Positions 1 to 59,965 of a stretch of 59,965 bases of DNA are shown here, piece by piece (positions within the stretch are counted from its first letter, which is position 1; each line of letters begins with the position of its first letter). The position numbers and the translations under genes are program-made. The DNA is from Planctomycetota bacterium. Lineage in GTDB: Bacteria > Planctomycetota > UBA8108 > UBA1146. The stretch lies in the NCBI GenBank assembly GCA_036338595.1, contig JAYZBV010000053.1, positions 1 through 59,965 of the forward strand, given 5' to 3'. The notes under the pieces were generated by a model. The model searched no databases, had not been told where the DNA came from, and worked only from the letters and a program-made list of their open reading frames with translations.

Positions 1-843
1 TTGCTGCTGGCGTTGACCGTCACCGGTGCCGTCAGTTGCTTCTATGCCACGACCGGCTGGCGCCTCAACGAGAACCTGGAAGCGCAACTGCTGGTACCGA
101 GTATCCATGCAAAACAACACCTTCCCTGGGTGGTTCTGGATCGGGATCAGCCGCTCGATTTCCCCGACCAGTTGCAGCAGTTGCAACAGCAGATCGCTGC
201 GGGAACCCGGTCCCCACGGCCCATCTTCGTCAACTTCACCGGCCACACCTGACAGAACTGCAGGCTGATGGAAAATGGCATTTTCCTGGAGCCAGAAGTC
301 GAGCAGTTGCTCGGCCAGTTCGAATTGTTCGAGATCTTCACCGATGACGCCAACAGTGAGGTGGAGGCGAAGTACCGTGCCCATCAGATCGAATACTCGG
401 GTTACTACGCCAATCCGACCTACATCGTGCTCGACAGTGCCGATCATCTGGAGGTGACACGCGGTTCTTTCACCAATAGTGGCGATGAGTTTGCAGAGTT
501 CCTCGGTGAAGGACTGCAAGATCGTCCCGCCTTCGAGAGCCGTCTTCAGTTCGATGGAATCTCCATCGTCGAGGCTGGCAAGACGGTCACGGTGCTCACG
601 CGCGAACAACCGTGGCTTCATGAGGGGCAAGAAGCCGCCACCTATCGGCAAGCGGCAGTGGATCAACTCGGCACACGCTTTGCCGCATCCACCACCTTTC
701 GCGTCGGGGAGCATCTGGAGGAGGGTGAGTACATCATCCGTGTGCGATTCGTCGGTGGGCTCTACCGAGGAGATGAACGCATCCGCACCTTCTCACTGCC
801 GATCAAGTTAGCACTCCAGATCGAGGCCTCCTCACCGAGTTAG
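1..843 (+). CDS. dsbD: DsbD-like thiol:disulfide interchange protein, C-terminal thioredoxin domain; 5'-truncated; probable selenoprotein (TGA 250-252 = Sec, UQNC)
   Basis: ORFs 1..252 and 268..843 are in the same frame. Read-through gives PIFVNFTGHT-U-QNCRLMENGIF...EIFTDD...NPTYIVL, matching the DsbD-gamma motif FTGxxCxNCRxME. A SECIS-like hairpin follows the TGA. Confidence 0.85.
263..293 (+). promoter_or_regulatory. Putative bacterial SECIS element
   Basis: GGAAAAT(270-276)-GGC-ATTTTCC(280-286) stem-loop, with outer pairing GGCT(263-266)/AGCC(290-293). The G-initial loop starts 24 nt after the UGA. Confidence 0.7.
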
Positions 844-989
844 CCAGCCGCTGACTCGATCCTGCCACAGGTATTCCTCCCTCCTCCCCCGACCGGATGC
901 AGTCCATCGGGAAAGATCCTCGCTTCGATTTGTGATCGATGTGCTCGATCATCCTTCTGGCGAGGCGATTCCAGAGAAAGGGAAACCCG

Positions 990-1559
990 ATGAACGAGAG
1001 CGTATCGAGGCAGAAGTCGACAGGATCCAGCAACAGCGGATCTCAAAAAATTCACCGCTGGCTGATGGTGGTGCTGATGTGCCTGGCAGGTTTGGCCGCG
1101 ACCGATCAGCAAGTTTGTGCACAGGGCACCGAAGGCCCGATTCCCGGCACTCTCAATTGTGATGGAGATTGCCCAGGCGTCGGCACCTCGATTGTGGGCT
1201 GGAAGCAGATCGTCTCGCCCGTCACCAACGATTGCACCGGTACCGCGCTGCAGTTGCTGCTCAATCGACTCGAAGTCGAGATCTTCTTGCAGCCGAATCA
1301 GTGTCCCATCTGGGTGATCATCGAGCCCGCCCATGGAGTCCCCACGGTGATCGAAGGCTGCTGCCTGATTTCCCTGACGGACCTTCCGGTGATGCGACAA
1401 ACGCTTCGCTGTCAGTGCACTCGCAGATTCATCATCTGCTGGGATCATGATTGCCTACCGGAAGGGCAGCCAACGCAAATTGCAGTCCAGGAGAGTTGGA
1501 CTGCTTCACCGTGTGCGGGGGGCAGCGCTGCATTGCCCTGTACTCAGAGACGTAATTGA
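990..1559 (+). CDS. Cysteine-rich secreted hypothetical protein
   Basis: RBS-like AAAGGGA before ATG 990, hydrophobic signal-like segment WLMVVLMCLAGLAA, 14 Cys in 189 aa. Confidence 0.6.
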   Translation: MNESVSRQKSTGSSNSGSQKIHRWLMVVLMCLAGLAATDQQVCAQGTEGPIPGTLNCDGDCPGVGTSIVGWKQIVSPVTNDCTGTALQLLLNRLEVEIFLQPNQCPIWVIIEPAHGVPTVIEGCCLISLTDLPVMRQTLRCQCTRRFIICWDHDCLPEGQPTQIAVQESWTASPCAGGSAALPCTQRRN

Positions 1560-1587
1560 TCGCAGTTTTCCAGAGAGGATCCAGAAG

Positions 1588-2940
1588 ATGAAGATACCGA
1601 AAAATCGATTTCTTGCCCGCGTGGCAAACAGGTGGACCGTGGTGGCGATGGCGGTGTTCGTGGCGATTCTGATGGGGTCGCGCTTTTCAGTCCCGGAAGA
1701 TCCAGGAGGGGAGCCAGGAGTGGAGCCAGGTGTGGCGCCGCGAACCGATGCGGTGGCAGGGCCTGCGATGGAGAGCGAGCCGACGCCACGGCCATCATCG
1801 GATCTGTTTCGAGACGACACGCCAGCGATCCCTTCCGAGGCGACTCCTTCCACCGGATCATCGACACCCCCCTGGCGAGGTCCGCTCGATGCATTGATCG
1901 CTGCGGGTCGAGCCGATGCCGATCCAGGAGCTGCCATCGCGGCGCTGTTGGCTGCACAGCCGGGCATGGGGGATCAACTACTGGCGCTGCTGCTGGAGTC
2001 TCAGGGGGGGCAGGACGAGCAGGACGCATTGCTGGTGGCGCTGGCGATGGCGCTCTCCATCGACACAACCCTGGCGACGGAAGGGGGCAGCGGGGAGCTG
2101 GCCTCGCTGTGGTTCGATCGGGATGGGACCATCCTGGCGATGGCCGATCTGTGGATTTCCGGCGAGGATCGGGCGAGATACTTCCCTCGCTTCTTGCAGA
2201 TGGACGCTGTGCTGGAGCCGTGGCATGCCATCGAGCTGGCCGCCATGATGGAATCAGCGCAGGCACAGCAAGAAATGGTGGGGCAGCCACGTACTCGTTT
2301 GTTCAAGATGATCGAACTGAGCCTGGCGAGTGCCAATCAGCAAGCAGTGGCGATTGCCGGAGAATGGCTCGAGTCGACGATGCCAGAACTCCGAGAAGTG
2401 GCTCAGCGAACCGTCGTTTCTGCGCTGGCGGATGACCCGGACGGTGCCGTGGATTGGATCGATCGAGCCGATGCGTCGGTGCAGGTGCCGCTGATCGAAG
2501 CGGTGCTGAACAGGATCTCAGGTGAGCATCTGCCTCGCTTCCTCGATGGGACCGGGGATACGCTGCTGCAACAGGAGTATCACGGTTCTGCGCTGCTGTC
2601 CGGCTTCTCCCGGGCCACCGATCTCGATCTTCAGCAGTTGATCTATCAGCGCGGTGAATCGACCGACTCGGAGTCGTACCGCAACCTGGTGCTCTTTGGT
2701 AGCCAGGGAGCTCTCGGCAGGGGAGATCGTTTCCCACCCAACTGGGCACAGACCCTGAAATGGGTCGCCGAGACCGATCCCGCCCGATCGGTGCGGGGAA
2801 CCGCATTGCGCATCTGTGCCATGAGCTGGCCGACCGGCGATGCGGCTGGCTTCCAGAGATTGATCCAGACCAGCGATGTCGATCAGCGCACCGCAGAAAT
2901 CGCGGCTTCCTTACTGAGCGCTCGCGGATCGGCTCGCTGA
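1588..2940 (+). CDS. Membrane-anchored alpha-helical (HEAT-like) hypothetical protein
   Basis: GAGG before ATG 1588, N-terminal TM helix, Pro-rich linker, Ala/Leu-rich helical body. Confidence 0.65.
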   Translation: MKIPKNRFLARVANRWTVVAMAVFVAILMGSRFSVPEDPGGEPGVEPGVAPRTDAVAGPAMESEPTPRPSSDLFRDDTPAIPSEATPSTGSSTPPWRGPLDALIAAGRADADPGAAIAALLAAQPGMGDQLLALLLESQGGQDEQDALLVALAMALSIDTTLATEGGSGELASLWFDRDGTILAMADLWISGEDRARYFPRFLQMDAVLEPWHAIELAAMMESAQAQQEMVGQPRTRLFKMIELSLASANQQAVAIAGEWLESTMPELREVAQRTVVSALADDPDGAVDWIDRADASVQVPLIEAVLNRISGEHLPRFLDGTGDTLLQQEYHGSALLSGFSRATDLDLQQLIYQRGESTDSESYRNLVLFGSQGALGRGDRFPPNWAQTLKWVAETDPARSVRGTALRICAMSWPTGDAAGFQRLIQTSDVDQRTAEIAASLLSARGSAR

Positions 2941-3041
2941 AGTCCCGGTGATGGAGAGCACCACGATCCAAACTCGCGACTTCTCTCCGAGGAGATGTCC
3001 CTTCATTGGAGGGATCACCTGAGTCGGAGTCGGTAGTCAGG

Positions 3042-3094
3042 CCGGCATCTCCGGCGGCGATATGCCGTTGGAGATATGCCGCCGGAGATGCCGG
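3042..3094. terminator. Strong inverted repeat between convergent genes (likely bidirectional terminator)
   Basis: CCGGCATCTCCGGCGGC (3042-3058) is the perfect 17-nt reverse complement of GCCGCCGGAGATGCCGG (3078-3094). Confidence 0.65.
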
Positions 3095-3101
3095 TCAGTC
3101 C

Positions 3102-4778
3102 TCAATCGCTCTCACGAGGCTGCTGGGTCACTTTGACGTAGTACAGGTCGGTCGCCACTTCGAAGTGCTCCTGGCCCAGCTCGGTCGATAGGGTTTGCCA
3201 TTCGGTGGTCGGCGAGATCTGCTGCCAGGCATCTCTATCTCCGACCCGGATCGGCATGTCGAAACCCGGTTCGTCCGTCTTCCAGCGGTAGGACACGCTG
3301 TGTTTGGCGTCATCGAAGATCAGTTCGAGAAGCGGTATTTGTGCGTGGCGCAGATACTGATCGAACACCGGTTGGAGGTCTTTCCCGAACCTCTTGTTGA
3401 AGAGTTTCAGGATGTCCTTGGTCTCGATGCTCTGGTACTTGAACGTATCGTAGACCTCGCGCACCAGAGCCCACCACTTGTCATCGTCTCCTAGCACGTT
3501 GCGCAGAGTGTGGAGAAACAACGCCCCCTTGAAGTACTGGTCGCCCGGAGGTTCTCGATGCGTGCCCTTCTGCGTGATGATCGGTCGCCGATTGGAAACC
3601 TTTTCCTGGTAACCGTTGATGTACTTCAAGGCGTCTGCGTACCCGAATAGCTTTTCGACATACATACACTCGAGGTATGTGGTCCACCCCTCGTGAATCC
3701 ACATGTCGCACACATCCGCTGCCGTGATGGCGTTGCCGAACCACTCGTGACCACTCTCGTGAATGATGATGAAGTCGAACTTCATGCTCACGCCGACGCC
3801 GGTCCAGTCTTTACCGAGATAACCGTTGGTGAATCGGTTGCCGTAAGTCACAGCTGATTGGTGCTCCATCCCCGAATACGGAACCTGCACCAGCTTGTAG
3901 CCATCCTTCACGAATGGGTATTCGCCAAAGTAGTGCTGAAATGCCTCCAGCATCGGTTTTGCCTGGGCGAATTGTTTCTTGGCCTTCTTCAGGTCTTCCG
4001 GCAAGGCGTAGTAGTCGAGAGTCAATTCACCGAGCCGATCAGAAAAGTGCTCATAGGCCGCAACGTTGATCGAAACGTTGTAGGAGTTGATCGGATAGTG
4101 GACACGCCACTTCCAGCGCGTGAACCCGTCTCCCAGATCTTCCTTGCCCATGTACCGGCCATTGGAAACATCGGTCAACCCGTTGGGAACCGCCACACTG
4201 ATGTCCATGCTCTCGACCTCGTCACGCCACTGGTCCTTACAGGGCCACCAGTAACTCGATCCAGGCCCTTCGCACGCCGTGTAAATCCACGGTCGACCGG
4301 CCGGATCCTCATCGAAACTGATGCCACCAAAACGACTGCTGCTCTTCGGGGCACCCGAGTAATGGAAGTCGAGACTGTATTTTTCTCCGGCTTTGAAGCC
4401 GTCGGGGTTGTCGACGAATACCGCGTTGAACTCGCGCTCGAAGGGAAGCTCCTCGGAATCGAGCACGATCTTGTCGACCGAGAGGTCGCTGTTCAGATCG
4501 AGCTGGATACGGTTGTCGTCTGACAACATTCGAAAACCAATGGTCACCTTGCCGCGAATCGTCTTGGTCTCGGGCGACACGCGGATGTCGAGGTGGTAAT
4601 AGGTGAGATCATTGTTGGCGCGATAGCGTCCGTACTCGCCACGCAACTGTCGCTTGCGCAGTTTTGTGTCCGGCTCCGGATCCTGGACCCCGGACATTGC
4701 TTCAGACGTAGGGATGGCAGCGACTGCCACTGCTGGATTCGTACAGAGCATCGTCAGCGCAAGTAGGATTGAGGTCAT
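3102..4778 (-). CDS. M1 family zinc aminopeptidase, secreted
   Basis: GMEHQ exopeptidase motif, HESGHEW zinc motif, WIHEG. A signal peptide from MTSILLAL places the start at 4778. Confidence 0.9.
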   Translation of the reverse strand: MTSILLALTMLCTNPAVAVAAIPTSEAMSGVQDPEPDTKLRKRQLRGEYGRYRANNDLTYYHLDIRVSPETKTIRGKVTIGFRMLSDDNRIQLDLNSDLSVDKIVLDSEELPFEREFNAVFVDNPDGFKAGEKYSLDFHYSGAPKSSSRFGGISFDEDPAGRPWIYTACEGPGSSYWWPCKDQWRDEVESMDISVAVPNGLTDVSNGRYMGKEDLGDGFTRWKWRVHYPINSYNVSINVAAYEHFSDRLGELTLDYYALPEDLKKAKKQFAQAKPMLEAFQHYFGEYPFVKDGYKLVQVPYSGMEHQSAVTYGNRFTNGYLGKDWTGVGVSMKFDFIIIHESGHEWFGNAITAADVCDMWIHEGWTTYLECMYVEKLFGYADALKYINGYQEKVSNRRPIITQKGTHREPPGDQYFKGALFLHTLRNVLGDDDKWWALVREVYDTFKYQSIETKDILKLFNKRFGKDLQPVFDQYLRHAQIPLLELIFDDAKHSVSYRWKTDEPGFDMPIRVGDRDAWQQISPTTEWQTLSTELGQEHFEVATDLYYVKVTQQPRESD

Positions 4779-4800
4779 CGGTTTCCATTCCACGGAGGGG

Positions 4801-5136
4801 TCACTGTAGTCGAAGTCCGCAGTCGGGGCAGGTCTCCGATTCACCCGCAGCCGTTCCGCAGGCGGGGCAGGCATCTTCGGCGGCGTTGTCGTCGGAGGTG
4901 CCCGTCGTGGATTCCCACTCCTGTGCGGCCTTCTTTTCCAATATTGCCGCTGCATTCGGGGAATCTTTCTTCGCGACCGCGAGGATCAGTTTCGTTCCTC
5001 AGCCACCGGGAACCGCTGAGATGCTGGGCGTGATCCCGGCAGATTCCAGCAACCGAGCGGCATCTCGGATGCCGTCCGTTCCACCCTGGAGAAGTGGCAC
5101 CCACTCGATTTCGGCTGGGTCTGCAGCTTCATTCAT
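4801..5136 (-). CDS. Small double zinc-ribbon protein with in-frame TGA (putative selenoprotein, GG-U-GTKL); not in ORF track
   Basis: The ATG overlaps the nfo stop (ATGA). Translation: MNEAADPAEIEWVPLLQGGTDGIRDAARLLESAGITPSISAVPGG-U-GTKLILAVAKKDSPNAAAILEKKAAQEWESTTGTSDDNAAEDACPACGTAAGESETCPDCGLRLQ. TGA is at 5001-4999. It fills the nfo-peptidase gap. Confidence 0.8.
4959..4998 (-). promoter_or_regulatory. Putative bacterial SECIS element
   Basis: mRNA after the UGA reads GGAACGAAACUGAUCC-UCGC-GGUC-GCGA-AGAAAGAUUCC. The GGUC apical loop lies 20 nt after the UGA, resembling the E. coli fdhF SECIS loop. Confidence 0.75.
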
Positions 5137-6065
5137 GCTGACGGGCTCTTTTTTCCGAGGTTCTTGCTGGCGAGGCGCTTCAGCAGTGCCAGGTTCTTGC
5201 GATCCATGTCGTCCTCCTTGGGTGTTTCGAGGATCTTGGGGATTCCATCGAATCGAGAATCCTGGATGACCATCTCGAATCCACTTGTTCCGATGAGGCC
5301 CTCGCCGATGTGCATGTGACGATCGAGATGACTGCCGAGGTCGCCCTTGCTGTCATTGAGGTGAAGGGCAAAGACGCGGCGGGCACCGACCGTCTGGTCG
5401 AGTTGCTTCATCGTTTTCTGGTAACCCTCTTCGGTTCGCAATTCGTATCCTGCAGCGAACATATGGCAGGTGTCTAGGCAGGTCCCGGTGCGTTCGGGGG
5501 CATCGATTTCTGCCAGCAGGTCTCTCAGTTCCTCGAAGGAACGCCCCATCGTCGATCCTCCGCCAGCGGTATTCTCCAGCAAGATACGGGTCTTCACGTG
5601 GGGGATCCTGCGAAAGCACTCCCGCATTCCCGTGGCGATTCTGGTGATGGCGGCATCGACGCCGCTTCCGACATGGGCTCCAGGATGCATCACCAGAAAA
5701 TCGAGTCCCAGTAGTTCGGCTCGCTCAATTTCATCGGCGAAGGCATCGATCGACTTCTGGAACAGTTCCTCCTTCGGGGATGCGAGATTGATCAGGTAGG
5801 AATCGTGGCTGGTCACGGGGTAGGGGCCCCACTCCTGTACCGCCTCTCGAAATCGTATCGCCTCGTGATCATGGATGGGTCGCTGAATCCAGCGGCTGGC
5901 GTTCTTGGTGAAGATCTGGAGTGAGCGGAGCCCCAGCAACTGTGCTTCTTCGACCGCTTTCCAGGACCCTCCCGAGACCGATAGATGGCTGCCCAGGCAC
6001 AGCCGTGACGCCGCATCGGGGAAACTTCGTTTCATCTTTCGCTGGCCGGTGGCAGTGGCTGCCAT
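5133..6065 (-). CDS. nfo: Endonuclease IV
   Basis: GSHLS, QIFTKN, HDSYLINL, HPGAH, LENTAG, CLDTCH, HLNDSK, DRHMHIG and ILETP motifs. Confidence 0.95.
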   Translation of the reverse strand: MAATATGQRKMKRSFPDAASRLCLGSHLSVSGGSWKAVEEAQLLGLRSLQIFTKNASRWIQRPIHDHEAIRFREAVQEWGPYPVTSHDSYLINLASPKEELFQKSIDAFADEIERAELLGLDFLVMHPGAHVGSGVDAAITRIATGMRECFRRIPHVKTRILLENTAGGGSTMGRSFEELRDLLAEIDAPERTGTCLDTCHMFAAGYELRTEEGYQKTMKQLDQTVGARRVFALHLNDSKGDLGSHLDRHMHIGEGLIGTSGFEMVIQDSRFDGIPKILETPKEDDMDRKNLALLKRLASKNLGKKSPSA

Positions 6066-6084
6066 CGGACCTCCTCTCTCCAAC

Positions 6085-6750
6085 TCACATCGGTATCAAA
6101 TGCGCCAGATCGTCGACCCACAGATCGGGTTCGGGGGGAGTGGCAGTGCCATAGCCCCCTCGGAGTCCGACGGTCGGGACGCCAGCGTTGATTCCGGTCA
6201 TGAAATCGACTGCAGAATCGCCGACCAGAAGTGTTTGCTCCACCGGGCAGTTCAGTTTTTTCAGGATCGAGAGCAGGCCGCTGGGATCTGGCTTGGGCGC
6301 TCCCGCATCTTCAGGGCAGACCACTGCCGCCCAGGGCCCCTGCTGGTCCAGCCGGGGCATCAGTGCTTCGGTGACGCTTCGGGGCTTGTTGGTCAAGATC
6401 GCCCGCGGGATGTTCAGACCCCGCAGGTGGTCGAGCAGGCCCAGAGATCCAGGCAACCAGTGGATGTCACGGGAATGATCGTTGGCGATCTCGATATAGA
6501 CGCTCCGGAATTCCAGAAAGAGATCGTCGATGGATTCATCGGGTCGCAGGATGTCGGGCAAGATCTTCTCGCACAGCACCCTTGCGCCGTGACCCACTGC
6601 AGCTCGAACGATCTCGGCAGAGCAATCGGATGCGCCGCGCTGGCGCCGTATGGTATTCACGCAGTCAGTGATATCTCCGATGGAGTCGATCAGGGTTCCA
6701 TCGAGATCAAATATGACGCAACCGGATGCTTGCGACAGAAGGCTGCTCAT
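6085..6750 (-). CDS. HAD-family hydrolase, phosphoglycolate phosphatase-like
   Basis: IFDLDGTLIDS, LTNK, KPDP and VGDS motifs. The start was trimmed because the longer ORF overlaps ccsA. Confidence 0.85.
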   Translation of the reverse strand: MSSLLSQASGCVIFDLDGTLIDSIGDITDCVNTIRRQRGASDCSAEIVRAAVGHGARVLCEKILPDILRPDESIDDLFLEFRSVYIEIANDHSRDIHWLPGSLGLLDHLRGLNIPRAILTNKPRSVTEALMPRLDQQGPWAAVVCPEDAGAPKPDPSGLLSILKKLNCPVEQTLLVGDSAVDFMTGINAGVPTVGLRGGYGTATPPEPDLWVDDLAHLIPM

Positions 6751-6752
6751 GT

Positions 6753-8816
6753 CTAGGCTGCGGAACCGCTGGAGCCGCGCCGGTAGAGATGTCGCTGAAA
6801 TCCCCGGTGGATCAGCGAGATCAACACGACGCCCGCTTCGATCGAGTAGAAGAGCAGCAGCAACTTGAGGATTCCATCGGTGAATCCATAGGAATGTAAC
6901 CCCACTCCGAGCAGGTTCACTCCCCACCAGGAGAAGGCGACGATCATTCCGTTGATCACGACCAGGATGTGAAGGCCATGTTCTCGAACCAGGCCGCTCA
7001 TGCGGGCATGGAGGATGATCAACTCTGCCAGGCAGATCAACAGTGCACCATTCTCCTTCGGATCCCAGCCCCAGAATCGTCCCCACGAGTAATTGGCCCA
7101 GATGCCACCGAGGATGGTTCCGACGATGCTGAAGAACAGACCGAAGCAGATGGTTCCGTAGACCATTCGCGTGATGCTGCGGTAGAAGTCCTTGTCGTTC
7201 TTGCGGATTCCAAACAGCTTGCCGATGAGCCAGACATGGGCGATCGCAGCGGCCAGCAAACCCGCTGAATATCCGAGCGTGACGGAAGTCACATGGGTGG
7301 AGAGCCAAAAATTCGTATCGAGCACCGCGACCAGGCTCGGCATCGTGTCCCCGGCAGTGATCGCTTCCTTCAGTTCGTATTTTATCGAGAGGAAGCAGCC
7401 GAAAGAGCCGAGCAGAGCAGCCATCGTCAACGCAATTTTTCTACGGTCGAATCTTTCGATGAAGAGCGCCGTGATCACACAGCATCCCGTGATGAAGAGG
7501 ATCGTCTCGTAGAGCGTGGTGACCGGCGGGCGACCCTGGATGATGCATCGAAGAGTGACTCCTGTGACCAGTAGAGTGATTCCCAGTAAACTGAAGCCCC
7601 ATGTGGCTCTTGTGGGCAGAATCGAGGTCGGTCGCAACCATCCGATGCAGGCGATCACGAATGCGAGCAGGAAGCAGATCAACGCACGATAGAAGTAATC
7701 CATCTTGTAGAAAGAAACTTCCATCGAGATGGTGCTGTTCTGCCCGTGGTGTGATGCGAGAGTAGTCAGACCATCTCGGACCATGGCAGCCTTGGCTTGG
7801 AATGTGTCTCTACTGATGTCCCTCGCCGCAACCATCGCTTCCATCTGTTTCAGTGCCTCTGCTCGCAATGCGACGGGTTCCTTGAGGAGCGCATCCTCGA
7901 TGACTGTGTCGGCGCGGCCCCAGACCACCGGCAGTACATCCTGTCCCTCTGGTGGCTCATCATTGAGAGGTTCCGGAGGGAACCAGGCGATGCCCATCCC
8001 GGCAATCTGAAGTTGCTGAAGTAACTGGGTCTGAAGTTCTTGCAAGGCATTGACCACCTCGGTCTGACGCTCGGGGGGCAGTTGCAAGATCGATTCCCTG
8101 TTGGCCAGTTGTTCCAGACCATCGACTCCTTCGATGATGGGGCTGAACCCGGTATGGTCCTGGCTTTCGCCGTAGATGGCTCTCAACTCAGGGATCGTGT
8201 CGAGTGGAAAGGTGTGTCGGGCGCTATCGAAGGCGTGAAACAACTCCTCGAGGGCACGGATATTCTGCGCCAGCTGTACCGTCTGACGCTCGACCAGTTC
8301 CCAGTTCGATGGTTCCTTGGTTTCGGTGATCTGGCCTGCGGATCTGAAGATCTGATCGAGAGCAGGAAGTAGCTCCTCAAAGCTCCACCGAGAACTTCGT
8401 TTTCGATCCGACACATCTATACCTGCACTGGTCAGGACCTGCGCATTGATCACCCGGATACACTCGTATCTGCGAGCGATCTCGGGGTAGATCATGCAAT
8501 CGAGCGCCCATGCCACGGGGCCTAGCGTTTCGTCCCCGACCCTCAGTGTTCGTTTGCCGTTTATTTTCAGCATCGTGAAGCCGGCATAGGTATCGAATGG
8601 TTTGACTCGCCCTCCATGCTGGAGAGGCCAGTGAGCGATGGCGTCCAGCGTCTCGCTGGACCACGGAGTTCGCGCGGTGAGGGGCGACTCGGAAGGATTC
8701 TGCACCGCAAGATCGACCGCTGGAGTGCCCTCTACAGCGGGATCTGTTTGGCCCCAGGCGAGCACTGAATGCAACAACAGCAGAGGGATCAGCATGCGGA
8801 GTCGCTGGTTCATCAT
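6753..8816 (-). CDS. ccsA: Cytochrome c biogenesis protein CcsA (System II) with large N-terminal periplasmic domain
   Basis: WWD motif WANYSWGRFWGWDPKE, PPVTTLYE, VLDTNFWLSTHV, GVGLHSYG; N-terminal GRVKPFDT. Confidence 0.92.
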   Translation of the reverse strand: MMNQRLRMLIPLLLLHSVLAWGQTDPAVEGTPAVDLAVQNPSESPLTARTPWSSETLDAIAHWPLQHGGRVKPFDTYAGFTMLKINGKRTLRVGDETLGPVAWALDCMIYPEIARRYECIRVINAQVLTSAGIDVSDRKRSSRWSFEELLPALDQIFRSAGQITETKEPSNWELVERQTVQLAQNIRALEELFHAFDSARHTFPLDTIPELRAIYGESQDHTGFSPIIEGVDGLEQLANRESILQLPPERQTEVVNALQELQTQLLQQLQIAGMGIAWFPPEPLNDEPPEGQDVLPVVWGRADTVIEDALLKEPVALRAEALKQMEAMVAARDISRDTFQAKAAMVRDGLTTLASHHGQNSTISMEVSFYKMDYFYRALICFLLAFVIACIGWLRPTSILPTRATWGFSLLGITLLVTGVTLRCIIQGRPPVTTLYETILFITGCCVITALFIERFDRRKIALTMAALLGSFGCFLSIKYELKEAITAGDTMPSLVAVLDTNFWLSTHVTSVTLGYSAGLLAAAIAHVWLIGKLFGIRKNDKDFYRSITRMVYGTICFGLFFSIVGTILGGIWANYSWGRFWGWDPKENGALLICLAELIILHARMSGLVREHGLHILVVINGMIVAFSWWGVNLLGVGLHSYGFTDGILKLLLLFYSIEAGVVLISLIHRGFQRHLYRRGSSGSAA

Positions 8817-10000
8817 GCATACTCCTTCAACTTTTTCGACTGTCGCTTGCTGTAGGCAAGAAATTTCTGAATGAATGTCGCCGCCATCCCGATCGCAATC
8901 ACGATGCAGGAATAGAGGGGCCAGTGATCCGAGGGATTTCTGACCACAGAGAAGACACTGAACAATTCATCGCCAGGTGCTGCGTTCTGAGGCCCCCAGC
9001 TCGACTGGAAGAGGATCAGTCCCTGGTCTCTGAGGGGGTCGTTCATCTCGATTCGTACACGCCGATCCTCCTGGCCCGTTCGCTGCGTCACATCGCTTCG
9101 ATATTCCTTTGCCGTGGCGATTCCCGCGTGATCGACTTTCTCGAAATTATCGAGCCGGATCGAGAAGGGCATCGAATGACGAACCTTGCGAAGAGCCACT
9201 GCAAAAATCCTGTCTGCGACGGTGAAAGTCCAGGGGTAGTTCTGTCCGCCCCAGAGTAGCGCCTGTTGAGGTCGATCAGATGAGGAGTCTGCAGGAGTCA
9301 TTTCGATCACGAGACCGGGCCGGTTCTGCTCGTTTTCGGCCGCCCGGGGCTGTTCCAGCAGTCCCCAGCCTTCGATGGCGGGAGAGGATGGCTTCCAGTT
9401 GGGTCCGATCGGGAGCGCACTGCAATTGTCAAGTGCGCCGCTGATCTCGAGTTCGAAGGGCAGCCCCGGAACCGCATCGATTTTCACCCTTGCTGCTGAT
9501 TGCCAGCGGTCCTGTGCAATCCGGTGCTCTTCGACCTGAGACTGCCCGGTTTCGAAGACGGCCACTTCCCACTCATGATGACTGATGAATTCGGAGGAAA
9601 CTTGCGATTCCCATAGGCGCAGAAAGCCATCTTCCGAAGCGACCAGCTTGACCAGTCCAGCTGACATCATCACGGCGATACCGACATGGATGATGAAAAT
9701 GCCATAGTTCTTCTTGTTGACCTTCAGGCGCAGGATTCCACCGATCAGCAGATTGATGGTGAAGATGATCATGCACAGCAGACCTCCAGGAAGGGGGAGA
9801 GGGAACTGCATGAAGCTCAGGTCAAAGAAGTGAACCAGCCCCCACGACTCGAAGTACATCTTCTGCACCTGATAGAGTCCATGTTCTGCCTGTTCGAGAG
9901 TGCCCAGGAAGGTGAGAATCAGCAGGAATGTCATCATGACAGTTGCCAGTTTCTGAGAGCCCAGAAACTCGAGCGCTTGTTTCGCGTGAGTGCCCCTCAC
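8813..10000 (-). CDS. ResB/CcsB-like cytochrome c biogenesis protein
   Basis: N-terminal TMs (LTFLGTLEQ; IIHVG with conserved His), PFSIRLDNF, IEMNDPL, FQSSW; abuts ccsA. Confidence 0.85.
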   Translation of the reverse strand: MRGTHAKQALEFLGSQKLATVMMTFLLILTFLGTLEQAEHGLYQVQKMYFESWGLVHFFDLSFMQFPLPLPGGLLCMIIFTINLLIGGILRLKVNKKNYGIFIIHVGIAVMMSAGLVKLVASEDGFLRLWESQVSSEFISHHEWEVAVFETGQSQVEEHRIAQDRWQSAARVKIDAVPGLPFELEISGALDNCSALPIGPNWKPSSPAIEGWGLLEQPRAAENEQNRPGLVIEMTPADSSSDRPQQALLWGGQNYPWTFTVADRIFAVALRKVRHSMPFSIRLDNFEKVDHAGIATAKEYRSDVTQRTGQEDRRVRIEMNDPLRDQGLILFQSSWGPQNAAPGDELFSVFSVVRNPSDHWPLYSCIVIAIGMAATFIQKFLAYSKRQSKKLKEYA

Positions 10001-11148
10001 TGTGAAACCTCCAGCGAGGATACGAGTTTCATCATCGATTCACGTGCAGCAGTTACATCTGCGGTGGGGCCAACCATTTTCACGAAGACGGAGCGATCAC
10101 TCAGTTGTCGGATCAGACCGATCATTCCCCAGTCGCTCTCTGGGGGGCTGCCCATGCTGGAATAGGGACCGGTCCCTTCGATGATGATGGCCTCGCCGCC
10201 GAGCATCTGTGCTGTCGGGAGGGTAGAGAGTTGTTCGGGGCCGATCGGATCGAGACTCAACTCGGCAAGCCAGCGATTGGCGTTGGCGAGAGCGCCTCCG
10301 GCGTCTCCACCGAGAACCGTGATCCAGCAACTGGTTTCTTCATCGATCAGGAAGGTGACTTCACGCATCGGCCGTGGTCCATCGACAGTCCAGCCCTCCG
10401 GGGTGTCCCAACGAAGTGATGGAGGGGGCGGCTGCTGGGGCTGTGAATCGCGTTCGAGCCGAAGCGATGTGACGAAGCGCGCCAGGTTCTCCGCCTCGGA
10501 TTGCAGTAGTGTTCTGGGACCGATCGCCTTCACGAACAAGGTGCTATCGCCAATGGGAAGTACATGAACGGCCATCCTCGCATCCTCGACAACCTTCCCG
10601 GAGAACCCATCTGTGAAGGTACCATCGATCTCGAAACGAACTCCCTCGGCGCCAAGGATGGCAACTGGCGGCAATGCTTGCAGAGCATCATCCGAGATGG
10701 GGTTCTGACCCATTTGCTGGCACCAACGATCGATGTTTTGACGAAGACTCCCGCCACCGGGAATGACGGTGAGGAAGCACTCGCCATCTGGATGACCAGC
10801 GATCAGCACATTGACACGACGCATGGCGGTCGGCGGAGCATCCACCCATCCTTCAGGAAGATCGTAGGCGAGCGCTGGAGCCGATGCAGGCTCCGGTGTT
10901 GAGCCCCCTGAACGCTGACGGCCAAACCGTTGAGAATGCGTGGCTCCTGGAAGAAGCGGATGGACCGCCTCCTCGATCACCCTCACATCATCATATGCAT
11001 GATTCGCCTGAGAACTTCCCGTGCACGAACACAGCATGAAGGCCAGCAAGGAGAGCAGGACCATCTCATGGAACCGAGGCTGTCGCTCGATGGCCGAGGC
11101 CTCTGGCGACTTCGACCATCGAAATAGCTGGTTTCCGACTGATTCCAT
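9997..11148 (-). CDS. Hypothetical (lipo)protein with two tandem homologous domains, ccs-associated
   Basis: Repeated YDLPEGW..AMR / WDTPEGW..PMR, NIDRWCQQMG / NANRWLAELS and FVKAIGP / FVKMVGP; lipobox-like LCSC. Confidence 0.7.
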   Translation of the reverse strand: MESVGNQLFRWSKSPEASAIERQPRFHEMVLLSLLAFMLCSCTGSSQANHAYDDVRVIEEAVHPLLPGATHSQRFGRQRSGGSTPEPASAPALAYDLPEGWVDAPPTAMRRVNVLIAGHPDGECFLTVIPGGGSLRQNIDRWCQQMGQNPISDDALQALPPVAILGAEGVRFEIDGTFTDGFSGKVVEDARMAVHVLPIGDSTLFVKAIGPRTLLQSEAENLARFVTSLRLERDSQPQQPPPPSLRWDTPEGWTVDGPRPMREVTFLIDEETSCWITVLGGDAGGALANANRWLAELSLDPIGPEQLSTLPTAQMLGGEAIIIEGTGPYSSMGSPPESDWGMIGLIRQLSDRSVFVKMVGPTADVTAARESMMKLVSSLEVSQ

Positions 11149-11155
11149 TGAGGTT

Positions 11156-11485
11156 CTATCCGTTGATGGAGGACAACTTCTCTTCGATGGACGGTTTCGG
11201 ATGGGCACCGGACAATTTGTCAACAACCTCGCCATCCTTGAAGAACAGAAGCGTGGGTACGCCCTGGATGGCAAATTTGACTGCCAGCTGGGGAGCCTGA
11301 TCGATGTCAACCTTGCCCACCTTCACGCCCTTGTCGGCGAATTCATCTGCGAGCTGCTCTACCACAGGAGCGATCGTCTTGCAGGGTCCACACCAGGTGG
11401 CGTAGAAGTCCAGCATGGCCACTCCTCCGCTGGCGATTTCCGATTCGAAGTTGTTGTCATCAATTGTCAGCAAATTGCCCGCCAT
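11156..11485 (-). CDS. trxA: Thioredoxin
   Basis: DFYATWCGPCK, 109 aa. Confidence 0.95.
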   Translation of the reverse strand: MAGNLLTIDDNNFESEIASGGVAMLDFYATWCGPCKTIAPVVEQLADEFADKGVKVGKVDIDQAPQLAVKFAIQGVPTLLFFKDGEVVDKLSGAHPKPSIEEKLSSING

Positions 11486-11545
11486 GAATTCTCCTTCATC
11501 AATTTCGCATCGGAACGATGTTCCGACAAAAGTGCGGTAACCATT

Positions 11546-12016
11546 CTATTCGACTGTATTGCGATTCTCATCCGCTCTGGTCTCGAGATCCTCTTCTTCC
11601 AGGTGGCAGCCGGGGAGCGCAAATCGCTCGCCAGGTTCCCCATCTACCGGTCTCCAGGCCCGGACAGCATCGTCTCCTGCACGCCATGAGATCCAGGCGA
11701 TGTGTGAATCCACAGTGCCGAGGAATTCGATGGTGGCAGAGTCCAGATCAACCAGTTTGCCTCCGAGTGCCGCGAGTTCTTCCTTCAGTGATCCAAGTCG
11801 GGTTTCCAGTAGCCGAAGTTCATCTCGAAAAACTAACTGCTCGGAAGAATCTCCAGATCCAGATCCGCGACCTGATTTCTGGCCATTCTTGATCAATTGA
11901 TGCTTCTTCTCGACCAATTGCATCAGATCTGCAGCGATACGCTGCAACAACGGCAGCCGAGCCTCGATCTGCTCGAGTTTCATTTGCGGCGGACTGTCGG
12001 TGGAAAGGTCTGACAT
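11546..12016 (-). CDS. DUF2203-like protein
   Basis: ARLPLL..I, a coiled coil, then LGGKLVDLDSATIEF...WISWRAGD..V.AWR pattern. Confidence 0.65.
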   Translation of the reverse strand: MSDLSTDSPPQMKLEQIEARLPLLQRIAADLMQLVEKKHQLIKNGQKSGRGSGSGDSSEQLVFRDELRLLETRLGSLKEELAALGGKLVDLDSATIEFLGTVDSHIAWISWRAGDDAVRAWRPVDGEPGERFALPGCHLEEEDLETRADENRNTVE

Positions 12017-12262
12017 ATTGATACTTTCTCGCAGCCCCATTGCCATCGCTATCAGGCAGTGCCACCTACTCGATGAGCAGGATGTGCGACCGGGATCCTG
12101 ATCTACTTCCGTGCCCAGCTTCCAGCGTCCGAGCGATTGCCCTGGACTCATAGTAGTCAGCGCACTCTCAGGGTGCAACGAAGCGACCCTTTTTAGTGTT
12201 CCCGATCTCCTAGGTAATGTGGTAATTCCAGGGCAAAATCTCCTTGCATGGGGGGCGGCAGG

Positions 12263-13120
12263 ATGGACATGGCGGTGACGCTGGGACGATGGAGGGCGAG
12301 GTTCGTCGATGCGGGCGGACTATCCCTCGACGGGGGTGCCATGTTCGGGTCCGTTCCGAGGGTCGTCTGGGAGCGCTGCATTGAACCGGACGATCAACAC
12401 CGGATTCCGCTGGCGACTCGTTTACTGCTGCTGGAGGATTCCGAGTCTGAACGCATCGTCGTCATCGATGCGGGAGTGGGGGACAAGGAAGAGGCCTCAT
12501 TCCGCAAACGATTCGCCCTGAGCCTGCCTGAGGGATCCGATGAGCCGCCACTTTGCCGAGCCATCCGCAAGGCAGGAATCGACCCTTCCACGGTCACGGA
12601 CCTGATCCTGACACACCTCCACTTCGATCATGCAGGCGGCGCCACAGCGCTCGATGACTCCGGGGAGTCTCAACCCGTGTTTCCGGCAGCAACCCACTGG
12701 GTCCAGGCTGCCAACTGGGAGACCGGGTTGTCACCCAACAAGAGGGAACGAGCCTCATACCTGCGCTCCAACATCGAGCCGCTGGAGGCGACACCCCTGC
12801 AGAAACTCGATGGGGATGGCGAAATCCTCCCCGGAATCTCGGTCGAGAGAGTCGATGGACACACCATCGGCATGCAGACGGTTCGTATCGAAGGTGGAGG
12901 GCAGGTGATGCGATATCTGGCGGATCTGGCTCCTACTCGCCATCATCTCAGGGCCACCTGGACGATGGGCTATGACATCAGTCCCCTCACGGTTCTCGAG
13001 GAGAAGGAGAGGATGCTCGCTGCAGCCCTGGAAGAAGATGCCTTGCTGGTGCTGGAGCATGATCCCGTGACCGCCTGTACATCTGTCGAGCAGATCGACG
13101 GCAAGATCGTCGCAAAATAG
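12263..13120 (+). CDS. MBL-fold metallo-hydrolase (YtnP-like)
   Basis: LDGGAMFGSVP, THLHFDHAGG, GHTIG and EHDP motifs. Confidence 0.9.
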   Translation: MDMAVTLGRWRARFVDAGGLSLDGGAMFGSVPRVVWERCIEPDDQHRIPLATRLLLLEDSESERIVVIDAGVGDKEEASFRKRFALSLPEGSDEPPLCRAIRKAGIDPSTVTDLILTHLHFDHAGGATALDDSGESQPVFPAATHWVQAANWETGLSPNKRERASYLRSNIEPLEATPLQKLDGDGEILPGISVERVDGHTIGMQTVRIEGGGQVMRYLADLAPTRHHLRATWTMGYDISPLTVLEEKERMLAAALEEDALLVLEHDPVTACTSVEQIDGKIVAK

Positions 13121-13146
13121 CCTGAAGGATTGTCAGAGACACGGAA

Positions 13147-13182
13147 CAGAGCCCCAACCTCGATCAGAGCCCCAACCTCGAT
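13147..13182. repeat. 18-nt perfect tandem duplication at the fdhD 3' end
   Basis: CAGAGCCCCAACCTCGAT at 13147-13164 and 13165-13182. Confidence 0.9.
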
Positions 13183-14033
13183 GCCTCGCTGTAGCAGTTG
13201 ATGCCCGATTCTCCGGCAAAACCACACAGAATCATGCCAGCTTCTCGTGCTGTTTCCACTGCCAGGCTCGATGGCGCCCCGACTGCGATCAATGCGTCAA
13301 ATCCAGACACCGCCGCCTTCTGGACCAGTTCGAAACTGGCGCGTCCGCTGACAGCACATACCATTCCGGTAGCGGGCAATCGGCTCCGTGCGCTGAGTGC
13401 ACCGACCAGTTTGTCGAGAGCATTGTGCCGTCCGACATCCTCCCGAACCACGACCGCTTCTTTTCCGGGTGCCCACGCCCCGGCAGCATGGACACCTCCG
13501 GTGCTCTCGAACAAGCCCTGGGCAACACGCAACTTTGCCGGCAGCGATGCGAGCCAATCCGGGTCGTATTCCTGCGTTCCTGAGGATGCAGGAACTCGTG
13601 CGATGACATCCTGGATTCGAGTTCGCCCGCAGATTCCACAGGCACTGGTTCCGAAACCTGATTGGCTCAACGATTCCAGGTCAGGATTCGACCCATCCTT
13701 CAGGATGACCGTGACCACATTGAGTGGCTCTTCTGCACTTCCGTCGGTGCAGTGTGTCACTCCTGCTGGAGATTCGGTCGCAGCCAGCAAACCCTCGGCG
13801 ACCAGGAACCCGACAGCCAGATCGAAATCGTCTCCCGGGGTTCGCATCGTGGTGGTGACGAGTTCGTCGTGGGTGGAGCCGGCATCGTCCCAGCGAACCC
13901 TGATTTCAAGAGGCTCCTCGACCGCGATCTCGTCGAGACCTCTCGGCGAGCGACCGGGTCTGGTTCGGCGCACCGGAAGCCTCATCGATGGGCGATTTGG
14001 CGGTGCGTCAGAAGGAGGTTGTGGTTCGGTCAT
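13164..14033 (-). CDS. fdhD: Formate dehydrogenase accessory sulfurtransferase FdhD
   Basis: AVEEPLEI, TMRTPG, SACGICG, TGGVHAA, EDVGRHNALDK, SGRASFELVQK. Confidence 0.95.
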   Translation of the reverse strand: MTEPQPPSDAPPNRPSMRLPVRRTRPGRSPRGLDEIAVEEPLEIRVRWDDAGSTHDELVTTTMRTPGDDFDLAVGFLVAEGLLAATESPAGVTHCTDGSAEEPLNVVTVILKDGSNPDLESLSQSGFGTSACGICGRTRIQDVIARVPASSGTQEYDPDWLASLPAKLRVAQGLFESTGGVHAAGAWAPGKEAVVVREDVGRHNALDKLVGALSARSRLPATGMVCAVSGRASFELVQKAAVSGFDALIAVGAPSSLAVETAREAGMILCGFAGESGINCYSEASRLGL

Positions 14034-14104
14034 CCTTGTCGATCCCGTCGGTGTTAGCCGCTGCAGCGAACTTCCGGCAGGATAACTCTCAGGAGGTCGG
14101 TCTC

Positions 14105-15958
14105 CTACTGGACTCCGGGCATCAGCGGTTCACCTTCATCCCAGACCAATCGATCGATGCCGACCGCCTGCGGGAACAGATTGCGCAGGGTACTGGAATT
14201 GAGCAGGTCCGGGTCAAAGAGCCAGTTTCTTATCGGCGGCCTGTAGACTCCAGATTTCCCCCATCCCTCGGCGGCGACCCGGCTCTGGAACAGGTTGATG
14301 AAGGCACCATTGATATTGGCCTTCTTGTTGGACCACTTCTCGTGGAAGCGTGGCAAATTTTCCAGTCCTCCAGAGTAGTTTCCGCCGCCATCCGGGGTCC
14401 TCACATTTCCTGTGATCATCGCCATGTTGTAGGTCGTCTCTGTTGCGCTGTCGATGTCAGAGTAACTATCTCCAGGTTCACGGTCGTCGTTCCAGTTGTT
14501 AGAGAGAAGATTCACGGCATCGCTGATCACTGCGGAGGTTTTCTTGTTCGTGGTGTTGAAGTCACCCTGGACATAGATCGGGTCTTCACTGACAAATAGC
14601 AGATCGTCAGGGAGTTCAGATCCATTGGTGAGGCGAATTCCCTCGAGCCAGTTGTTTGCTGCACCTGGATCCCAGTTCGCAGGTTCGGGATCGGGTGAGC
14701 GATAGGCGTACACCTGGTGAATGTCGTTGGTAGGGTCGGCATCCGAATTGATGCTGGTGACATAGTTCTGGAACGCAGCGTCCGAGAGGTCGATTTCTGT
14801 GAGGGGGACATACGTCTCTTCGCGGGCATCGTACATGTCAGTGGTGCTTTCGCTGATGGCACCGGGCATCTGGAGGGTGACATCAACCTCGACACCGTTC
14901 TGGACGTGGTAGATGCTATCGTTTCGGATCACGAGATCAGCGCTGTTACGGTAATGTCCATTGTTGGCGATCGAGCCGATGTCAGGAGCGTTCTGAGTCA
15001 GGACACCATGGCTTCCAGTCTGTACAGTGCCACCCCATTGATTATCAGCGAAGTCGATCCACTCCTGCGGATCTGACCACGCAGCAAAGTCCTGATTATT
15101 GTCCAGGTTCTGAAAGTTACCATCGGAGTCCTGGATGCTCACCGTTCCGTAGGTGGTGCTGCCATTGTTCTTTCTCTCCCGGAAGATCTCTCCGGTGCAG
15201 CGGAAGTAATCGGAATCGATGGTCAGGGTTCCGCCGACTCCGACATAGATATCGCCGTTTGCGTGAACCTTGCCAGCAAAGGTCATGCTGGGGCCAGGAA
15301 GTAATTCCAGATCGTCGTCGAAGAATATGGCGAAATCAAACAGTGGATTCCGTTGCACCTCGATGGTTCTTCGAAGGTGGCTCATCGCAGTCCCGACCTC
15401 TATCCCCGAATCGGGCGTGGTACCTGGAAAGAGCTGAACCACCCGGGTGTAGAGGGTTTGTGTGGGACCTCCCGTGTCGGTGGAGTCATAGAGTACCTCT
15501 ATGGGGCGCCATCCTGTGGAGTCGATGACATCGGAGTAGACTACGGGTGTCAGGTCGACAGCGTTCCAGTCATATAGTGTTCCTCCGATCAGGACTGTTC
15601 CTGTTGCGATGGTCGACGCAGAAAACGGATCATCGAAATTTGCGGTTCGGACCAGGATGTCCTTTTGTGCAGCATCGAGGATCGCCTCGGCGATGGTTCT
15701 CGCTTTCAACCTCTCCAGCTGAAATCGAGAGTCCTTGCTCCTGGTCAATGTGCTGGCAACGGTCGCTGCAGAGATCATGCCGATGACGAGTGTCATGAAA
15801 AGGGTGACAAGCATTGCAGATCCCAGTTGGGAGCCACGCTCAACCTCATGCGAAGGAGGGGGGGTTGTCGTCTGAACTGGTCGGTTCACGGTAGGATGTC
15901 CGATCTGGTCGTTTCTGTTTTTGGAGATGAGTCTGTTCAAGGGTTGGATCCGCATCAC
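14105..15958 (-). CDS. PilX-like minor (pseudo)pilin with large beta-rich C-terminal domain
   Basis: GSAMLVTLFMTLVIG N-terminus; FAIFFDDDLELLPG, GKVHANGDIY, GGLENLPRFHEKW. Confidence 0.7.
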   Translation of the reverse strand: MMRIQPLNRLISKNRNDQIGHPTVNRPVQTTTPPPSHEVERGSQLGSAMLVTLFMTLVIGMISAATVASTLTRSKDSRFQLERLKARTIAEAILDAAQKDILVRTANFDDPFSASTIATGTVLIGGTLYDWNAVDLTPVVYSDVIDSTGWRPIEVLYDSTDTGGPTQTLYTRVVQLFPGTTPDSGIEVGTAMSHLRRTIEVQRNPLFDFAIFFDDDLELLPGPSMTFAGKVHANGDIYVGVGGTLTIDSDYFRCTGEIFRERKNNGSTTYGTVSIQDSDGNFQNLDNNQDFAAWSDPQEWIDFADNQWGGTVQTGSHGVLTQNAPDIGSIANNGHYRNSADLVIRNDSIYHVQNGVEVDVTLQMPGAISESTTDMYDAREETYVPLTEIDLSDAAFQNYVTSINSDADPTNDIHQVYAYRSPDPEPANWDPGAANNWLEGIRLTNGSELPDDLLFVSEDPIYVQGDFNTTNKKTSAVISDAVNLLSNNWNDDREPGDSYSDIDSATETTYNMAMITGNVRTPDGGGNYSGGLENLPRFHEKWSNKKANINGAFINLFQSRVAAEGWGKSGVYRPPIRNWLFDPDLLNSSTLRNLFPQAVGIDRLVWDEGEPLMPGVQ

Positions 15959-16644
15959 TGGGCGTCCTCCAGGTAGTTTCTTCGTTTGACCGAACTCCGG
16001 ATGGAGTACGGGATGGCGTCAGAATCTCGCTGTAGATGCATCTCGACGAGCACCGACTGACCCTGGCTGGTAAACGACAATCCAGGCAGTCTTGAGGTCC
16101 CTGCCTCATCCATCTCGAAGGTCCCGATCCGTGAAGCCATCGTCTTGGTTGTGGAGTTGCCGCTGGTGTCCGACAGAGTGCAGGTGATTTCTCCGAAGTG
16201 GTAATCCTCGTTGCCGGGATCGGTGGAGAGCCTCTCCCACGCCAGGGTGCAGGTGGCTACTGGCAGGACGAAGCCGCTTCCGTCGACGAAGTAATAGGCC
16301 CCCTCGGTGAGGTCGTATTCTCTTCGCCATGTTGCAGGGTCAACGCGATCCCAACTCTGGCTGGTGGCATTCCAGGAGTACCCGAGCACATCGAGCTGGA
16401 GAGACTCACCATCCGCAGCGATGACAGGTTGGGTCCATCCCTGTCTCAGCACCGATTCGATTCGAGCAAAGTTCCGGTGAGTATCGAGTTGTGCTGCAGA
16501 GTCCGCATCCGCTTCTCCGCCGAATTTGGTAAAGGACGCGGCGATTGCGAGGCTCAATCCGAGTACCACGAGGAACACCACCGTCGCGATGATGATCTCA
16601 AGCAGTGTGGAGCCTTCTTCATGCCTGGATGAATTTGGTGTCAT
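15955..16644 (-). CDS. Prepilin-type N-terminal cleavage/methylation protein
   Basis: EEG^STLLEIIIATVVFLVVL. Confidence 0.8.
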   Translation of the reverse strand: MTPNSSRHEEGSTLLEIIIATVVFLVVLGLSLAIAASFTKFGGEADADSAAQLDTHRNFARIESVLRQGWTQPVIAADGESLQLDVLGYSWNATSQSWDRVDPATWRREYDLTEGAYYFVDGSGFVLPVATCTLAWERLSTDPGNEDYHFGEITCTLSDTSGNSTTKTMASRIGTFEMDEAGTSRLPGLSFTSQGQSVLVEMHLQRDSDAIPYSIRSSVKRRNYLEDAQ

Positions 16645-16654
16645 GGAGTGGTTC

Positions 16655-17101
16655 CTAACGGGTGCGGACGACCCAGAATTGATGTTCAGTCGCGCCCACG
16701 TCCCGGCCCTCCCAGGTGACCGTCAACAAGATCTCCAGAGGATCCGCTTCGAGGTCAGATACCGTGACATCGAGAGTGGGAATCGATAGGTCAGCCATCT
16801 CGAGCAAGGTCGGGGATTCACCAAACACCTGCCGACCCTTCATGGGCCAGTTCGAGGCGAGCAAGTAACCGTCTTGATCATTGGTCAGATCTTCCAGAGT
16901 GCGGGAGTAGAGTTCTTCCAGCACTGCACGTGTATGCCCGGTGGCACGAGTCACCTCGCGGGTGTGGTGCTGTTCATCGAGAATCGGAAGCAGCAACAGT
17001 GATGCCGTGAGGCTCACCACGGCCAGCAGGGACATGGCAATCATCACCTCCAGCAGGGTGAAGCCCTCCTGGCGGCAGTTCGAATCGAGACAGGGTTTCA
17101 T
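16655..17101 (-). CDS. Prepilin-type N-terminal cleavage/methylation protein (PilV-like)
   Basis: QEG^FTLLEVMIAMSLLAVV; C-terminal ILLTVTW. Confidence 0.85.
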   Translation of the reverse strand: MKPCLDSNCRQEGFTLLEVMIAMSLLAVVSLTASLLLLPILDEQHHTREVTRATGHTRAVLEELYSRTLEDLTNDQDGYLLASNWPMKGRQVFGESPTLLEMADLSIPTLDVTVSDLEADPLEILLTVTWEGRDVGATEHQFWVVRTR

Positions 17102-17278
17102 CGCAGATCCCGTTCCAAGTGGGGAAGACTCCGGCTGCATCGGGTGTGATGTGGTGATACCGGGGTTCCGAGAAGAGTACGACGGGATCCCCTTCAGGCG
17201 CAAATCGGCGTCGCGGCAGCCTGGATCCGGGCTGTCCGGGGAAGGAGCGAGTACCGGGCGAATTGTCCGGATGGGCGG

Positions 17279-18700
17279 CTAGCCGCCGATCTCCAGCATC
17301 AGACGAAGGCTGGTACCCTGATCGTCCCCGAAGCGGGTCATCGCTTCGTCGGTCGAGGTCCATGCACCTTCCAGGATCCAGCGCAGCCAGGAGTGAGTGC
17401 GGGACCCGAGCGCCAGTTTGACCACCTGCGCCGACCCCGCCATGGATCCCGCCTCGAGCAGCCCTGCGACCTGCAACTGATCGCCGATGTGGACCCTCTC
17501 GTATCGAAGCAGCACTTCCAGTTCCGACTGGTCGAATGCACCGGGTTCATCGAAGAAGGCAGGTGGAAGATCCGGGCCTGCGCGTGTGACCAGCGCTTGC
17601 TGTCCCGACAGCAGGGCACGCACGCCGACCTGCCAACCGGAGAATTCCCCCGGCATGTCGCTAGAAGTCAAACCGGTCTCGATTCCGTGGAAGCCGAGCT
17701 GCATCCATTCGTTTTCGACATGTAGCCAATCGAGCAGTGGCCAGCGCCACCCAGCACGCACCCAACGAGAGCTTCTGACATGCAGTCGTTGCGTACGAAT
17801 CAAGGTCGTCTCACCTGCAGATCGCACCTGTATTCGACCACTAGCATCGTGGTCCCAGCGTCCTGAAATGAACATGGAAAATCTACGAGTGGGAGTATCC
17901 ACTGCATCGGGGCCCCCAAAGATGAGTTTACTGAAGGGCTGAATACTCAGACGGCCAGAGAGCCCTCGGCCCCCGTAGAATTCTCCTGACGGATCTGCAG
18001 CTCCACCTAATCTGCCTTGCAGATCCGTGACGATGGCGTTGTCTAGCCAGCGGCCTCCTGTCCTGATCGCCCAGCTCGATCCTTCAGAGAGCCAGTCGAT
18101 CAGTCCTTCAGAGATCGTGAGGCGATCTTCAAGAGGAATGCCAGCCGCAAGCCCGGACCCGCTGGGGATCCTGCCGAAACTCATGTGCAGTCGATTTCGG
18201 ATCCTTCTGTCGATCCATGCTTCCGAGCAGAGGCCGGTGGAATCCTTGCCGTCCAGATCGAGCCGGAAGCGAAAGTGATTGTCCTCGAGTGCGCTTCCCT
18301 CGATTCGCAGATCACTATCGCCAAGATGGAAGGATGGCTCCTGATCGGTAGCCTGTTCTGAGATGATCCTGGATTCGAAACGAAGCGTTCCGACCATCTC
18401 CAGATGAGGCACATCGTCGGGTCCGATCACCGTGATCCTGCCTGCGTGCCCGAGCGTAATCGCTCCCGGGTCGTCAGCGAGTGGTGGTGGTGAGTCACGA
18501 TCTTGAGAATCAAGGGTGGACTCCTCGAAGGGGATATCGAAGGGGTCCTGTGTGTAGGCCATCGGTTGCATCCAGAGCAGCACGAGAGAAAGCCGCATCA
18601 GCGATTGAAACTGTTGCCTGGATATCGGTGGAACCTGGAAGCGCCTGTGAAGTAGTGGCGCAGTCGTCGGAGTCTCAGGCTCTCGCGCTGGGGTACTCAA
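17279..18700 (-). CDS. Putative outer-membrane beta-barrel/porin (OprO/P-like)
   Basis: Signal-like segment and amphipathic strands (FRFRLDLDG..EAWID, ELEVLLRYE, WLRWILEG, terminal LRLMLEI). Confidence 0.55.
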   Translation of the reverse strand: MSTPAREPETPTTAPLLHRRFQVPPISRQQFQSLMRLSLVLLWMQPMAYTQDPFDIPFEESTLDSQDRDSPPPLADDPGAITLGHAGRITVIGPDDVPHLEMVGTLRFESRIISEQATDQEPSFHLGDSDLRIEGSALEDNHFRFRLDLDGKDSTGLCSEAWIDRRIRNRLHMSFGRIPSGSGLAAGIPLEDRLTISEGLIDWLSEGSSWAIRTGGRWLDNAIVTDLQGRLGGAADPSGEFYGGRGLSGRLSIQPFSKLIFGGPDAVDTPTRRFSMFISGRWDHDASGRIQVRSAGETTLIRTQRLHVRSSRWVRAGWRWPLLDWLHVENEWMQLGFHGIETGLTSSDMPGEFSGWQVGVRALLSGQQALVTRAGPDLPPAFFDEPGAFDQSELEVLLRYERVHIGDQLQVAGLLEAGSMAGSAQVVKLALGSRTHSWLRWILEGAWTSTDEAMTRFGDDQGTSLRLMLEIGG

Positions 18701-18757
18701 GATCCCCTCCCCCCGGAGAGATCATCCCGGAGATGGAATCCTGAACAAGCGGAAACC

Positions 18758-19825
18758 CTAAGGCTTCTCCAGCCTGACGTCGTCGATCATGATCAAGCTA
18801 TCTGGCCCTCCGGTGTAGACGATCCGGAGGGTCTCGATCATGTCCCACTCCACTTCCCCTTTACGGGTGAATTTTTTCAGGTCCAGGCGGAGATCCTGCC
18901 AGCGCCCCTGGGGGACCATGGCAGAGTTGTACCCATCTCTCTGGAATGCTCGAGTACCACCACGCCTGCCGCCTCCCCTCGGGGCGTTCACCTGGCCTCC
19001 ATTTGCATCGAACAGGACCAGCAACTGCGGCCTCGCCTTGGGGTCCTCGCAGCGGATCGAGAGATTCAAGTAGCGGTAGTCTGTCATGCTCAGACCCTCA
19101 TCGATCATCTTCTGAAACACCTCGGACCCGATGGTGATCCAGCTGATCCGATCGCCGGTTTGCCAGTGCAGTGCAAACTTTCCAGTTCGGACATCTCCGT
19201 CCTCTCGGCTTCCACCGATCACCTTGGACCGACCAGTTTGTTGCTCGCCGCGACCGCCTCTGCCCTGGTCCTGCTCTTCCTCTGGCTGCTCCTCGGGTGA
19301 GACCGTCTCCTTCTCGTAATCTGCCAGTACCAGGTAGACCTCTTCAAACGCAGCCTTGCGCAACTCGGACAGTTCTTCTCCTGTCAGTGATCCTTCAAAG
19401 GAGGTTCCGTCTGGATCTTCTTTCACGATGACAGCGAGTGCTTGTTTCATCCGCTTCTTGTCGAAGTACTTCTGCGCCTTCTCAAGAACCACTCCTGCTT
19501 CTGCTTCCTTGGAACACCGATCGAGTACCGAAGCGATGGAAGGTTCTGGCTTTCTCAACTTGGTCTTGAGGCGTTTGATGATCGATCGTGCCCTCGAAAA
19601 CTCGCGATTCTCCAGGTACTCGTGAAAGCGATCCAGGTCCTCGTTGAGCTTCTCATCTCCCAGATCAATTTTAGGAACGGGCCCCAGTTCAGTCTTTGCC
19701 TCTTCCTCGATGATGGATTCGGACTCATCCACCTGCGATAGCGCAGGCGAGCCAGATGCGATGCACGAAATCATCAGCACGGCGACAAACTTCAGGAGAG
19801 GTCGGAACTCCGAATTGTCTCTCAT
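18758..19825 (-). CDS. Secreted hypothetical protein with C-terminal carbohydrate-binding (CBM11/CIA30-like) domain
   Basis: Signal peptide, helical N-half, then DYRYLNLSI...WQDLRLDLKKF...WDMIETLRI...IMIDDVRL. Confidence 0.6.
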   Translation of the reverse strand: MRDNSEFRPLLKFVAVLMISCIASGSPALSQVDESESIIEEEAKTELGPVPKIDLGDEKLNEDLDRFHEYLENREFSRARSIIKRLKTKLRKPEPSIASVLDRCSKEAEAGVVLEKAQKYFDKKRMKQALAVIVKEDPDGTSFEGSLTGEELSELRKAAFEEVYLVLADYEKETVSPEEQPEEEQDQGRGGRGEQQTGRSKVIGGSREDGDVRTGKFALHWQTGDRISWITIGSEVFQKMIDEGLSMTDYRYLNLSIRCEDPKARPQLLVLFDANGGQVNAPRGGGRRGGTRAFQRDGYNSAMVPQGRWQDLRLDLKKFTRKGEVEWDMIETLRIVYTGGPDSLIMIDDVRLEKP

Positions 19826-20235
19826 CGGTACTCCTTTTCACTCGCCCGGGATTCCCAGATCTCGTCTCGATGATCTGATCATCTCTGGCTGTGCTTCAGT
19901 ACAGTTGCATGCCTGGTGGACATCCAGGCAAATCGAGCCCATCGCTGGCCCCTGGTGGAGACGGCGGATCCCTTTCAGGAAGGACGGTTGAAGCATACGA
20001 AGCGTTTCGTACCATCCTGGCACGATGCGTACCTGCGCACGAAGCACGGATACACAGCATCTGAACCCCGCTATCGGCTGCCCGATTTCCCTGAAAGGTC
20101 CAAAATTGTGAGAGGATTCGAGGGAATGAGCCCGGATTCAGGCGATAATCGGCCCGCTTTCGCTCCCGGCGAGGGCAGTCGAGGCGCCCTGCGGGGAGAT
20201 TTCACTGGTCAGCGATGATTCGAGATGAGGAAGAG

Positions 20236-21159
20236 ATGGTTCGTGAAGTTGTGATCATTGGCTCGGGGCCTGCCGGATATACCGCAGCTGTCTACACCAG
20301 CCGAGCACAGTTGGACCCGCTGGTATTCGCAGGTTCGCTCAGCGGTGGACAGTTGATGCTCACCACGGATGTCGAGAACTACCCCGGCTTTCCTGAAGGT
20401 ATCATGGGCCCGGAATTGATGGAGAATTTCAGAAAGCAAGCAGAGCGTTTCGGTGCCGAAGTGGCCTACGAAGATGTCATTGAGGTCGATTTCTCAAGCC
20501 ACCCTTACAAGGTGAAGAGCACTGCACAGGAGATCGAAGCGAAGACAGTCATCATCTCTACCGGTGCCAGCGCCAAGATGCTTGGACTGGAGTCAGAGGG
20601 AAAACTGATGGGGCACGGCGTGAGCACTTGTGCCACATGTGATGGGTTTTTCTTCCGTGGCCAGGAGATCGCGATCGTCGGAGGCGGAGATTCAGCGATG
20701 GAAGAGGCCAACTTCCTGACCCGTTTTGCTGACAAGGTCACGGTGATTCACCGACGAGACTCACTTCGTGCTTCCAAGATCATGCAGCAAAAAGCCTTCG
20801 ACAATCCAAAGGTCGAGTTCCTCTTCGATTCAGCCGTCACCGAGATTTTCGAGCAGGACGGCAAGGTCAGCGGAATCGAGGTCGAGAACCTGAAATCGAA
20901 GGAGAAGTCGAAAGTAGAACTTTCAGGATTATTCATAGCCATCGGGCATACCCCGAATACACAGTTGTTCGAGGGCAAGCTGGAACTGCACGATAATGGT
21001 TATATCCGCTGTGGAGACGGCTCCAGGACCAGCATCGAGGGCGTCTTCGCCTGTGGAGATGTGCAAGACTTCACTTACAGGCAGGCGGTCACAGCTGCCG
21101 GGAGCGGCTGTATGGCGGCCCTGGATGCCGAACGCTGGATCGAGCATAACGCCAGCTGA
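20236..21159 (+). CDS. trxB: Thioredoxin-disulfide reductase
   Basis: GSGPAG, ENYPGF, CATCDGFF, GGGDSAMEEA, YRQAVTAAGSG. Confidence 0.97.
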   Translation: MVREVVIIGSGPAGYTAAVYTSRAQLDPLVFAGSLSGGQLMLTTDVENYPGFPEGIMGPELMENFRKQAERFGAEVAYEDVIEVDFSSHPYKVKSTAQEIEAKTVIISTGASAKMLGLESEGKLMGHGVSTCATCDGFFFRGQEIAIVGGGDSAMEEANFLTRFADKVTVIHRRDSLRASKIMQQKAFDNPKVEFLFDSAVTEIFEQDGKVSGIEVENLKSKEKSKVELSGLFIAIGHTPNTQLFEGKLELHDNGYIRCGDGSRTSIEGVFACGDVQDFTYRQAVTAAGSGCMAALDAERWIEHNAS

Positions 21160-21276
21160 GAGCCGGAATTCGGGCTCAAGTCGTCACGGGGACCACTTCC
21201 CAAAGTCCGACCCCATCCGGTACCATGATGGATCAATCTCGGCTCCTCACGAAGGGGCCGACGGAAAGGTAGTTGG

Positions 21277-22086
21277 ATGAGGATCTTCGACCCACATAGC
21301 CACATGATTTCGCGGATCACGGATGACTACGAGAAGATGGCAGTTGCTGGCGTGGTAGCCATCACGGAGCCCTCGTTCTGGCTCGGAGAACCTCGAAAAC
21401 ATGCAGGTACCTTTTACGACTACTTCGACCACATCACCACATTCGAGGCGGAGCGTGCCGCTGAATACGGGATCAAGCACTACTGCACCATTGGAGTCAA
21501 TCCGCGTGAGGCGAACAATATCGACCTCGCGAACGAGGTGTTGACGAGGATGGAGGATTGGTTCGAACGCCCATCTGTGGTGGCGGTGGGAGAACTTGGT
21601 TTTGATCTGATCACCGATGAGGAGGAGACGATTCTACGAAGGCAACTTGAAATGGCCTTCAGTGCTGGTCTCCCCGTGATGATCCACACACCTCACAGGA
21701 ATAAACTCGAGGGCACTTTGCGTACCATCAAGGTTGTGCAAGAGATGGATCTCGATCCTTCCCGCATCTTGATGGACCACAACACCGAGGAGACGATCGA
21801 GGCGAGTCTGGACAATGGATTCTGGTGTGGCCATACCGTCTATCCGGTGACGAAATTGAGTCCAGAGCGTGCAGCGGCCATCTTCGAGAAGCATGGGCCC
21901 GATCGGATGATGGTGAATTCCTCCTGCGACTGGGGACCATCCGACCCGCTCAGTGTTCCGCGGACAGTATGGCGGATGAGACGAGAGGGTTTCGCCGAGG
22001 ATGTGATCCGAAAAATCGTCTGGGATAACCCGATAGGCTTCTATTCGCTTTCCGGTCGCGTTGACCTTCAGCCAGGGTGGGAGTGA
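21277..22086 (+). CDS. TatD-family hydrolase (EboB-like)
   Basis: DPHSHMISRITDDY, EPSFWLG, VGELG, IHTPH, DHNTEET, NSSCDWGPSDPL. Confidence 0.85.
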   Translation: MRIFDPHSHMISRITDDYEKMAVAGVVAITEPSFWLGEPRKHAGTFYDYFDHITTFEAERAAEYGIKHYCTIGVNPREANNIDLANEVLTRMEDWFERPSVVAVGELGFDLITDEEETILRRQLEMAFSAGLPVMIHTPHRNKLEGTLRTIKVVQEMDLDPSRILMDHNTEETIEASLDNGFWCGHTVYPVTKLSPERAAAIFEKHGPDRMMVNSSCDWGPSDPLSVPRTVWRMRREGFAEDVIRKIVWDNPIGFYSLSGRVDLQPGWE

Positions 22087-22090
22087 TCCT

Positions 22091-22672
22091 GTGGATTCGG
22101 CACATGAGTTTGATCAGGAGAAGATTCGCGAGGGTGTGAAGATGATCCTCGAGGGCGTCGGGGAAGACCCACTCCGTGAGGGCCTCATCAACACGCCCGA
22201 TCGAGTTGCCCGGATGTACGAGGAACTCTTCTCAGGAATGAGCGAGTCGAGTTCAGAGGTCCTCGACACCGTTTTTCACGAGGACTACGACGAAGTCGTC
22301 CTGTTGCGGGACATCGAGTTCAATTCGGTATGTGAGCATCATCTGATGCCATTCACTGGAATCGCTCATGTCGCATACCTTCCCGACGGCAAGATCGTGG
22401 GGCTATCTAAACTCGCCAGAGCAGTGGAACACTTCGCCAAGAGGCCTCAGGTTCAGGAGCGCCTGACTGCACAGATCGCGGATCTGATCAGCAAGACGCT
22501 GGAACCGAAGGGCGTTGCAGTGGTCCTGGAAGCGACCCATACCTGCATGACGATGCGTGGTGTAAAGAAACCTGGTAGCGTCATGACCACCTCTGCGATG
22601 AGAGGTTTGATCAGAGAAAACCTTGCCACTCGTAACGAGGTTCTCGGCCTCATCTTCGGGAGGGGGAAGTAA
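22091..22672 (+). CDS. folE: GTP cyclohydrolase I
   Basis: TPDRVARMY, CEHHLMPF, GLSKLAR, PQVQERLT, HTCMTMRG. Confidence 0.97.
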   Translation: MDSAHEFDQEKIREGVKMILEGVGEDPLREGLINTPDRVARMYEELFSGMSESSSEVLDTVFHEDYDEVVLLRDIEFNSVCEHHLMPFTGIAHVAYLPDGKIVGLSKLARAVEHFAKRPQVQERLTAQIADLISKTLEPKGVAVVLEATHTCMTMRGVKKPGSVMTTSAMRGLIRENLATRNEVLGLIFGRGK

Positions 22673-22981
22673 ATGACCGGAAGGCCCGATGGACTGTTCG
22701 ATGTGGATTGTCCCTGCTGCGAGACTCGTCTGACGATAGACCCTCGAGCTCGGCGGATTTTTCATGTTGTCACGAAAGGGGCAGATGGCGCTTCAAAGTC
22801 CTTCGAGGAAGCGGTGAAGGACGCCACCGGAGGTGCTGATCGAGCTGCAGAGAAGTTCAAGGATGTTCTCGCAGCAGAGGAAGGCAAGGAAGAACGCCTG
22901 GATGACCTGTTCGAGGATGGTCTCAAGAAGGCGGAAGAAGATCCGAACAAGAAGCCTCCGTCTATCTTCGACTTCGACTAG
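22673..22981 (+). CDS. Small hypothetical protein with N-terminal CPCC motif
   Basis: FDVDCPCCETRLTID, charged helical tail ending PPSIFDFD; tightly coupled to folE. Confidence 0.7.
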   Translation: MTGRPDGLFDVDCPCCETRLTIDPRARRIFHVVTKGADGASKSFEEAVKDATGGADRAAEKFKDVLAAEEGKEERLDDLFEDGLKKAEEDPNKKPPSIFDFD

Positions 22982-22989
22982 GGGGACCC

Positions 22990-23487
22990 GTGATCATCTG
23001 GATCATCGACGGCAATAACCTGATCCACTCCGATCCCAGGCTTCGTCAGACGATGACGGAAAGCGGCATGGAGTCCGCCAAGAATCTGCTCGATCACGAG
23101 TTGGTTCGGATCAGGACTGCAGACGAGCAATTTCATGTCGTATACGACGGTGGAAGTTCAAGCCGAAATCAGGGCGCAGTGCAGACCTCGATCGCACAAC
23201 ATGGGCATTCAGCAGATGACCGCATCCTCTCGCTTGCGCGACAGAAGAGTGCTCAAGGAGATGTGCGAGTGGTCACGGATGATCATTCAGATATAGGTGC
23301 GCGCCTCGGTGGCATTGATCTCGATTGGGTCACTTGTACCGAATTCCGCCAGAGCGTCATGAAGGCGGGAAGCGGCCGCAGCCAGGCAGGTGGAGATTCA
23401 GGATCGGACAAGCCTCCTCCCCCGCGCAGCAAGAATCAAATTGATCACTGGCTCAAGGAATTCGGTGTGACCGAGGACGACGAGTGA
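22990..23487 (+). CDS. NYN/YacP-like nuclease domain protein
   Basis: WIIDGNNLIH, VVYDG, SADDRI, VVTDD. Confidence 0.8.
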   Translation: MIIWIIDGNNLIHSDPRLRQTMTESGMESAKNLLDHELVRIRTADEQFHVVYDGGSSSRNQGAVQTSIAQHGHSADDRILSLARQKSAQGDVRVVTDDHSDIGARLGGIDLDWVTCTEFRQSVMKAGSGRSQAGGDSGSDKPPPPRSKNQIDHWLKEFGVTEDDE

Positions 23488-24089
23488 GTTCCAGGGAACT
23501 GGAATTGAAGTTGTCGCTCGCTGATCGCGATTCTCATCGCCGATTCTGTAATGCTCTCCCCGGTTTTGAGGGCGAACTCATCCAGAGAAATATCTATTTC
23601 GATCAGAGACAACTGCTCTCTTCCAGGGATATGTTACTCCGTCTTCGTATCGAGCAGACCAGCGCATATCTCACTCTCAAGTTGAAGAATTCGATGGAGC
23701 AGGGAGTGTTTGACTCGCAGGAGTACGAGAAACCCATCGATCAGGAGATCGCCATCAGTATCGAACAGTCTGCACCAGCGCACCTGTCGATCGAATCTAC
23801 AGTCATCGATGAGGCAAGGAGTCGCAGTGGGCAAGCTCTGGACAGTCTGATCGAGTGGGGCAGGATTCGAAATCTGCGCCGTTGTTACAGGGTCAGCCCT
23901 GGATGTCTGATCGAGGTCGATGAGACGGAGTTTCCAGGATCTCAACTGAGGTGGGAGGTCGAGGTGGAAGGCGATCAGCCACAACAGGCTCGCAAGTATC
24001 TTGAAAAAATTGCGCGAGATGCGGGAGTGGCTCTGGAATCGCAGCTGGTCTCGAAGGCTCAGCAACTGGCACGCATTCAGGCCTCATGA
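23484..24089 (+). CDS. CYTH domain protein
   Basis: ELELK, QRNIYFD, LRLR, LTLK, EVDET, WEVEVE, SK. Confidence 0.85.
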   Translation: MSSRELELKLSLADRDSHRRFCNALPGFEGELIQRNIYFDQRQLLSSRDMLLRLRIEQTSAYLTLKLKNSMEQGVFDSQEYEKPIDQEIAISIEQSAPAHLSIESTVIDEARSRSGQALDSLIEWGRIRNLRRCYRVSPGCLIEVDETEFPGSQLRWEVEVEGDQPQQARKYLEKIARDAGVALESQLVSKAQQLARIQAS

Positions 24090-24108
24090 TGAGACTGGTT
24101 GTGACCGG

Positions 24109-24687
24109 TCAAGATGTCTCTTCAGGACGCCATGGGCAGTCGTCAATACCGCTCGCCAGGTTTGCAGCTCGAGCCTGCAAGAAGAGCAGATCGGAGATCC
24201 TGTTGAGGAACACGATGGCGCTCTTGGCCTCACCGGTCGATCGTGAGAACTCCACCGTTCTTCGCTCTGCTCTACGGCAAGTGGTCCGCGCTCGATGCAA
24301 GCGAGCACTGAGTGGATCTCCACCCGGTAGGATGAACTCCTTGAGAGGGGGCAGATCTGACTCCCATGCATGAATCCAACCCGTGATCATCTCGATCTGT
24401 TGCAACTCTACTCGAGCGGTTTCTCCTCCTTCGAGTCCACACCCGAGTTGAGCAAGATCGGCCCCGAGAGAGAAGAGCAACGACTGGATCTGTACCAGTT
24501 CCTGGCGGGTCCTGTCGATGAAGGGTGAGTTGTCGGTGGAACTTGTCGAGATGCACACACCGAGTTCGGAGTTGAGTTCATCGACACAGCCATAGGCCTC
24601 TATACGCGGGTGGCATTTTTCCAGCCTGCCGGATCCCAGGATTCCGGTGTCTCCCTCATCTCCAGTGCCGGTGGCGATAGAGGTCAT
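24109..24687 (-). CDS. PduO-type cob(I)alamin adenosyltransferase
   Basis: TGTGDEGDT, EAYGCVDELNS, FILPGG, RTTCRRAER, LNRISDLLF. Confidence 0.92.
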   Translation of the reverse strand: MTSIATGTGDEGDTGILGSGRLEKCHPRIEAYGCVDELNSELGVCISTSSTDNSPFIDRTRQELVQIQSLLFSLGADLAQLGCGLEGGETARVELQQIEMITGWIHAWESDLPPLKEFILPGGDPLSARLHRARTTCRRAERRTVEFSRSTGEAKSAIVFLNRISDLLFLQARAANLASGIDDCPWRPEETS

Positions 24688-24699
24688 CGAGAGGCCCTT

Positions 24700-25527
24700 C
24701 TAGAGTACGACAGCGGCTGCACCGAAGTGGTGACCGTCAGTTTCCACGACTCCGTGTTCTAGCAGGTGTCCACGCTTCCGGTCGCACTCGATCGCGTAGG
24801 CGGTGGCCAGCAGCAGCGCGGAAGTGTTTTGCAATCCTGTTTGTGACAACCTGCCCGCCAGTTCGTCGGCCTCGGGTTCGAGGAGGTGCTTGAGGATGGA
24901 TGCGTCCTCGCTCACTTCCTGTGCCGTCGTGGGAGTGCTGGCGGGGTTGGGCTCCTGGGTATCTCTGGGGAACAAGGTGCCCGAGGCAATCAGACAACAG
25001 CCAACCTCGAACTTCAATTGTTTGCCCATCTCTCGCCCAACCAGGACGGGGTCGAACATTTGTTCCGGTGCAGCAGGAATCTGAAGTGGGACGATCCTGC
25101 ACCCCGGTACCAGCACCTGGGCGAGCAATGGCCCGATCCGGTGGAGAGTGGGTAGCGAATCCTCATCCTCCCCATCGGGAATGATGTCGATCTCGTCGGG
25201 CCAGAAGGAAGCGATACGCGCGGCGAGTCTTTCATCGATGGGTACATCCCCCAGAGTTGTGGAGAGGCTTCCCATCGCACGAATCCTCGCAACCTGCCCG
25301 GGACCACTGGCAGCCAGAACCAGGGTGCGAGGTCGTGAGCGGAGGACCAACGTGTGCAATGTTCTGGCCAGCAGCCTTGCCCCATCGAGACACTCGGTCC
25401 CTGGCACGACGGCAGTACAAATACCCTGGGGGATCACCTCGGGTACGATCCAGTTGGCAACCAGAGCCTCGGTGGCACTCGCCACCTCATCGCGTCCCCG
25501 CGTGGGATCAGTTGCTGGACCCGTCAC
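24700..25527 (-). CDS. Divergent MEMO1/AmmeMemo B-like protein
   Basis: Weak fold cues only ([20 protein letters not shown], terminal GAAAVV); the His motifs are absent. Confidence 0.45.
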
Positions 25528-26729
25528 TGAACCTCGCTTCTGCTGCAGATCGGTATCGGGCGATCTGCAAGTCGCTTGTAACCGGCATTTCTGAGCCCCG
25601 CTTTGAATCCAGCGGCTTCGATCGTGTCCCTGAGCAGCTTTTCGGTGGCAGTATGGTTGGCTCCAGCGACGGAGATGACATTTTCCTCGATCATCACCGA
25701 GCCGAGGTCATTGGCACCGCGACACAGTCCGAGGCGGCCTTCTTCCAGTCCGACAGTGAGCCAGGAAACCTGCAAATTTTGTATGTTGTCGAGGTAGATG
25801 CGCGAAACTGCCAGCCATCGAGCATATTCGATCGCAGGAACACGCTCGCTGATTTTTCTCCCCAGAGCAGTGTTGTCAGGCTGAAAAGTCCAGGGGATGA
25901 AGGAGATGAATCCCCCAGTTTGATCCTGGACGTTTCTTACTCGTTCGAGGTGCTTTGCGCGCATCCACTCCTGTTCCCCGAGGCCGATCATCATCGTCGC
26001 AGTGGTGGGGATTCCCAACCGGTGTGCGGTGGCACTCACTTCCAGCCACTCGTCGGTGCTGCAGGATGATCTGCGTCTCTTGCGAATGGCATCGACGAGA
26101 ATCTCTCCGCCACCGCCCGGGATCGAGTCGAGGCCTGCGGCCTTCAACTCGGCCAGGATGGTTTCGCAATCGAGACCGGTGACCGAGCAGAGGCCGTGAA
26201 TCTCGGTGGGGGAGAAGCAATGCAGGTAAAACTCGCCATGCCTTTGCTTGATGCTGCGCAGCATATCTGTGTACCAGGACAGAGGCAGGTCGGGGTGAAG
26301 TCCACCTTGCATCAGGGTGCCACTGCCGCCCAGTTCAAGGGTTTCATCGACCTTCTCGAGGATCTCGTCGATCGACAGCAGATACCCCTCAGGATCGCCT
26401 GGTTTCCTGAAGAACGCACAGAAGGAGCACACGGATGTGCAGATATTGCTGTAGTTGATGTTTCTGTCGACGACATAGGTCACGACCGAGTCAGGGTGAA
26501 ACTTCTGTCGGATCGAATCCGCAGTGCTGAACAGCGAATCGGCATCCGCGTGAAGCGCAAGAGCCAGGGCGTCTGCAGACGATATTCGATCTCCGGAGCG
26601 AGCCGCCGAGAGGATCCTCTCGCACGATTTCGTGTCACAGCAGGAGGCAGCCACTTCTTCGCCGGCTGTTGGGTGTGAATCCTGGCTCACCGACACTCCT
26701 TCCTCCGCTGCTTGTGAGAGAGAACTCAT
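25524..26729 (-). CDS. mqnC: Cyclic dehypoxanthinyl futalosine synthase (radical SAM)
   Basis: [67 protein letters not shown] before ATG 26729. Confidence 0.88.
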
Positions 26730-26790
26730 CGAGTTCCACCCTCCTGTGAGGATCGTAAGGTCAGCGATGGGCTCATGCCACCGGTCCTGA

Positions 26791-27372
26791 TCACATCCTG
26801 GGAGGGTTGATTCCAGTCTGCCCCTGGTACTTACCGCCGCGATCGCTGTACGAAGTCTCACACTCCTCATCGCTCTCGAAGAAAAGTACCTGAGCGAGCC
26901 CCTCGTTGGCATACACCTTGGCAGGGAGTGGGGTGGTGTTCGAGATCTCGAGGGTCACGTGGCCTTCCCACTCCGGCTCGAAGGGGGTCACATTGACGAT
27001 GATTCCGCACCGAGCGTATGTGGATTTCCCCAGGCACACGGTGATGGCGTTTCGAGGAATCTTGAAGTACTCGACACTTCGGGCGAGCGCGAACGAGTTG
27101 GGCGGAATGACGCAGCAATCGGTGGTGATGTCTACAAAGGAACGACTATCAAACTGCTTCGGATCGACAACCGAGCAGTGCACATTCGTAAAGACCTTGA
27201 ACTCGTTCGAGACGCGAAGGTCGTAACCGTAGGAAGAGATACCATAAGAAATGACTCTTACTTCTCGACCGTTTTCATCGGTGCGCTCTCTCACCTGAGT
27301 AGGAGAGAAGGGGTCGATCATGCCGTGCTCCACTGCCATCCTTCGAATCCAACGGTCAGACTTCACGGACAT
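26791..27372 (-). CDS. dcd: dCTP deaminase
   Basis: [46 protein letters not shown]. Confidence 0.97.
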
Positions 27373-27492
27373 CGTTCACCTCCCAGCATTCACCTTGAAT
27401 AATATTCATGTCGACGAAGAGAGCAGGTAGCACGCCTGAAGTGGTCCATCGAGTCCGTGTGGCCTGTCATCGTCTTCGTATTTCAACCGTTA

Positions 27493-30400
27493 TCAGGAAC
27501 AGCCTGTAGTGGCTCCGCAACTATCACATCGCTGACAGGTGCCGCTTCGAAGCATCGCCAGTGCCCCACACTCTTCGCAGGGATCCCCGGTGTAGCCCTT
27601 CGCGCGAGATTGCTCTCGCTGTGAAATGGTCACAGTGGGTGATTGAGCTTCCTCGGCTCTCGTGAACTGTCTTGGCGGTGGGGCCGCAGCATTTCCGACA
27701 TGGAACGAGCCAGAGTCATCCTTTGAAAGCTCAACTTCTTCCTCATCGGTGAACTCTGGTGTAGTCGAGGAACCGATGGCGCTGAACCGGAGATCGTCCT
27801 CCGAGACTTGCGCCAGGTCGTTGCGTCCAAGGTAGTTGATGGCCAGATCCCGGAAGATGTAATCGAGCACGCTCGTCGACATCTTGATCTTGCCATTGCC
27901 ACCGACAACGCCATTGGGTTCGAAGCGGGTGAAGGTGAATGCCTCGACAAACTCCTCGAGCGGGACTCCATGCTGGAGACCCAGTGAGATGCAGATGGCA
28001 AAATTATTCATCAGGCTGCGGAACGCAGCCCCTTCCTTGTGCATGTCGAGGAAGATCTCACCGAGGGACCCATCATCATAATCTCCTGTGCGGAGATAGA
28101 CCTTGTGACCACCAACGATCGCCTTCTGGGTATAGCCGCTACGACGATCCGGAAGTCTCCTTCTTCGAGCCAGGTATCGGTAGACAACTTTTTCGACATT
28201 CGCAGGCATCGAGTTCGGAACATCGGGCAGTTCTTCCTCGTCCAGTTCCTCGCCCCAGGAGGAGAGCGGTTGCGACAGTTTGCTGCCGTCTCTGTACAAT
28301 GCGACGGCCTTCAACATCGATTTCCAGCCAAGCTTGTAGGCATCCGTGACTTCCTTGATGGTTGCTTCCATCGGCATGTTGATCGTCTTGGAGATGGCCC
28401 CCGAGATGAATGGCTGGGCCGTGGCCATCATCAATATGTGTGCATCGGAGCGGATAAACCGCTTCCCAAGGCGACCGCAGCGGTTTGCACAATCGAAGAT
28501 GGCGAGGTGCTCCTGGTCCAGATGTGGAGCACCCTCGATGGTCATCGTCCCGCACACGTATTCATTGGCCTTGCTGATCTGTTCCGGGGTGAAACCCAAC
28601 GCTTGAAGCGGATGGGATGCCCAGAGCTTCAAGCGGTCTTCGCTCAGCCCGAGGGTTTTCTCGGCATACCCCTCGCCGAGCAGGTAGTCATTGAATGCGT
28701 ACTGAAGGTCGAATGCGCTCTCGAGGGAAGTCTCTACCTTGGCGATCGAAGCCTCGTCGAAGCCGACCGACCTCAACGCTTCATGATCGATTGCAGGAGC
28801 TCCTCTAAGAGTGCCGTGACCCACTGCGAAGTGTGCGATGTCCTCGATCTGTTGCTCGGTATATCCCAGCATCTTGAGAGCGGGGGGGAGGCTCTGGTTG
28901 ATGATCTTGAAATAACCACCACCGGCCAGTTTCTTGAACTTCACCAGGGCGAAGTCCGGCTCGATTCCGGTCGTATCACAATCCATCACCAGACCGATGG
29001 TGCCCGTAGGTGCGATCACCGTTGCCTGGGCGTTCCGGAACCCGTGCTTCTCTCCCGCTTCGAGTGCGCGCGTCCAGCACTGTTGTGCTGCATCTGTGAG
29101 GTTGCTCGGGCACAACTTGGGATCGAGTCCTACAGGAAATACCGACAGGCCTTCGTAGCGTTCGATGGGAGCATTGAATGCGGCGCACTTGTGATTTCGG
29201 ATGACTCGTAGCATCCCATCGCGATTTCGCTCATATGCGGGGAAAGTTCCCAGTTCTTTGGCCATCTCGGCGCTGGTGGTATAGGACTCTCCCGTCAAGA
29301 TTGCAGTGATGGCGCCACAGATACTGCGTCCCTTCTCACTGTCGTACGGGATGCCCATTCGCATCAGAACCGTGCCCAGGTTGGCGTAACCAAGCCCCAG
29401 GGTCCGGTACTCGTAGGATCGGCGTGCGATCTCCTCGCTGGGGAACGACGCCATGAGGACGCTGATTTCGAGCACCACGGTCCAGATCCTGGTGGCGTGG
29501 CGGAAGGACTCGATGTCAAAATTTCCTTCAGCATCGAGGAACTTCACCAGGTTGAAAGATGCAAGGTTGCAGGCGGTGTCATCGAGGAACATGTATTCGG
29601 AGCAAGGATTCGAGGCATTGATGCGTCCGTCCTGGGGACACGTGTGCCATTCGTTGATGGTCGTGTCGTACTGGACCCCCGGGTCTGCGCATGACCAGGC
29701 AGATTGCGAGATGCTATCCCAGAGTTGCTTGGCCGGGACTCGCTTGTGCACCTCGCCGTCGGTCCGTCTGATCAGTTCCCAGTCCTCGTCGTTATCCAGA
29801 GCTTCGAAGAAGGAGTTCGGCACGCGAACACTGTTGTTTGCATTCTGGCCGCTGACAGTCTGATAGGCCTTGCTCTCCCAGCCGGTATCGAACTGCTCGA
29901 ACTCGACGGCGGTGACACCCTGACTGGCGAGCTGGAGAATCCTTTGTATCGAAGGCTCAGGCACGGCGTACGCACGTGCCATCGAGATGGCAGAGGACAG
30001 TTGCGAGTTGGTGGACGGGTTCACGTCCGTGGTTCGGGTCGATCCAGTTCCGAGGTGGCAGCTACCGAGTACCTTCTGGAGATGCTTGGCGCAGATCCTT
30101 GACCCGGCGACCAGCGCCGCGACCTTTTGCTCCTCGCGCATCTTCCAGGTGACGAACTCCTCGATGTCCGGATGATCCAGATCGAGGCAAACCATCTTGG
30201 CTGCCCGACGAGTAGTCCCCCCGGACTTGATCGCTCCGGCGGCGGCGTCTCCGATCTTGAGGAAGGACATCAATCCCGAGGATTTTCCTCCTCCAGAGAG
30301 CGATTCGCCCTCTCCGCGCAGTGCGGAGAAGTTGGATCCGGTACCGGATCCATACTTGAAGAGTCGTGCTTCTCGTGTCCAGAGATCCATGATCCCACCC

Positions 30401-30984
30401 TCGCCGACCAGATCGTCCTTGATGCTCTGGATGAAACAGGCGTGTGGCTGAGGGCGCTGATAGGCGCTGTTGGCACTGGTGACCTCGCCGGTGCCAGGGT
30501 CGACGAACTGGTGTCCCTGCGGAGGCCCATCGATACCGTAGGCCCAGTGCAAGCCGGTGTTGAACCATTGCGGTGAGTTGGGGGCGCACATCTGTGCGGC
30601 AAGCATGTAGCAGATCTCATCGTGGAACCCGCGAGCATCTTCGGATGAATCGAAGTAACCGTTTTCGTATCCCCAGTGAGTCCAGCATCCGGCCAGCCTA
30701 CCGAAGATCTGTCGGCAATCGTTTTCACCGCCGAGTACCGGGTTGCCCTCTTCGTCGAGCAGTGGCTCACCCTTCTCGTCGAGCTGCGGCACTCCCGCCT
30801 TTCGGAAGTACTTCTGCGCCAGGACATCCGATGCCACCTGGGACCAGTTTTCGGGAACAGAGATGTCATCCTGATGAAAGACCACCGTACCGTCAGGATT
30901 TCGGATCTCTGATTCCCTACGGGACATCTGAAAACTGGCGTATGGGCTTTCATCTTTGGTCGTGTAACGGCGGTCAATCTTCAA
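27493..30984 (-). CDS. nrdJ: Class II (B12-dependent) ribonucleotide reductase
   Basis: [59 protein letters not shown]-like region and C-terminal Zn ribbon. TTG start at 30984 (MKIDRRYT) follows GAGG. Confidence 0.95.
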
Positions 30985-31393
30985 CGGTAATCCTCTTTCC
31001 CCATGCAACGGTGCTGACAACCAGTCGGTCTCATCTGGCGCTTTCGCGACAGCAGTGAACTGCTGGTTTCTACCCCTTGTCTGTTTCTCAGTCTTCGTGT
31101 CACTGCGTCAAGTGTTCATCGTCTGGATTTCATCCTGACGAGCAGACTCTTCACGGCGACACTTCCGCAAAAACTCACGGCGGGCCACCGGCCGCGTCGT
31201 GATCCTGACCATTGCATCGACATCACAAGAGACATCGAAAACAGAGCAGAGATTCGAGGTGGATTTCATCTTCCGATGAAAGGAGCGATGTCCTGACCCC
31301 CCTTGCTTGACTTTCTGTGACCCACGAGGGACCAGAAGTGAGGCAAGGAGTGCCCGAAACCATGACTCCAGAACCAGGAACTGTCCGACTGTT

Positions 31394-31867
31394 GATTCCA
31401 CCGACCGAGCGGTAAAAAAAACCATCGCGGTCCTGACCGATCTGGTGTGGGGACCGCCATCTCGATGGCAGGAACTCACTGGTCGGTCGGACCTCATTCT
31501 CCGAGGTTCAAAGGTGACAGCTTTCAACTGGCACCTAGAAGATCAAATCCGTTCTCGTCGACCCCGGTCGTTCATGGGAGTGTTGTTCTCCCGCAGACGA
31601 TCGAAGTCTCCATTCGAATCACTGCCTGTCGATTCTATCTCTGACGAAGCGCTGTCTGAACCATCACTCTCTGAACTGATCCTGTCTCGACAGATACTGA
31701 GTTCACGATGACTGCCCGGGAGCTCCTCGCCTGATGACGATCTGCCAAGCGTCCTGCGTGCCAGTAGCACGCCCCTCTCTCGACCACTTCCCCTTCAACA
31801 CGATCAGTGAAGTGGAGTCAAATCCCCTGGTCCTCAATCTGCATCGCCGTTCGATTCCACCGACCGA
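31394..31867. repeat. 15-nt direct repeat in the nrdJ upstream region
   Basis: GATTCCACCGACCGA at 31394-31408 and 31853-31867. Confidence 0.8.
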
Positions 31868-32137
31868 CGATTCTGTTGAGGATCCCCTTCTTGTCCATCA
31901 CCCATCATCGGTGATGGTGCGTTCCGATGAAACCGAATCCAGAGACGGGAGCTGGTCCAGGTCACAGCGGTGCCGGGTGAGCCCATTTCTGCTCGCGATT
32001 CCCGACCAGATGGCGTTCAGTTTGCCGTAGCGAAACCGTCGATCCACCTGCTCAACCCTGGATTGCCCTCTCTCTCAAGCCCTCGTCCGGAGCACCCTGT
32101 CCCCGGCGAGGGGAAGGATTTGTTCCGCACGTGGGCC

Positions 32138-32184
32138 GCACCATATCTAGGGGTGCGGCGTCCATCAACACCCAACTTGTGGTC
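32138..32184. promoter_or_regulatory. Putative NrdR box(es)
   Basis: GCACCATATCTAGGGG (32138-32153) fits the NrdR consensus acaCwAtATaTwGtg. A weaker second box (ACACCCAACTTGTGGT) lies ~30 nt away, upstream of nrdJ. Confidence 0.6.
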
Positions 32185-32268
32185 ATCTTGAGGATGGCAC
32201 CCAGACCGCAGCCAACGCCGATTTATCGCCCCGATGTGAAAAAAATGGGGACAACCGATGGGCTGTTT

Positions 32269-32390
32269 CTGGGAGTCGGAAGGTGCCAGGAAGAAGCGGA
32301 CCCGACCAGGATCCGGAGGGACTCAAGAAGTTGCCTCGTTGCGGGGGAGGTCTGGGTCCTGGTCGGGTTATTGGGGGTGCTTGCTCCCGG
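32269..32390 (+). other. Long rod-like hairpin (candidate sRNA or terminator structure)
   Basis: 19-bp stem 32299-32317/32351-32369 plus outer stem 32269-32275/32384-32390. Confidence 0.45.
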
Positions 32391-32394
32391 CGGA

Positions 32395-34938
32395 CTACTG
32401 GTTGCAGTCCAGTCCATCTGCGGTCGGATCAGGACCGGCAGCTGGATAGGGAGCAGGCGGGGGATTGGAGCCTTGGTAGAGAAAGTCAAACAACTCGATC
32501 GGATCGGAAAGGTTCACGATTCCATCGTCATTTACATCGGCTGCGTCAAGACACGATGGCATGACACCAGCGCCGGTCACCCAGAGTTGTAGCTGGCTGC
32601 CGTCGGTCAGGTCGATGCTGCCATCACCGTTCACGTCACCGCGGATGAATACGGGGCCCTCGGCGGGCGGAGGGTCTTCGGTGGGCGGGGGATCCTCTGT
32701 AGCCGGAGCTGCGTCGACGGTGATGATACCGGTGACCAGTTCGGTACTGATGGATTGCCCTGCCGAGACGAATGAGTTGTCGGTGACGGGAAGTGCGTTG
32801 GCGCTATATCCATCTGCAGGTCCGTAGACGTGAGCGCCTTCTGTTGCTGTGTTCTGGATGTTGCATGTGGCGAATCCGAGTTCGTGGCCAGTGCCCGAGA
32901 CGAGAACCTCTCCGTCGAAGGGTGGCATCATGTCGATGATCACGGCGTAGATCACAACTCCATCGTCGTCGTCGATACTGGCCACCTGGAAATCGATCAC
33001 TCCCTCGAGTGCGGTTCCAGTTGCGCTCAGCGAAGTCATCGTCATCAGGGACGGCTCCCATATGACCACTGCGGTCCAGGCCTCTATATCGGTTTCACAG
33101 TCCGCGAGGATGGGAATCGAGACGCCAGTATCGCCCGGAGAGACGGTCAGATCTGGCACCCGGATCCGATTGGCGGGGGGCAGATGAATCGGTTCAGCGC
33201 GTGTGATCTCCCAGGCTCCTGTGGCGGATTCGAGCCCGATGTCGAGCGCTCCGTCTCCGTCAGCATCGCCCAGGCTCAGCGAGCGAATCGCAACCGTGTG
33301 ACTCAGTGCGATCGGCTGTGAGAAGTTACCATCGCCGATGCCAGCTGAGAAGTTGAGAGTGGGACTACCCGGGACCGGGGCGAGACAGTCGAGCATTCCA
33401 TCGCCGTCCCAGTCGACAAGTTGCGCACCGGGGTAAGCCACTCCGTTGAAAAGCACGCGAAGAGAAAAATTCATATCGCCGTCGGAGAGCAGAGTCGATG
33501 GCGTATCGAAGCCTCCAGGGATCACGAGTAGATCTCGCAATCCATCTCCATCGAGGTTGCCGGCGATAACACTGACCGCCGCAGAGTAACCACTGATGGT
33601 CCCTGCGGACGTGAAGTTGCCATCTCCGCTACCGGCGAGAATCAAGATGGTCCCGTCCGTCTGAACTGCAGCAAGGTCGATGACATCGTCACCATCGAGA
33701 TCTGCGGCAGCAGGTGTGCCGACAACTTCTGCAGTGTCGAGTTGAACTTGCTGTGACAAGGGAGAACTTGAGGAGCCCCATGCCACGAAGAGGCCAAGCG
33801 GACCCGTGGCGATCAGGTCGATGACGCCATCGACATCCGCATGAGCAGCGGTGAGACGAGTGGCGGCAGAAGCGAGCGTGATCTCGACAGGATCTTCCAG
33901 TGGTATGGCGATGCTGTAGGACCCTCTGAGAAGATGGATTCGTTCTCCGGAGGCCCCGAGGCAGGCCAGATCTACCCTGCCATCGCCGTCAAAGTCACCG
34001 ATGGCAGCATCGATCAGGCCCTCCGTCAGGGTCCAGCTGTTGCTAGTGCCCAGTCCCAGGGGGGTTGCATCTTGAAGCACCACGGTGCCATCGCCTGAAA
34101 CACTGGCCCATTCGTCGATGCCATCGGCATCGTTATCGAGGAACACGACGGTTCCTGCGCCGAGACCAGCTCCTGAATCGAGCACGACACCAGGCCATTG
34201 AGACCCGAGGTTTCGGATCGTCACTCCCAGAATCGTCGGGTCCAATTGTGTAGCGTCGAGGGCAAACAGACCATCGAGGAGAGAGACGGTGACACGCTCA
34301 CCGGCAAGGAAGTTTCTATCCGTGGCGATGCTCAGGGTGTCGACGCCGGTCAATACATTTTGCAGGTTGACCTGGTGGGCTCCCGAGCGAGAACCATCGA
34401 CGATCACGGTGGCTCCAGTTGCCTGGAACGGGTTGTATGGACTGGAGAATTTTGGCTGCAGCAAGGTGCCAGGAGCTGCGGTGACACTCTCGATGGAGGG
34501 AGTCATCGATTGCAAGACGAAATCAGTTTCCGGAGCAATGATGCCGCCCTCGATGGTGAAGGACCAGGAGTATGGCTCGAGTGACTTACCGGACTGGGAG
34601 CGGATCGAACTCAACAATTGAACTTGAATCGACTCGTCAACAAGCAGTGGCAGCAGAGGAGTGAAGGTGACCGTGCGATTTTCTCCGACGCCCGTGAAGG
34701 CACCGAAAATCACTCCGCTCACGCTTCCTGTGACGATGAAACTGTCCGCAGTGATCGATGTCAGATCCATGCGGTGATCGAAAACCACTTCGATGGTGGT
34801 GACAGTGGAGAGTCCCTCCAGGGTCACGACGGAGTTTGCTGCTGGGCTGACCGATTCCACCTGGGTGCGTATGGGGGCGCATCCGGCGAGGCCGACGACG
34901 ATCAGTGTCAGCAGGAGGGTAAGGTGAGGGTTACGCAT
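32395..34938 (-). CDS. Surface lipoprotein: Ig-like domains, FG-GAP repeats, cohesin-like domain, C-terminal dockerin-like domain
   Basis: Lipobox LAGC; multiple DxDGDGxxD repeats; FIRGDVNGDGSIDLTD...CLDAADVNDDGIVNLSD. Confidence 0.85.
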   Translation of the reverse strand: MRNPHLTLLLTLIVVGLAGCAPIRTQVESVSPAANSVVTLEGLSTVTTIEVVFDHRMDLTSITADSFIVTGSVSGVIFGAFTGVGENRTVTFTPLLPLLVDESIQVQLLSSIRSQSGKSLEPYSWSFTIEGGIIAPETDFVLQSMTPSIESVTAAPGTLLQPKFSSPYNPFQATGATVIVDGSRSGAHQVNLQNVLTGVDTLSIATDRNFLAGERVTVSLLDGLFALDATQLDPTILGVTIRNLGSQWPGVVLDSGAGLGAGTVVFLDNDADGIDEWASVSGDGTVVLQDATPLGLGTSNSWTLTEGLIDAAIGDFDGDGRVDLACLGASGERIHLLRGSYSIAIPLEDPVEITLASAATRLTAAHADVDGVIDLIATGPLGLFVAWGSSSSPLSQQVQLDTAEVVGTPAAADLDGDDVIDLAAVQTDGTILILAGSGDGNFTSAGTISGYSAAVSVIAGNLDGDGLRDLLVIPGGFDTPSTLLSDGDMNFSLRVLFNGVAYPGAQLVDWDGDGMLDCLAPVPGSPTLNFSAGIGDGNFSQPIALSHTVAIRSLSLGDADGDGALDIGLESATGAWEITRAEPIHLPPANRIRVPDLTVSPGDTGVSIPILADCETDIEAWTAVVIWEPSLMTMTSLSATGTALEGVIDFQVASIDDDDGVVIYAVIIDMMPPFDGEVLVSGTGHELGFATCNIQNTATEGAHVYGPADGYSANALPVTDNSFVSAGQSISTELVTGIITVDAAPATEDPPPTEDPPPAEGPVFIRGDVNGDGSIDLTDGSQLQLWVTGAGVMPSCLDAADVNDDGIVNLSDPIELFDFLYQGSNPPPAPYPAAGPDPTADGLDCNQ

Positions 34939-35131
34939 CTGTATTGGGCTCCAATCCAAATCCAGCAGAACAGTAGCAAGGATCGGACCCGATTCGTGAC
35001 GGAATCGGTGACCAATATGTAACTATCGCCAGAATAATGGCTTATGATTATGGCCGATGGAATGGTGGCGAACTTCCGGTGCCCTTACCATCGTCCAAAC
35101 AGGTCCGAGAAAGGGAGGGGTTGTCATCGGA

Positions 35132-35830
35132 GTGGACAATCGATTCACGAATGCCAGTGAAGATCTTCCCGGGGAATGGAGTGTCCGCGGCGAGGGCAGC
35201 CATGTCGTGGTGATCGATCATCACGATTCCTTCACCTACAACCTGGTCCAGGCGCTGGCCAGACCGGGCGTACAGATCTCCGTCAGGCTGTCCGATCAAC
35301 TCTCCCTGGAGCAACTCCAGGATCTCCAACCGGACCGCCTGTTGCTGTCTCCAGGGCCCGGTGCACCGGCGGATGCGACCCTGGCTCGCCAGGCGCTCGA
35401 GTACTTCCATCGCCGAATTCCGGTACTGGGTGTCTGTCTCGGTCACCAGGTGATCGCCGAACACTTCGGGGCCCGTGTCGAGCAGACCGGTGTTCCTGCG
35501 CACGGCAAGCCCGAGCCGGTCTATCACGACGGCTGCGGCATCTTCTCGGCACTTCCGATGCCTTTCTCGGCTGCCCGCTATCACTCGTTGGCGGTGGTCA
35601 GGGACAGCCTGCCGGACGATTTGCGTGTGACTGCCTGGAGTGGCAGCGACATGGTGATGGGGTTGGGTGTGCCGGGAGAGGCGACCTGGGGAGTCCAATT
35701 CCATCCGGAGTCCTTTCTCACGGAGCATGGGGACCTCATCCTGGAAGCCTTCATCTCGGGGGTCCGTTGTCGAGAGATGGCTGAGAAGTCGGTCCCCGGT
35801 CAGGAAAGGACACAAAGCGGTGCTCGCTGA
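35132..35830 (+). CDS. Anthranilate/aminodeoxychorismate synthase component II (TrpG/PabA)
   Basis: IDHHDSFTYNLVQ, SPGPG, GVCLGHQ, RYHSL, GVQFHPES; start uncertain. Confidence 0.9.
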   Translation: MDNRFTNASEDLPGEWSVRGEGSHVVVIDHHDSFTYNLVQALARPGVQISVRLSDQLSLEQLQDLQPDRLLLSPGPGAPADATLARQALEYFHRRIPVLGVCLGHQVIAEHFGARVEQTGVPAHGKPEPVYHDGCGIFSALPMPFSAARYHSLAVVRDSLPDDLRVTAWSGSDMVMGLGVPGEATWGVQFHPESFLTEHGDLILEAFISGVRCREMAEKSVPGQERTQSGAR

Positions 35831-36677
35831 TACACAAGGATCTCTGGTGTGGAGGGTCATCGAGCGATTTTATCGCTCGCGAAGAGCCTTCTTTTCCCTC
35901 CATGATCGCTATGAGGAAGTGGTCCAGGGTTATGTCGAAAAACTGGATCAACCTCGTGAAGAGATCCGCCTGTCTCCGCGTGAACTGGTCGAACTCCTTT
36001 CGAATCAGGATCTCGAGGTGTTGCGCGATGAATATCTCGTGCCGCTCAAGGAAGTTTGCCATCGACTGTTTCGCACCGAAGACAGCACCGATTTCATCGA
36101 TCGCCTCGTCAATGACATCTATCACGAGCTGAGCATCCTCAAGGAAGAGCACTACAATGTCCTGACCTACGGTACCGATTCGATAAGGGGTACCGTTCCT
36201 GGCCGTGACTTGTTGCTGGAACAGAAGGCAGTGCTCGACGAGGTGCACAATATGTTTCCGCAAAAAGTACACCGCATCGCACACCTCTACGATGTTGCGA
36301 CCACGGCACTGGAAGCATTGCTACATCGCTGGAAGGCAGATCCGGTGTTGATCCGTTCGCTGTACCTTCATCGGGACAGATTTGTTGCGCAGGCGAATGA
36401 AGATGGGCTCGATCATTTCTACCGCTTGATGTACGGACCAGAGAATCTGTGGGAGGGTTACCTGGTGGTCGGAGATTCGTTCCTCGCTTCTGGCTTCGCA
36501 TCCCAGGCGATCGGTGCCTACAACGATGGTGAAGGTAGCCTCGGGGATTCGGGGTTGGACTCGTCGCTTCGGGAAGAGATTGCTGTTCGATTCCAATCGA
36601 GCCGGTCCAGGGCCGAGACGGTGCTGGAATCGTCCAGCATCGATGATCAGGGCGATGGAGCGGGGGAGGCAGGATGA
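35820..36677 (+). CDS. Conserved helical hypothetical protein
   Basis: AGGA before GTG 35820; LKEVCHRLFR, IYHELSILKEEHY; overlaps both neighbours as an operon member. Confidence 0.7.
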   Translation: MLADTQGSLVWRVIERFYRSRRAFFSLHDRYEEVVQGYVEKLDQPREEIRLSPRELVELLSNQDLEVLRDEYLVPLKEVCHRLFRTEDSTDFIDRLVNDIYHELSILKEEHYNVLTYGTDSIRGTVPGRDLLLEQKAVLDEVHNMFPQKVHRIAHLYDVATTALEALLHRWKADPVLIRSLYLHRDRFVAQANEDGLDHFYRLMYGPENLWEGYLVVGDSFLASGFASQAIGAYNDGEGSLGDSGLDSSLREEIAVRFQSSRSRAETVLESSSIDDQGDGAGEAG

Positions 36678-37561
36678 GCAAGGAAGGCCGCTTTTCAGAC
36701 CGCATGACGGCGCGCATCCAGAGCATCGAGAGTCGGTTGGTCGTCGGGATCGATCCCCGGCTCGATCGCTTGCCCGATGGGATCGAGGCGGATGACCCCG
36801 AGCAGGCGCTGACGCATCTCGGCGTCGGTGTGATCGAAGCGGTGGCGGGATTGGCTGCTGCAGTCAAGCCTCAGATCGCCTTCTTCGAGCGATGGGGTTG
36901 GCGCGGCTGGAAGGCGCTGGAGAGCGTCTGTCGCAGCGCATCGGAGCATGGAGTTCCGGTCATCCTCGATGCCAAGCGAGGGGATATCGGGTCGACAGCA
37001 GTCGCCTACGCCGAGGCGCTTCTCGGCGATGAACCCGGTACGCCGGGTCCCTTCGTGGATGCCCTGACCGTCAATCCATATCTGGGTTCTGACTCGCTGG
37101 AGCCATTTTTATCCTGCGTTCGCGATGGTGGGCGAGGAGTCTTCGTGCTGGCACGCACATCGAATCCTGGTGGCGGCGAATTTCAAAAACGAGCGGGAGA
37201 TGAGATTCCCATCTTCGAGCAGGTCGCGCGGGCAGCAGATGGTTGGGGCGAAGGGTCACGAGGAGATTGTGGCTATCATGGGGTCGGCCTTGTGGTGGGG
37301 GCGACCTATCCCGAGGAGATCATCCAGGTACGCGAAGCGGCTCCGGGTTCGTTCCTGTTGATCCCTGGAATCGGCGCCCAGGGCGGTAGCATCGATGATC
37401 TCGCCGGAGCGTTTGACGGACAGGGTCTGGGCGCACTCGTCAACTCGAGTCGAGGCATCGTGCAGGCGTTCGAGAAACAGCCGGATCGACCGTGGCAAGA
37501 GGTGGTGCAGGAAGCCGCGAAGGAGTCGCGAGACGCCCTCCAGGGCGTCATCTGGGCCTAG
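36674..37561 (+). CDS. pyrF: Orotidine-5'-phosphate decarboxylase
   Basis: VGIDP, KPQIAFFE, DAKRGDIGST, VNPYLG, VVGAT, PGIGAQGG, NSSRGI. Confidence 0.96.
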   Translation: MSKEGRFSDRMTARIQSIESRLVVGIDPRLDRLPDGIEADDPEQALTHLGVGVIEAVAGLAAAVKPQIAFFERWGWRGWKALESVCRSASEHGVPVILDAKRGDIGSTAVAYAEALLGDEPGTPGPFVDALTVNPYLGSDSLEPFLSCVRDGGRGVFVLARTSNPGGGEFQKRAGDEIPIFEQVARAADGWGEGSRGDCGYHGVGLVVGATYPEEIIQVREAAPGSFLLIPGIGAQGGSIDDLAGAFDGQGLGALVNSSRGIVQAFEKQPDRPWQEVVQEAAKESRDALQGVIWA

Positions 37562-37622
37562 TCTTTCAGACGATGGTATTCTTCTCCGGAAGACCTGATC
37601 ACTTTCCACGACCATTAGCCAT

Positions 37623-38528
37623 GTGAATCTCGGTCGGGTCATCCGCCTGATCCCTGCTGGGGATCCAGGAGGAGGATCTGTGGAGTGCCCGCCGCATCGT
37701 CTCGACATCCATGAAACTCATCGGCATGAAGATCCAGTTTTCGTCGATACTCCCGATCGCATCGTGTCCGCACACGACTTGCAGCCCATCCCGCTGGCAA
37801 CTCTTGCAGCCGGCATCGCGTCACCGATGGCGTTGTACCTTCGTCTCGATTCCGAGTCGGTACTGTGTCGCCGGGCTGGTGAACTGCTCGATCTCGAACT
37901 CTGTCGGCAACTGTTCGAGGCGGGCAGCGATCTGGTCTGGATCCGCCGTGCCGATCGGCGTTGCTATCAGCGCTACATGAGCGATGCAGTGCTGTGTCAC
38001 TGGCAGCATTGCCAGGACAGCGGTGTAGGCATCGAGTCGAGTCAGGATACTGGCGAGGGACTACTTCCGATGCTTCTCGATCGGATGGAATCGATCCGGA
38101 GCGCCGATCCAGACGCCCATGATCGGAACTGGAGAATCGCTCACTACGGGGTTCGGCTCGCGAATGGAATGGGAGTGGCCCAACCTCGATTGCTCCAGGA
38201 TGTGATCAGCGGATTGCTGCTACACGAGGTGTCCAGCGACGATGTAGCCAGCCCGCTCGGCTCCGCCCTCACAGACGGATCCATCGCCATCATCGAGGGG
38301 TGGAAGGAGCGCCTCGATGGGGCAGGCCAGCTCGGCTGGGGACCGGAGCGGATGACGATCGGGGTGCGCATCGCCTGCGTCGCCATCGCCTTCGACCAGA
38401 GAACATCCGGAGATGGGGGCAGGCCGAGACAGCGAGCCTTCGATGTACTGCGAGAGTTCATCATCTCGGAGCATGGGGCGCTCGACCCCACCATCATCGC
38501 TGCCTTCATCCGGATGCTGGATCACTAG
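37623..38528 (+). CDS. Degenerate HD-GYP-like protein
   Basis: GLLLHEV, WKERLDGAGQ, VRIACVAIAFD, GALDP resemble an HD-GYP scaffold without its catalytic residues. Confidence 0.55.
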   Translation: MNLGRVIRLIPAGDPGGGSVECPPHRLDIHETHRHEDPVFVDTPDRIVSAHDLQPIPLATLAAGIASPMALYLRLDSESVLCRRAGELLDLELCRQLFEAGSDLVWIRRADRRCYQRYMSDAVLCHWQHCQDSGVGIESSQDTGEGLLPMLLDRMESIRSADPDAHDRNWRIAHYGVRLANGMGVAQPRLLQDVISGLLLHEVSSDDVASPLGSALTDGSIAIIEGWKERLDGAGQLGWGPERMTIGVRIACVAIAFDQRTSGDGGRPRQRAFDVLREFIISEHGALDPTIIAAFIRMLDH

Positions 38529-38980
38529 TTGCCGTCTTGGATCTCCAGCGTGTCGCCGATCTTGATCTCTCCCGCATCGAGCACCTCACAGTGGACTCCA
38601 CCGCGCCAGTCGGGAAGTAACAGATCGTGCAGGCCGGTGATCTGCTCTTCCATGCGGAAGCAGGGAGTCAACTCGCCGTGAACGAGCAACGTCACGTTGC
38701 CGATCGCCATCGTCTTCCCGTTCCATTCGGCATCGAACTCGAATCCGGAAACCAGCATGTTGGCACGCCGGATGGTCCACGGAAGATCGTGTCCCAGTTG
38801 CTTGCATACGGTCTGCCACTGGGACTGAGATAGAATCGTCAGATGTCGTCGTGGGCGGTTGCCATGGTCATCCACGACTCCAGAGGTAGGCGTCACCTGC
38901 AATGACGACCGTTCTTCCAGTGCTGCGCGTTTGTCGGGACGGATCGCGAGACCGCATACCCGTGCTTCGGAACCTTCCAT
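38525..38980 (-). CDS. MOSC domain protein
   Basis: RHLTIL, RRANMLVSG, PCFRME, WRGGVHCEVLDAGEIKIGD. Confidence 0.88.
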   Translation of the reverse strand: MEGSEARVCGLAIRPDKRAALEERSSLQVTPTSGVVDDHGNRPRRHLTILSQSQWQTVCKQLGHDLPWTIRRANMLVSGFEFDAEWNGKTMAIGNVTLLVHGELTPCFRMEEQITGLHDLLLPDWRGGVHCEVLDAGEIKIGDTLEIQDGN

Positions 38981-39000
38981 GCTCTTCTCCTGATGGGGGC

Positions 39001-40401
39001 CTAGATGACCTCGAGGGCATGCAGTAGTACGGCCACGACACCGATGGGAACCAGGTAGCGAAGCAGCATCAGCCACGCAACGTAGAGGTTCTGGAAGCGC
39101 GTACCTTCGTGGAAACCCTTCTCGCGTGCAGCAGCTCCCGCTCTCCAGGCGACAAACAGCGCAATCAGCAATCCGCCAAGTGGCAGTAACCAGTTCGAAG
39201 CCAGATAGTCGAAGGTGTCGAACCAGTTCTTCCCTTCTCCTTCGCCAAAGATACCCGCGGTGAGGTCCTGGAATCCCTTGCCCGCAAACCCATCCGTTCC
39301 CGACAGGGCCGATGGAATCCCGAACAAGAAGATGGCCGTTCCGCAGATCAGGGTCGCTGCCGTGCGGCGGAGACGAGTCTCGTCGATGACGGTCGAGACC
39401 ACCACTTCCAGCATCGAGATGGCACTGGTGAGCGCTGCAAAGACCAGCAGTGCAAAGAACACTGTTGCCCAGATGGCTCCGCCGGCCATCTGCGAGAAAG
39501 CGATGGGAAGGCTGACAAAGACCAGCCCTGGCCCCGCCCCCGGTTCCATGCCATAGGAAAAGATGATCGGAAATAGCACCATGCAGGCGACCAGTGCGAT
39601 GACGGTATCGAGGATCGAGATGACCACCGATGCGCTGACGATGTCCTCCTTCTTCTTCAGATACGAGCCGTAGGTGATCATCGCTCCCATACCCAGAGAC
39701 AGGGTGAAGAAGGAGTGCCCCAGTGCCTCCAGTACACCTGCCCGCGTCAGCTTGCTAGCGTCGGGAGAGAAGACGAAGGAGAAGGCTTCAGCGAATCCAT
39801 CCGATTGCATCGCCAGCCCCAGCAGTACCAGCAACATCACGAACAGCAAGGGCATCAGGATTCGTGCGATGCGTTCGACACCATGGCGTACACCACCGAG
39901 GACGATGGCGATCGTCAGCATCATGAAAGCGGTATGCCAGCCGAGATTCAAATTGCCATCCGCAAATACCGAGCCGAAGGTGTTGCTGATCGTTTCTGCA
40001 TCCATACCGGCAAAGCCACCCTGAAGTGATAACCATGTGTAATGGAGAGCCCAGCCGGCGACCACCGAGTAGTAGGAGAGGATCACGAAACCTGCCAGGA
40101 CACCGATCCAGCCGGGGATCACCCACGGGCTACCCTTGGCCGAGAAGTCGCGGTATGCGCCGACCGGACTCTTCTGAGTTGCCCTCCCCAGCAGCACCTC
40201 GGCGAGCATGATGGGAAGACCGATCAGCGCGATACATGCCAGGTAGATGAGGACAAACAGCCCGCCACCATTTTCACCGGTGATGTAGGGAAACTTCCAG
40301 ATGTTCCCCAGCCCGATGGCGCATCCGGATGAGGCGAGGATGAATCCCCATCTCCCGCTCCACTGACCTCGTTTCCCGGTGGTGTCGACTCCATCACTCA
40401 C
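39001..40401 (-). CDS. Sodium-dependent transporter (NSS/SNF family)
   Basis: GCAIGLGNIWKFPY, FFTLSLGMG, GPGLVF, AALTSAISMLE. Confidence 0.95.
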   Translation of the reverse strand: MSDGVDTTGKRGQWSGRWGFILASSGCAIGLGNIWKFPYITGENGGGLFVLIYLACIALIGLPIMLAEVLLGRATQKSPVGAYRDFSAKGSPWVIPGWIGVLAGFVILSYYSVVAGWALHYTWLSLQGGFAGMDAETISNTFGSVFADGNLNLGWHTAFMMLTIAIVLGGVRHGVERIARILMPLLFVMLLVLLGLAMQSDGFAEAFSFVFSPDASKLTRAGVLEALGHSFFTLSLGMGAMITYGSYLKKKEDIVSASVVISILDTVIALVACMVLFPIIFSYGMEPGAGPGLVFVSLPIAFSQMAGGAIWATVFFALLVFAALTSAISMLEVVVSTVIDETRLRRTAATLICGTAIFLFGIPSALSGTDGFAGKGFQDLTAGIFGEGEGKNWFDTFDYLASNWLLPLGGLLIALFVAWRAGAAAREKGFHEGTRFQNLYVAWLMLLRYLVPIGVVAVLLHALEVI

Positions 40402-40465
40402 AGGTGGCCTCCCTCGTATCGGTTCGGTTTGGTGGCGGAGATCCTACATCAAGCCAGGCCTCAGG

Positions 40466-42586
<2,121 letters not shown>

Positions 42587-42643
42587 TTATCCTCTGAACA
42601 CCTCCCCGGAGTGGGGAGGTCTGCTGGAGGAGAACGCACGAAG

Positions 42644-43996
42644 ATGTCCGGATCAACCCCCAACGGGGCCCCCATCGAGCCGCTCGTGATCCCCGATCAT
42701 GTGTTGCGAGTCCATCGGTGTCTCGTCGATGCGGGCCATCGCTCACTGCTGGCCGGAGGTGCGGTGAGGGATCACCTGCTGGGGCGTGCGGCCAAGGACT
42801 TCGACCTCGCGACCTCGGCGATCCCGGATGCCGTCGATCAACTGTTCGAGAAGACGGTCCTGGTCGGTGCCCAGTTCGGAGTGGTGCGGGTTGTGGAGCC
42901 GGAAGGGGAAGTGGAAGTGGCCACCTTTCGGGCCGACATCGGCAGTGCGGATGGCCGACGACCCGAAGCGGTCCGATTCACCGACGAGCGTGAAGATGCG
43001 CTGCGCCGCGATTTCACCATCAACGGTCTCTTCTGGGACATCGATACCGAGCAGGTGGTCGATCATGTCGGTGGCCGTGAAGATCTGGCAGCGGGCACGA
43101 TTCGTGCCATCGGAGATCCTTCCGAACGATTCAAGGAGGACCGCCTGCGCATGATGCGTGCGGTTCGATTCGCCACGGTGCTCGATTTTCCCATCGAGGA
43201 AAAAACCTGGCAGGCGGTAGTGGCAGAGGCGGAGTTCATCGGTGATGTCAGCGGTGAACGCATCCGTGACGAACTGGAACAGATGCTGGTCAGTACCCAT
43301 CGTCTGGCTGGCTACCACTTGCTCTCCGATAGCGGCCTGATGCAGCACATCCTTCCCGAGATTGAACAGATGAAGGGAGTGCGCCAGCCACCACAGTTTC
43401 ATCCGGAGGGCGATGTCTTCGTTCACACTGGCCTGGTGCTCTCGCATCTAGAAGAGCCCTCCTTCGAGCTGGCGATGGGCGCGTTGCTGCACGATGTCGG
43501 CAAGCCAGGAACCTTCGAGGAAGCCCCCGATCGCATTCGCTTTCATGGTCACGATGAACTGGGTGCCGATATGTCGGAAACGATCTGCGAAAGGCTGCGA
43601 CTGTCGAGGCGACAGACGGAGCGCATCGTGTATCTGGTGCGGCGCCACCTCGTTTTCATGAACATCCTCCAGATGCGTCTCGCCAGGCGATATCGCGTAT
43701 TCGAGGAGGATGGCTTCGAGCAATTGCTGGAACTGTGTCGCGCCGACTGCCTGGGCAGTCACCAGGACATGAGCCTGTACGACGATTGCCTGGCACTCTG
43801 GAATCAGTGGAGGGAACGGGCCCCATCGACCGAGCCGCTGCTGCAGGGCCGCGACCTGATGGGACTGGGCATGAAGCCAGGTCCCGAGATCGGCACGATG
43901 CTGGAACAACTCGAAGACGCTCGTCGAGAGAGCATCGTATCTGACCGCGATGAGGCGGTCGCCTGGGTCAAGGCTCGGCTCGAAGGGCAGGGGTGA
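42644..43996 (+). CDS. CCA tRNA nucleotidyltransferase with HD domain
   Basis: GGAVRD, DFDLAT, RRDFTING, EDRLRMMRAVRF, HPEGDV, LLHDVGKP. Confidence 0.92.
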   Translation: MSGSTPNGAPIEPLVIPDHVLRVHRCLVDAGHRSLLAGGAVRDHLLGRAAKDFDLATSAIPDAVDQLFEKTVLVGAQFGVVRVVEPEGEVEVATFRADIGSADGRRPEAVRFTDEREDALRRDFTINGLFWDIDTEQVVDHVGGREDLAAGTIRAIGDPSERFKEDRLRMMRAVRFATVLDFPIEEKTWQAVVAEAEFIGDVSGERIRDELEQMLVSTHRLAGYHLLSDSGLMQHILPEIEQMKGVRQPPQFHPEGDVFVHTGLVLSHLEEPSFELAMGALLHDVGKPGTFEEAPDRIRFHGHDELGADMSETICERLRLSRRQTERIVYLVRRHLVFMNILQMRLARRYRVFEEDGFEQLLELCRADCLGSHQDMSLYDDCLALWNQWRERAPSTEPLLQGRDLMGLGMKPGPEIGTMLEQLEDARRESIVSDRDEAVAWVKARLEGQG

Positions 43997-43997
43997 G

Positions 43998-44873
43998 TTG
44001 CTTCGCTACGGTTACATCACCAATGGGCTCGCGGATCACACCCTCGAACAGGCTGTCGAGATGCTTGCCACAGCCGGCTACCAGGGGATCGGTATCACGC
44101 TCGATCACCAGCATCTCGACCCATCATCTGTCAATGACCAGCGCCTCGCGGAGATCGGTGCGCTGCTGAGATCTTCTGATCTCGAGCCTGTGATCGAGAC
44201 CGGTGCCCGTTTCGCACTCGATCCGAAGCGCAAGCATTGGCCATCGATGGTCAGCGCAGATGCCGATGATCGGAAGCGCCGGATCGATTACTACCGACGC
44301 GCCATTCAAATTGCCGATGCCCTCGGTGCTCGAGTGGTGAGTCTATGGAGTGGCGTGGCCGAGCCGGGGTCAACGCAGCCGGATGGCGAGCGATTCCTGG
44401 TGGAAGCGTTGGGGCAGTTGCTTCCCATCGCCAGGGAGTGCGGGGTCACCATCGGTTTCGAGCCGGAGCCAGGGATGTTGATCGAGACCCTCGATCAGTG
44501 GCACTGGTTGCGACATCAGATCGCTGACGAGACGCTTCGATTGACCGTCGATCTGGGCCATCTGGCGGTCACCGAGGCTTCCCCACTGGAAGCGGCGCTT
44601 CGCCAGGTGGTTTCTGATGTGGTTCATGTCCATGTCGATGATTGCGCTCGAGGAGTGCACGAGCACCTGCCTCTGGGCACCGGGGAACTAGATTTTGCAT
44701 CACTGTTGCGAGTGCTCATCGAGCACGGGTACAGTGGCCTGGCACTGGTGGAACTCTCACGGGACTCGCATCGGGCGCCGGAACTGATAGACCAGTCGAT
44801 TCGATTCCTTCAGGGAATCGAAGCCGATCTGGAATCGAGTTGTCGCGACAACACCCGGAAGGGGACCTCTTGA
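43998..44873 (+). CDS. Sugar phosphate isomerase/epimerase (xylose isomerase-like TIM barrel)
   Basis: GYITNGLADH, IETGARF, FEPEPGM, DLGH, HEHLPLGTG, VELSRDSH. Confidence 0.85.
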   Translation: MLRYGYITNGLADHTLEQAVEMLATAGYQGIGITLDHQHLDPSSVNDQRLAEIGALLRSSDLEPVIETGARFALDPKRKHWPSMVSADADDRKRRIDYYRRAIQIADALGARVVSLWSGVAEPGSTQPDGERFLVEALGQLLPIARECGVTIGFEPEPGMLIETLDQWHWLRHQIADETLRLTVDLGHLAVTEASPLEAALRQVVSDVVHVHVDDCARGVHEHLPLGTGELDFASLLRVLIEHGYSGLALVELSRDSHRAPELIDQSIRFLQGIEADLESSCRDNTRKGTS

Positions 44874-46378
44874 GCGACAAGCAGCGAAAGAAGAAGAAGA
44901 AACGAATTAAAGAGCCAGGCAACGCCAACCTGGGTAGCGCCAGCTGGCTCGAGATGATCGCGATGGCGATCCGGACGCCGGTCTTTGATCATCAGCGGGC
45001 CATCTACACCAATCGAACACTTCGGTTCGGTCAGGTCTCCGCGGTCGGCTTTGATTTCGATCACACTCTTGCCATCTACAACTGCCCTGCTCTCGATGAT
45101 CTGGCGGGCAAGTTGGTTGCCGATCGACTCGTTGAGCACGAGGGGATTCCACGCCAGTGGCTCGATGAGATTCCATCTCCAAGTTTTGCGCGCAAGGGAC
45201 TGATCCTCGATCTGGATGAGGGCGTGTTACTCAAGACCGATCGTTACGGTCATGTGTTGCGTGCATTTCGCGGGCGCAACAAGTTGACAGTGGGACAGAA
45301 GCGAAAACTGTATGGAGATCGAGACATCATCCCGCATGTCACCGATCGAGATCGATTCATCCAGGTCGATCATGCGTTCAGTCGGCCCGAGATCTTGCTC
45401 TGGTCTGCTCTGGTCGATCACACCGAGGCTGGAGAGCGGAGGAAGGTGTGGCAACGGATACGTCATCACACCGACACCATTCACAGGGATGGTTCGCTCA
45501 AGAAGGTGATCACCGCTGATCCGGCCAAGTTCATCATTCCTGATCCGAGAACAGAGGCGTTACTGGTGCATCTGAGAGCCACCGGAAAGAAGGTATTTCT
45601 GCTCACCAACAGCGAGTGGGAGTATACCGCGGCCATGATGAACACGGTTCTCGGTCGAGACGAGGAGTCGGGCGAGGGCTGGCTCGATCTGTTCGATCTG
45701 GTCGTGGTGGAGGCTCGAAAGCCAAAGTACTTCGATGCCACGCGGGGCAAACCATCGAAGCCAGGTCCCCAGGATAAGGTGTTACTGTGCGGGAATCTCG
45801 ACGAGATCGAGGGCCACATCGGCTCCACCGGCAACGAGGTGCTGTATGTCGGCGATCATATCTATGCCGATCTGATCTCATCGAAGAAGAATGTCTACTG
45901 GAGAACGATGCTGGTGGTGCCAGAGCTGGAAGAAGAACTGATGGTGCAATCGGGGATGCCGGGCATCGTCCGACAATTGCGTGAGGTGGATGAGCGCCGT
46001 ACAGGTACAGAGCGCGAGGTGATGCACTGGAAAGCGGTCGAGGCGTGCTTGCTCAGCATCGAAGATGTGGTCGAGAGGGATCTCAAGGGCCTGAAAAAAC
46101 TGCGACATGAGTGTGCCGTGGCCCGCAAGCAGTCGACCGACACGCTCAAGGACTTCATCCGCCAGCGCGAGACCCTCCGATCCAAGTTGAGTACCGCGAC
46201 CAACTCGCACTGGGGAAGTCTTTTCCGAGCCGGCAGCGAGTTGACCCACTACGGTCGACAACTGGAGGATTACGCCTGCACCTACACCAGCCGCGCCACC
46301 AACTTGCTCTTTTACCCACCGAGCCATTACTTCCGCTCCCCGATGGACTACCTGCCCCATGAACTGGAGTCGATGTAG
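44870..46378 (+). CDS. HAD-IG family 5'-nucleotidase (cN-II-like)
   Basis: GFDFDHTLA, FLLTNS, ARKPKYF, YVGDHIYAD, WRTMLVVPEL, YACTYTS. Confidence 0.9.
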   Translation: MSDKQRKKKKKRIKEPGNANLGSASWLEMIAMAIRTPVFDHQRAIYTNRTLRFGQVSAVGFDFDHTLAIYNCPALDDLAGKLVADRLVEHEGIPRQWLDEIPSPSFARKGLILDLDEGVLLKTDRYGHVLRAFRGRNKLTVGQKRKLYGDRDIIPHVTDRDRFIQVDHAFSRPEILLWSALVDHTEAGERRKVWQRIRHHTDTIHRDGSLKKVITADPAKFIIPDPRTEALLVHLRATGKKVFLLTNSEWEYTAAMMNTVLGRDEESGEGWLDLFDLVVVEARKPKYFDATRGKPSKPGPQDKVLLCGNLDEIEGHIGSTGNEVLYVGDHIYADLISSKKNVYWRTMLVVPELEEELMVQSGMPGIVRQLREVDERRTGTEREVMHWKAVEACLLSIEDVVERDLKGLKKLRHECAVARKQSTDTLKDFIRQRETLRSKLSTATNSHWGSLFRAGSELTHYGRQLEDYACTYTSRATNLLFYPPSHYFRSPMDYLPHELESM

Positions 46379-46418
46379 AGGTTTCGCTTCACCGGTCACC
46401 AGCGTTGAGGGAGATAAA

Positions 46419-47036
46419 TTGACAAACCGAAGAGTTCTGATCCTTGCTGTGGCTGCGATATGTCTCTGCGGTTCTGGCTGCGGTGCCCTTTTCGATGCCA
46501 GGGGGGTCGTCGATCTGGGTGCGAGTAAGAGGTCAGGAACGATCGGGCTCATGAGCTACAAGCAAGGTGGCGTGGCCCCATTCCTCACCTTTGATGATAC
46601 GTATGATTCTGGCCTGCGTGGAACCCGGTATTCATCGAACACTATTTCCTGTGATGGGTTTCCTGGCAGCGAGACCCGCGGTATTCACCGGGAAACCACA
46701 GCTGTGGGCCTCGGTTTGACCTACCTGTTCAAGGAGCGAATCGGTCTTTACGGTGGATGGAGTTACGCGGACCGCTCCGATTTCCACTCTTTCTACGACC
46801 CCGATTTTAATCTGGATCAATTCGGTGATTATCACGTTGATTGCGGCTCCAGTTCCAACACGGGATTGATCTACGGGGCACACTTGTTTCTGAACAAGAC
46901 CTGGGTGCTGGGGGTCAGGAAGAATGAGGCTCTCGAAGAGACCTTCATCACCATCGGTTTTGACGTGGATGAGATGGAAGTCCTGAACTTCTTCAGTGGT
47001 TACCTGGAATCCATGATCGAAGTCTGCGGGCTCTAA
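46419..47036 (+). CDS. Putative outer-membrane (lipo)protein
   Basis: Signal with GSGC lipobox-like end; amphipathic beta strands (VGLGLTYLF, IGLYGGW, FITIGF). Confidence 0.55.
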   Translation: MTNRRVLILAVAAICLCGSGCGALFDARGVVDLGASKRSGTIGLMSYKQGGVAPFLTFDDTYDSGLRGTRYSSNTISCDGFPGSETRGIHRETTAVGLGLTYLFKERIGLYGGWSYADRSDFHSFYDPDFNLDQFGDYHVDCGSSSNTGLIYGAHLFLNKTWVLGVRKNEALEETFITIGFDVDEMEVLNFFSGYLESMIEVCGL

Positions 47037-47054
47037 TCGCCACGCTGAAACCTA

Positions 47055-48878
47055 TCAACTCACCGTCACTGATTTGGCCAGCGATCTTGGCTTGTCGACA
47101 TCGCGACCTAGCGCTCGCGCCGTGTAGTAGGCGAACAACTGTGCCTGCATCAGTTGCAGGATCGGCAGTGTCCATCTTCCAGCACTGGGGCACTCGATGA
47201 GAGTTTCGGGTCGCGGCTCCGGTTGAGGACAATCCTGCGGCTGGAACGCGACCAGTTTTCCGTTGCGTGCAGAGATCTCTGCCATGGCGCCGAGCGAGTG
47301 CTGCCGCAGTTGCGGGCTATCGGTTCCTGGCAGGAACATCACCGTGTGCATCGCATCGTCGATCAATGAGATGGTGCCGTGCTTGAGGGCACCGGCAGAC
47401 ATCCCCTCGGCATGACAGTAGGTCACTTCCTTGAACTTGAGAGCCGCTTCCAGTGCCAGCCCGTGATGGATGCCTCTACCGAGGAAGAACCAGTTGCGCA
47501 TGACGCTGTGATGGCGGGCCAGATCCCGGATCTGGCCATGGTCTCCGGTGAAGATGGAATCGAGTCTGTCGGGCAGAGCCGCAAGGTCTTGCTCCAGGGC
47601 GCTGATCTGCTCGGCACTCTGCTGTCCCTTGAGGTGAGCCAGCCGTATGGCAATCCGCAGCAGAATTACCAGCTGGGACACTGTTGACTTGGTCGACAGA
47701 ACGCAGATTTCAGGACCGGCACCCTGGTCGATGAAGTGATCGACCTCTCTGGCCATCGATGACGCTGTGACATTCAGGATCGAAGACAGTGTGGCGCCGC
47801 GCTGACGAGATATGCGCAGTGCACGTAATGTGTCGTAGGTTTCTCCTGACTGGCTGATCGAGAGTACATGATCACCCTTTCGCAAGCTCACCATGTGGGG
47901 CATCTCATCGGATGACATCGCTGGCAGAAACTCGTTCGCCAGGCCGCTCATCATGTACTGGCCCATCAGGGCCACGTAATAACTGGTGCCCACTCCAGTC
48001 AGCACCGTTCGCTCGGATCCGTCGATCGCCTCTACCATCTGATCGATGTCTGCTTCAGGGATGGCCAGAGCGGTTCGAACTACCTGACCATTCTCGGAGA
48101 TTTCTTTCGACATGAAGTCGACGTGACCATCCAGTTCCGCTGCACGCTCCGAGATGGAGATGGTCTCGGGAGTTCGTTCGACCAGCTTGCCATCGGTGAT
48201 CGTCCGGATCTGGCAGGAGTTCCGATCGATACGCACCATCTCTCCGTCTTCTAACCACAGCACGCGATCGGTGAGACCAGCGAGGGCCAGTGGATCGGAT
48301 GAGAAGCAGTGGAAATCGCTGCCGATCCCGACCAGCAGGGGGCTCTCTTGCCGTAGCGCGTAGAGAACCTCGGGTTGCTGGCTGCTGACGACGCCGATTG
48401 CAAATGTGCCGCTCAACTGGCGAGCGCAATGCAAGATCGAGTCCTCCAGCGAGAGCCCATCGCGGATTCCCTTCTCGATCAGGTGGGCGATCACTTCCGA
48501 GTCGGTTTCTGACAGAAAGGTGTGCCCTTCACCGATCAATTGATCGCGCAACGGCTGGTAGTCCTGAAGGATTCCGTTGTGAACGATGGCGATATCGCCA
48601 AAGGAATCGGTCAATGGGTGTGCGTTGAGGCGGCTCACCCGACCATGAGTGGCCCAGCGAACATGACCCAGACCGGTATTGCCCGAGGCGAGTGCAAAGT
48701 TCTCCTCGTCGGCGACTCTCTTGACAGGGCCCGCGCCTTTTCGTACCTGCAGTGTGCCGGTGTCATCGATGATGGAAAGCCCGCACGAGTCGTAACCGCG
48801 ATACTCGAGACGTTCCAGCGACTTCAACAGGGTTGCAGAGATCTCATGCGATGATGCGATACCGAATATTCCACACAT
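47055..48878 (-). CDS. glmS: Glutamine-fructose-6-phosphate transaminase
   Basis: MCGIFG, EYRGYDS, GHVRWATHG, SQSGET, STKS, KPRSLAKSVTV. Confidence 0.96.
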   Translation of the reverse strand: MCGIFGIASSHEISATLLKSLERLEYRGYDSCGLSIIDDTGTLQVRKGAGPVKRVADEENFALASGNTGLGHVRWATHGRVSRLNAHPLTDSFGDIAIVHNGILQDYQPLRDQLIGEGHTFLSETDSEVIAHLIEKGIRDGLSLEDSILHCARQLSGTFAIGVVSSQQPEVLYALRQESPLLVGIGSDFHCFSSDPLALAGLTDRVLWLEDGEMVRIDRNSCQIRTITDGKLVERTPETISISERAAELDGHVDFMSKEISENGQVVRTALAIPEADIDQMVEAIDGSERTVLTGVGTSYYVALMGQYMMSGLANEFLPAMSSDEMPHMVSLRKGDHVLSISQSGETYDTLRALRISRQRGATLSSILNVTASSMAREVDHFIDQGAGPEICVLSTKSTVSQLVILLRIAIRLAHLKGQQSAEQISALEQDLAALPDRLDSIFTGDHGQIRDLARHHSVMRNWFFLGRGIHHGLALEAALKFKEVTYCHAEGMSAGALKHGTISLIDDAMHTVMFLPGTDSPQLRQHSLGAMAEISARNGKLVAFQPQDCPQPEPRPETLIECPSAGRWTLPILQLMQAQLFAYYTARALGRDVDKPRSLAKSVTVS

Positions 48879-48881
48879 CGG

Positions 48882-49289
48882 TCAACTCCTGTCTGTCGAT
48901 TTTCCATGGTAAGTGCAGCCGTTATTGCAGGTCTCATTGACCGAGACGGCTGTAAGCCCCGACAGCTCCTTGGCGAGGCGATTCCAGATCCAGATGGAGA
49001 TGTGTTCCGAGGTGGGGTTTTCCAGGCCGTCGATCTCGTTGAGATAACGATGATCGAGGGCCTCGATCACAGGACGCACTTTTGCTTTCAGATCGGCAAA
49101 GTCCATCACCCAGCCAGTTTGATGACCGATGGATCCGCTGACGGTGACCTCGACCTGAAAAGAGTGGCCATGGAGTCGTCGGCATTTGTGATCCTCAGGA
49201 ACCTCGGGCAGGTGATGGGCAGATTCGAAGGAGAAGCGGTGGTTCAGCTCGACGATCTCATCGCTGTTGTCACTCATGTTCGCGTTCAT
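48882..49289 (-). CDS. queD: 6-carboxytetrahydropterin synthase
   Basis: FESAHHL, CRRLHGHSF, LDHRYLN, NPTSE; ATGA overlap with queE. Confidence 0.94.
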   Translation of the reverse strand: MNANMSDNSDEIVELNHRFSFESAHHLPEVPEDHKCRRLHGHSFQVEVTVSGSIGHQTGWVMDFADLKAKVRPVIEALDHRYLNEIDGLENPTSEHISIWIWNRLAKELSGLTAVSVNETCNNGCTYHGKSTDRS

Positions 49290-49924
49290 GTTCTCCTGGC
49301 CTCCGGATCCCAGATGTACTTGTGCTGTTGCAACTGCATCCTCACTGCCAATCGGTCGGCCAGTAACCATTCCGACAGTTGCGAAGGCTCCAGTTCACCA
49401 AACACCGGTGAGAAGAGAACGGGCACTTCTGGTTGGTGTTTTTCGACGACCTCTCTGGCCCAGTCGTAATCGGTACGATCCGAGATGACGATCTTCAACT
49501 CATCGCCAGCCTTGAGGTGCTCAAGATTCTGCCACAGGTTGCGGCTCTCTTCACCGCTTCCGGGAGCTTTCACATCCATGATCACGCCGACCCTCGGGTC
49601 CAGGTCTTCGATCGGGAAGGAACCGGATGTCTCGAGCAAGACCTCGCTGTAGCGATCGCAGAGCACCTTCAGTAATTCCGGAGCGCCGGGTTGGGCCAGT
49701 GGCTCGCCACCGGTCAACTCGATGAGGCCGATACCGTGGCCGTCGATCTCATCTGTGATTTGATCGAAGGTCATCGGCTCGCCACCACTGAAGGAATAAA
49801 CTGTATCGCACCAGCGGCAGCGCAACGGGCAACCCGCCAGTCGCACGAAGGTACACGGCAATCCCGCACGCGTACTCTCGCCCTGGATGGATGGATAGAT
49901 CTCGATCACGCGCAGGGTCATCAC
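49286..49924 (-). CDS. queE: 7-carboxy-7-deazaguanine synthase (radical SAM)
   Basis: SIQGES, GCPLRCRWCDT, TGGEPL, LETSG, QQHKYIW. Confidence 0.93.
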   Translation of the reverse strand: MMTLRVIEIYPSIQGESTRAGLPCTFVRLAGCPLRCRWCDTVYSFSGGEPMTFDQITDEIDGHGIGLIELTGGEPLAQPGAPELLKVLCDRYSEVLLETSGSFPIEDLDPRVGVIMDVKAPGSGEESRNLWQNLEHLKAGDELKIVISDRTDYDWAREVVEKHQPEVPVLFSPVFGELEPSQLSEWLLADRLAVRMQLQQHKYIWDPEARRT

Positions 49925-50349
49925 CGGGACACCTCGATGGAGGTCAACACTTCCCGCACATCATCGGGGATCTCGACCGGGCGCAATCCATCGATTTTGC
50001 AACAGACCTTGGTCACGCTGGCCTCGAAGCAGATGCGAGATTCACCGTCCGTGCCTGCTTGTTGACCGACGAAGTGGAAACATACCGATGTTCGACCGAG
50101 ATCCGAGGTCGCCACATCCACCTGAATCGGATCGGCGTACATCACCGGTGCCATGAACTCTGCCTCTAACTCCCGCGTGGGAAAGCCGAGTCCAAGATCG
50201 CCTGTCCACAGGTGGTACGGGGTGGGGCCGCGCTGTTGGAACAACTCCTCGAATGCCTGGTGGCAAATGTCGAGCAGTCGCGGGTAGTAGACGATCCCCG
50301 CCGCATCGACATCGGCGAACCGGATCGGAATCTCGACACTGAAGGGCAC
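49921..50349 (-). CDS. Acyl-CoA thioesterase (4HBT/YbgC hotdog)
   Basis: IRFADVDAAGIVYY, GRTS. Confidence 0.88.
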   Translation of the reverse strand: MPFSVEIPIRFADVDAAGIVYYPRLLDICHQAFEELFQQRGPTPYHLWTGDLGLGFPTRELEAEFMAPVMYADPIQVDVATSDLGRTSVCFHFVGQQAGTDGESRICFEASVTKVCCKIDGLRPVEIPDDVREVLTSIEVSR

Positions 50350-50624
50350 CAGGCCTCATTTCTGCCGGGGTGTTTCCCGGTGGAGAGACAGGATAAGGCC
50401 ATGGATGTCGTGAGGGACAGGATCCGACGGGAAATCCGCCCATCCAGTGGCATTCTGACTCTCCAAACGGGCCTGATCACATTGCCGGGACCGATTCGGG
50501 TCGGTAAGATCAAGGTAGAAAAGACCTTCGGGATCGACGGAAATCGACCGTGATCGTTGGCGGTGGGGACCATCAGCGAGCAGGATCCTGAGGGATGTGT
50601 GCGGATCATCTAGGAAATCACATC

Positions 50625-51221
50625 ATGAGACAGGCAAGGGGAACCGTGGAGTCCATCGCAAGCCTTGAAGTTCTGATCCAGGAAATCGATCAGGCGATCG
50701 CCACCGAGAGTCATGAACGGTCTCGATTGAACGCCGTGGTGCGTCTTGTCGAGCGTTTTGCCGCTGGAGTCCCGGATGAGTTCCTGGCCCAGTTTGAAAA
50801 GGGTACACAGCACTACTCGCGGCATCTGCTCCACGCAGATGCAGAGGATCGCTTTTCATTGCTGTGTCTGGTGTGGAAGCCTGGCCAGGGTACGCCAATT
50901 CACGATCACCCGGAGTGGGGGGTGCTGGGAGTGCTGCGCGGTAAGATGCGGTTCACCAATTACGCCCCCGACGAGGTCGATGGCCAGCACTGCCTGATTC
51001 CGGTCGAGACCTTCATCGGCACCGCAGGCTCGGTTGGAACCGTCTACCCGCCTGCGATGGATCTGCACCGTATGGACAACTGCTCGAAAGATGAGATTGC
51101 CATCACCTTGCACGCCTACGGTTGCCTGGTGAAGGAGTACTACATCTACAACGCCGAGACGGGGCAGCGCCGCGAGGCGGTGAGCGAATTCGATACCATC
51201 CTCGAAGGAGCCCTTCCCTAA
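50625..51221 (+). CDS. Cysteine dioxygenase-family cupin
   Basis: YSRHLL, WKPGQGTPIHDH, LHRMDN, TLHAYG. Confidence 0.88.
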   Translation: MRQARGTVESIASLEVLIQEIDQAIATESHERSRLNAVVRLVERFAAGVPDEFLAQFEKGTQHYSRHLLHADAEDRFSLLCLVWKPGQGTPIHDHPEWGVLGVLRGKMRFTNYAPDEVDGQHCLIPVETFIGTAGSVGTVYPPAMDLHRMDNCSKDEIAITLHAYGCLVKEYYIYNAETGQRREAVSEFDTILEGALP

Positions 51222-51347
51222 GCTGCGACCATCTGCCTCGAAATCGACCATCTGTAAATTCTGCCTCCGCTGATGCTTGCTTCGGTGCTCTGTTGCGGAT
51301 TCCATCTCCCTGTCGACAGAACATCACTGCACCGGGAGGCTCAGCAG

Positions 51348-52262
51348 ATGCGCATCGGAATCATCACATCGGATCCCCAGCTGGAATCGTGCCGCCAACT
51401 CGCCGAAGAGGCCACTTCACGTGGCCATGAGTGGGTTCCTCTCGAGCTGCTGAGACTGTCGGTTCGAAGTTCTGCCCCGTATCTGATCATTGGGGGCGTC
51501 GAGGTGGCTCCGCTCGATGCGGCCATCGTCCGGCTCGGTGCGATGTTACCGGGATTGGTTTCGGCTTCAGGTAGAGCGCTCGAGCAGCAGGGTGCCGCAC
51601 TTCTCGATGGTGTCGATGCGCTGCTGGCAGCCAATGACAAGATGGCCACCCTGCAAAGACTGTCTGCAGCGGGCATCGCGGTGCCAGAGACGGAACTGGT
51701 GCGCGATCTCGACCAGCTCGAGGCAGCGGTGGATCGAGTCGGGGGTGTACCCGTTGTCCTCAAACCTCTGCACGGATCTCAAGGTCGTGGGGTGATCCTG
51801 GCCGAGCGAAAATCGACGGCAATTTCGATGATGCAGAGTGTGTTGTTTCAATCGCGTGAGTTCATCTTGCAGCGGTACATCGAATGTGGTGGTCAGGATA
51901 CCAGGGTGGTGATCATTGATGGCGAGGTGGTTGCAGCGATGCAGCGAAACGCCCCGGAAGGCGACTTTCGTTCGAACCTGCACAGGGGCGGAAGCGCAAG
52001 ATCCATCGAACCTTCCGATGATATGAAGTCGCTGGCTCTGGAGGCGGCACACCATGTCGGGCTACGATGTGCGGGGGTGGACATCGTGGACAGCGGCGAC
52101 CAGTTGCAGGTGCTGGAAGTGAACGGTTCTCCTGGGCTGGAGGGGATCTCCAGCGTCACCGGAGTGAATGTCGCTGGCCGCTGGATCGATGCGCTGGAAT
52201 CGGTGGTGCGAGAGCGATCTGCTTCCGGAAGGCCCGATGGGAGGGCTCGTGAACAAGTCTGA
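51348..52262 (+). CDS. RimK-family ATP-grasp ligase
   Basis: NDK, KPLHGSQGRGV, FRSNLHRGG, GVDI, LEVNGSPG. Confidence 0.9.
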   Translation: MRIGIITSDPQLESCRQLAEEATSRGHEWVPLELLRLSVRSSAPYLIIGGVEVAPLDAAIVRLGAMLPGLVSASGRALEQQGAALLDGVDALLAANDKMATLQRLSAAGIAVPETELVRDLDQLEAAVDRVGGVPVVLKPLHGSQGRGVILAERKSTAISMMQSVLFQSREFILQRYIECGGQDTRVVIIDGEVVAAMQRNAPEGDFRSNLHRGGSARSIEPSDDMKSLALEAAHHVGLRCAGVDIVDSGDQLQVLEVNGSPGLEGISSVTGVNVAGRWIDALESVVRERSASGRPDGRAREQV

Positions 52263-53991
52263 GATCAGCCAGGTTCTTTCCGAATGCGGTGAGATCCTCG
52301 AGATCTCCGGCGCAGATGGCTTCCGGGTTCGAGCCTTCAACAACGGAGCCCGAGCGCTCGATTCCTGGCAGGGTGACCTCGAATCCCTGGTGGGGCAGGG
52401 CGAACTGACCTCGATTCGTGGTATCGGCAAGGGACTCGCCTCCATCATCGAGGATCTGGTCGCATCCGGCGTCAGCGATGAAGAGGCGCAGATCCGTGCG
52501 CTGGTTCCCGAATCGTTGCTGGAACTGTTGCGCATCCCGGGACTCGGTCCCAAGAAGGTACGTTCCCTGCACGATCACCTCGGGATCCTGACCATCGCAG
52601 AACTGGAAACGGCATGCATCGAGCAGAAGATACGCGAACTGGCAGGATTCGCCGAGCGCACCGAGCACGCCATCATGAAGGGCATCAAGAACCTGCGCCG
52701 ATTTGCCGGACGAAACCTGACTGCGAAGGCAATCCACGTCTCGGACCGGTTCCTGGCAGCGGTGAAAAACTCGAAGGCGGTCGATGAAGCGCAGATCGCC
52801 GGTAGTCTTCGCCGCAGTCGCGAGACGATCGGCGACATCGACATCCTTGCCTCTACCGACGATCCAGAGACCTTGCGCCAGGCGTTTCTTGCCACAACGG
52901 GGATCCGTGAGGTGGAGTCGGAGGGAGAAACAAAGACGAGGGTGCTCTCCGAGGAGGGGATCGGAGTCGACCTGAGAATCGTCACTCCCGAGCAATTTGC
53001 CACCGCGCTGCATCACTTCACCGGCAGTCGAGAGCACAACACCCACCTGCGCCAGCGCGCCCGCGAGCGCAGCTGGAAGCTCAATGAATACGGGCTCTGG
53101 GATGCAGCAGATAACGCCCTCGAGACCCCCGACGAGGAGTCGATCTTCGAACACCTCGAACTGGCGTGGATCCCGCCCGAGATGCGCGAGGATCTGGGCG
53201 AGGTAGAGCGAGCCGATCAGTTGTTCCAGCAGCAGGAGGAGTGGCCCGAACTGGTCGAGTTCGAGCAGATTCGCGGCACACTGCACTGCCACTCGACCTG
53301 GTCGGATGGCAAGGCTTCGCTGCGCGAGATGGTGCAGTCAGCAGCGGATCGTGGCTGGAAATACTACGGCACCGCCGATCACTCGCGCACGGCATCCTAT
53401 GCGGGAGGGCTCTCCATCGATCAGTTGCGCCAGCAGCGAGCCGAGATCGAACAACTGCGGCAAGAGTTCCCAGACCTGATCATCCTTCACGGCATCGAGA
53501 GCGACATCCTCGCCGATGGGTCGCTCGATTACCCCGACGATGTGCTCGCCGAACTCGACTATGTCGTCGCCAGCGTTCATTCCAACTTCTCGCTGGCCAA
53601 GCAGCAGCAGACCGACCGCATAGAGAAGGCGCTGCGCAACCCGTACACGACGGTGTGGGGCCACCCAACGGGACGACTACTACTACAGCGAGATGCTTAC
53701 GAGATGGACATGGCACACCTGCTGGAAGTGGCTGCCAGGGAGCAGGTGATCGTCGAGTTGAACGCCAATCCGCACAGGCTCGATATCGACTGGCGCTGGG
53801 GGGGTCGTGTGCAGGAGCTGGGGATCGACATCGGCATCCACCCGGATGCACACTCGGTTGCTGGCCTCGACGACATAGAGCATGGTGTCGGAATCGCGCG
53901 TAAGATGGGGCTGACGGCGAGCCAGGTCACCAATACCTGGGAACCCGAGCAGTACGTCCAGCGGCTGGCGGTACATCGCCAGAAGGCATAG
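52249..53991 (+). CDS. polX: DNA polymerase X / PHP 3'-5' exonuclease
   Basis: GLGPKK, AGSLRR, GDIDIL, FTGSREHN, LNEYG, HCHSTWSDG, DHS, HPTGR, DAHS. Confidence 0.95.
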   Translation: MNKSEISQVLSECGEILEISGADGFRVRAFNNGARALDSWQGDLESLVGQGELTSIRGIGKGLASIIEDLVASGVSDEEAQIRALVPESLLELLRIPGLGPKKVRSLHDHLGILTIAELETACIEQKIRELAGFAERTEHAIMKGIKNLRRFAGRNLTAKAIHVSDRFLAAVKNSKAVDEAQIAGSLRRSRETIGDIDILASTDDPETLRQAFLATTGIREVESEGETKTRVLSEEGIGVDLRIVTPEQFATALHHFTGSREHNTHLRQRARERSWKLNEYGLWDAADNALETPDEESIFEHLELAWIPPEMREDLGEVERADQLFQQQEEWPELVEFEQIRGTLHCHSTWSDGKASLREMVQSAADRGWKYYGTADHSRTASYAGGLSIDQLRQQRAEIEQLRQEFPDLIILHGIESDILADGSLDYPDDVLAELDYVVASVHSNFSLAKQQQTDRIEKALRNPYTTVWGHPTGRLLLQRDAYEMDMAHLLEVAAREQVIVELNANPHRLDIDWRWGGRVQELGIDIGIHPDAHSVAGLDDIEHGVGIARKMGLTASQVTNTWEPEQYVQRLAVHRQKA

Positions 53992-54019
53992 CGAGGCACC
54001 TGGTTAGCGGGGGGAAGTA

Positions 54020-54496
54020 ATGAGTGAGCGACAGAAAAAGACGCCATCAGAGAGTGCCGTCGAGATGCGAGAACTGGTGTTGCCCAACGACACCAACAGC
54101 CATGGCAATGTGCTCGGTGGCAAGGTGCTGCACCTGATGGATCTGGCCTGTGCGATGGTGGCGATGCGCCACTGCCGGCGGCCCGTGGTCACCGCAGCGA
54201 TGGACAATGTAGAGTTTCTGGCGCCGATCCCCGGCGGCCACTTCATGATCCTCAAGGCGATGGTCAACCACACCGGCCGCACATCGATGGAGATCGGCGT
54301 GCGTGTCGAGGGTGAAGACCCGAGAACCGGAGACATCATCCACACATCGAGTGCCTACCTCACCTTTGTGGGCCTCGACGACCGTAAGAGACCCGCCGAG
54401 GTTCCCGAAGTGACCCCCGGTACCGATGACGAGAAGCGCCGCTACGAAGAAGCCGAGAAGAGGGTGGTTCACCGGCGAGAGAGTCGACGCGACTGA
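54020..54496 (+). CDS. Acyl-CoA thioesterase (YciA-like hotdog)
   Basis: LPNDTNSHGNVLGG, VVTA, GRTSMEIGV, AYLTFV. Confidence 0.92.
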   Translation: MSERQKKTPSESAVEMRELVLPNDTNSHGNVLGGKVLHLMDLACAMVAMRHCRRPVVTAAMDNVEFLAPIPGGHFMILKAMVNHTGRTSMEIGVRVEGEDPRTGDIIHTSSAYLTFVGLDDRKRPAEVPEVTPGTDDEKRRYEEAEKRVVHRRESRRD

Positions 54497-54771
54497 TCGG
54501 CAAGAGCGGCACAGACCTCTCCATTTCAGTTCCAGTGTTGCTTCTGGATGGCTGCGATGGGGAGCTGGAAACGGGTACCCATCTCCGTGGATCCACCGAA
54601 CACCGATATGGCTCGGGAGGTCCTCCAGATCCCGACCACTGGACGGGTCTGCCCCGTCCGGAAATGATCCGTTCCGATCCTGCCGGCGCCAGATGTGGCA
54701 GTGCTCATCGATGTTCAATCTGTTAGTGAATGACAACTGTTCTGCTATCGAGAAGTCGAGGAAGGAGGCTC

Positions 54772-54823
54772 CTTGACCCCACTGTCAAGAGAGTCCTGAG
54801 TTGTAGTATTGTCAGGAATGACA
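54772..54823. promoter_or_regulatory. Two palindromes upstream of the multicopper oxidase (possible operators)
   Basis: CTTGAC-N6-GTCAAG (54772-54789) and TGTCA-GGAA-TGACA (54810-54823) in an AT-richer intergenic region. Confidence 0.3.
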
Positions 54824-55141
54824 GTTTACTGGGAAATTCTTGAAGTCCAGTATTCGTGTGCTCCTGCACGAATGAGTGTGAATTATTGGATTTTGGAACT
54901 TACCTGACTTTGCATGAAGATCTGTCTGACCTTCATTTGTGGCATACGGTCAATCGTGTCATTGCTGTACATAGGTGATCTAATGAGTATTGTTCAATCT
55001 TGATCTTGGGGTCAGAAGCACTGATTCATGAGGCTCTTGTTAGGGGTGCAGGAGTAGAGAACCACTCTTATCGGGTGCGAAGACCGGGTTGCCAATATTA
55101 CTGGTGTGTTTGTTTTTATTGTTTTTCGAGGAGGAGGAGTT

Positions 55142-58100
55142 ATGGAACTTCGATTTCAATGGTCCCATCTATTCATGACCATTGCCGCCCTGTGTGTTGT
55201 CACTTCAATGGTCGTGGGAGATCCACCAGAGTCTGACCCATCTCACTATGGTCCGCTGATCATCGGGGACTTGCCCGAAGGCCTGGAACATACCAATCAT
55301 GGCGCCTTCGATGGTAGTTCAGTGGCAGCAGTGTATGCCAACAATGTGCTCCAGCCGGATGACCTTCAAGGCGGTGGCTTTGATATCCCAACGGGTGGAA
55401 TGCCTAGCCCGCTCTTTGGAGCACAGGAGTTCGATCAGAAGTTACTCCGTTTCGAGGAGTTTGGTTCTTCTCCCCTGGTGGATACTCCCCAGTTCGCCCT
55501 CGACGAGGCCGGGAATGTGGTTTTCGAGATGGATGCAGATGGGTTGCTGGTGCTGGATGCCGATGGACTTCCCATTCCTGTTCCTGCAACTTTCCTTCCG
55601 TTGCCAACCGGGATCGATGCTCAATCCTGTCCTGATGAACAGGCACTGGTTGATTTTATTGCTCAACCGATGAACCCGATGCCCACTCGAGCCTCCAATA
55701 CTCATGCCCAGAACCAGTGGAAAACACAAATCGAGAGCTTCATTGGACGCACATGCCCGGAGATGCCCTGTGAAGGAAGACCTCCCGGAGAAGGGTGGTC
55801 GCACCAGCGCTGGGATGAGTTTCCCCCCAAGCAATTCTTCCAGACATCGATGACCGGAGCGCGTAATAACGGTGGAACTCGAGATGCTCTTCAGGGGCAT
55901 GGCTATGGCTATGGTGAGATGGAAGATGAATTAGGAAATGCCCTCCCGGCGCTCGACGGCCTCGGGAATGTGATCTACCAGACAGACGACTTTGGCGAGG
56001 TCGTTTACGAGACGGATGAGGATGGCAATTACCTTTGTGAGACCGATGAATTCGGAAACCACTTGTACGAGCTCAATGCTCTCGGGGAGCCGATATTTGA
56101 AGTGGACCAGGATGGTCTGCTGGTTCTCGATGCAGACGGCTTACCGATTCCCGTTCCTGTCCTGATTCCGGTACCGGAACTGGCCACCAATGGCAGTGAA
56201 TTCGGACCCGATGGACTGTACTACAACACTACTGGATTGCTCGGTTTTGATGGCCAGGCGGTTGGTACCGAGTGTCGATTCCACCCTGCATTACCCGCGC
56301 AAGTTGAATCCGCACTCTGGACATTTGACGGCACCTTTCCTCCGAAGCTATTGAAAGCCCGTTACGGAGAGCCTGTGGTGATGAGAATCCACAATGCGCT
56401 TCCGATCGATCCGGCCGCAAATCGTGGATTTGGGCTTCACACCATCTCCATTCATGAGCACAACGGCCACAATCCTGCAGAGAGCGATGGCTATATGAAT
56501 GCCTTCTTCTTTCCGGGCCAGTTCTACGATTACCGCTGGCCGATGGTGGTTGCCGGCCACGACACCATCAATACCGAAGCGACGGATCCACGATGCGGTT
56601 CTCCCGATGGCAACGGTGGAATCAACATGATTCCTGGCGACTACCGGGAAATCATGAGCACCCACTGGTTCCACGATCACATGATAGATTACACGGCTCA
56701 AAACGTTTACAAGGGCAACGCTGCGATGATGAACTATTACAGTTCACTCGATCGTGGCAATGAAGGCCTGATTGATGAAGTGAATCTCAGGTTCCCCAGT
56801 GGCACAGCATTGGACTGGGGAAACCGCGACTACGATGTGAACCTGGTACTCGCCGACAAGGCATGGGACGATGAAGGCCAGCTCTGGTTCAACCCATTCA
56901 ACGTCGATGGCTTCATGGGCGACAGGATTCTCACCAACTGGCAGTACAAGCCATACATGGATGTCCGAGCCAGAAAGTATCGCTTCAGAATTCTGAATGG
57001 ATCCGTCTCGCGTTACATGAAGATCGCTCTGGTCAAGCAGGACGGAACACCAGTTCCTTTCCACATGATCTGTAATGATGGAAACGTCATGGAGCACGCC
57101 GTGGCCTTCGACGGCACGCTTGGAACTGAAGTGGGGATCCTGCCCACCCAGTCGATTGCAGAGCGTTATGACATCGTCATTGATTTCAGCAATTTCGTTG
57201 AAGGAGATGTGCTTCACTTCGTGAACGTGCTCGAACACAAGGGAGGAAGAAGGCCAGAGCAGGCGATTCCTCTCGAGGATGTCATCTCAGGAGCCTATCA
57301 AGCGATCGATGATGGCGATCGGTGGATCGACGGAGATCCTTGTGTCGGTAAGTTCCTTGAGTTCCGCGTAAAGAGCTATGATGGCGAAGACCTGAGTATG
57401 AATCCCCAGGACTATGTCGTTGGTGGCAAGAAGATGATCCCACTGAGGCAGCCGACTCAGGAGGAGATTGACAATGCGATCCACCGTACCTTCACATTCG
57501 GAAGAAGTTCAGGTACCGATGGTGCCCCGTGGACAGTCAAGACCGATGGTGGAGCAGGGCTGACGGCAGATGCACGGCGATTGAGTGCCGCTGCAAGCCA
57601 GGGCCAACTCGAAATCTGGCACATCGAAAATGGTGGAAATGGCTGGAGCCATCCAGTTCACATTCACTTCGAAGAAGGCATCATTCTCAGCCGGGGTGGA
57701 GAAGCACCGCCCGAGTGGGAACGCTGGGCCAGGAAAGATGTTTACCGAATTGGCCGCATGCCTGATAGCACAAGTAGCGTGGAGATCGCACTACGATTCC
57801 GTGAGTTCGCAGGCAGCTACATGGAACATTGCCATAACACGCAGCATGAGGACCACGCGATGCTACTCAGGTGGGACATCGAACATCCAGGTCAGGTGTT
57901 ACTGATGCCCACTCCATTGCCCACCTACGAGGGTGTGGAGTACGTCGACACGGTAGCACTTTCCACTTTCCGGACTGGAGATGGATTCGGCCCACAGGTA
58001 CTCGGATTCACCGGCGTCGGTGCTGAGAATCTCGGCTCTGGTAACGACTCGGGAGACATCAGCGGTCATGGGCCCGGTGTCGGTGTCGGAGGCGGTCCAT

Positions 58101-58297
58101 CTCCCATCGATGACGATGACGACGATGATGACGATGACAATGATGACGATGACAACGATGATGACGATGACAATGATGACGACGACGACGACGATGACGA
58201 CGACGACGACGACGACGATGACGACGACGACGACGACGATGACGATGACGATGACGATGACGACGACGACGACGATGAGGAAGACGATGACAACTAA
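55142..58297 (+). CDS. Large secreted multicopper oxidase, McoA-like (candidate Mn(II) oxidase), with acidic insertions and poly-Asp tail
   Basis: All four Cu motifs: IHEHNGH, HWFHDH, HPVHIHF, HCHNTQHEDHAM. Strong RBS GAGGAGGAG and a signal peptide. Confidence 0.9.
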   Translation: MELRFQWSHLFMTIAALCVVTSMVVGDPPESDPSHYGPLIIGDLPEGLEHTNHGAFDGSSVAAVYANNVLQPDDLQGGGFDIPTGGMPSPLFGAQEFDQKLLRFEEFGSSPLVDTPQFALDEAGNVVFEMDADGLLVLDADGLPIPVPATFLPLPTGIDAQSCPDEQALVDFIAQPMNPMPTRASNTHAQNQWKTQIESFIGRTCPEMPCEGRPPGEGWSHQRWDEFPPKQFFQTSMTGARNNGGTRDALQGHGYGYGEMEDELGNALPALDGLGNVIYQTDDFGEVVYETDEDGNYLCETDEFGNHLYELNALGEPIFEVDQDGLLVLDADGLPIPVPVLIPVPELATNGSEFGPDGLYYNTTGLLGFDGQAVGTECRFHPALPAQVESALWTFDGTFPPKLLKARYGEPVVMRIHNALPIDPAANRGFGLHTISIHEHNGHNPAESDGYMNAFFFPGQFYDYRWPMVVAGHDTINTEATDPRCGSPDGNGGINMIPGDYREIMSTHWFHDHMIDYTAQNVYKGNAAMMNYYSSLDRGNEGLIDEVNLRFPSGTALDWGNRDYDVNLVLADKAWDDEGQLWFNPFNVDGFMGDRILTNWQYKPYMDVRARKYRFRILNGSVSRYMKIALVKQDGTPVPFHMICNDGNVMEHAVAFDGTLGTEVGILPTQSIAERYDIVIDFSNFVEGDVLHFVNVLEHKGGRRPEQAIPLEDVISGAYQAIDDGDRWIDGDPCVGKFLEFRVKSYDGEDLSMNPQDYVVGGKKMIPLRQPTQEEIDNAIHRTFTFGRSSGTDGAPWTVKTDGGAGLTADARRLSAAASQGQLEIWHIENGGNGWSHPVHIHFEEGIILSRGGEAPPEWERWARKDVYRIGRMPDSTSSVEIALRFREFAGSYMEHCHNTQHEDHAMLLRWDIEHPGQVLLMPTPLPTYEGVEYVDTVALSTFRTGDGFGPQVLGFTGVGAENLGSGNDSGDISGHGPGVGVGGGPSPIDDDDDDDDDDNDDDDNDDDDDNDDDDDDDDDDDDDDDDDDDDDDDDDDDDDDDDDDEEDDDN
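58109..58294 (+). repeat. (GAC/GAT)n trinucleotide repeat encoding a poly-Asp tail
   Basis: 62 codons: about 56 Asp, 4 Asn, 2 Glu. Confidence 0.95.
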
Positions 58298-59561
58298 AAC
58301 TAAGGAAAATTACCAAACTCAAGGGGGCCTCAACGCCCTGTTGCTCGGCTTTATGGCCTTATTTGTGCTCTTTGCAGCCCCGGCGGTTTTCGCGCAAGTA
58401 GACCCATCGAGTGATCCCCGGCTTGGCGGGAACCGATGGGGATCTCAGTACTTTCCAAATGTGGAGTTGAAAACTCATACGGGCGAGACGGTGAGATTCT
58501 TTGACGATCTCATCAAGGACAAGGTCGTGGTGATCAACTTCATCTACACCGAGTGCCCGGATGCTTGCCCACTGGAGACGGCACGGCTGACAGAGGTATA
58601 TGAGATTCTTGGAAATCGAGTGGGAGACGATGTGTTCTTCTATTCGATCAGCATCGACCCGGAGACAGATACTCCAGAGGTTCTTGCAGACTATGCAAAT
58701 CGCTATCAAACCGGTCCAGGTTGGTTATTCCTGACCGGTGTGAGCGAAGAGATTGAACTGCTACGTCGCAAACTCGGACTGTACATCGATGAGATCAATA
58801 AGGATCCCAAGGACCACAATCTGAGCATGATCATCGGGAATCAGAGATCCGGTCGTTGGATGAAAAGATCCCCTTTCGAGAACCCCTACATTCTCGCCAA
58901 TGAAATAGGGTCCTGGTTGCATGACTTCAAGAAGAAGAACGAGAACCAGAATCTCAACAGCTATGACGGAGAACTCCCCGAGCTTAGGACATTGACTCAG
59001 GGAGAGGCCCTATTTCGTGCACGATGTTCGGCCTGCCACAACATTGGTCAGGGTGATGGCTTGAAACGAACGGGCCCGAACCTGCTGGAAGTCACTGAAA
59101 GAAGGAAACCAGAGTGGCTCAGACGCTGGATCCAGCAACCCGATGTGATGATCCAGGAAGAGGATCCGATCGCCTTGTCGCTGTTCACAGCATACAAAAA
59201 GGTCCAGATGCCGAACCTGGAACTCAACGATCATGAAGTTTCTAGTGTGATCGAATTCTTGAAGGCGGAAAGCCGCAGAGCCTCAAAGATGGAGTCTGTA
59301 GAGGCATTGATGGCCCAGGTCGATGCAGAGATCCCTGAATGTTGTCAGAAGAACGAGGGTGCGGTTCTAGATAAAAGCATGGATACCGAAGACGTTGGCA
59401 CACCGGAGGAATCAATTGCATTGGTAGAACTTCCCCCTGTTTCTGATCGGCGAGACAGGGAAAAATCCGAGGCCATGAAAAAGTCGCGAAGGTCGATGCC
59501 ATTGGTCCTCGGCTGTGCTTTCGGCTTCATGGCGTTCGTAGCTCATCGGAAGAAATCCTGA
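58287..59561 (+). CDS. SCO/SenC protein fused to a cytochrome c domain, C-terminal membrane anchor
   Basis: FIYTECPDACP (CxxxC), SIDP, DHN His, CSACH heme motif, GPNL, QMP axial Met. Start at ATG 58287 after GAGGAAG. Confidence 0.92.
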   Translation: MTTKTKENYQTQGGLNALLLGFMALFVLFAAPAVFAQVDPSSDPRLGGNRWGSQYFPNVELKTHTGETVRFFDDLIKDKVVVINFIYTECPDACPLETARLTEVYEILGNRVGDDVFFYSISIDPETDTPEVLADYANRYQTGPGWLFLTGVSEEIELLRRKLGLYIDEINKDPKDHNLSMIIGNQRSGRWMKRSPFENPYILANEIGSWLHDFKKKNENQNLNSYDGELPELRTLTQGEALFRARCSACHNIGQGDGLKRTGPNLLEVTERRKPEWLRRWIQQPDVMIQEEDPIALSLFTAYKKVQMPNLELNDHEVSSVIEFLKAESRRASKMESVEALMAQVDAEIPECCQKNEGAVLDKSMDTEDVGTPEESIALVELPPVSDRRDREKSEAMKKSRRSMPLVLGCAFGFMAFVAHRKKS

Positions 59562-59604
59562 ACAGGATGGATTGAGCTTTTACTTGATATTCAGTTCGCT
59601 TGAG

Positions 59605-59642
59605 AAAGGGGGTCTGACCGCAGCGGCGGTCAGGCCCTTTTA
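59605..59642. terminator. Bidirectional intrinsic terminator
   Basis: GGGTCTGACCGC-AGCG-GCGGTCAGGCCC followed by TTTT and preceded by AAAG, between convergent genes. Confidence 0.8.
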
Positions 59643-59740
59643 TTAATTGGAAACAGAGCATCTTCCAGATCGAAAAATAATTGATGTTGCAGCGGAGAGC
59701 TCCATGCAAGGAATTGAGTTCGCTGATTGTAGAGATCTGC

Positions 59741-59965
59741 TCAGGGACAGGCGGTGAAACTGGCGCAGCCGAGCACCGGGGTCCCGGGGTCATTGCCACA
59801 ATCGGGGAAGGGCGCAGGAGGTGCAGGCCCCATACCATTGATGTAGTTGAGCAGGTACAGGGCATCGGCCAGATCGATCCCGAGATCGCCGTTGGCATCG
59901 GCAGCCTCCATGCACGGTGGGATCGTTCCCTGGTTGAACAGATAGGCGAGACTGAAGATCGGATC
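59741..59965 (-). CDS. C-terminal dockerin-like domain of a 5'-truncated secreted protein (not in ORF track)
   Basis: Translation DPIFSLAYLFNQGTIPPCMEAADANGDLGIDLADALYLLNYINGMGPAPPAPFPDCGNDPGTPVLGCASFTACP*, paralogous to the 32395 C-terminus. Confidence 0.85.
   Translation of the reverse strand, partial: DPIFSLAYLFNQGTIPPCMEAADANGDLGIDLADALYLLNYINGMGPAPPAPFPDCGNDPGTPVLGCASFTACP

Follow-up and report, generated by a model that had tools for sequence, protein, structure and literature searches.

A probable selenocysteine-containing DsbD encoded across an in-frame UGA in Planctomycetota

The stretch of DNA analysed here (the window, 59,965 nt) makes up all of contig C53 in G000, a 2.9 Mb metagenome-assembled genome that is 88% complete and 7% contaminated. 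Its first 843 nucleotides, on the plus strand, contain the 3' part (residues 666 to 945) of a 945-codon dsbD gene. Residues 1 to 665 lie on the reverse strand of contig C106, with a likely start at the ATG at C106:2136, and the end of that strand is identical to window positions 1 to 141. Upstream of the window, the same frame is open on C106 for 677 codons. The join is based on this exact 141-nt overlap together with relatives, and it is supported by genome G004, because the latter carries the whole gene uninterrupted on one contig (88-97% identity by segment) along with the same glutaredoxin-like upstream neighbor. This neighbor (L001) is a small ORF with a WCPDC motif that closely precedes the start of dsbD on the C106 reverse strand; it gave no Pfam match in the frame tried, and counterparts occupy the same position in G004, G008, G003, and G024.

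The joined gene encodes two DsbD-alpha domains, a DsbD-beta membrane domain, a gamma thioredoxin domain with the motif U749-Q-N-C752, and a cysteine-free all-beta C-terminal domain, in that order, and a signal peptide is predicted at the N-terminus. On the C106 part, Pfam recognized DsbD_TM (PF02683, E = 5.7 × 10−25) and two stretches of DsbD_N (PF11412, E = 1.6 × 10−11). Each alpha domain has a cysteine pair (C146/C151 and C302/C307), the beta domain has C418 and C538 (in TPCVYP and FTCVGP), and seven hydrophobic segments of the membrane domain exceeded the threshold used. This gene is the sole DsbD_TM match in the 88% complete genome. The gamma domain (118..522, plus strand) matched Thioredoxin_7 (E = 4.9 × 10−7) and would lie in the periplasm. 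Residues 1 to 134 of an AlphaFold model aligned with E. coli DsbD-gamma (1vrs_D; Z = 12.6, rmsd 2.5, 117 residues aligned) and with a Bacteroides fragilis structure (3f9u_B; Z = 12.2, rmsd 3.1, 121 residues aligned).

The protein thus combines alpha domains with cysteine pairs, a beta domain with two catalytic cysteines, and a gamma fold with UxxC, three features of the DsbD class. The initial annotation had proposed a selenocysteine (Sec) protein of DsbD or CcdA type; the DsbD half of that proposal stood, given the two DsbD_N stretches and DsbD_TM on C106, with Sec supported indirectly as described below. A CcdA protein, which consists of the membrane domain only, was ruled out by the alpha and gamma domains in the same frame. 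ScsB proteins carry a Lys two residues after the first beta cysteine and an alpha domain that cannot be aligned to DsbD-alpha (PMC3322552, available text); here, the first beta cysteine is followed by V-Y-P with no Lys and alpha matches PF11412, so this class was ruled out as well. No NCBIfam model scored above its own cut-off, the best (DsbD, TsoB, and Trx7/PDZ) all falling far below, and no Rfam family reached its gathering threshold within the window.

Frame 1 contains a single internal stop, a TGA at 250..252 (plus strand) flanked by FTGHT and QNCRLME, and then remains open to the true stop, a TAG at 841..843, as first annotated. Aligning the gamma-domain profile to 3f9u (DFTGYGCVNCRKME, E = 1.2 × 10−20) placed the TGA at the first Cys of CxxC, in a motif, FTGxxCxNCRxME, that is common to 3f9u and the DsbD described here. 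The placement of the codon at the catalytic Cys was therefore upheld, both by this alignment and by the homologous loci described below, and we read it as selenocysteine U749 at the first position of U-Q-N-C. The second, resolving residue, Cys752 (TGC at 259..261), is invariant in alignments A1, A2, and A4.

Past the gamma domain, the beta-rich extension that had been noted from the sequence proved to be a domain of ~105 aa (526..840, residues 841 to 945), modeled entirely as strands with a pLDDT of 87.5. Within the order, it occurs only in the loci of families f1 and f2, and it is absent from f3 and from the more distant Sec forms. The Ig-like fold of DsbD-alpha carries a Cys pair in its cap loop, and neither the window copy nor the A5 consensus contains a Cys. 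No Pfam family matched, and Foldseek returned no match at E = 0.001 or better. The best VIA Z-score was 4.7, and DsbD-alpha was not among the fold matches. Comparing the domain with an alpha-domain profile in hhalign gave 86% probability over 41 columns, a weak hint that it may be a Cys-free copy of DsbD-alpha; comparing it with alpha-1 as single sequences gave only 6%. A role as a scaffold that binds clients or alpha would be a guess, and we hold it with low confidence.

The same alignment column holds TGA in 87 Planctomycetota genomes and TGC or TGT in 100 other homologous loci, counts from which we left out L037 (a fragment missing the site) and two loci with other TGA-bearing thioredoxin proteins (L061 and L062, ~25 bits). 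Among 61 relatives, G000 included, 48 had a match to the protein; the aligned codon was TGA in 29 of the 29 order-level loci that covered the site and in 18 further, more distant loci at the order or class level. We then sampled 401 genomes from the phylum, and 253 of them gave a match to the gamma profile at E = 1 × 10−8; among the 150 matches listed, 71 from outside the class had one TGA. Of the loci fetched from this sample, all 40 with one stop had TGA and all 20 with no stop had TGC or TGT, at the first position of CxxC. The other 80 Cys loci belong to other phyla or, in a few cases, to Planctomycetota; they came from a scan that was able to match Cys codons only. The Cys that the initial annotation expected at this position in homologs was thereby confirmed, as was the retention of TGA in relatives, which it had suggested testing. 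The two excluded loci, L061 (in G048) and L062 (in G039), are separate genes of the thioredoxin fold in which TGA takes the first position of CxxC (W-U-PGC and W-U-PAC), and in one of the two the TGA follows 1,074 open codons.

The gene selA was present in 87 of 87 TGA genomes; within the phylum loci, all 40 TGA genomes had it, as did 17 of 20 with Cys, so that the 3 of 60 genomes with no selA all carry Cys. Among the 61 relatives, 58 had selA, and the three others also had no match to the protein. In metagenomes, we found at least 119 matches to the TGA motif, and 75 of the 80 fetched were open gamma domains. A quick tree of 106 rows required at least nine changes between U and C, five of which were forced by well-supported branches. 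Outside Planctomycetota, a sample of 121 genomes from the phylum of an Acidobacteriota genome gave 10 matches, with no TGA inside any match; one of the 10 is in the unpublished G487, and no conclusion here depends on that genome by itself. Judged from these sequences, the predicted Sec-DsbD is widespread in Planctomycetota and mis-annotated.

The genome itself encodes the means to read UGA as Sec. As the initial annotation had suggested checking, selA, selB, selD, and a tRNA-Sec are all present, and the SelA, SelB, and SelD proteins scored above curated cut-offs. The genes selA, selD, and tRNA-Sec(UCA) lie together on the minus strand at C72:32141-34795 (L002, L003, and L010), and selB is on C108. 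The selD gene contains its own in-frame TGA (CAG-U-ASK) at the known UxxK site, making SelD a selenoprotein candidate, and its hairpin has a GGUCG loop closed by U-A, a closure shared by the dsbD hairpin (U-GGC-A).

A crude scan of the genome returned more in-frame TGA candidates in UxxC, CxU, or CU contexts with hairpins, many of them likely false: C21:281(-), C34:49260(-), C93:3131(+), C33:5111(-), C71:3170(-), C28:3132(+), C77:20236(+), C77:15103(+), and C108:25123(+). Near-identical contexts on C21 and C34, and on C93 and C33, may reflect paralogs or the 7% contamination. A sizeable set of unannotated selenoproteins is probably encoded in this genome.

A putative bacterial SECIS element occupies 256..308 on the plus strand, immediately downstream of the UGA. 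Its 7-bp upper stem (270-276 paired with 280-286) is capped by a GGC loop (277-279) 24 nt after the TGA, and a middle stem (263-266/290-293) and a lower stem (256-261/303-308) lie beneath it; a 40-nt local fold gave −12.8 kcal/mol. This hairpin is within the bSECIS limits given in the available text of PMC13188914. The gene thus shows an in-frame UGA aligned to Cys, sel genes in the genome, and a hairpin within bSECIS limits, three features of a bacterial selenoprotein. The stem-loop with a G-initial loop described in the initial annotation is present, but alone the window hairpin is unexceptional, as it was not significant against shuffles (z from −0.6 to −1.9). The minimum free energy structure of 250-310 folded the upper part differently from the proposed SECIS, the RNAalifold consensus was weak (four pairs, −1.75 kcal/mol), and an earlier test based on minimum free energy only separated the groups poorly (50 of 89 TGA loci and 27 of 100 Cys loci).

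Across 21 sequences, 83% of cells in the stems pair, versus 28-48% when the partners are slid, and seven pairs change on both sides; the structure was derived from these same 21 sequences, which are related. Synonymous divergence fell to 0.19 at codons +15 to +20 and 0.50 at +5 to +14, with most other windows at 0.58-0.88 and a control window at codons +51 to +60 also low (0.38). Hairpins of bSECIS shape with an energy of −7.5 kcal/mol or below were found at 54 of 87 TGA loci versus 14 of 100 Cys loci; in this crude test 33 of the 87 TGA loci miss the threshold, the TGA loci are richer in GC (0.62 vs. 0.57), and kin are not independent. Within the phylum (40 U and 20 C loci), the hairpin energy differed (P = 0.017) and the folding z-score did not (P = 0.5). 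Based on these sequence comparisons, the hairpin likely acts as a SECIS.

Since the case depends on a single codon, we weighed three other explanations of it. The gene sits at a contig end of the incomplete and partly contaminated assembly described above, a setting in which a sequencing or assembly error might be suspected. However, contigs assembled from DNA runs X2 and X6, from two studies other than that behind the genome, span 250-252 and read TGA, not TGT or TGC, with no alternative letter, so the TGA is not an assembly error. It also recurs in 86 other genomes. A contig from RNA run X17 has TGA too, with only 27 letters 5' of the codon, below our 31-letter rule, and run X13 provided no cover at 239-306. 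An error is thus refuted, and we assign it practically no weight. A second possibility is that UGA is decoded here as Cys or Trp, either because the code has changed or because a Sec-type tRNA inserts Cys. The homologs do carry Cys at the site, and there is a precedent, as a few bacteria are known to have selC-type cysteine tRNAs that read UGA. Against this, TGA is the commonest stop in the genome, ending 696 of the 1,080 stop-ended ORFs that are at least 400 codons long, and TGG is used normally, which rejects a global code change and bears out the earlier remark that other genes end in ordinary TGA. In addition, the one tRNA found with a UCA anticodon was called as tRNA-SeC and adjoins selD and selA on C72, and SelD has a TGA of its own at a known Sec position. 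We consider this reading of the codon very unlikely.

The remaining alternative takes the TGA as a real stop, through a nonsense mutation or a natural split, leaving a 748-aa alpha-alpha-beta protein, possibly along with a distinct 191-aa protein that starts at the ATG at 268. The frequency of TGA as a stop in this genome would fit such a view, as would the position of that ATG, only 15 nt past the TGA and within the hairpin, and the presence of the 191-aa piece (268..843, plus strand) in databases, where its exact sequence is found in NCBI as a "hypothetical protein." Its cluster has 30 members; among the 15 listed, all are 191 aa long, and the 11 named ones are all "hypothetical protein," mostly from Planctomycetota with one labeled Bacillota. 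In our tree, the named Planctomycetota records nest among rows of the same phylum, and on both grounds we assign the genome to Planctomycetota. No full-length read-through record appeared among proteins of 491-2000 aa, which is weak evidence. The 191-aa records bear out the early suggestion that gene callers split the gene in two.

A real stop is nevertheless difficult to reconcile with several other observations, and we regard it as extremely improbable. In all 87 genomes the stop is a TGA located at the catalytic Cys, the N-C between the TGA and the ATG is invariant, and the downstream piece would have neither CxxC nor an export signal. Residues 769 to 945, after the hairpin, had dN/dS values of 0.12-0.17 against the five closest of the ten relatives compared, and the values upstream were 0.07-0.11; for the other five relatives, the values were 0.18-0.43 with synonymous sites near saturation. 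Purifying selection thus acts on the sequence 3' of the TGA. Furthermore, five genomes of genus g16, in the same class (L044, L046, L047, L049, and L050), have a circularly permuted DsbD, shown for four of them with L044 partial: the two alpha domains are followed by the late membrane helices, the Sec-gamma domain, and finally the early helices, which hold both beta cysteines. In L048 and L051, also of this genus, the domain order is normal. The permuted genes favor read-through, because stopping at the TGA would lose both beta cysteines and leave no catalytic membrane Cys pair. Taking the sequence evidence together, we conclude that the UGA at 250-252 very probably encodes Sec in the gamma domain of a complete DsbD, and on this Sec reading the 191-aa ORF is an annotation artefact.

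We propose the following mechanism for the intact gene, in which the insertion of Sec, the SECIS function, the topology, the relay, and the clients are all predictions. SelB with Sec-tRNA would read the UGA, aided by the hairpin just downstream, yielding a DsbD electron transporter in which Sec replaces the first Cys of the gamma CxxC. In E. coli DsbD, the first gamma Cys forms mixed bonds with beta and alpha, and it is unusually unreactive. Here, the gamma domain would form a selenenyl-sulfide between U749 and C752, and Sec749 would form the mixed bonds with beta and alpha; a selenol at this position would stand in sharp contrast to the unreactive Cys of the E. coli protein. E. coli DsbD passes electrons from thioredoxin to beta, gamma, and alpha and then to DsbC, DsbG, and CcmG (PMC3322552, available text). 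By analogy, the same relay may be expected because all cysteines matching those of E. coli DsbD are present: electrons would pass from cytoplasmic thioredoxin to beta C418/C538, to gamma U749/C752, to the two alpha pairs (C146/C151 and C302/C307), and from there to clients in the envelope, for example those of cytochrome c maturation and disulfide isomerases.

Candidate partners are encoded nearby. At 6753-11485 on the minus strand of the window are genes for a CcsA-type protein (PF01578), a ResB-like protein (PF05140), an unassigned 376-aa ORF, and a thioredoxin (WCGPC); the CcsA and ResB genes are 6-9 kb from dsbD, or 6-11 kb with the thioredoxin included. By sequence, this region is a predicted system II cytochrome c maturation cluster, and it is plausible that the CcsA/ResB pair is a client of DsbD and the thioredoxin its donor. 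Directly after dsbD are two plus-strand ORFs with no significant Pfam family, one at 990-1559 encoding a Cys-rich, probably exported protein and one at 1588-2940 encoding a 450-aa membrane-anchored protein.

If the Sec reading is right, the bacterial selenoproteome gains a core redox hub of the membrane, and a gene annotated in two pieces throughout the phylum is corrected. Selenium would be required by the one DsbD identified in this genome, which predicts that in abundant marine planctomycetes envelope reduction, and probably cytochrome c maturation, requires selenium. The repeated switching between Sec and Cys within one set of orthologs also offers natural pairs for testing the role of Sec in an extracytoplasmic relay. 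A bolder and, in our view, doubtful proposal is that in much of Planctomycetota the sole supply of reductant across the membrane to the envelope depends on selenium, with the UGA as a selenium-sensing switch. Read-through would then give full DsbD, and termination would give an alpha-alpha-beta protein without gamma and with lower or different activity. Were this so, envelope redox and cytochrome c maturation would be tied to the selenium supply, and lineages would have moved between Sec and Cys many times.

The domain cd02953 is presumably DsbD-gamma, and a Sec-containing precedent is filed under it. The "Trx-like 2" set from the GOS metagenomes comprises 22 reads assigned to cd02953 with Sec first in CxxC (PMC2398784, available text). 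By our reading, one of them (LYADWUVACKEFE) resembles a fragment of a proteobacterial DsbD-gamma; as far as the accessible text goes, no read among the 22 carries NFTGxxUxNC or shows a membrane domain (PMC2398784), and "UVNC" and "UQNC" occur zero times in the four supplementary files. A second relative is the "thiol:disulfide interchange protein" selenoprotein family (PF13098, UxxC, represented by WP_011366075.1 in Table 1 of PMC13188914, available text). It shares UxxC in a thioredoxin fold of broadly the same type, but its type is a small soluble Trx_2 protein with a helical tail. According to the available part of the deep-Sep supplement (PMC12013277), a representative of this type is soluble, with FFNPGUIGC and, by our count, 190 aa. 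Since that representative has no membrane or alpha domain and the protein here is a 945-aa membrane DsbD, assignment to this family was ruled out. A third is TsoB (NF045694), a predicted selenoprotein resembling a rhodanese/DsbD fusion, which shares DsbD-like beta and gamma parts; its model scored 113 bits on the N-terminal part of our protein against a cut-off of 805. TsoB is listed with UxxxxU and two Sec (PMC13188914, available text), and the DsbD described here has no rhodanese domain.

In the accessible portion of a catalogue from 2026 that covers 119 families of prokaryotic selenoproteins (PMC13188914), DsbD is named only within TsoB, and no DsbD of three domains with a gamma Sec is listed. 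A planctomycete genome paper lists 13 selenoprotein candidates, none named DsbD in the text available; two are called "thiol-disulfide isomerase-like thioredoxin" and are known to us by name alone (PMC4807772). BSepDB was built with a loose tblastn search (E at most 0.01; PMC13326102, available text), and it may hold some members under a generic Trx name. Within the available text of the literature searched, which included PMC1794560 and PMC13326102, no full DsbD with Sec in gamma is described. Sec in a DsbD-gamma-like domain therefore has a precedent as a fragment, and the complete three-domain Sec-DsbD family appears, from the text available, to be undescribed.

The exchange of Cys for Sec in a thioredoxin UxxC is itself a familiar pattern, and the chemistry is unsurprising. 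The closest known systems are E. coli DsbD and the Bacteroides-type branch represented by 3f9u, which share the alpha-beta-gamma order and a Cys pair in each domain. The NCBIfam DsbD model (PRK00293) scored 120 bits on the N-terminal 712 aa; its cut-off of 330 is set for the whole protein, and pieces were scanned here. Relative to E. coli DsbD, the planctomycete protein would have Sec where the gamma domain has its first Cys; it also has two alpha domains and an additional C-terminal domain free of Cys.

Follow-up and report, generated by a model that had tools for sequence, protein, structure and literature searches.

The closest described system is 'hypothetical protein DG', which the available part of a 2025 report gives as a deep-Sep selenoprotein prediction from two Desulfosediminicola genomes (PMC12013277) and which is also listed, with a GUxG motif, in the accessible text of a 2026 review (PMC13188914). 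That text also sets out a model of the bacterial SECIS element: a 3–9-nt loop with G at the first or second position, a 4–16-bp stem, a 16–37-nt spacer and an energy of at most -7.5 kcal/mol (PMC13188914). A second point of reference is DUF3343 (PF11823, Se_S_carrier), a putative chaperone for selenium and sulfur trafficking, whose carrier role is presented, in the portion of the source available, as a hypothesis from gene context (PMC5322559). According to the accessible part of its description, BSepDB screened Planctomycetota genomes for known selenoprotein families (PMC13326102), and it may list some of the genes considered below.

The locus described here comes from a Planctomycetota genome and lies in a window of 59,965 nt, by which the whole analysed stretch of DNA is meant. 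When positions 5136..4804 are translated on the minus strand with TGA as U, they yield 111 residues with U46 in the context AVPGG-U-GTKLILAV and a C-terminal end that reads CPACG...CPDCGL, in agreement with the single in-frame TGA at codon 46 reported in the original prediction. The features of the region are:

4801..5136, minus strand: predicted selenoprotein gene, 111 aa and a TGA stop (4803-4801); from translation with TGA as U and from relatives
4999..5001, minus strand: in-frame TGA, codon 46, predicted to be read as selenocysteine; 24 of 25 matching relatives
4968..4985, minus strand: predicted bacterial SECIS hairpin, core UCGC-GGUC-GCGA at 4982-4971, loop at 4978-4975; codes for L-A-V-A
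4903..5106, minus strand: residues 11-78, beta-alpha-beta-loop(Sec)-beta-alpha domain, DUF2007 / Se-S-carrier-like; from AlphaFold, profiles and fold searches
4819..4869, minus strand: residues 90-106, C-terminal zinc ribbon CxxC-x9-CxxC; from conserved Cys and Pfam Zn_ribbon_3
5133..6083, minus strand: nfo (endonuclease IV-like), upstream, its stop overlapping the selenoprotein start codon; from Pfam AP_endonuc_2
3102..4778, minus strand: M1 peptidase gene, downstream (likely start 4778; listed ORF to 4955); from the ORF list and Pfam

The 111-codon frame (minus strand, 5136..4801) does sit between nfo and the M1 peptidase gene, with its ATG (5136-5134) overlapping the nfo stop TGA (5135-5133) in an ATGA, and the hairpin (4982-4971) does place its GGUC loop 20 nt after the UGA (Sec TGA 5001-4999), as had been claimed; the strand is one that the original prediction did not name. 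In plain ORF calling the M1 peptidase frame reaches 4955, across the 3' half of the selenoprotein gene; its true start is likely to be the ATG at 4778, and in L020 and L025, two relatives, the open frame of the M1 gene starts only at the stop of the selenoprotein gene. The plus strand of 4801..5136 is interrupted by stops, and its reading as a gene was rejected. A promoter scan found no promoter, and terminator-like sites were at chance level. Coverage in two RNA runs, of which a small share was used, fell on part of nfo only and not on the selenoprotein gene, and this is therefore evidence neither for nor against the gene. Elsewhere in the window there is a run of membrane genes (6753-11310, minus strand), presumably cytochrome c assembly proteins of the CcsA/ResB-like kind, together with a thioredoxin gene (11156-11485) and an FdhD-like gene (13164-14033).

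Matches to the protein were found in 25 of 41 related genomes, and 24 of the 25 carry a single in-frame TGA aligned with that of the window gene. SelA was found in all 24 of these TGA-bearing relatives and in four of four further TGA-bearing genomes tested. The source genome (G000) has tRNA-Sec (67.9 bits), selA, selB and selD, all above curated cut-offs, so the Sec machinery that the original prediction presupposed is present. The selA and selD genes and tRNA-Sec are clustered (G000:C72:32145-34567) and selB is on contig C108; selD carries its own in-frame TGA (CAG-U-ASK, with a hairpin after the UGA). The same assembly holds near-identical thioredoxin-like genes on contigs C21 and C34 (minus strand), each with a UxxC motif (PW-U-GWC) and an AGUU-loop hairpin at +22; these likely specify a selenoprotein, the second copy perhaps stemming from the 7% contamination of the assembly. 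A small gene on C55 (minus strand) looks to us like that of an arsenate-reductase-like selenoprotein; it has NG-U-TSC (UxxC), and its AGUU-loop hairpin lies at +22.

A search with a 32-row profile returned matches in 46 of 401 genomes of the phylum. Within another class of the phylum, that of genome G083, matches were present in 104 of 151 genomes, and a single TGA in 100 of the 102 full-length best matches; the other two have none, both reading TGG. Cys codons (TGC/TGT) occupy the Sec column in 14 orthologous genes read from DNA, which belong to two families only. In the best 150 of 1,784 representative proteins, both domains are covered by 119 rows: C stands at the Sec column in 80 of these, C lies nearby in 4, and in 35 the loop has no C at all although both domains are kept, with the proviso that some database 'C' could be U written as C. 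Variation by codon position in 20 family genes is highest at the third position both upstream (0.30/0.24/0.48) and downstream (0.27/0.17/0.40) of the TGA. The homologues with Cys or TGA at the site and the conservation on both sides of it, which the original prediction had named as support, are thus both seen. Database products of 62–72 residues begin just past the TGA, and these fragments are an expected gene-caller artefact.

A non-Cys residue at the site had been named as evidence against Sec, and such residues do occur, in the 35 of 119 homologues just mentioned (best 150 of 1,784) and in the two genomes with TGG (Trp) at the Sec column (L063, G083:C59:121625-121954; L111, G394:C75:31396-31722); these forms are a minority, and the Sec call is not overturned by them. 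The two TGG orthologues keep the full SECIS hairpin, occur in genomes with SelA and have close kin with TGA; because the hairpin is intact they are read as recent losses of Sec. Database proteins P0015, P0016 and P0019 likewise show W at this column. Taken together, the loops without Cys and the TGG genes indicate that the residue is not needed by every member of the superfamily. Two irregular loci were also seen: L236 (G476:C2:11221-12616) has a partial second copy about 1 kb downstream with CGA for TGA and an intact hairpin, and L233 (G496:C32:12208-12559) has the TGA and SECIS with the ribbon in another frame, by a frameshift or an assembly error.

In the source genome the hairpin folds no better than shuffled sequence (42 nt, z 0.09; 62 nt, z -0.01), and 23 of the 97,203 TGA triplets are followed at +20 or +23 by a GGUC loop on a stem of four or more pairs. 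Hairpin stability by itself, not significant against shuffles and the genome background, was therefore rejected as evidence for a SECIS; within this one genome the hairpin is weak evidence, and it is conservation that lifts it above chance. In 20 of 20 members of the window's family the four L-A-V-A codons are free of synonymous change, and all 10 of the other fully conserved amino-acid columns between -30 and +29 use two to five synonymous codons. Over 30 distinct segments from 33 TGA genes, 90% of cells pair in the hairpin and five of the seven stem pairs covary by two-sided changes, a result reached by 0 of 500 shuffles and set against 29–60% for slid controls, with figures that are inflated by relatedness and three of the five changes resting on one sequence each. 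At loci outside the profile building the motif is present in five of five TGA genes and none of four Cys genes, which brings the Cys-codon genes with the hairpin to 0/14 (0/10 in an earlier set and 0/4 in the later one). A further 49 loci, of which 8 overlap the earlier sets, have the GGUC hairpin in all 46 TGA matches, in four of them one codon later. Cys and other non-Sec forms were found in SelA-bearing genomes in five of five cases, and in three of five for family f38, so the presence of the hairpin goes with the codon, not with the genome. Family f38 (L039-L047, L067, L121, L122) consists of anammox-type orthologues that lack the SECIS, carry three Cys in the loop (C-STGK-C-x-C in most) and mostly have two ribbons; one database cluster (P0013) is named Candidatus Kuenenia.

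Compared with the bacterial consensus given in the accessible review text (PMC13188914), the window hairpin is alike in its 4-nt loop starting with GG, its 4-bp upper stem and its 20-nt spacer, and its energy is borderline at -7.7 to -8.0 kcal/mol against the limit of -7.5. The borderline value is due to a C-A mismatch under the upper stem, and the hairpins of relatives are more stable. Rfam, searched over 4700-5300 at E up to 5, returned nothing. The hairpin convincingly behaves as a predicted SECIS. Comparison of the genes shows a conserved protein-coding gene with an RNA hairpin under selection downstream of UGA46, Sec machinery in the genomes that carry it, and Cys at the same place in orthologues. 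The conserved TGA, the Cys orthologues, the covariation and the machinery all support the selenoprotein and SECIS call of the original prediction, and UGA46 is almost certainly recoded as selenocysteine.

The curated model NF049953, 'zinc ribbon-containing (seleno)protein DG', matches the window protein at E 1.5e-13 with 51 bits, against a cut-off of 130 bits that was reached in none of 301 genomes of the phylum. The match spans model positions 58-171 only. The N-terminal zinc ribbon (model 1-57) is absent, and the start codon lies 41–45 codons before U in 20 family genes. Of 45 representatives picked from the best 150 of 1,784, 31 pass the NF049953 cut-off, and a profile of 13 of these aligned with that of the window family at 99.6% (E 4.6e-24, 114 columns). 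Both proteins have the same core domain and C-terminal ribbon with Sec or Cys in the same loop and a G-U-G context, and DG, like the window family, is known from prediction only as far as the available text of its report goes (PMC12013277). They differ in length (111 aa against about 170–196 aa for DG) and in that the window protein lacks both the N-terminal ribbon and the partner Cys of DG; the GUxG motif, as given in the accessible review text (PMC13188914), becomes G-U-G-T in the window protein. The SECIS elements also differ, with a GGUC loop and spacer 20 in the window and an AGUU loop and spacer 16 at the DG loci with TGA. Such loci are few: TGA was seen in only 4 of the best 80 of 281 DG loci, so that Sec, usual in these Planctomycetota, is exceptional among the DG loci seen. 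Loci L239-L242 are one-residue loop variants with the DG spacing.

A quick tree placed the window protein outside the branch of the 31 above-cut-off DG proteins (support 90), a tree of 119 columns in which most forks are open and the DG rows are Cys forms only. Without the N-terminal ribbon and the GUxG motif, and outside the DG branch in this poorly resolved tree, the protein is a homologue of DG and not a member by the curated definition. Judged from sequence, the gene is a new short variant of the known but uncharacterised DG family, and the family is not wholly new; the original prediction of a little-described selenoprotein was fair, while its suggestion of a new family does not hold in view of the NF049953 match and the earlier DG report, as far as the latter is accessible (PMC12013277). 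The literature, to the extent that its text was available, held no paper on the Planctomycetota form or on a link between DG and DUF3343, and BSepDB and related listings may include these genes. As the DG SECIS is of another type and TGA is rare among the DG loci seen, it is plausible that Sec was gained independently of DG.

The AlphaFold model of the window protein (mean pLDDT 80, pTM 0.54) has the order beta(12-18), alpha(20-32), beta(38-41), loop, beta(50-55), alpha(56-78), then a linker and a Cys4 ribbon. Sec46 sits in the beta2-beta3 loop of the model, which together with the alignments agrees with the earlier placement of Sec in a Gly-rich loop and not in a thioredoxin motif. The linker (79-86) is of low confidence, with pLDDT under 50, and is modelled as disordered. 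All four Cys of the ribbon are invariant in 32 of 32 aligned proteins, and Pfam Zn_ribbon_3 matches it at E 2e-4, below its cut-off. Within the loop, a second Cys lies within 6 residues in 73 of the 80 C-bearing homologues (best 150 of 1,784) and in 7 of 33 Sec genes; it is absent from the other 26, the window protein included, 20 of which form one family. Cys orthologues have a two- or three-Cys loop, which in many Sec forms, the window's among them, has probably been shortened to a lone Sec. A ribbon-less Sec domain of about 75 residues with the same type of SECIS occurs in three genomes (L232, L234 and L235; G454:C19:27374-27607, G506:C13:255963-256205 and G501:C105:15357-15572), with a CxxxxU loop and the compensated SECIS CUCGU-GGUC-ACGAG, and in G454 and G501 it is a second copy beside the ribbon form. 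The Sec domain can therefore stand alone, as DUF3343 does.

Profile comparison matched the family to PF11823 at 93.3% (E 2.6e-7; 91.7% in a second comparison), and U46 aligns with a Cys that is invariant in 20 of 20 PF11823 sequences. Weak PF11823 matches were seen in 4 of 32 family members; at the Pfam gathering score there was none for the window protein and none in the source genome. A model of PF11823 has the same beta-alpha-beta-loop-beta-alpha order, with a fourth strand and no ribbon, whereas the window protein has the ribbon and not the fourth strand. The match between the DG core and PF11823 reached only 35.6%. None of 21 PF11823 matches examined had Sec at the aligned site, a search by sequence found no solved structure for a PF11823 member, and neither yedF nor Sec lyase was found among 100 + 26 neighbour frames (flanks of 1.5–4 kb). 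DUF2007 (PF09413), a PII-like putative signalling domain, matched at 89.5% (20 matches) and has the five-element beta-alpha-beta-beta-alpha topology in common with the window model, in keeping with the DUF2007/PII-like domain first proposed; a conserved loop Cys was absent from the 20 DUF2007 matches examined, and the DUF2007 gathering score was not reached by the window protein or by any protein of the source genome.

The top structural match was to the PrgK/EscJ ring-building motif (Z 9.9, rmsd 1.4, 57 aligned), and there was a further match to 2hfv, which we take to be a DUF2007 structure (Z 7.0, rmsd 5.6, 72 aligned); the structural neighbours include ring-building, ACT and PII-like domains. 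The PF11823 model also matches PrgK, EscJ and 2hfv, as well as the metallochaperone folds UreE and HMA. For this reason the PrgK/EscJ match is attributed only to a small fold held in common, and a role in secretion was rejected. Foldseek with the window model gave no match at E 0.001 or better. Solved structures searched by sequence gave weak zinc-ribbon or rubredoxin matches only, among them a weak match (E 0.027) of the C-terminal part to the rubredoxin domains of rubrerythrin.

In a neighbour scan covering 100 of 109 candidate frames, nfo adjoins the gene in 7 of 7 family-f1 loci scanned and in 0 of 22 other loci scanned, and the M1 peptidase gene adjoins it in 4 of the 7 f1 loci. When the neighbours of 49 loci were clustered, no cluster extended to more than 7 of them, and neighbours differ between families, so a functional link to nfo or the M1 peptidase was set aside as local synteny. 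The DG gene stands in an xerC-hslV-hslU-DG-dnaE run in most Desulfobulbales loci (L123-L202; clusters in 51–61 of 80, the best 80 of 281). A neighbourhood of selenium or sulfur metabolism was found at none of the family or DG loci scanned.

In bacterial Sec insertion, SelB-GTP-Sec-tRNA binds an in-frame SECIS and Sec is incorporated at the UGA. At this locus SelB would almost certainly insert Sec at UGA46 via the in-frame SECIS, and translation would be coupled to nfo through the ATGA overlap. The product would be a small soluble protein of two modules, a half-ferredoxin (DUF2007/DUF3343-like) domain and a flexibly tethered Cys4 zinc ribbon, the former presenting one exposed selenol on the beta2-beta3 loop. 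This selenol may bind and hand on a reactive chalcogen (as selenosulfide or perselenide) or a soft metal ion, with the ribbon as a structural or partner-binding accessory. That the protein is such a putative small carrier or sensor of sulfur, selenium or a soft metal, and not a thioredoxin-type enzyme, has in our estimate a chance approaching even; a sensor or carrier role had already been raised as a possibility in the original prediction. The position of U46 on the invariant Cys of PF11823, the shared fold, the second Cys in 73/80 homologues (best 150 of 1,784) and the ribbon-less forms speak for it; against it stand the 35/119 homologues without a loop Cys (best 150 of 1,784), the TGG forms, the lack of Se or S neighbours at the loci scanned, the commonness of the fold, the nearly equal match (89.5%) to DUF2007, which has no such Cys, and the 35.6% match of the DG core to PF11823. 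A more specific form of this idea is tentative and clearly less probable: a Sec-bearing branch of the DUF3343/DUF2007 module, near-core in several groups of uncultured Planctomycetota, whose Sec arose independently of Desulfobulbales DG and whose single exposed selenol would shuttle sulfur, selenium or a soft metal. Its own SECIS, the lone Sec and the occurrence of single-ribbon and ribbon-less forms would fit an independent gain.

Somewhat less likely again is that the selenoprotein acts mainly as a DUF2007/PII-like protein-binding adaptor or signalling module, in which the loop Sec or Cys would be a tunable, losable redox or metal switch. Such a role would accommodate the 35/119 homologues that keep both domains without a loop Cys (best 150 of 1,784), the persistence of Trp forms, the 89.5% match to the DUF2007 profile, the ring-building, ACT and PII-like structural neighbours and the housekeeping gene contexts. 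It sits poorly with the retention of TGA and SECIS in 100/102 full-length matches across a class despite the forced L-A-V-A codons, which implies strong selection on Sec, and no partner has been identified.

Most characterised selenoproteins are oxidoreductases, and a small enzyme of this kind, improbable here to a slightly greater degree than the adaptor, would use the selenol to attack a peroxide, disulfide or sulfoxide and be recycled via a nearby Cys (CxxxU), the Cys4 centre (which may hold Fe, as in rubredoxin) or a cellular thiol. The second Cys near the site in 73/80 C-bearing homologues (best 150 of 1,784) and 7/33 Sec genes, and the weak rubrerythrin rubredoxin match (E 0.027), are compatible with this, but the AlphaFold model has no thioredoxin fold, the window protein is among 26/33 Sec genes in all (20 of one family) without a partner Cys, ribbon-less forms exist and the linker is modelled as disordered. 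It is very improbable that the UGA is not Sec but a true stop (giving a 45-residue peptide and a separately started ribbon peptide) or Trp, for although database products of 62–72 residues start right after the TGA, and G083 and G394 have TGG in its place and keep the hairpin, those fragments are the expected artefact, a stop would split one folded domain of the AlphaFold model, 14 genes have Cys codons at the site, the genome has tRNA-Sec and uses TGA as an ordinary stop (nfo and the selenoprotein gene), and the hairpin fits the SECIS model and covaries.

The preferred reading, a putative carrier or sensor selenoprotein, opens no new class of recoding. Because the gene is mis-called as a fragment of 62–72 residues and falls below the DG cut-off in 301/301 genomes, a selenoprotein predicted for most genomes of one class has been missed. 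The 2025 DG prediction, made for a few sulfate reducers, is extended to over 120 Planctomycetota genomes, and the loci offer a natural series of SECIS elements, with compensatory changes, Cys controls and Trp revertants. An orphan selenoprotein is also linked to a putative Se/S carrier through the latter's conserved Cys, and the link to PF11823 makes the carrier idea testable on a protein of 75–110 residues. If the gene does represent a Sec branch of the carrier module, it would provide a natural Sec version of the hypothetical DUF3343-type carrier to test.
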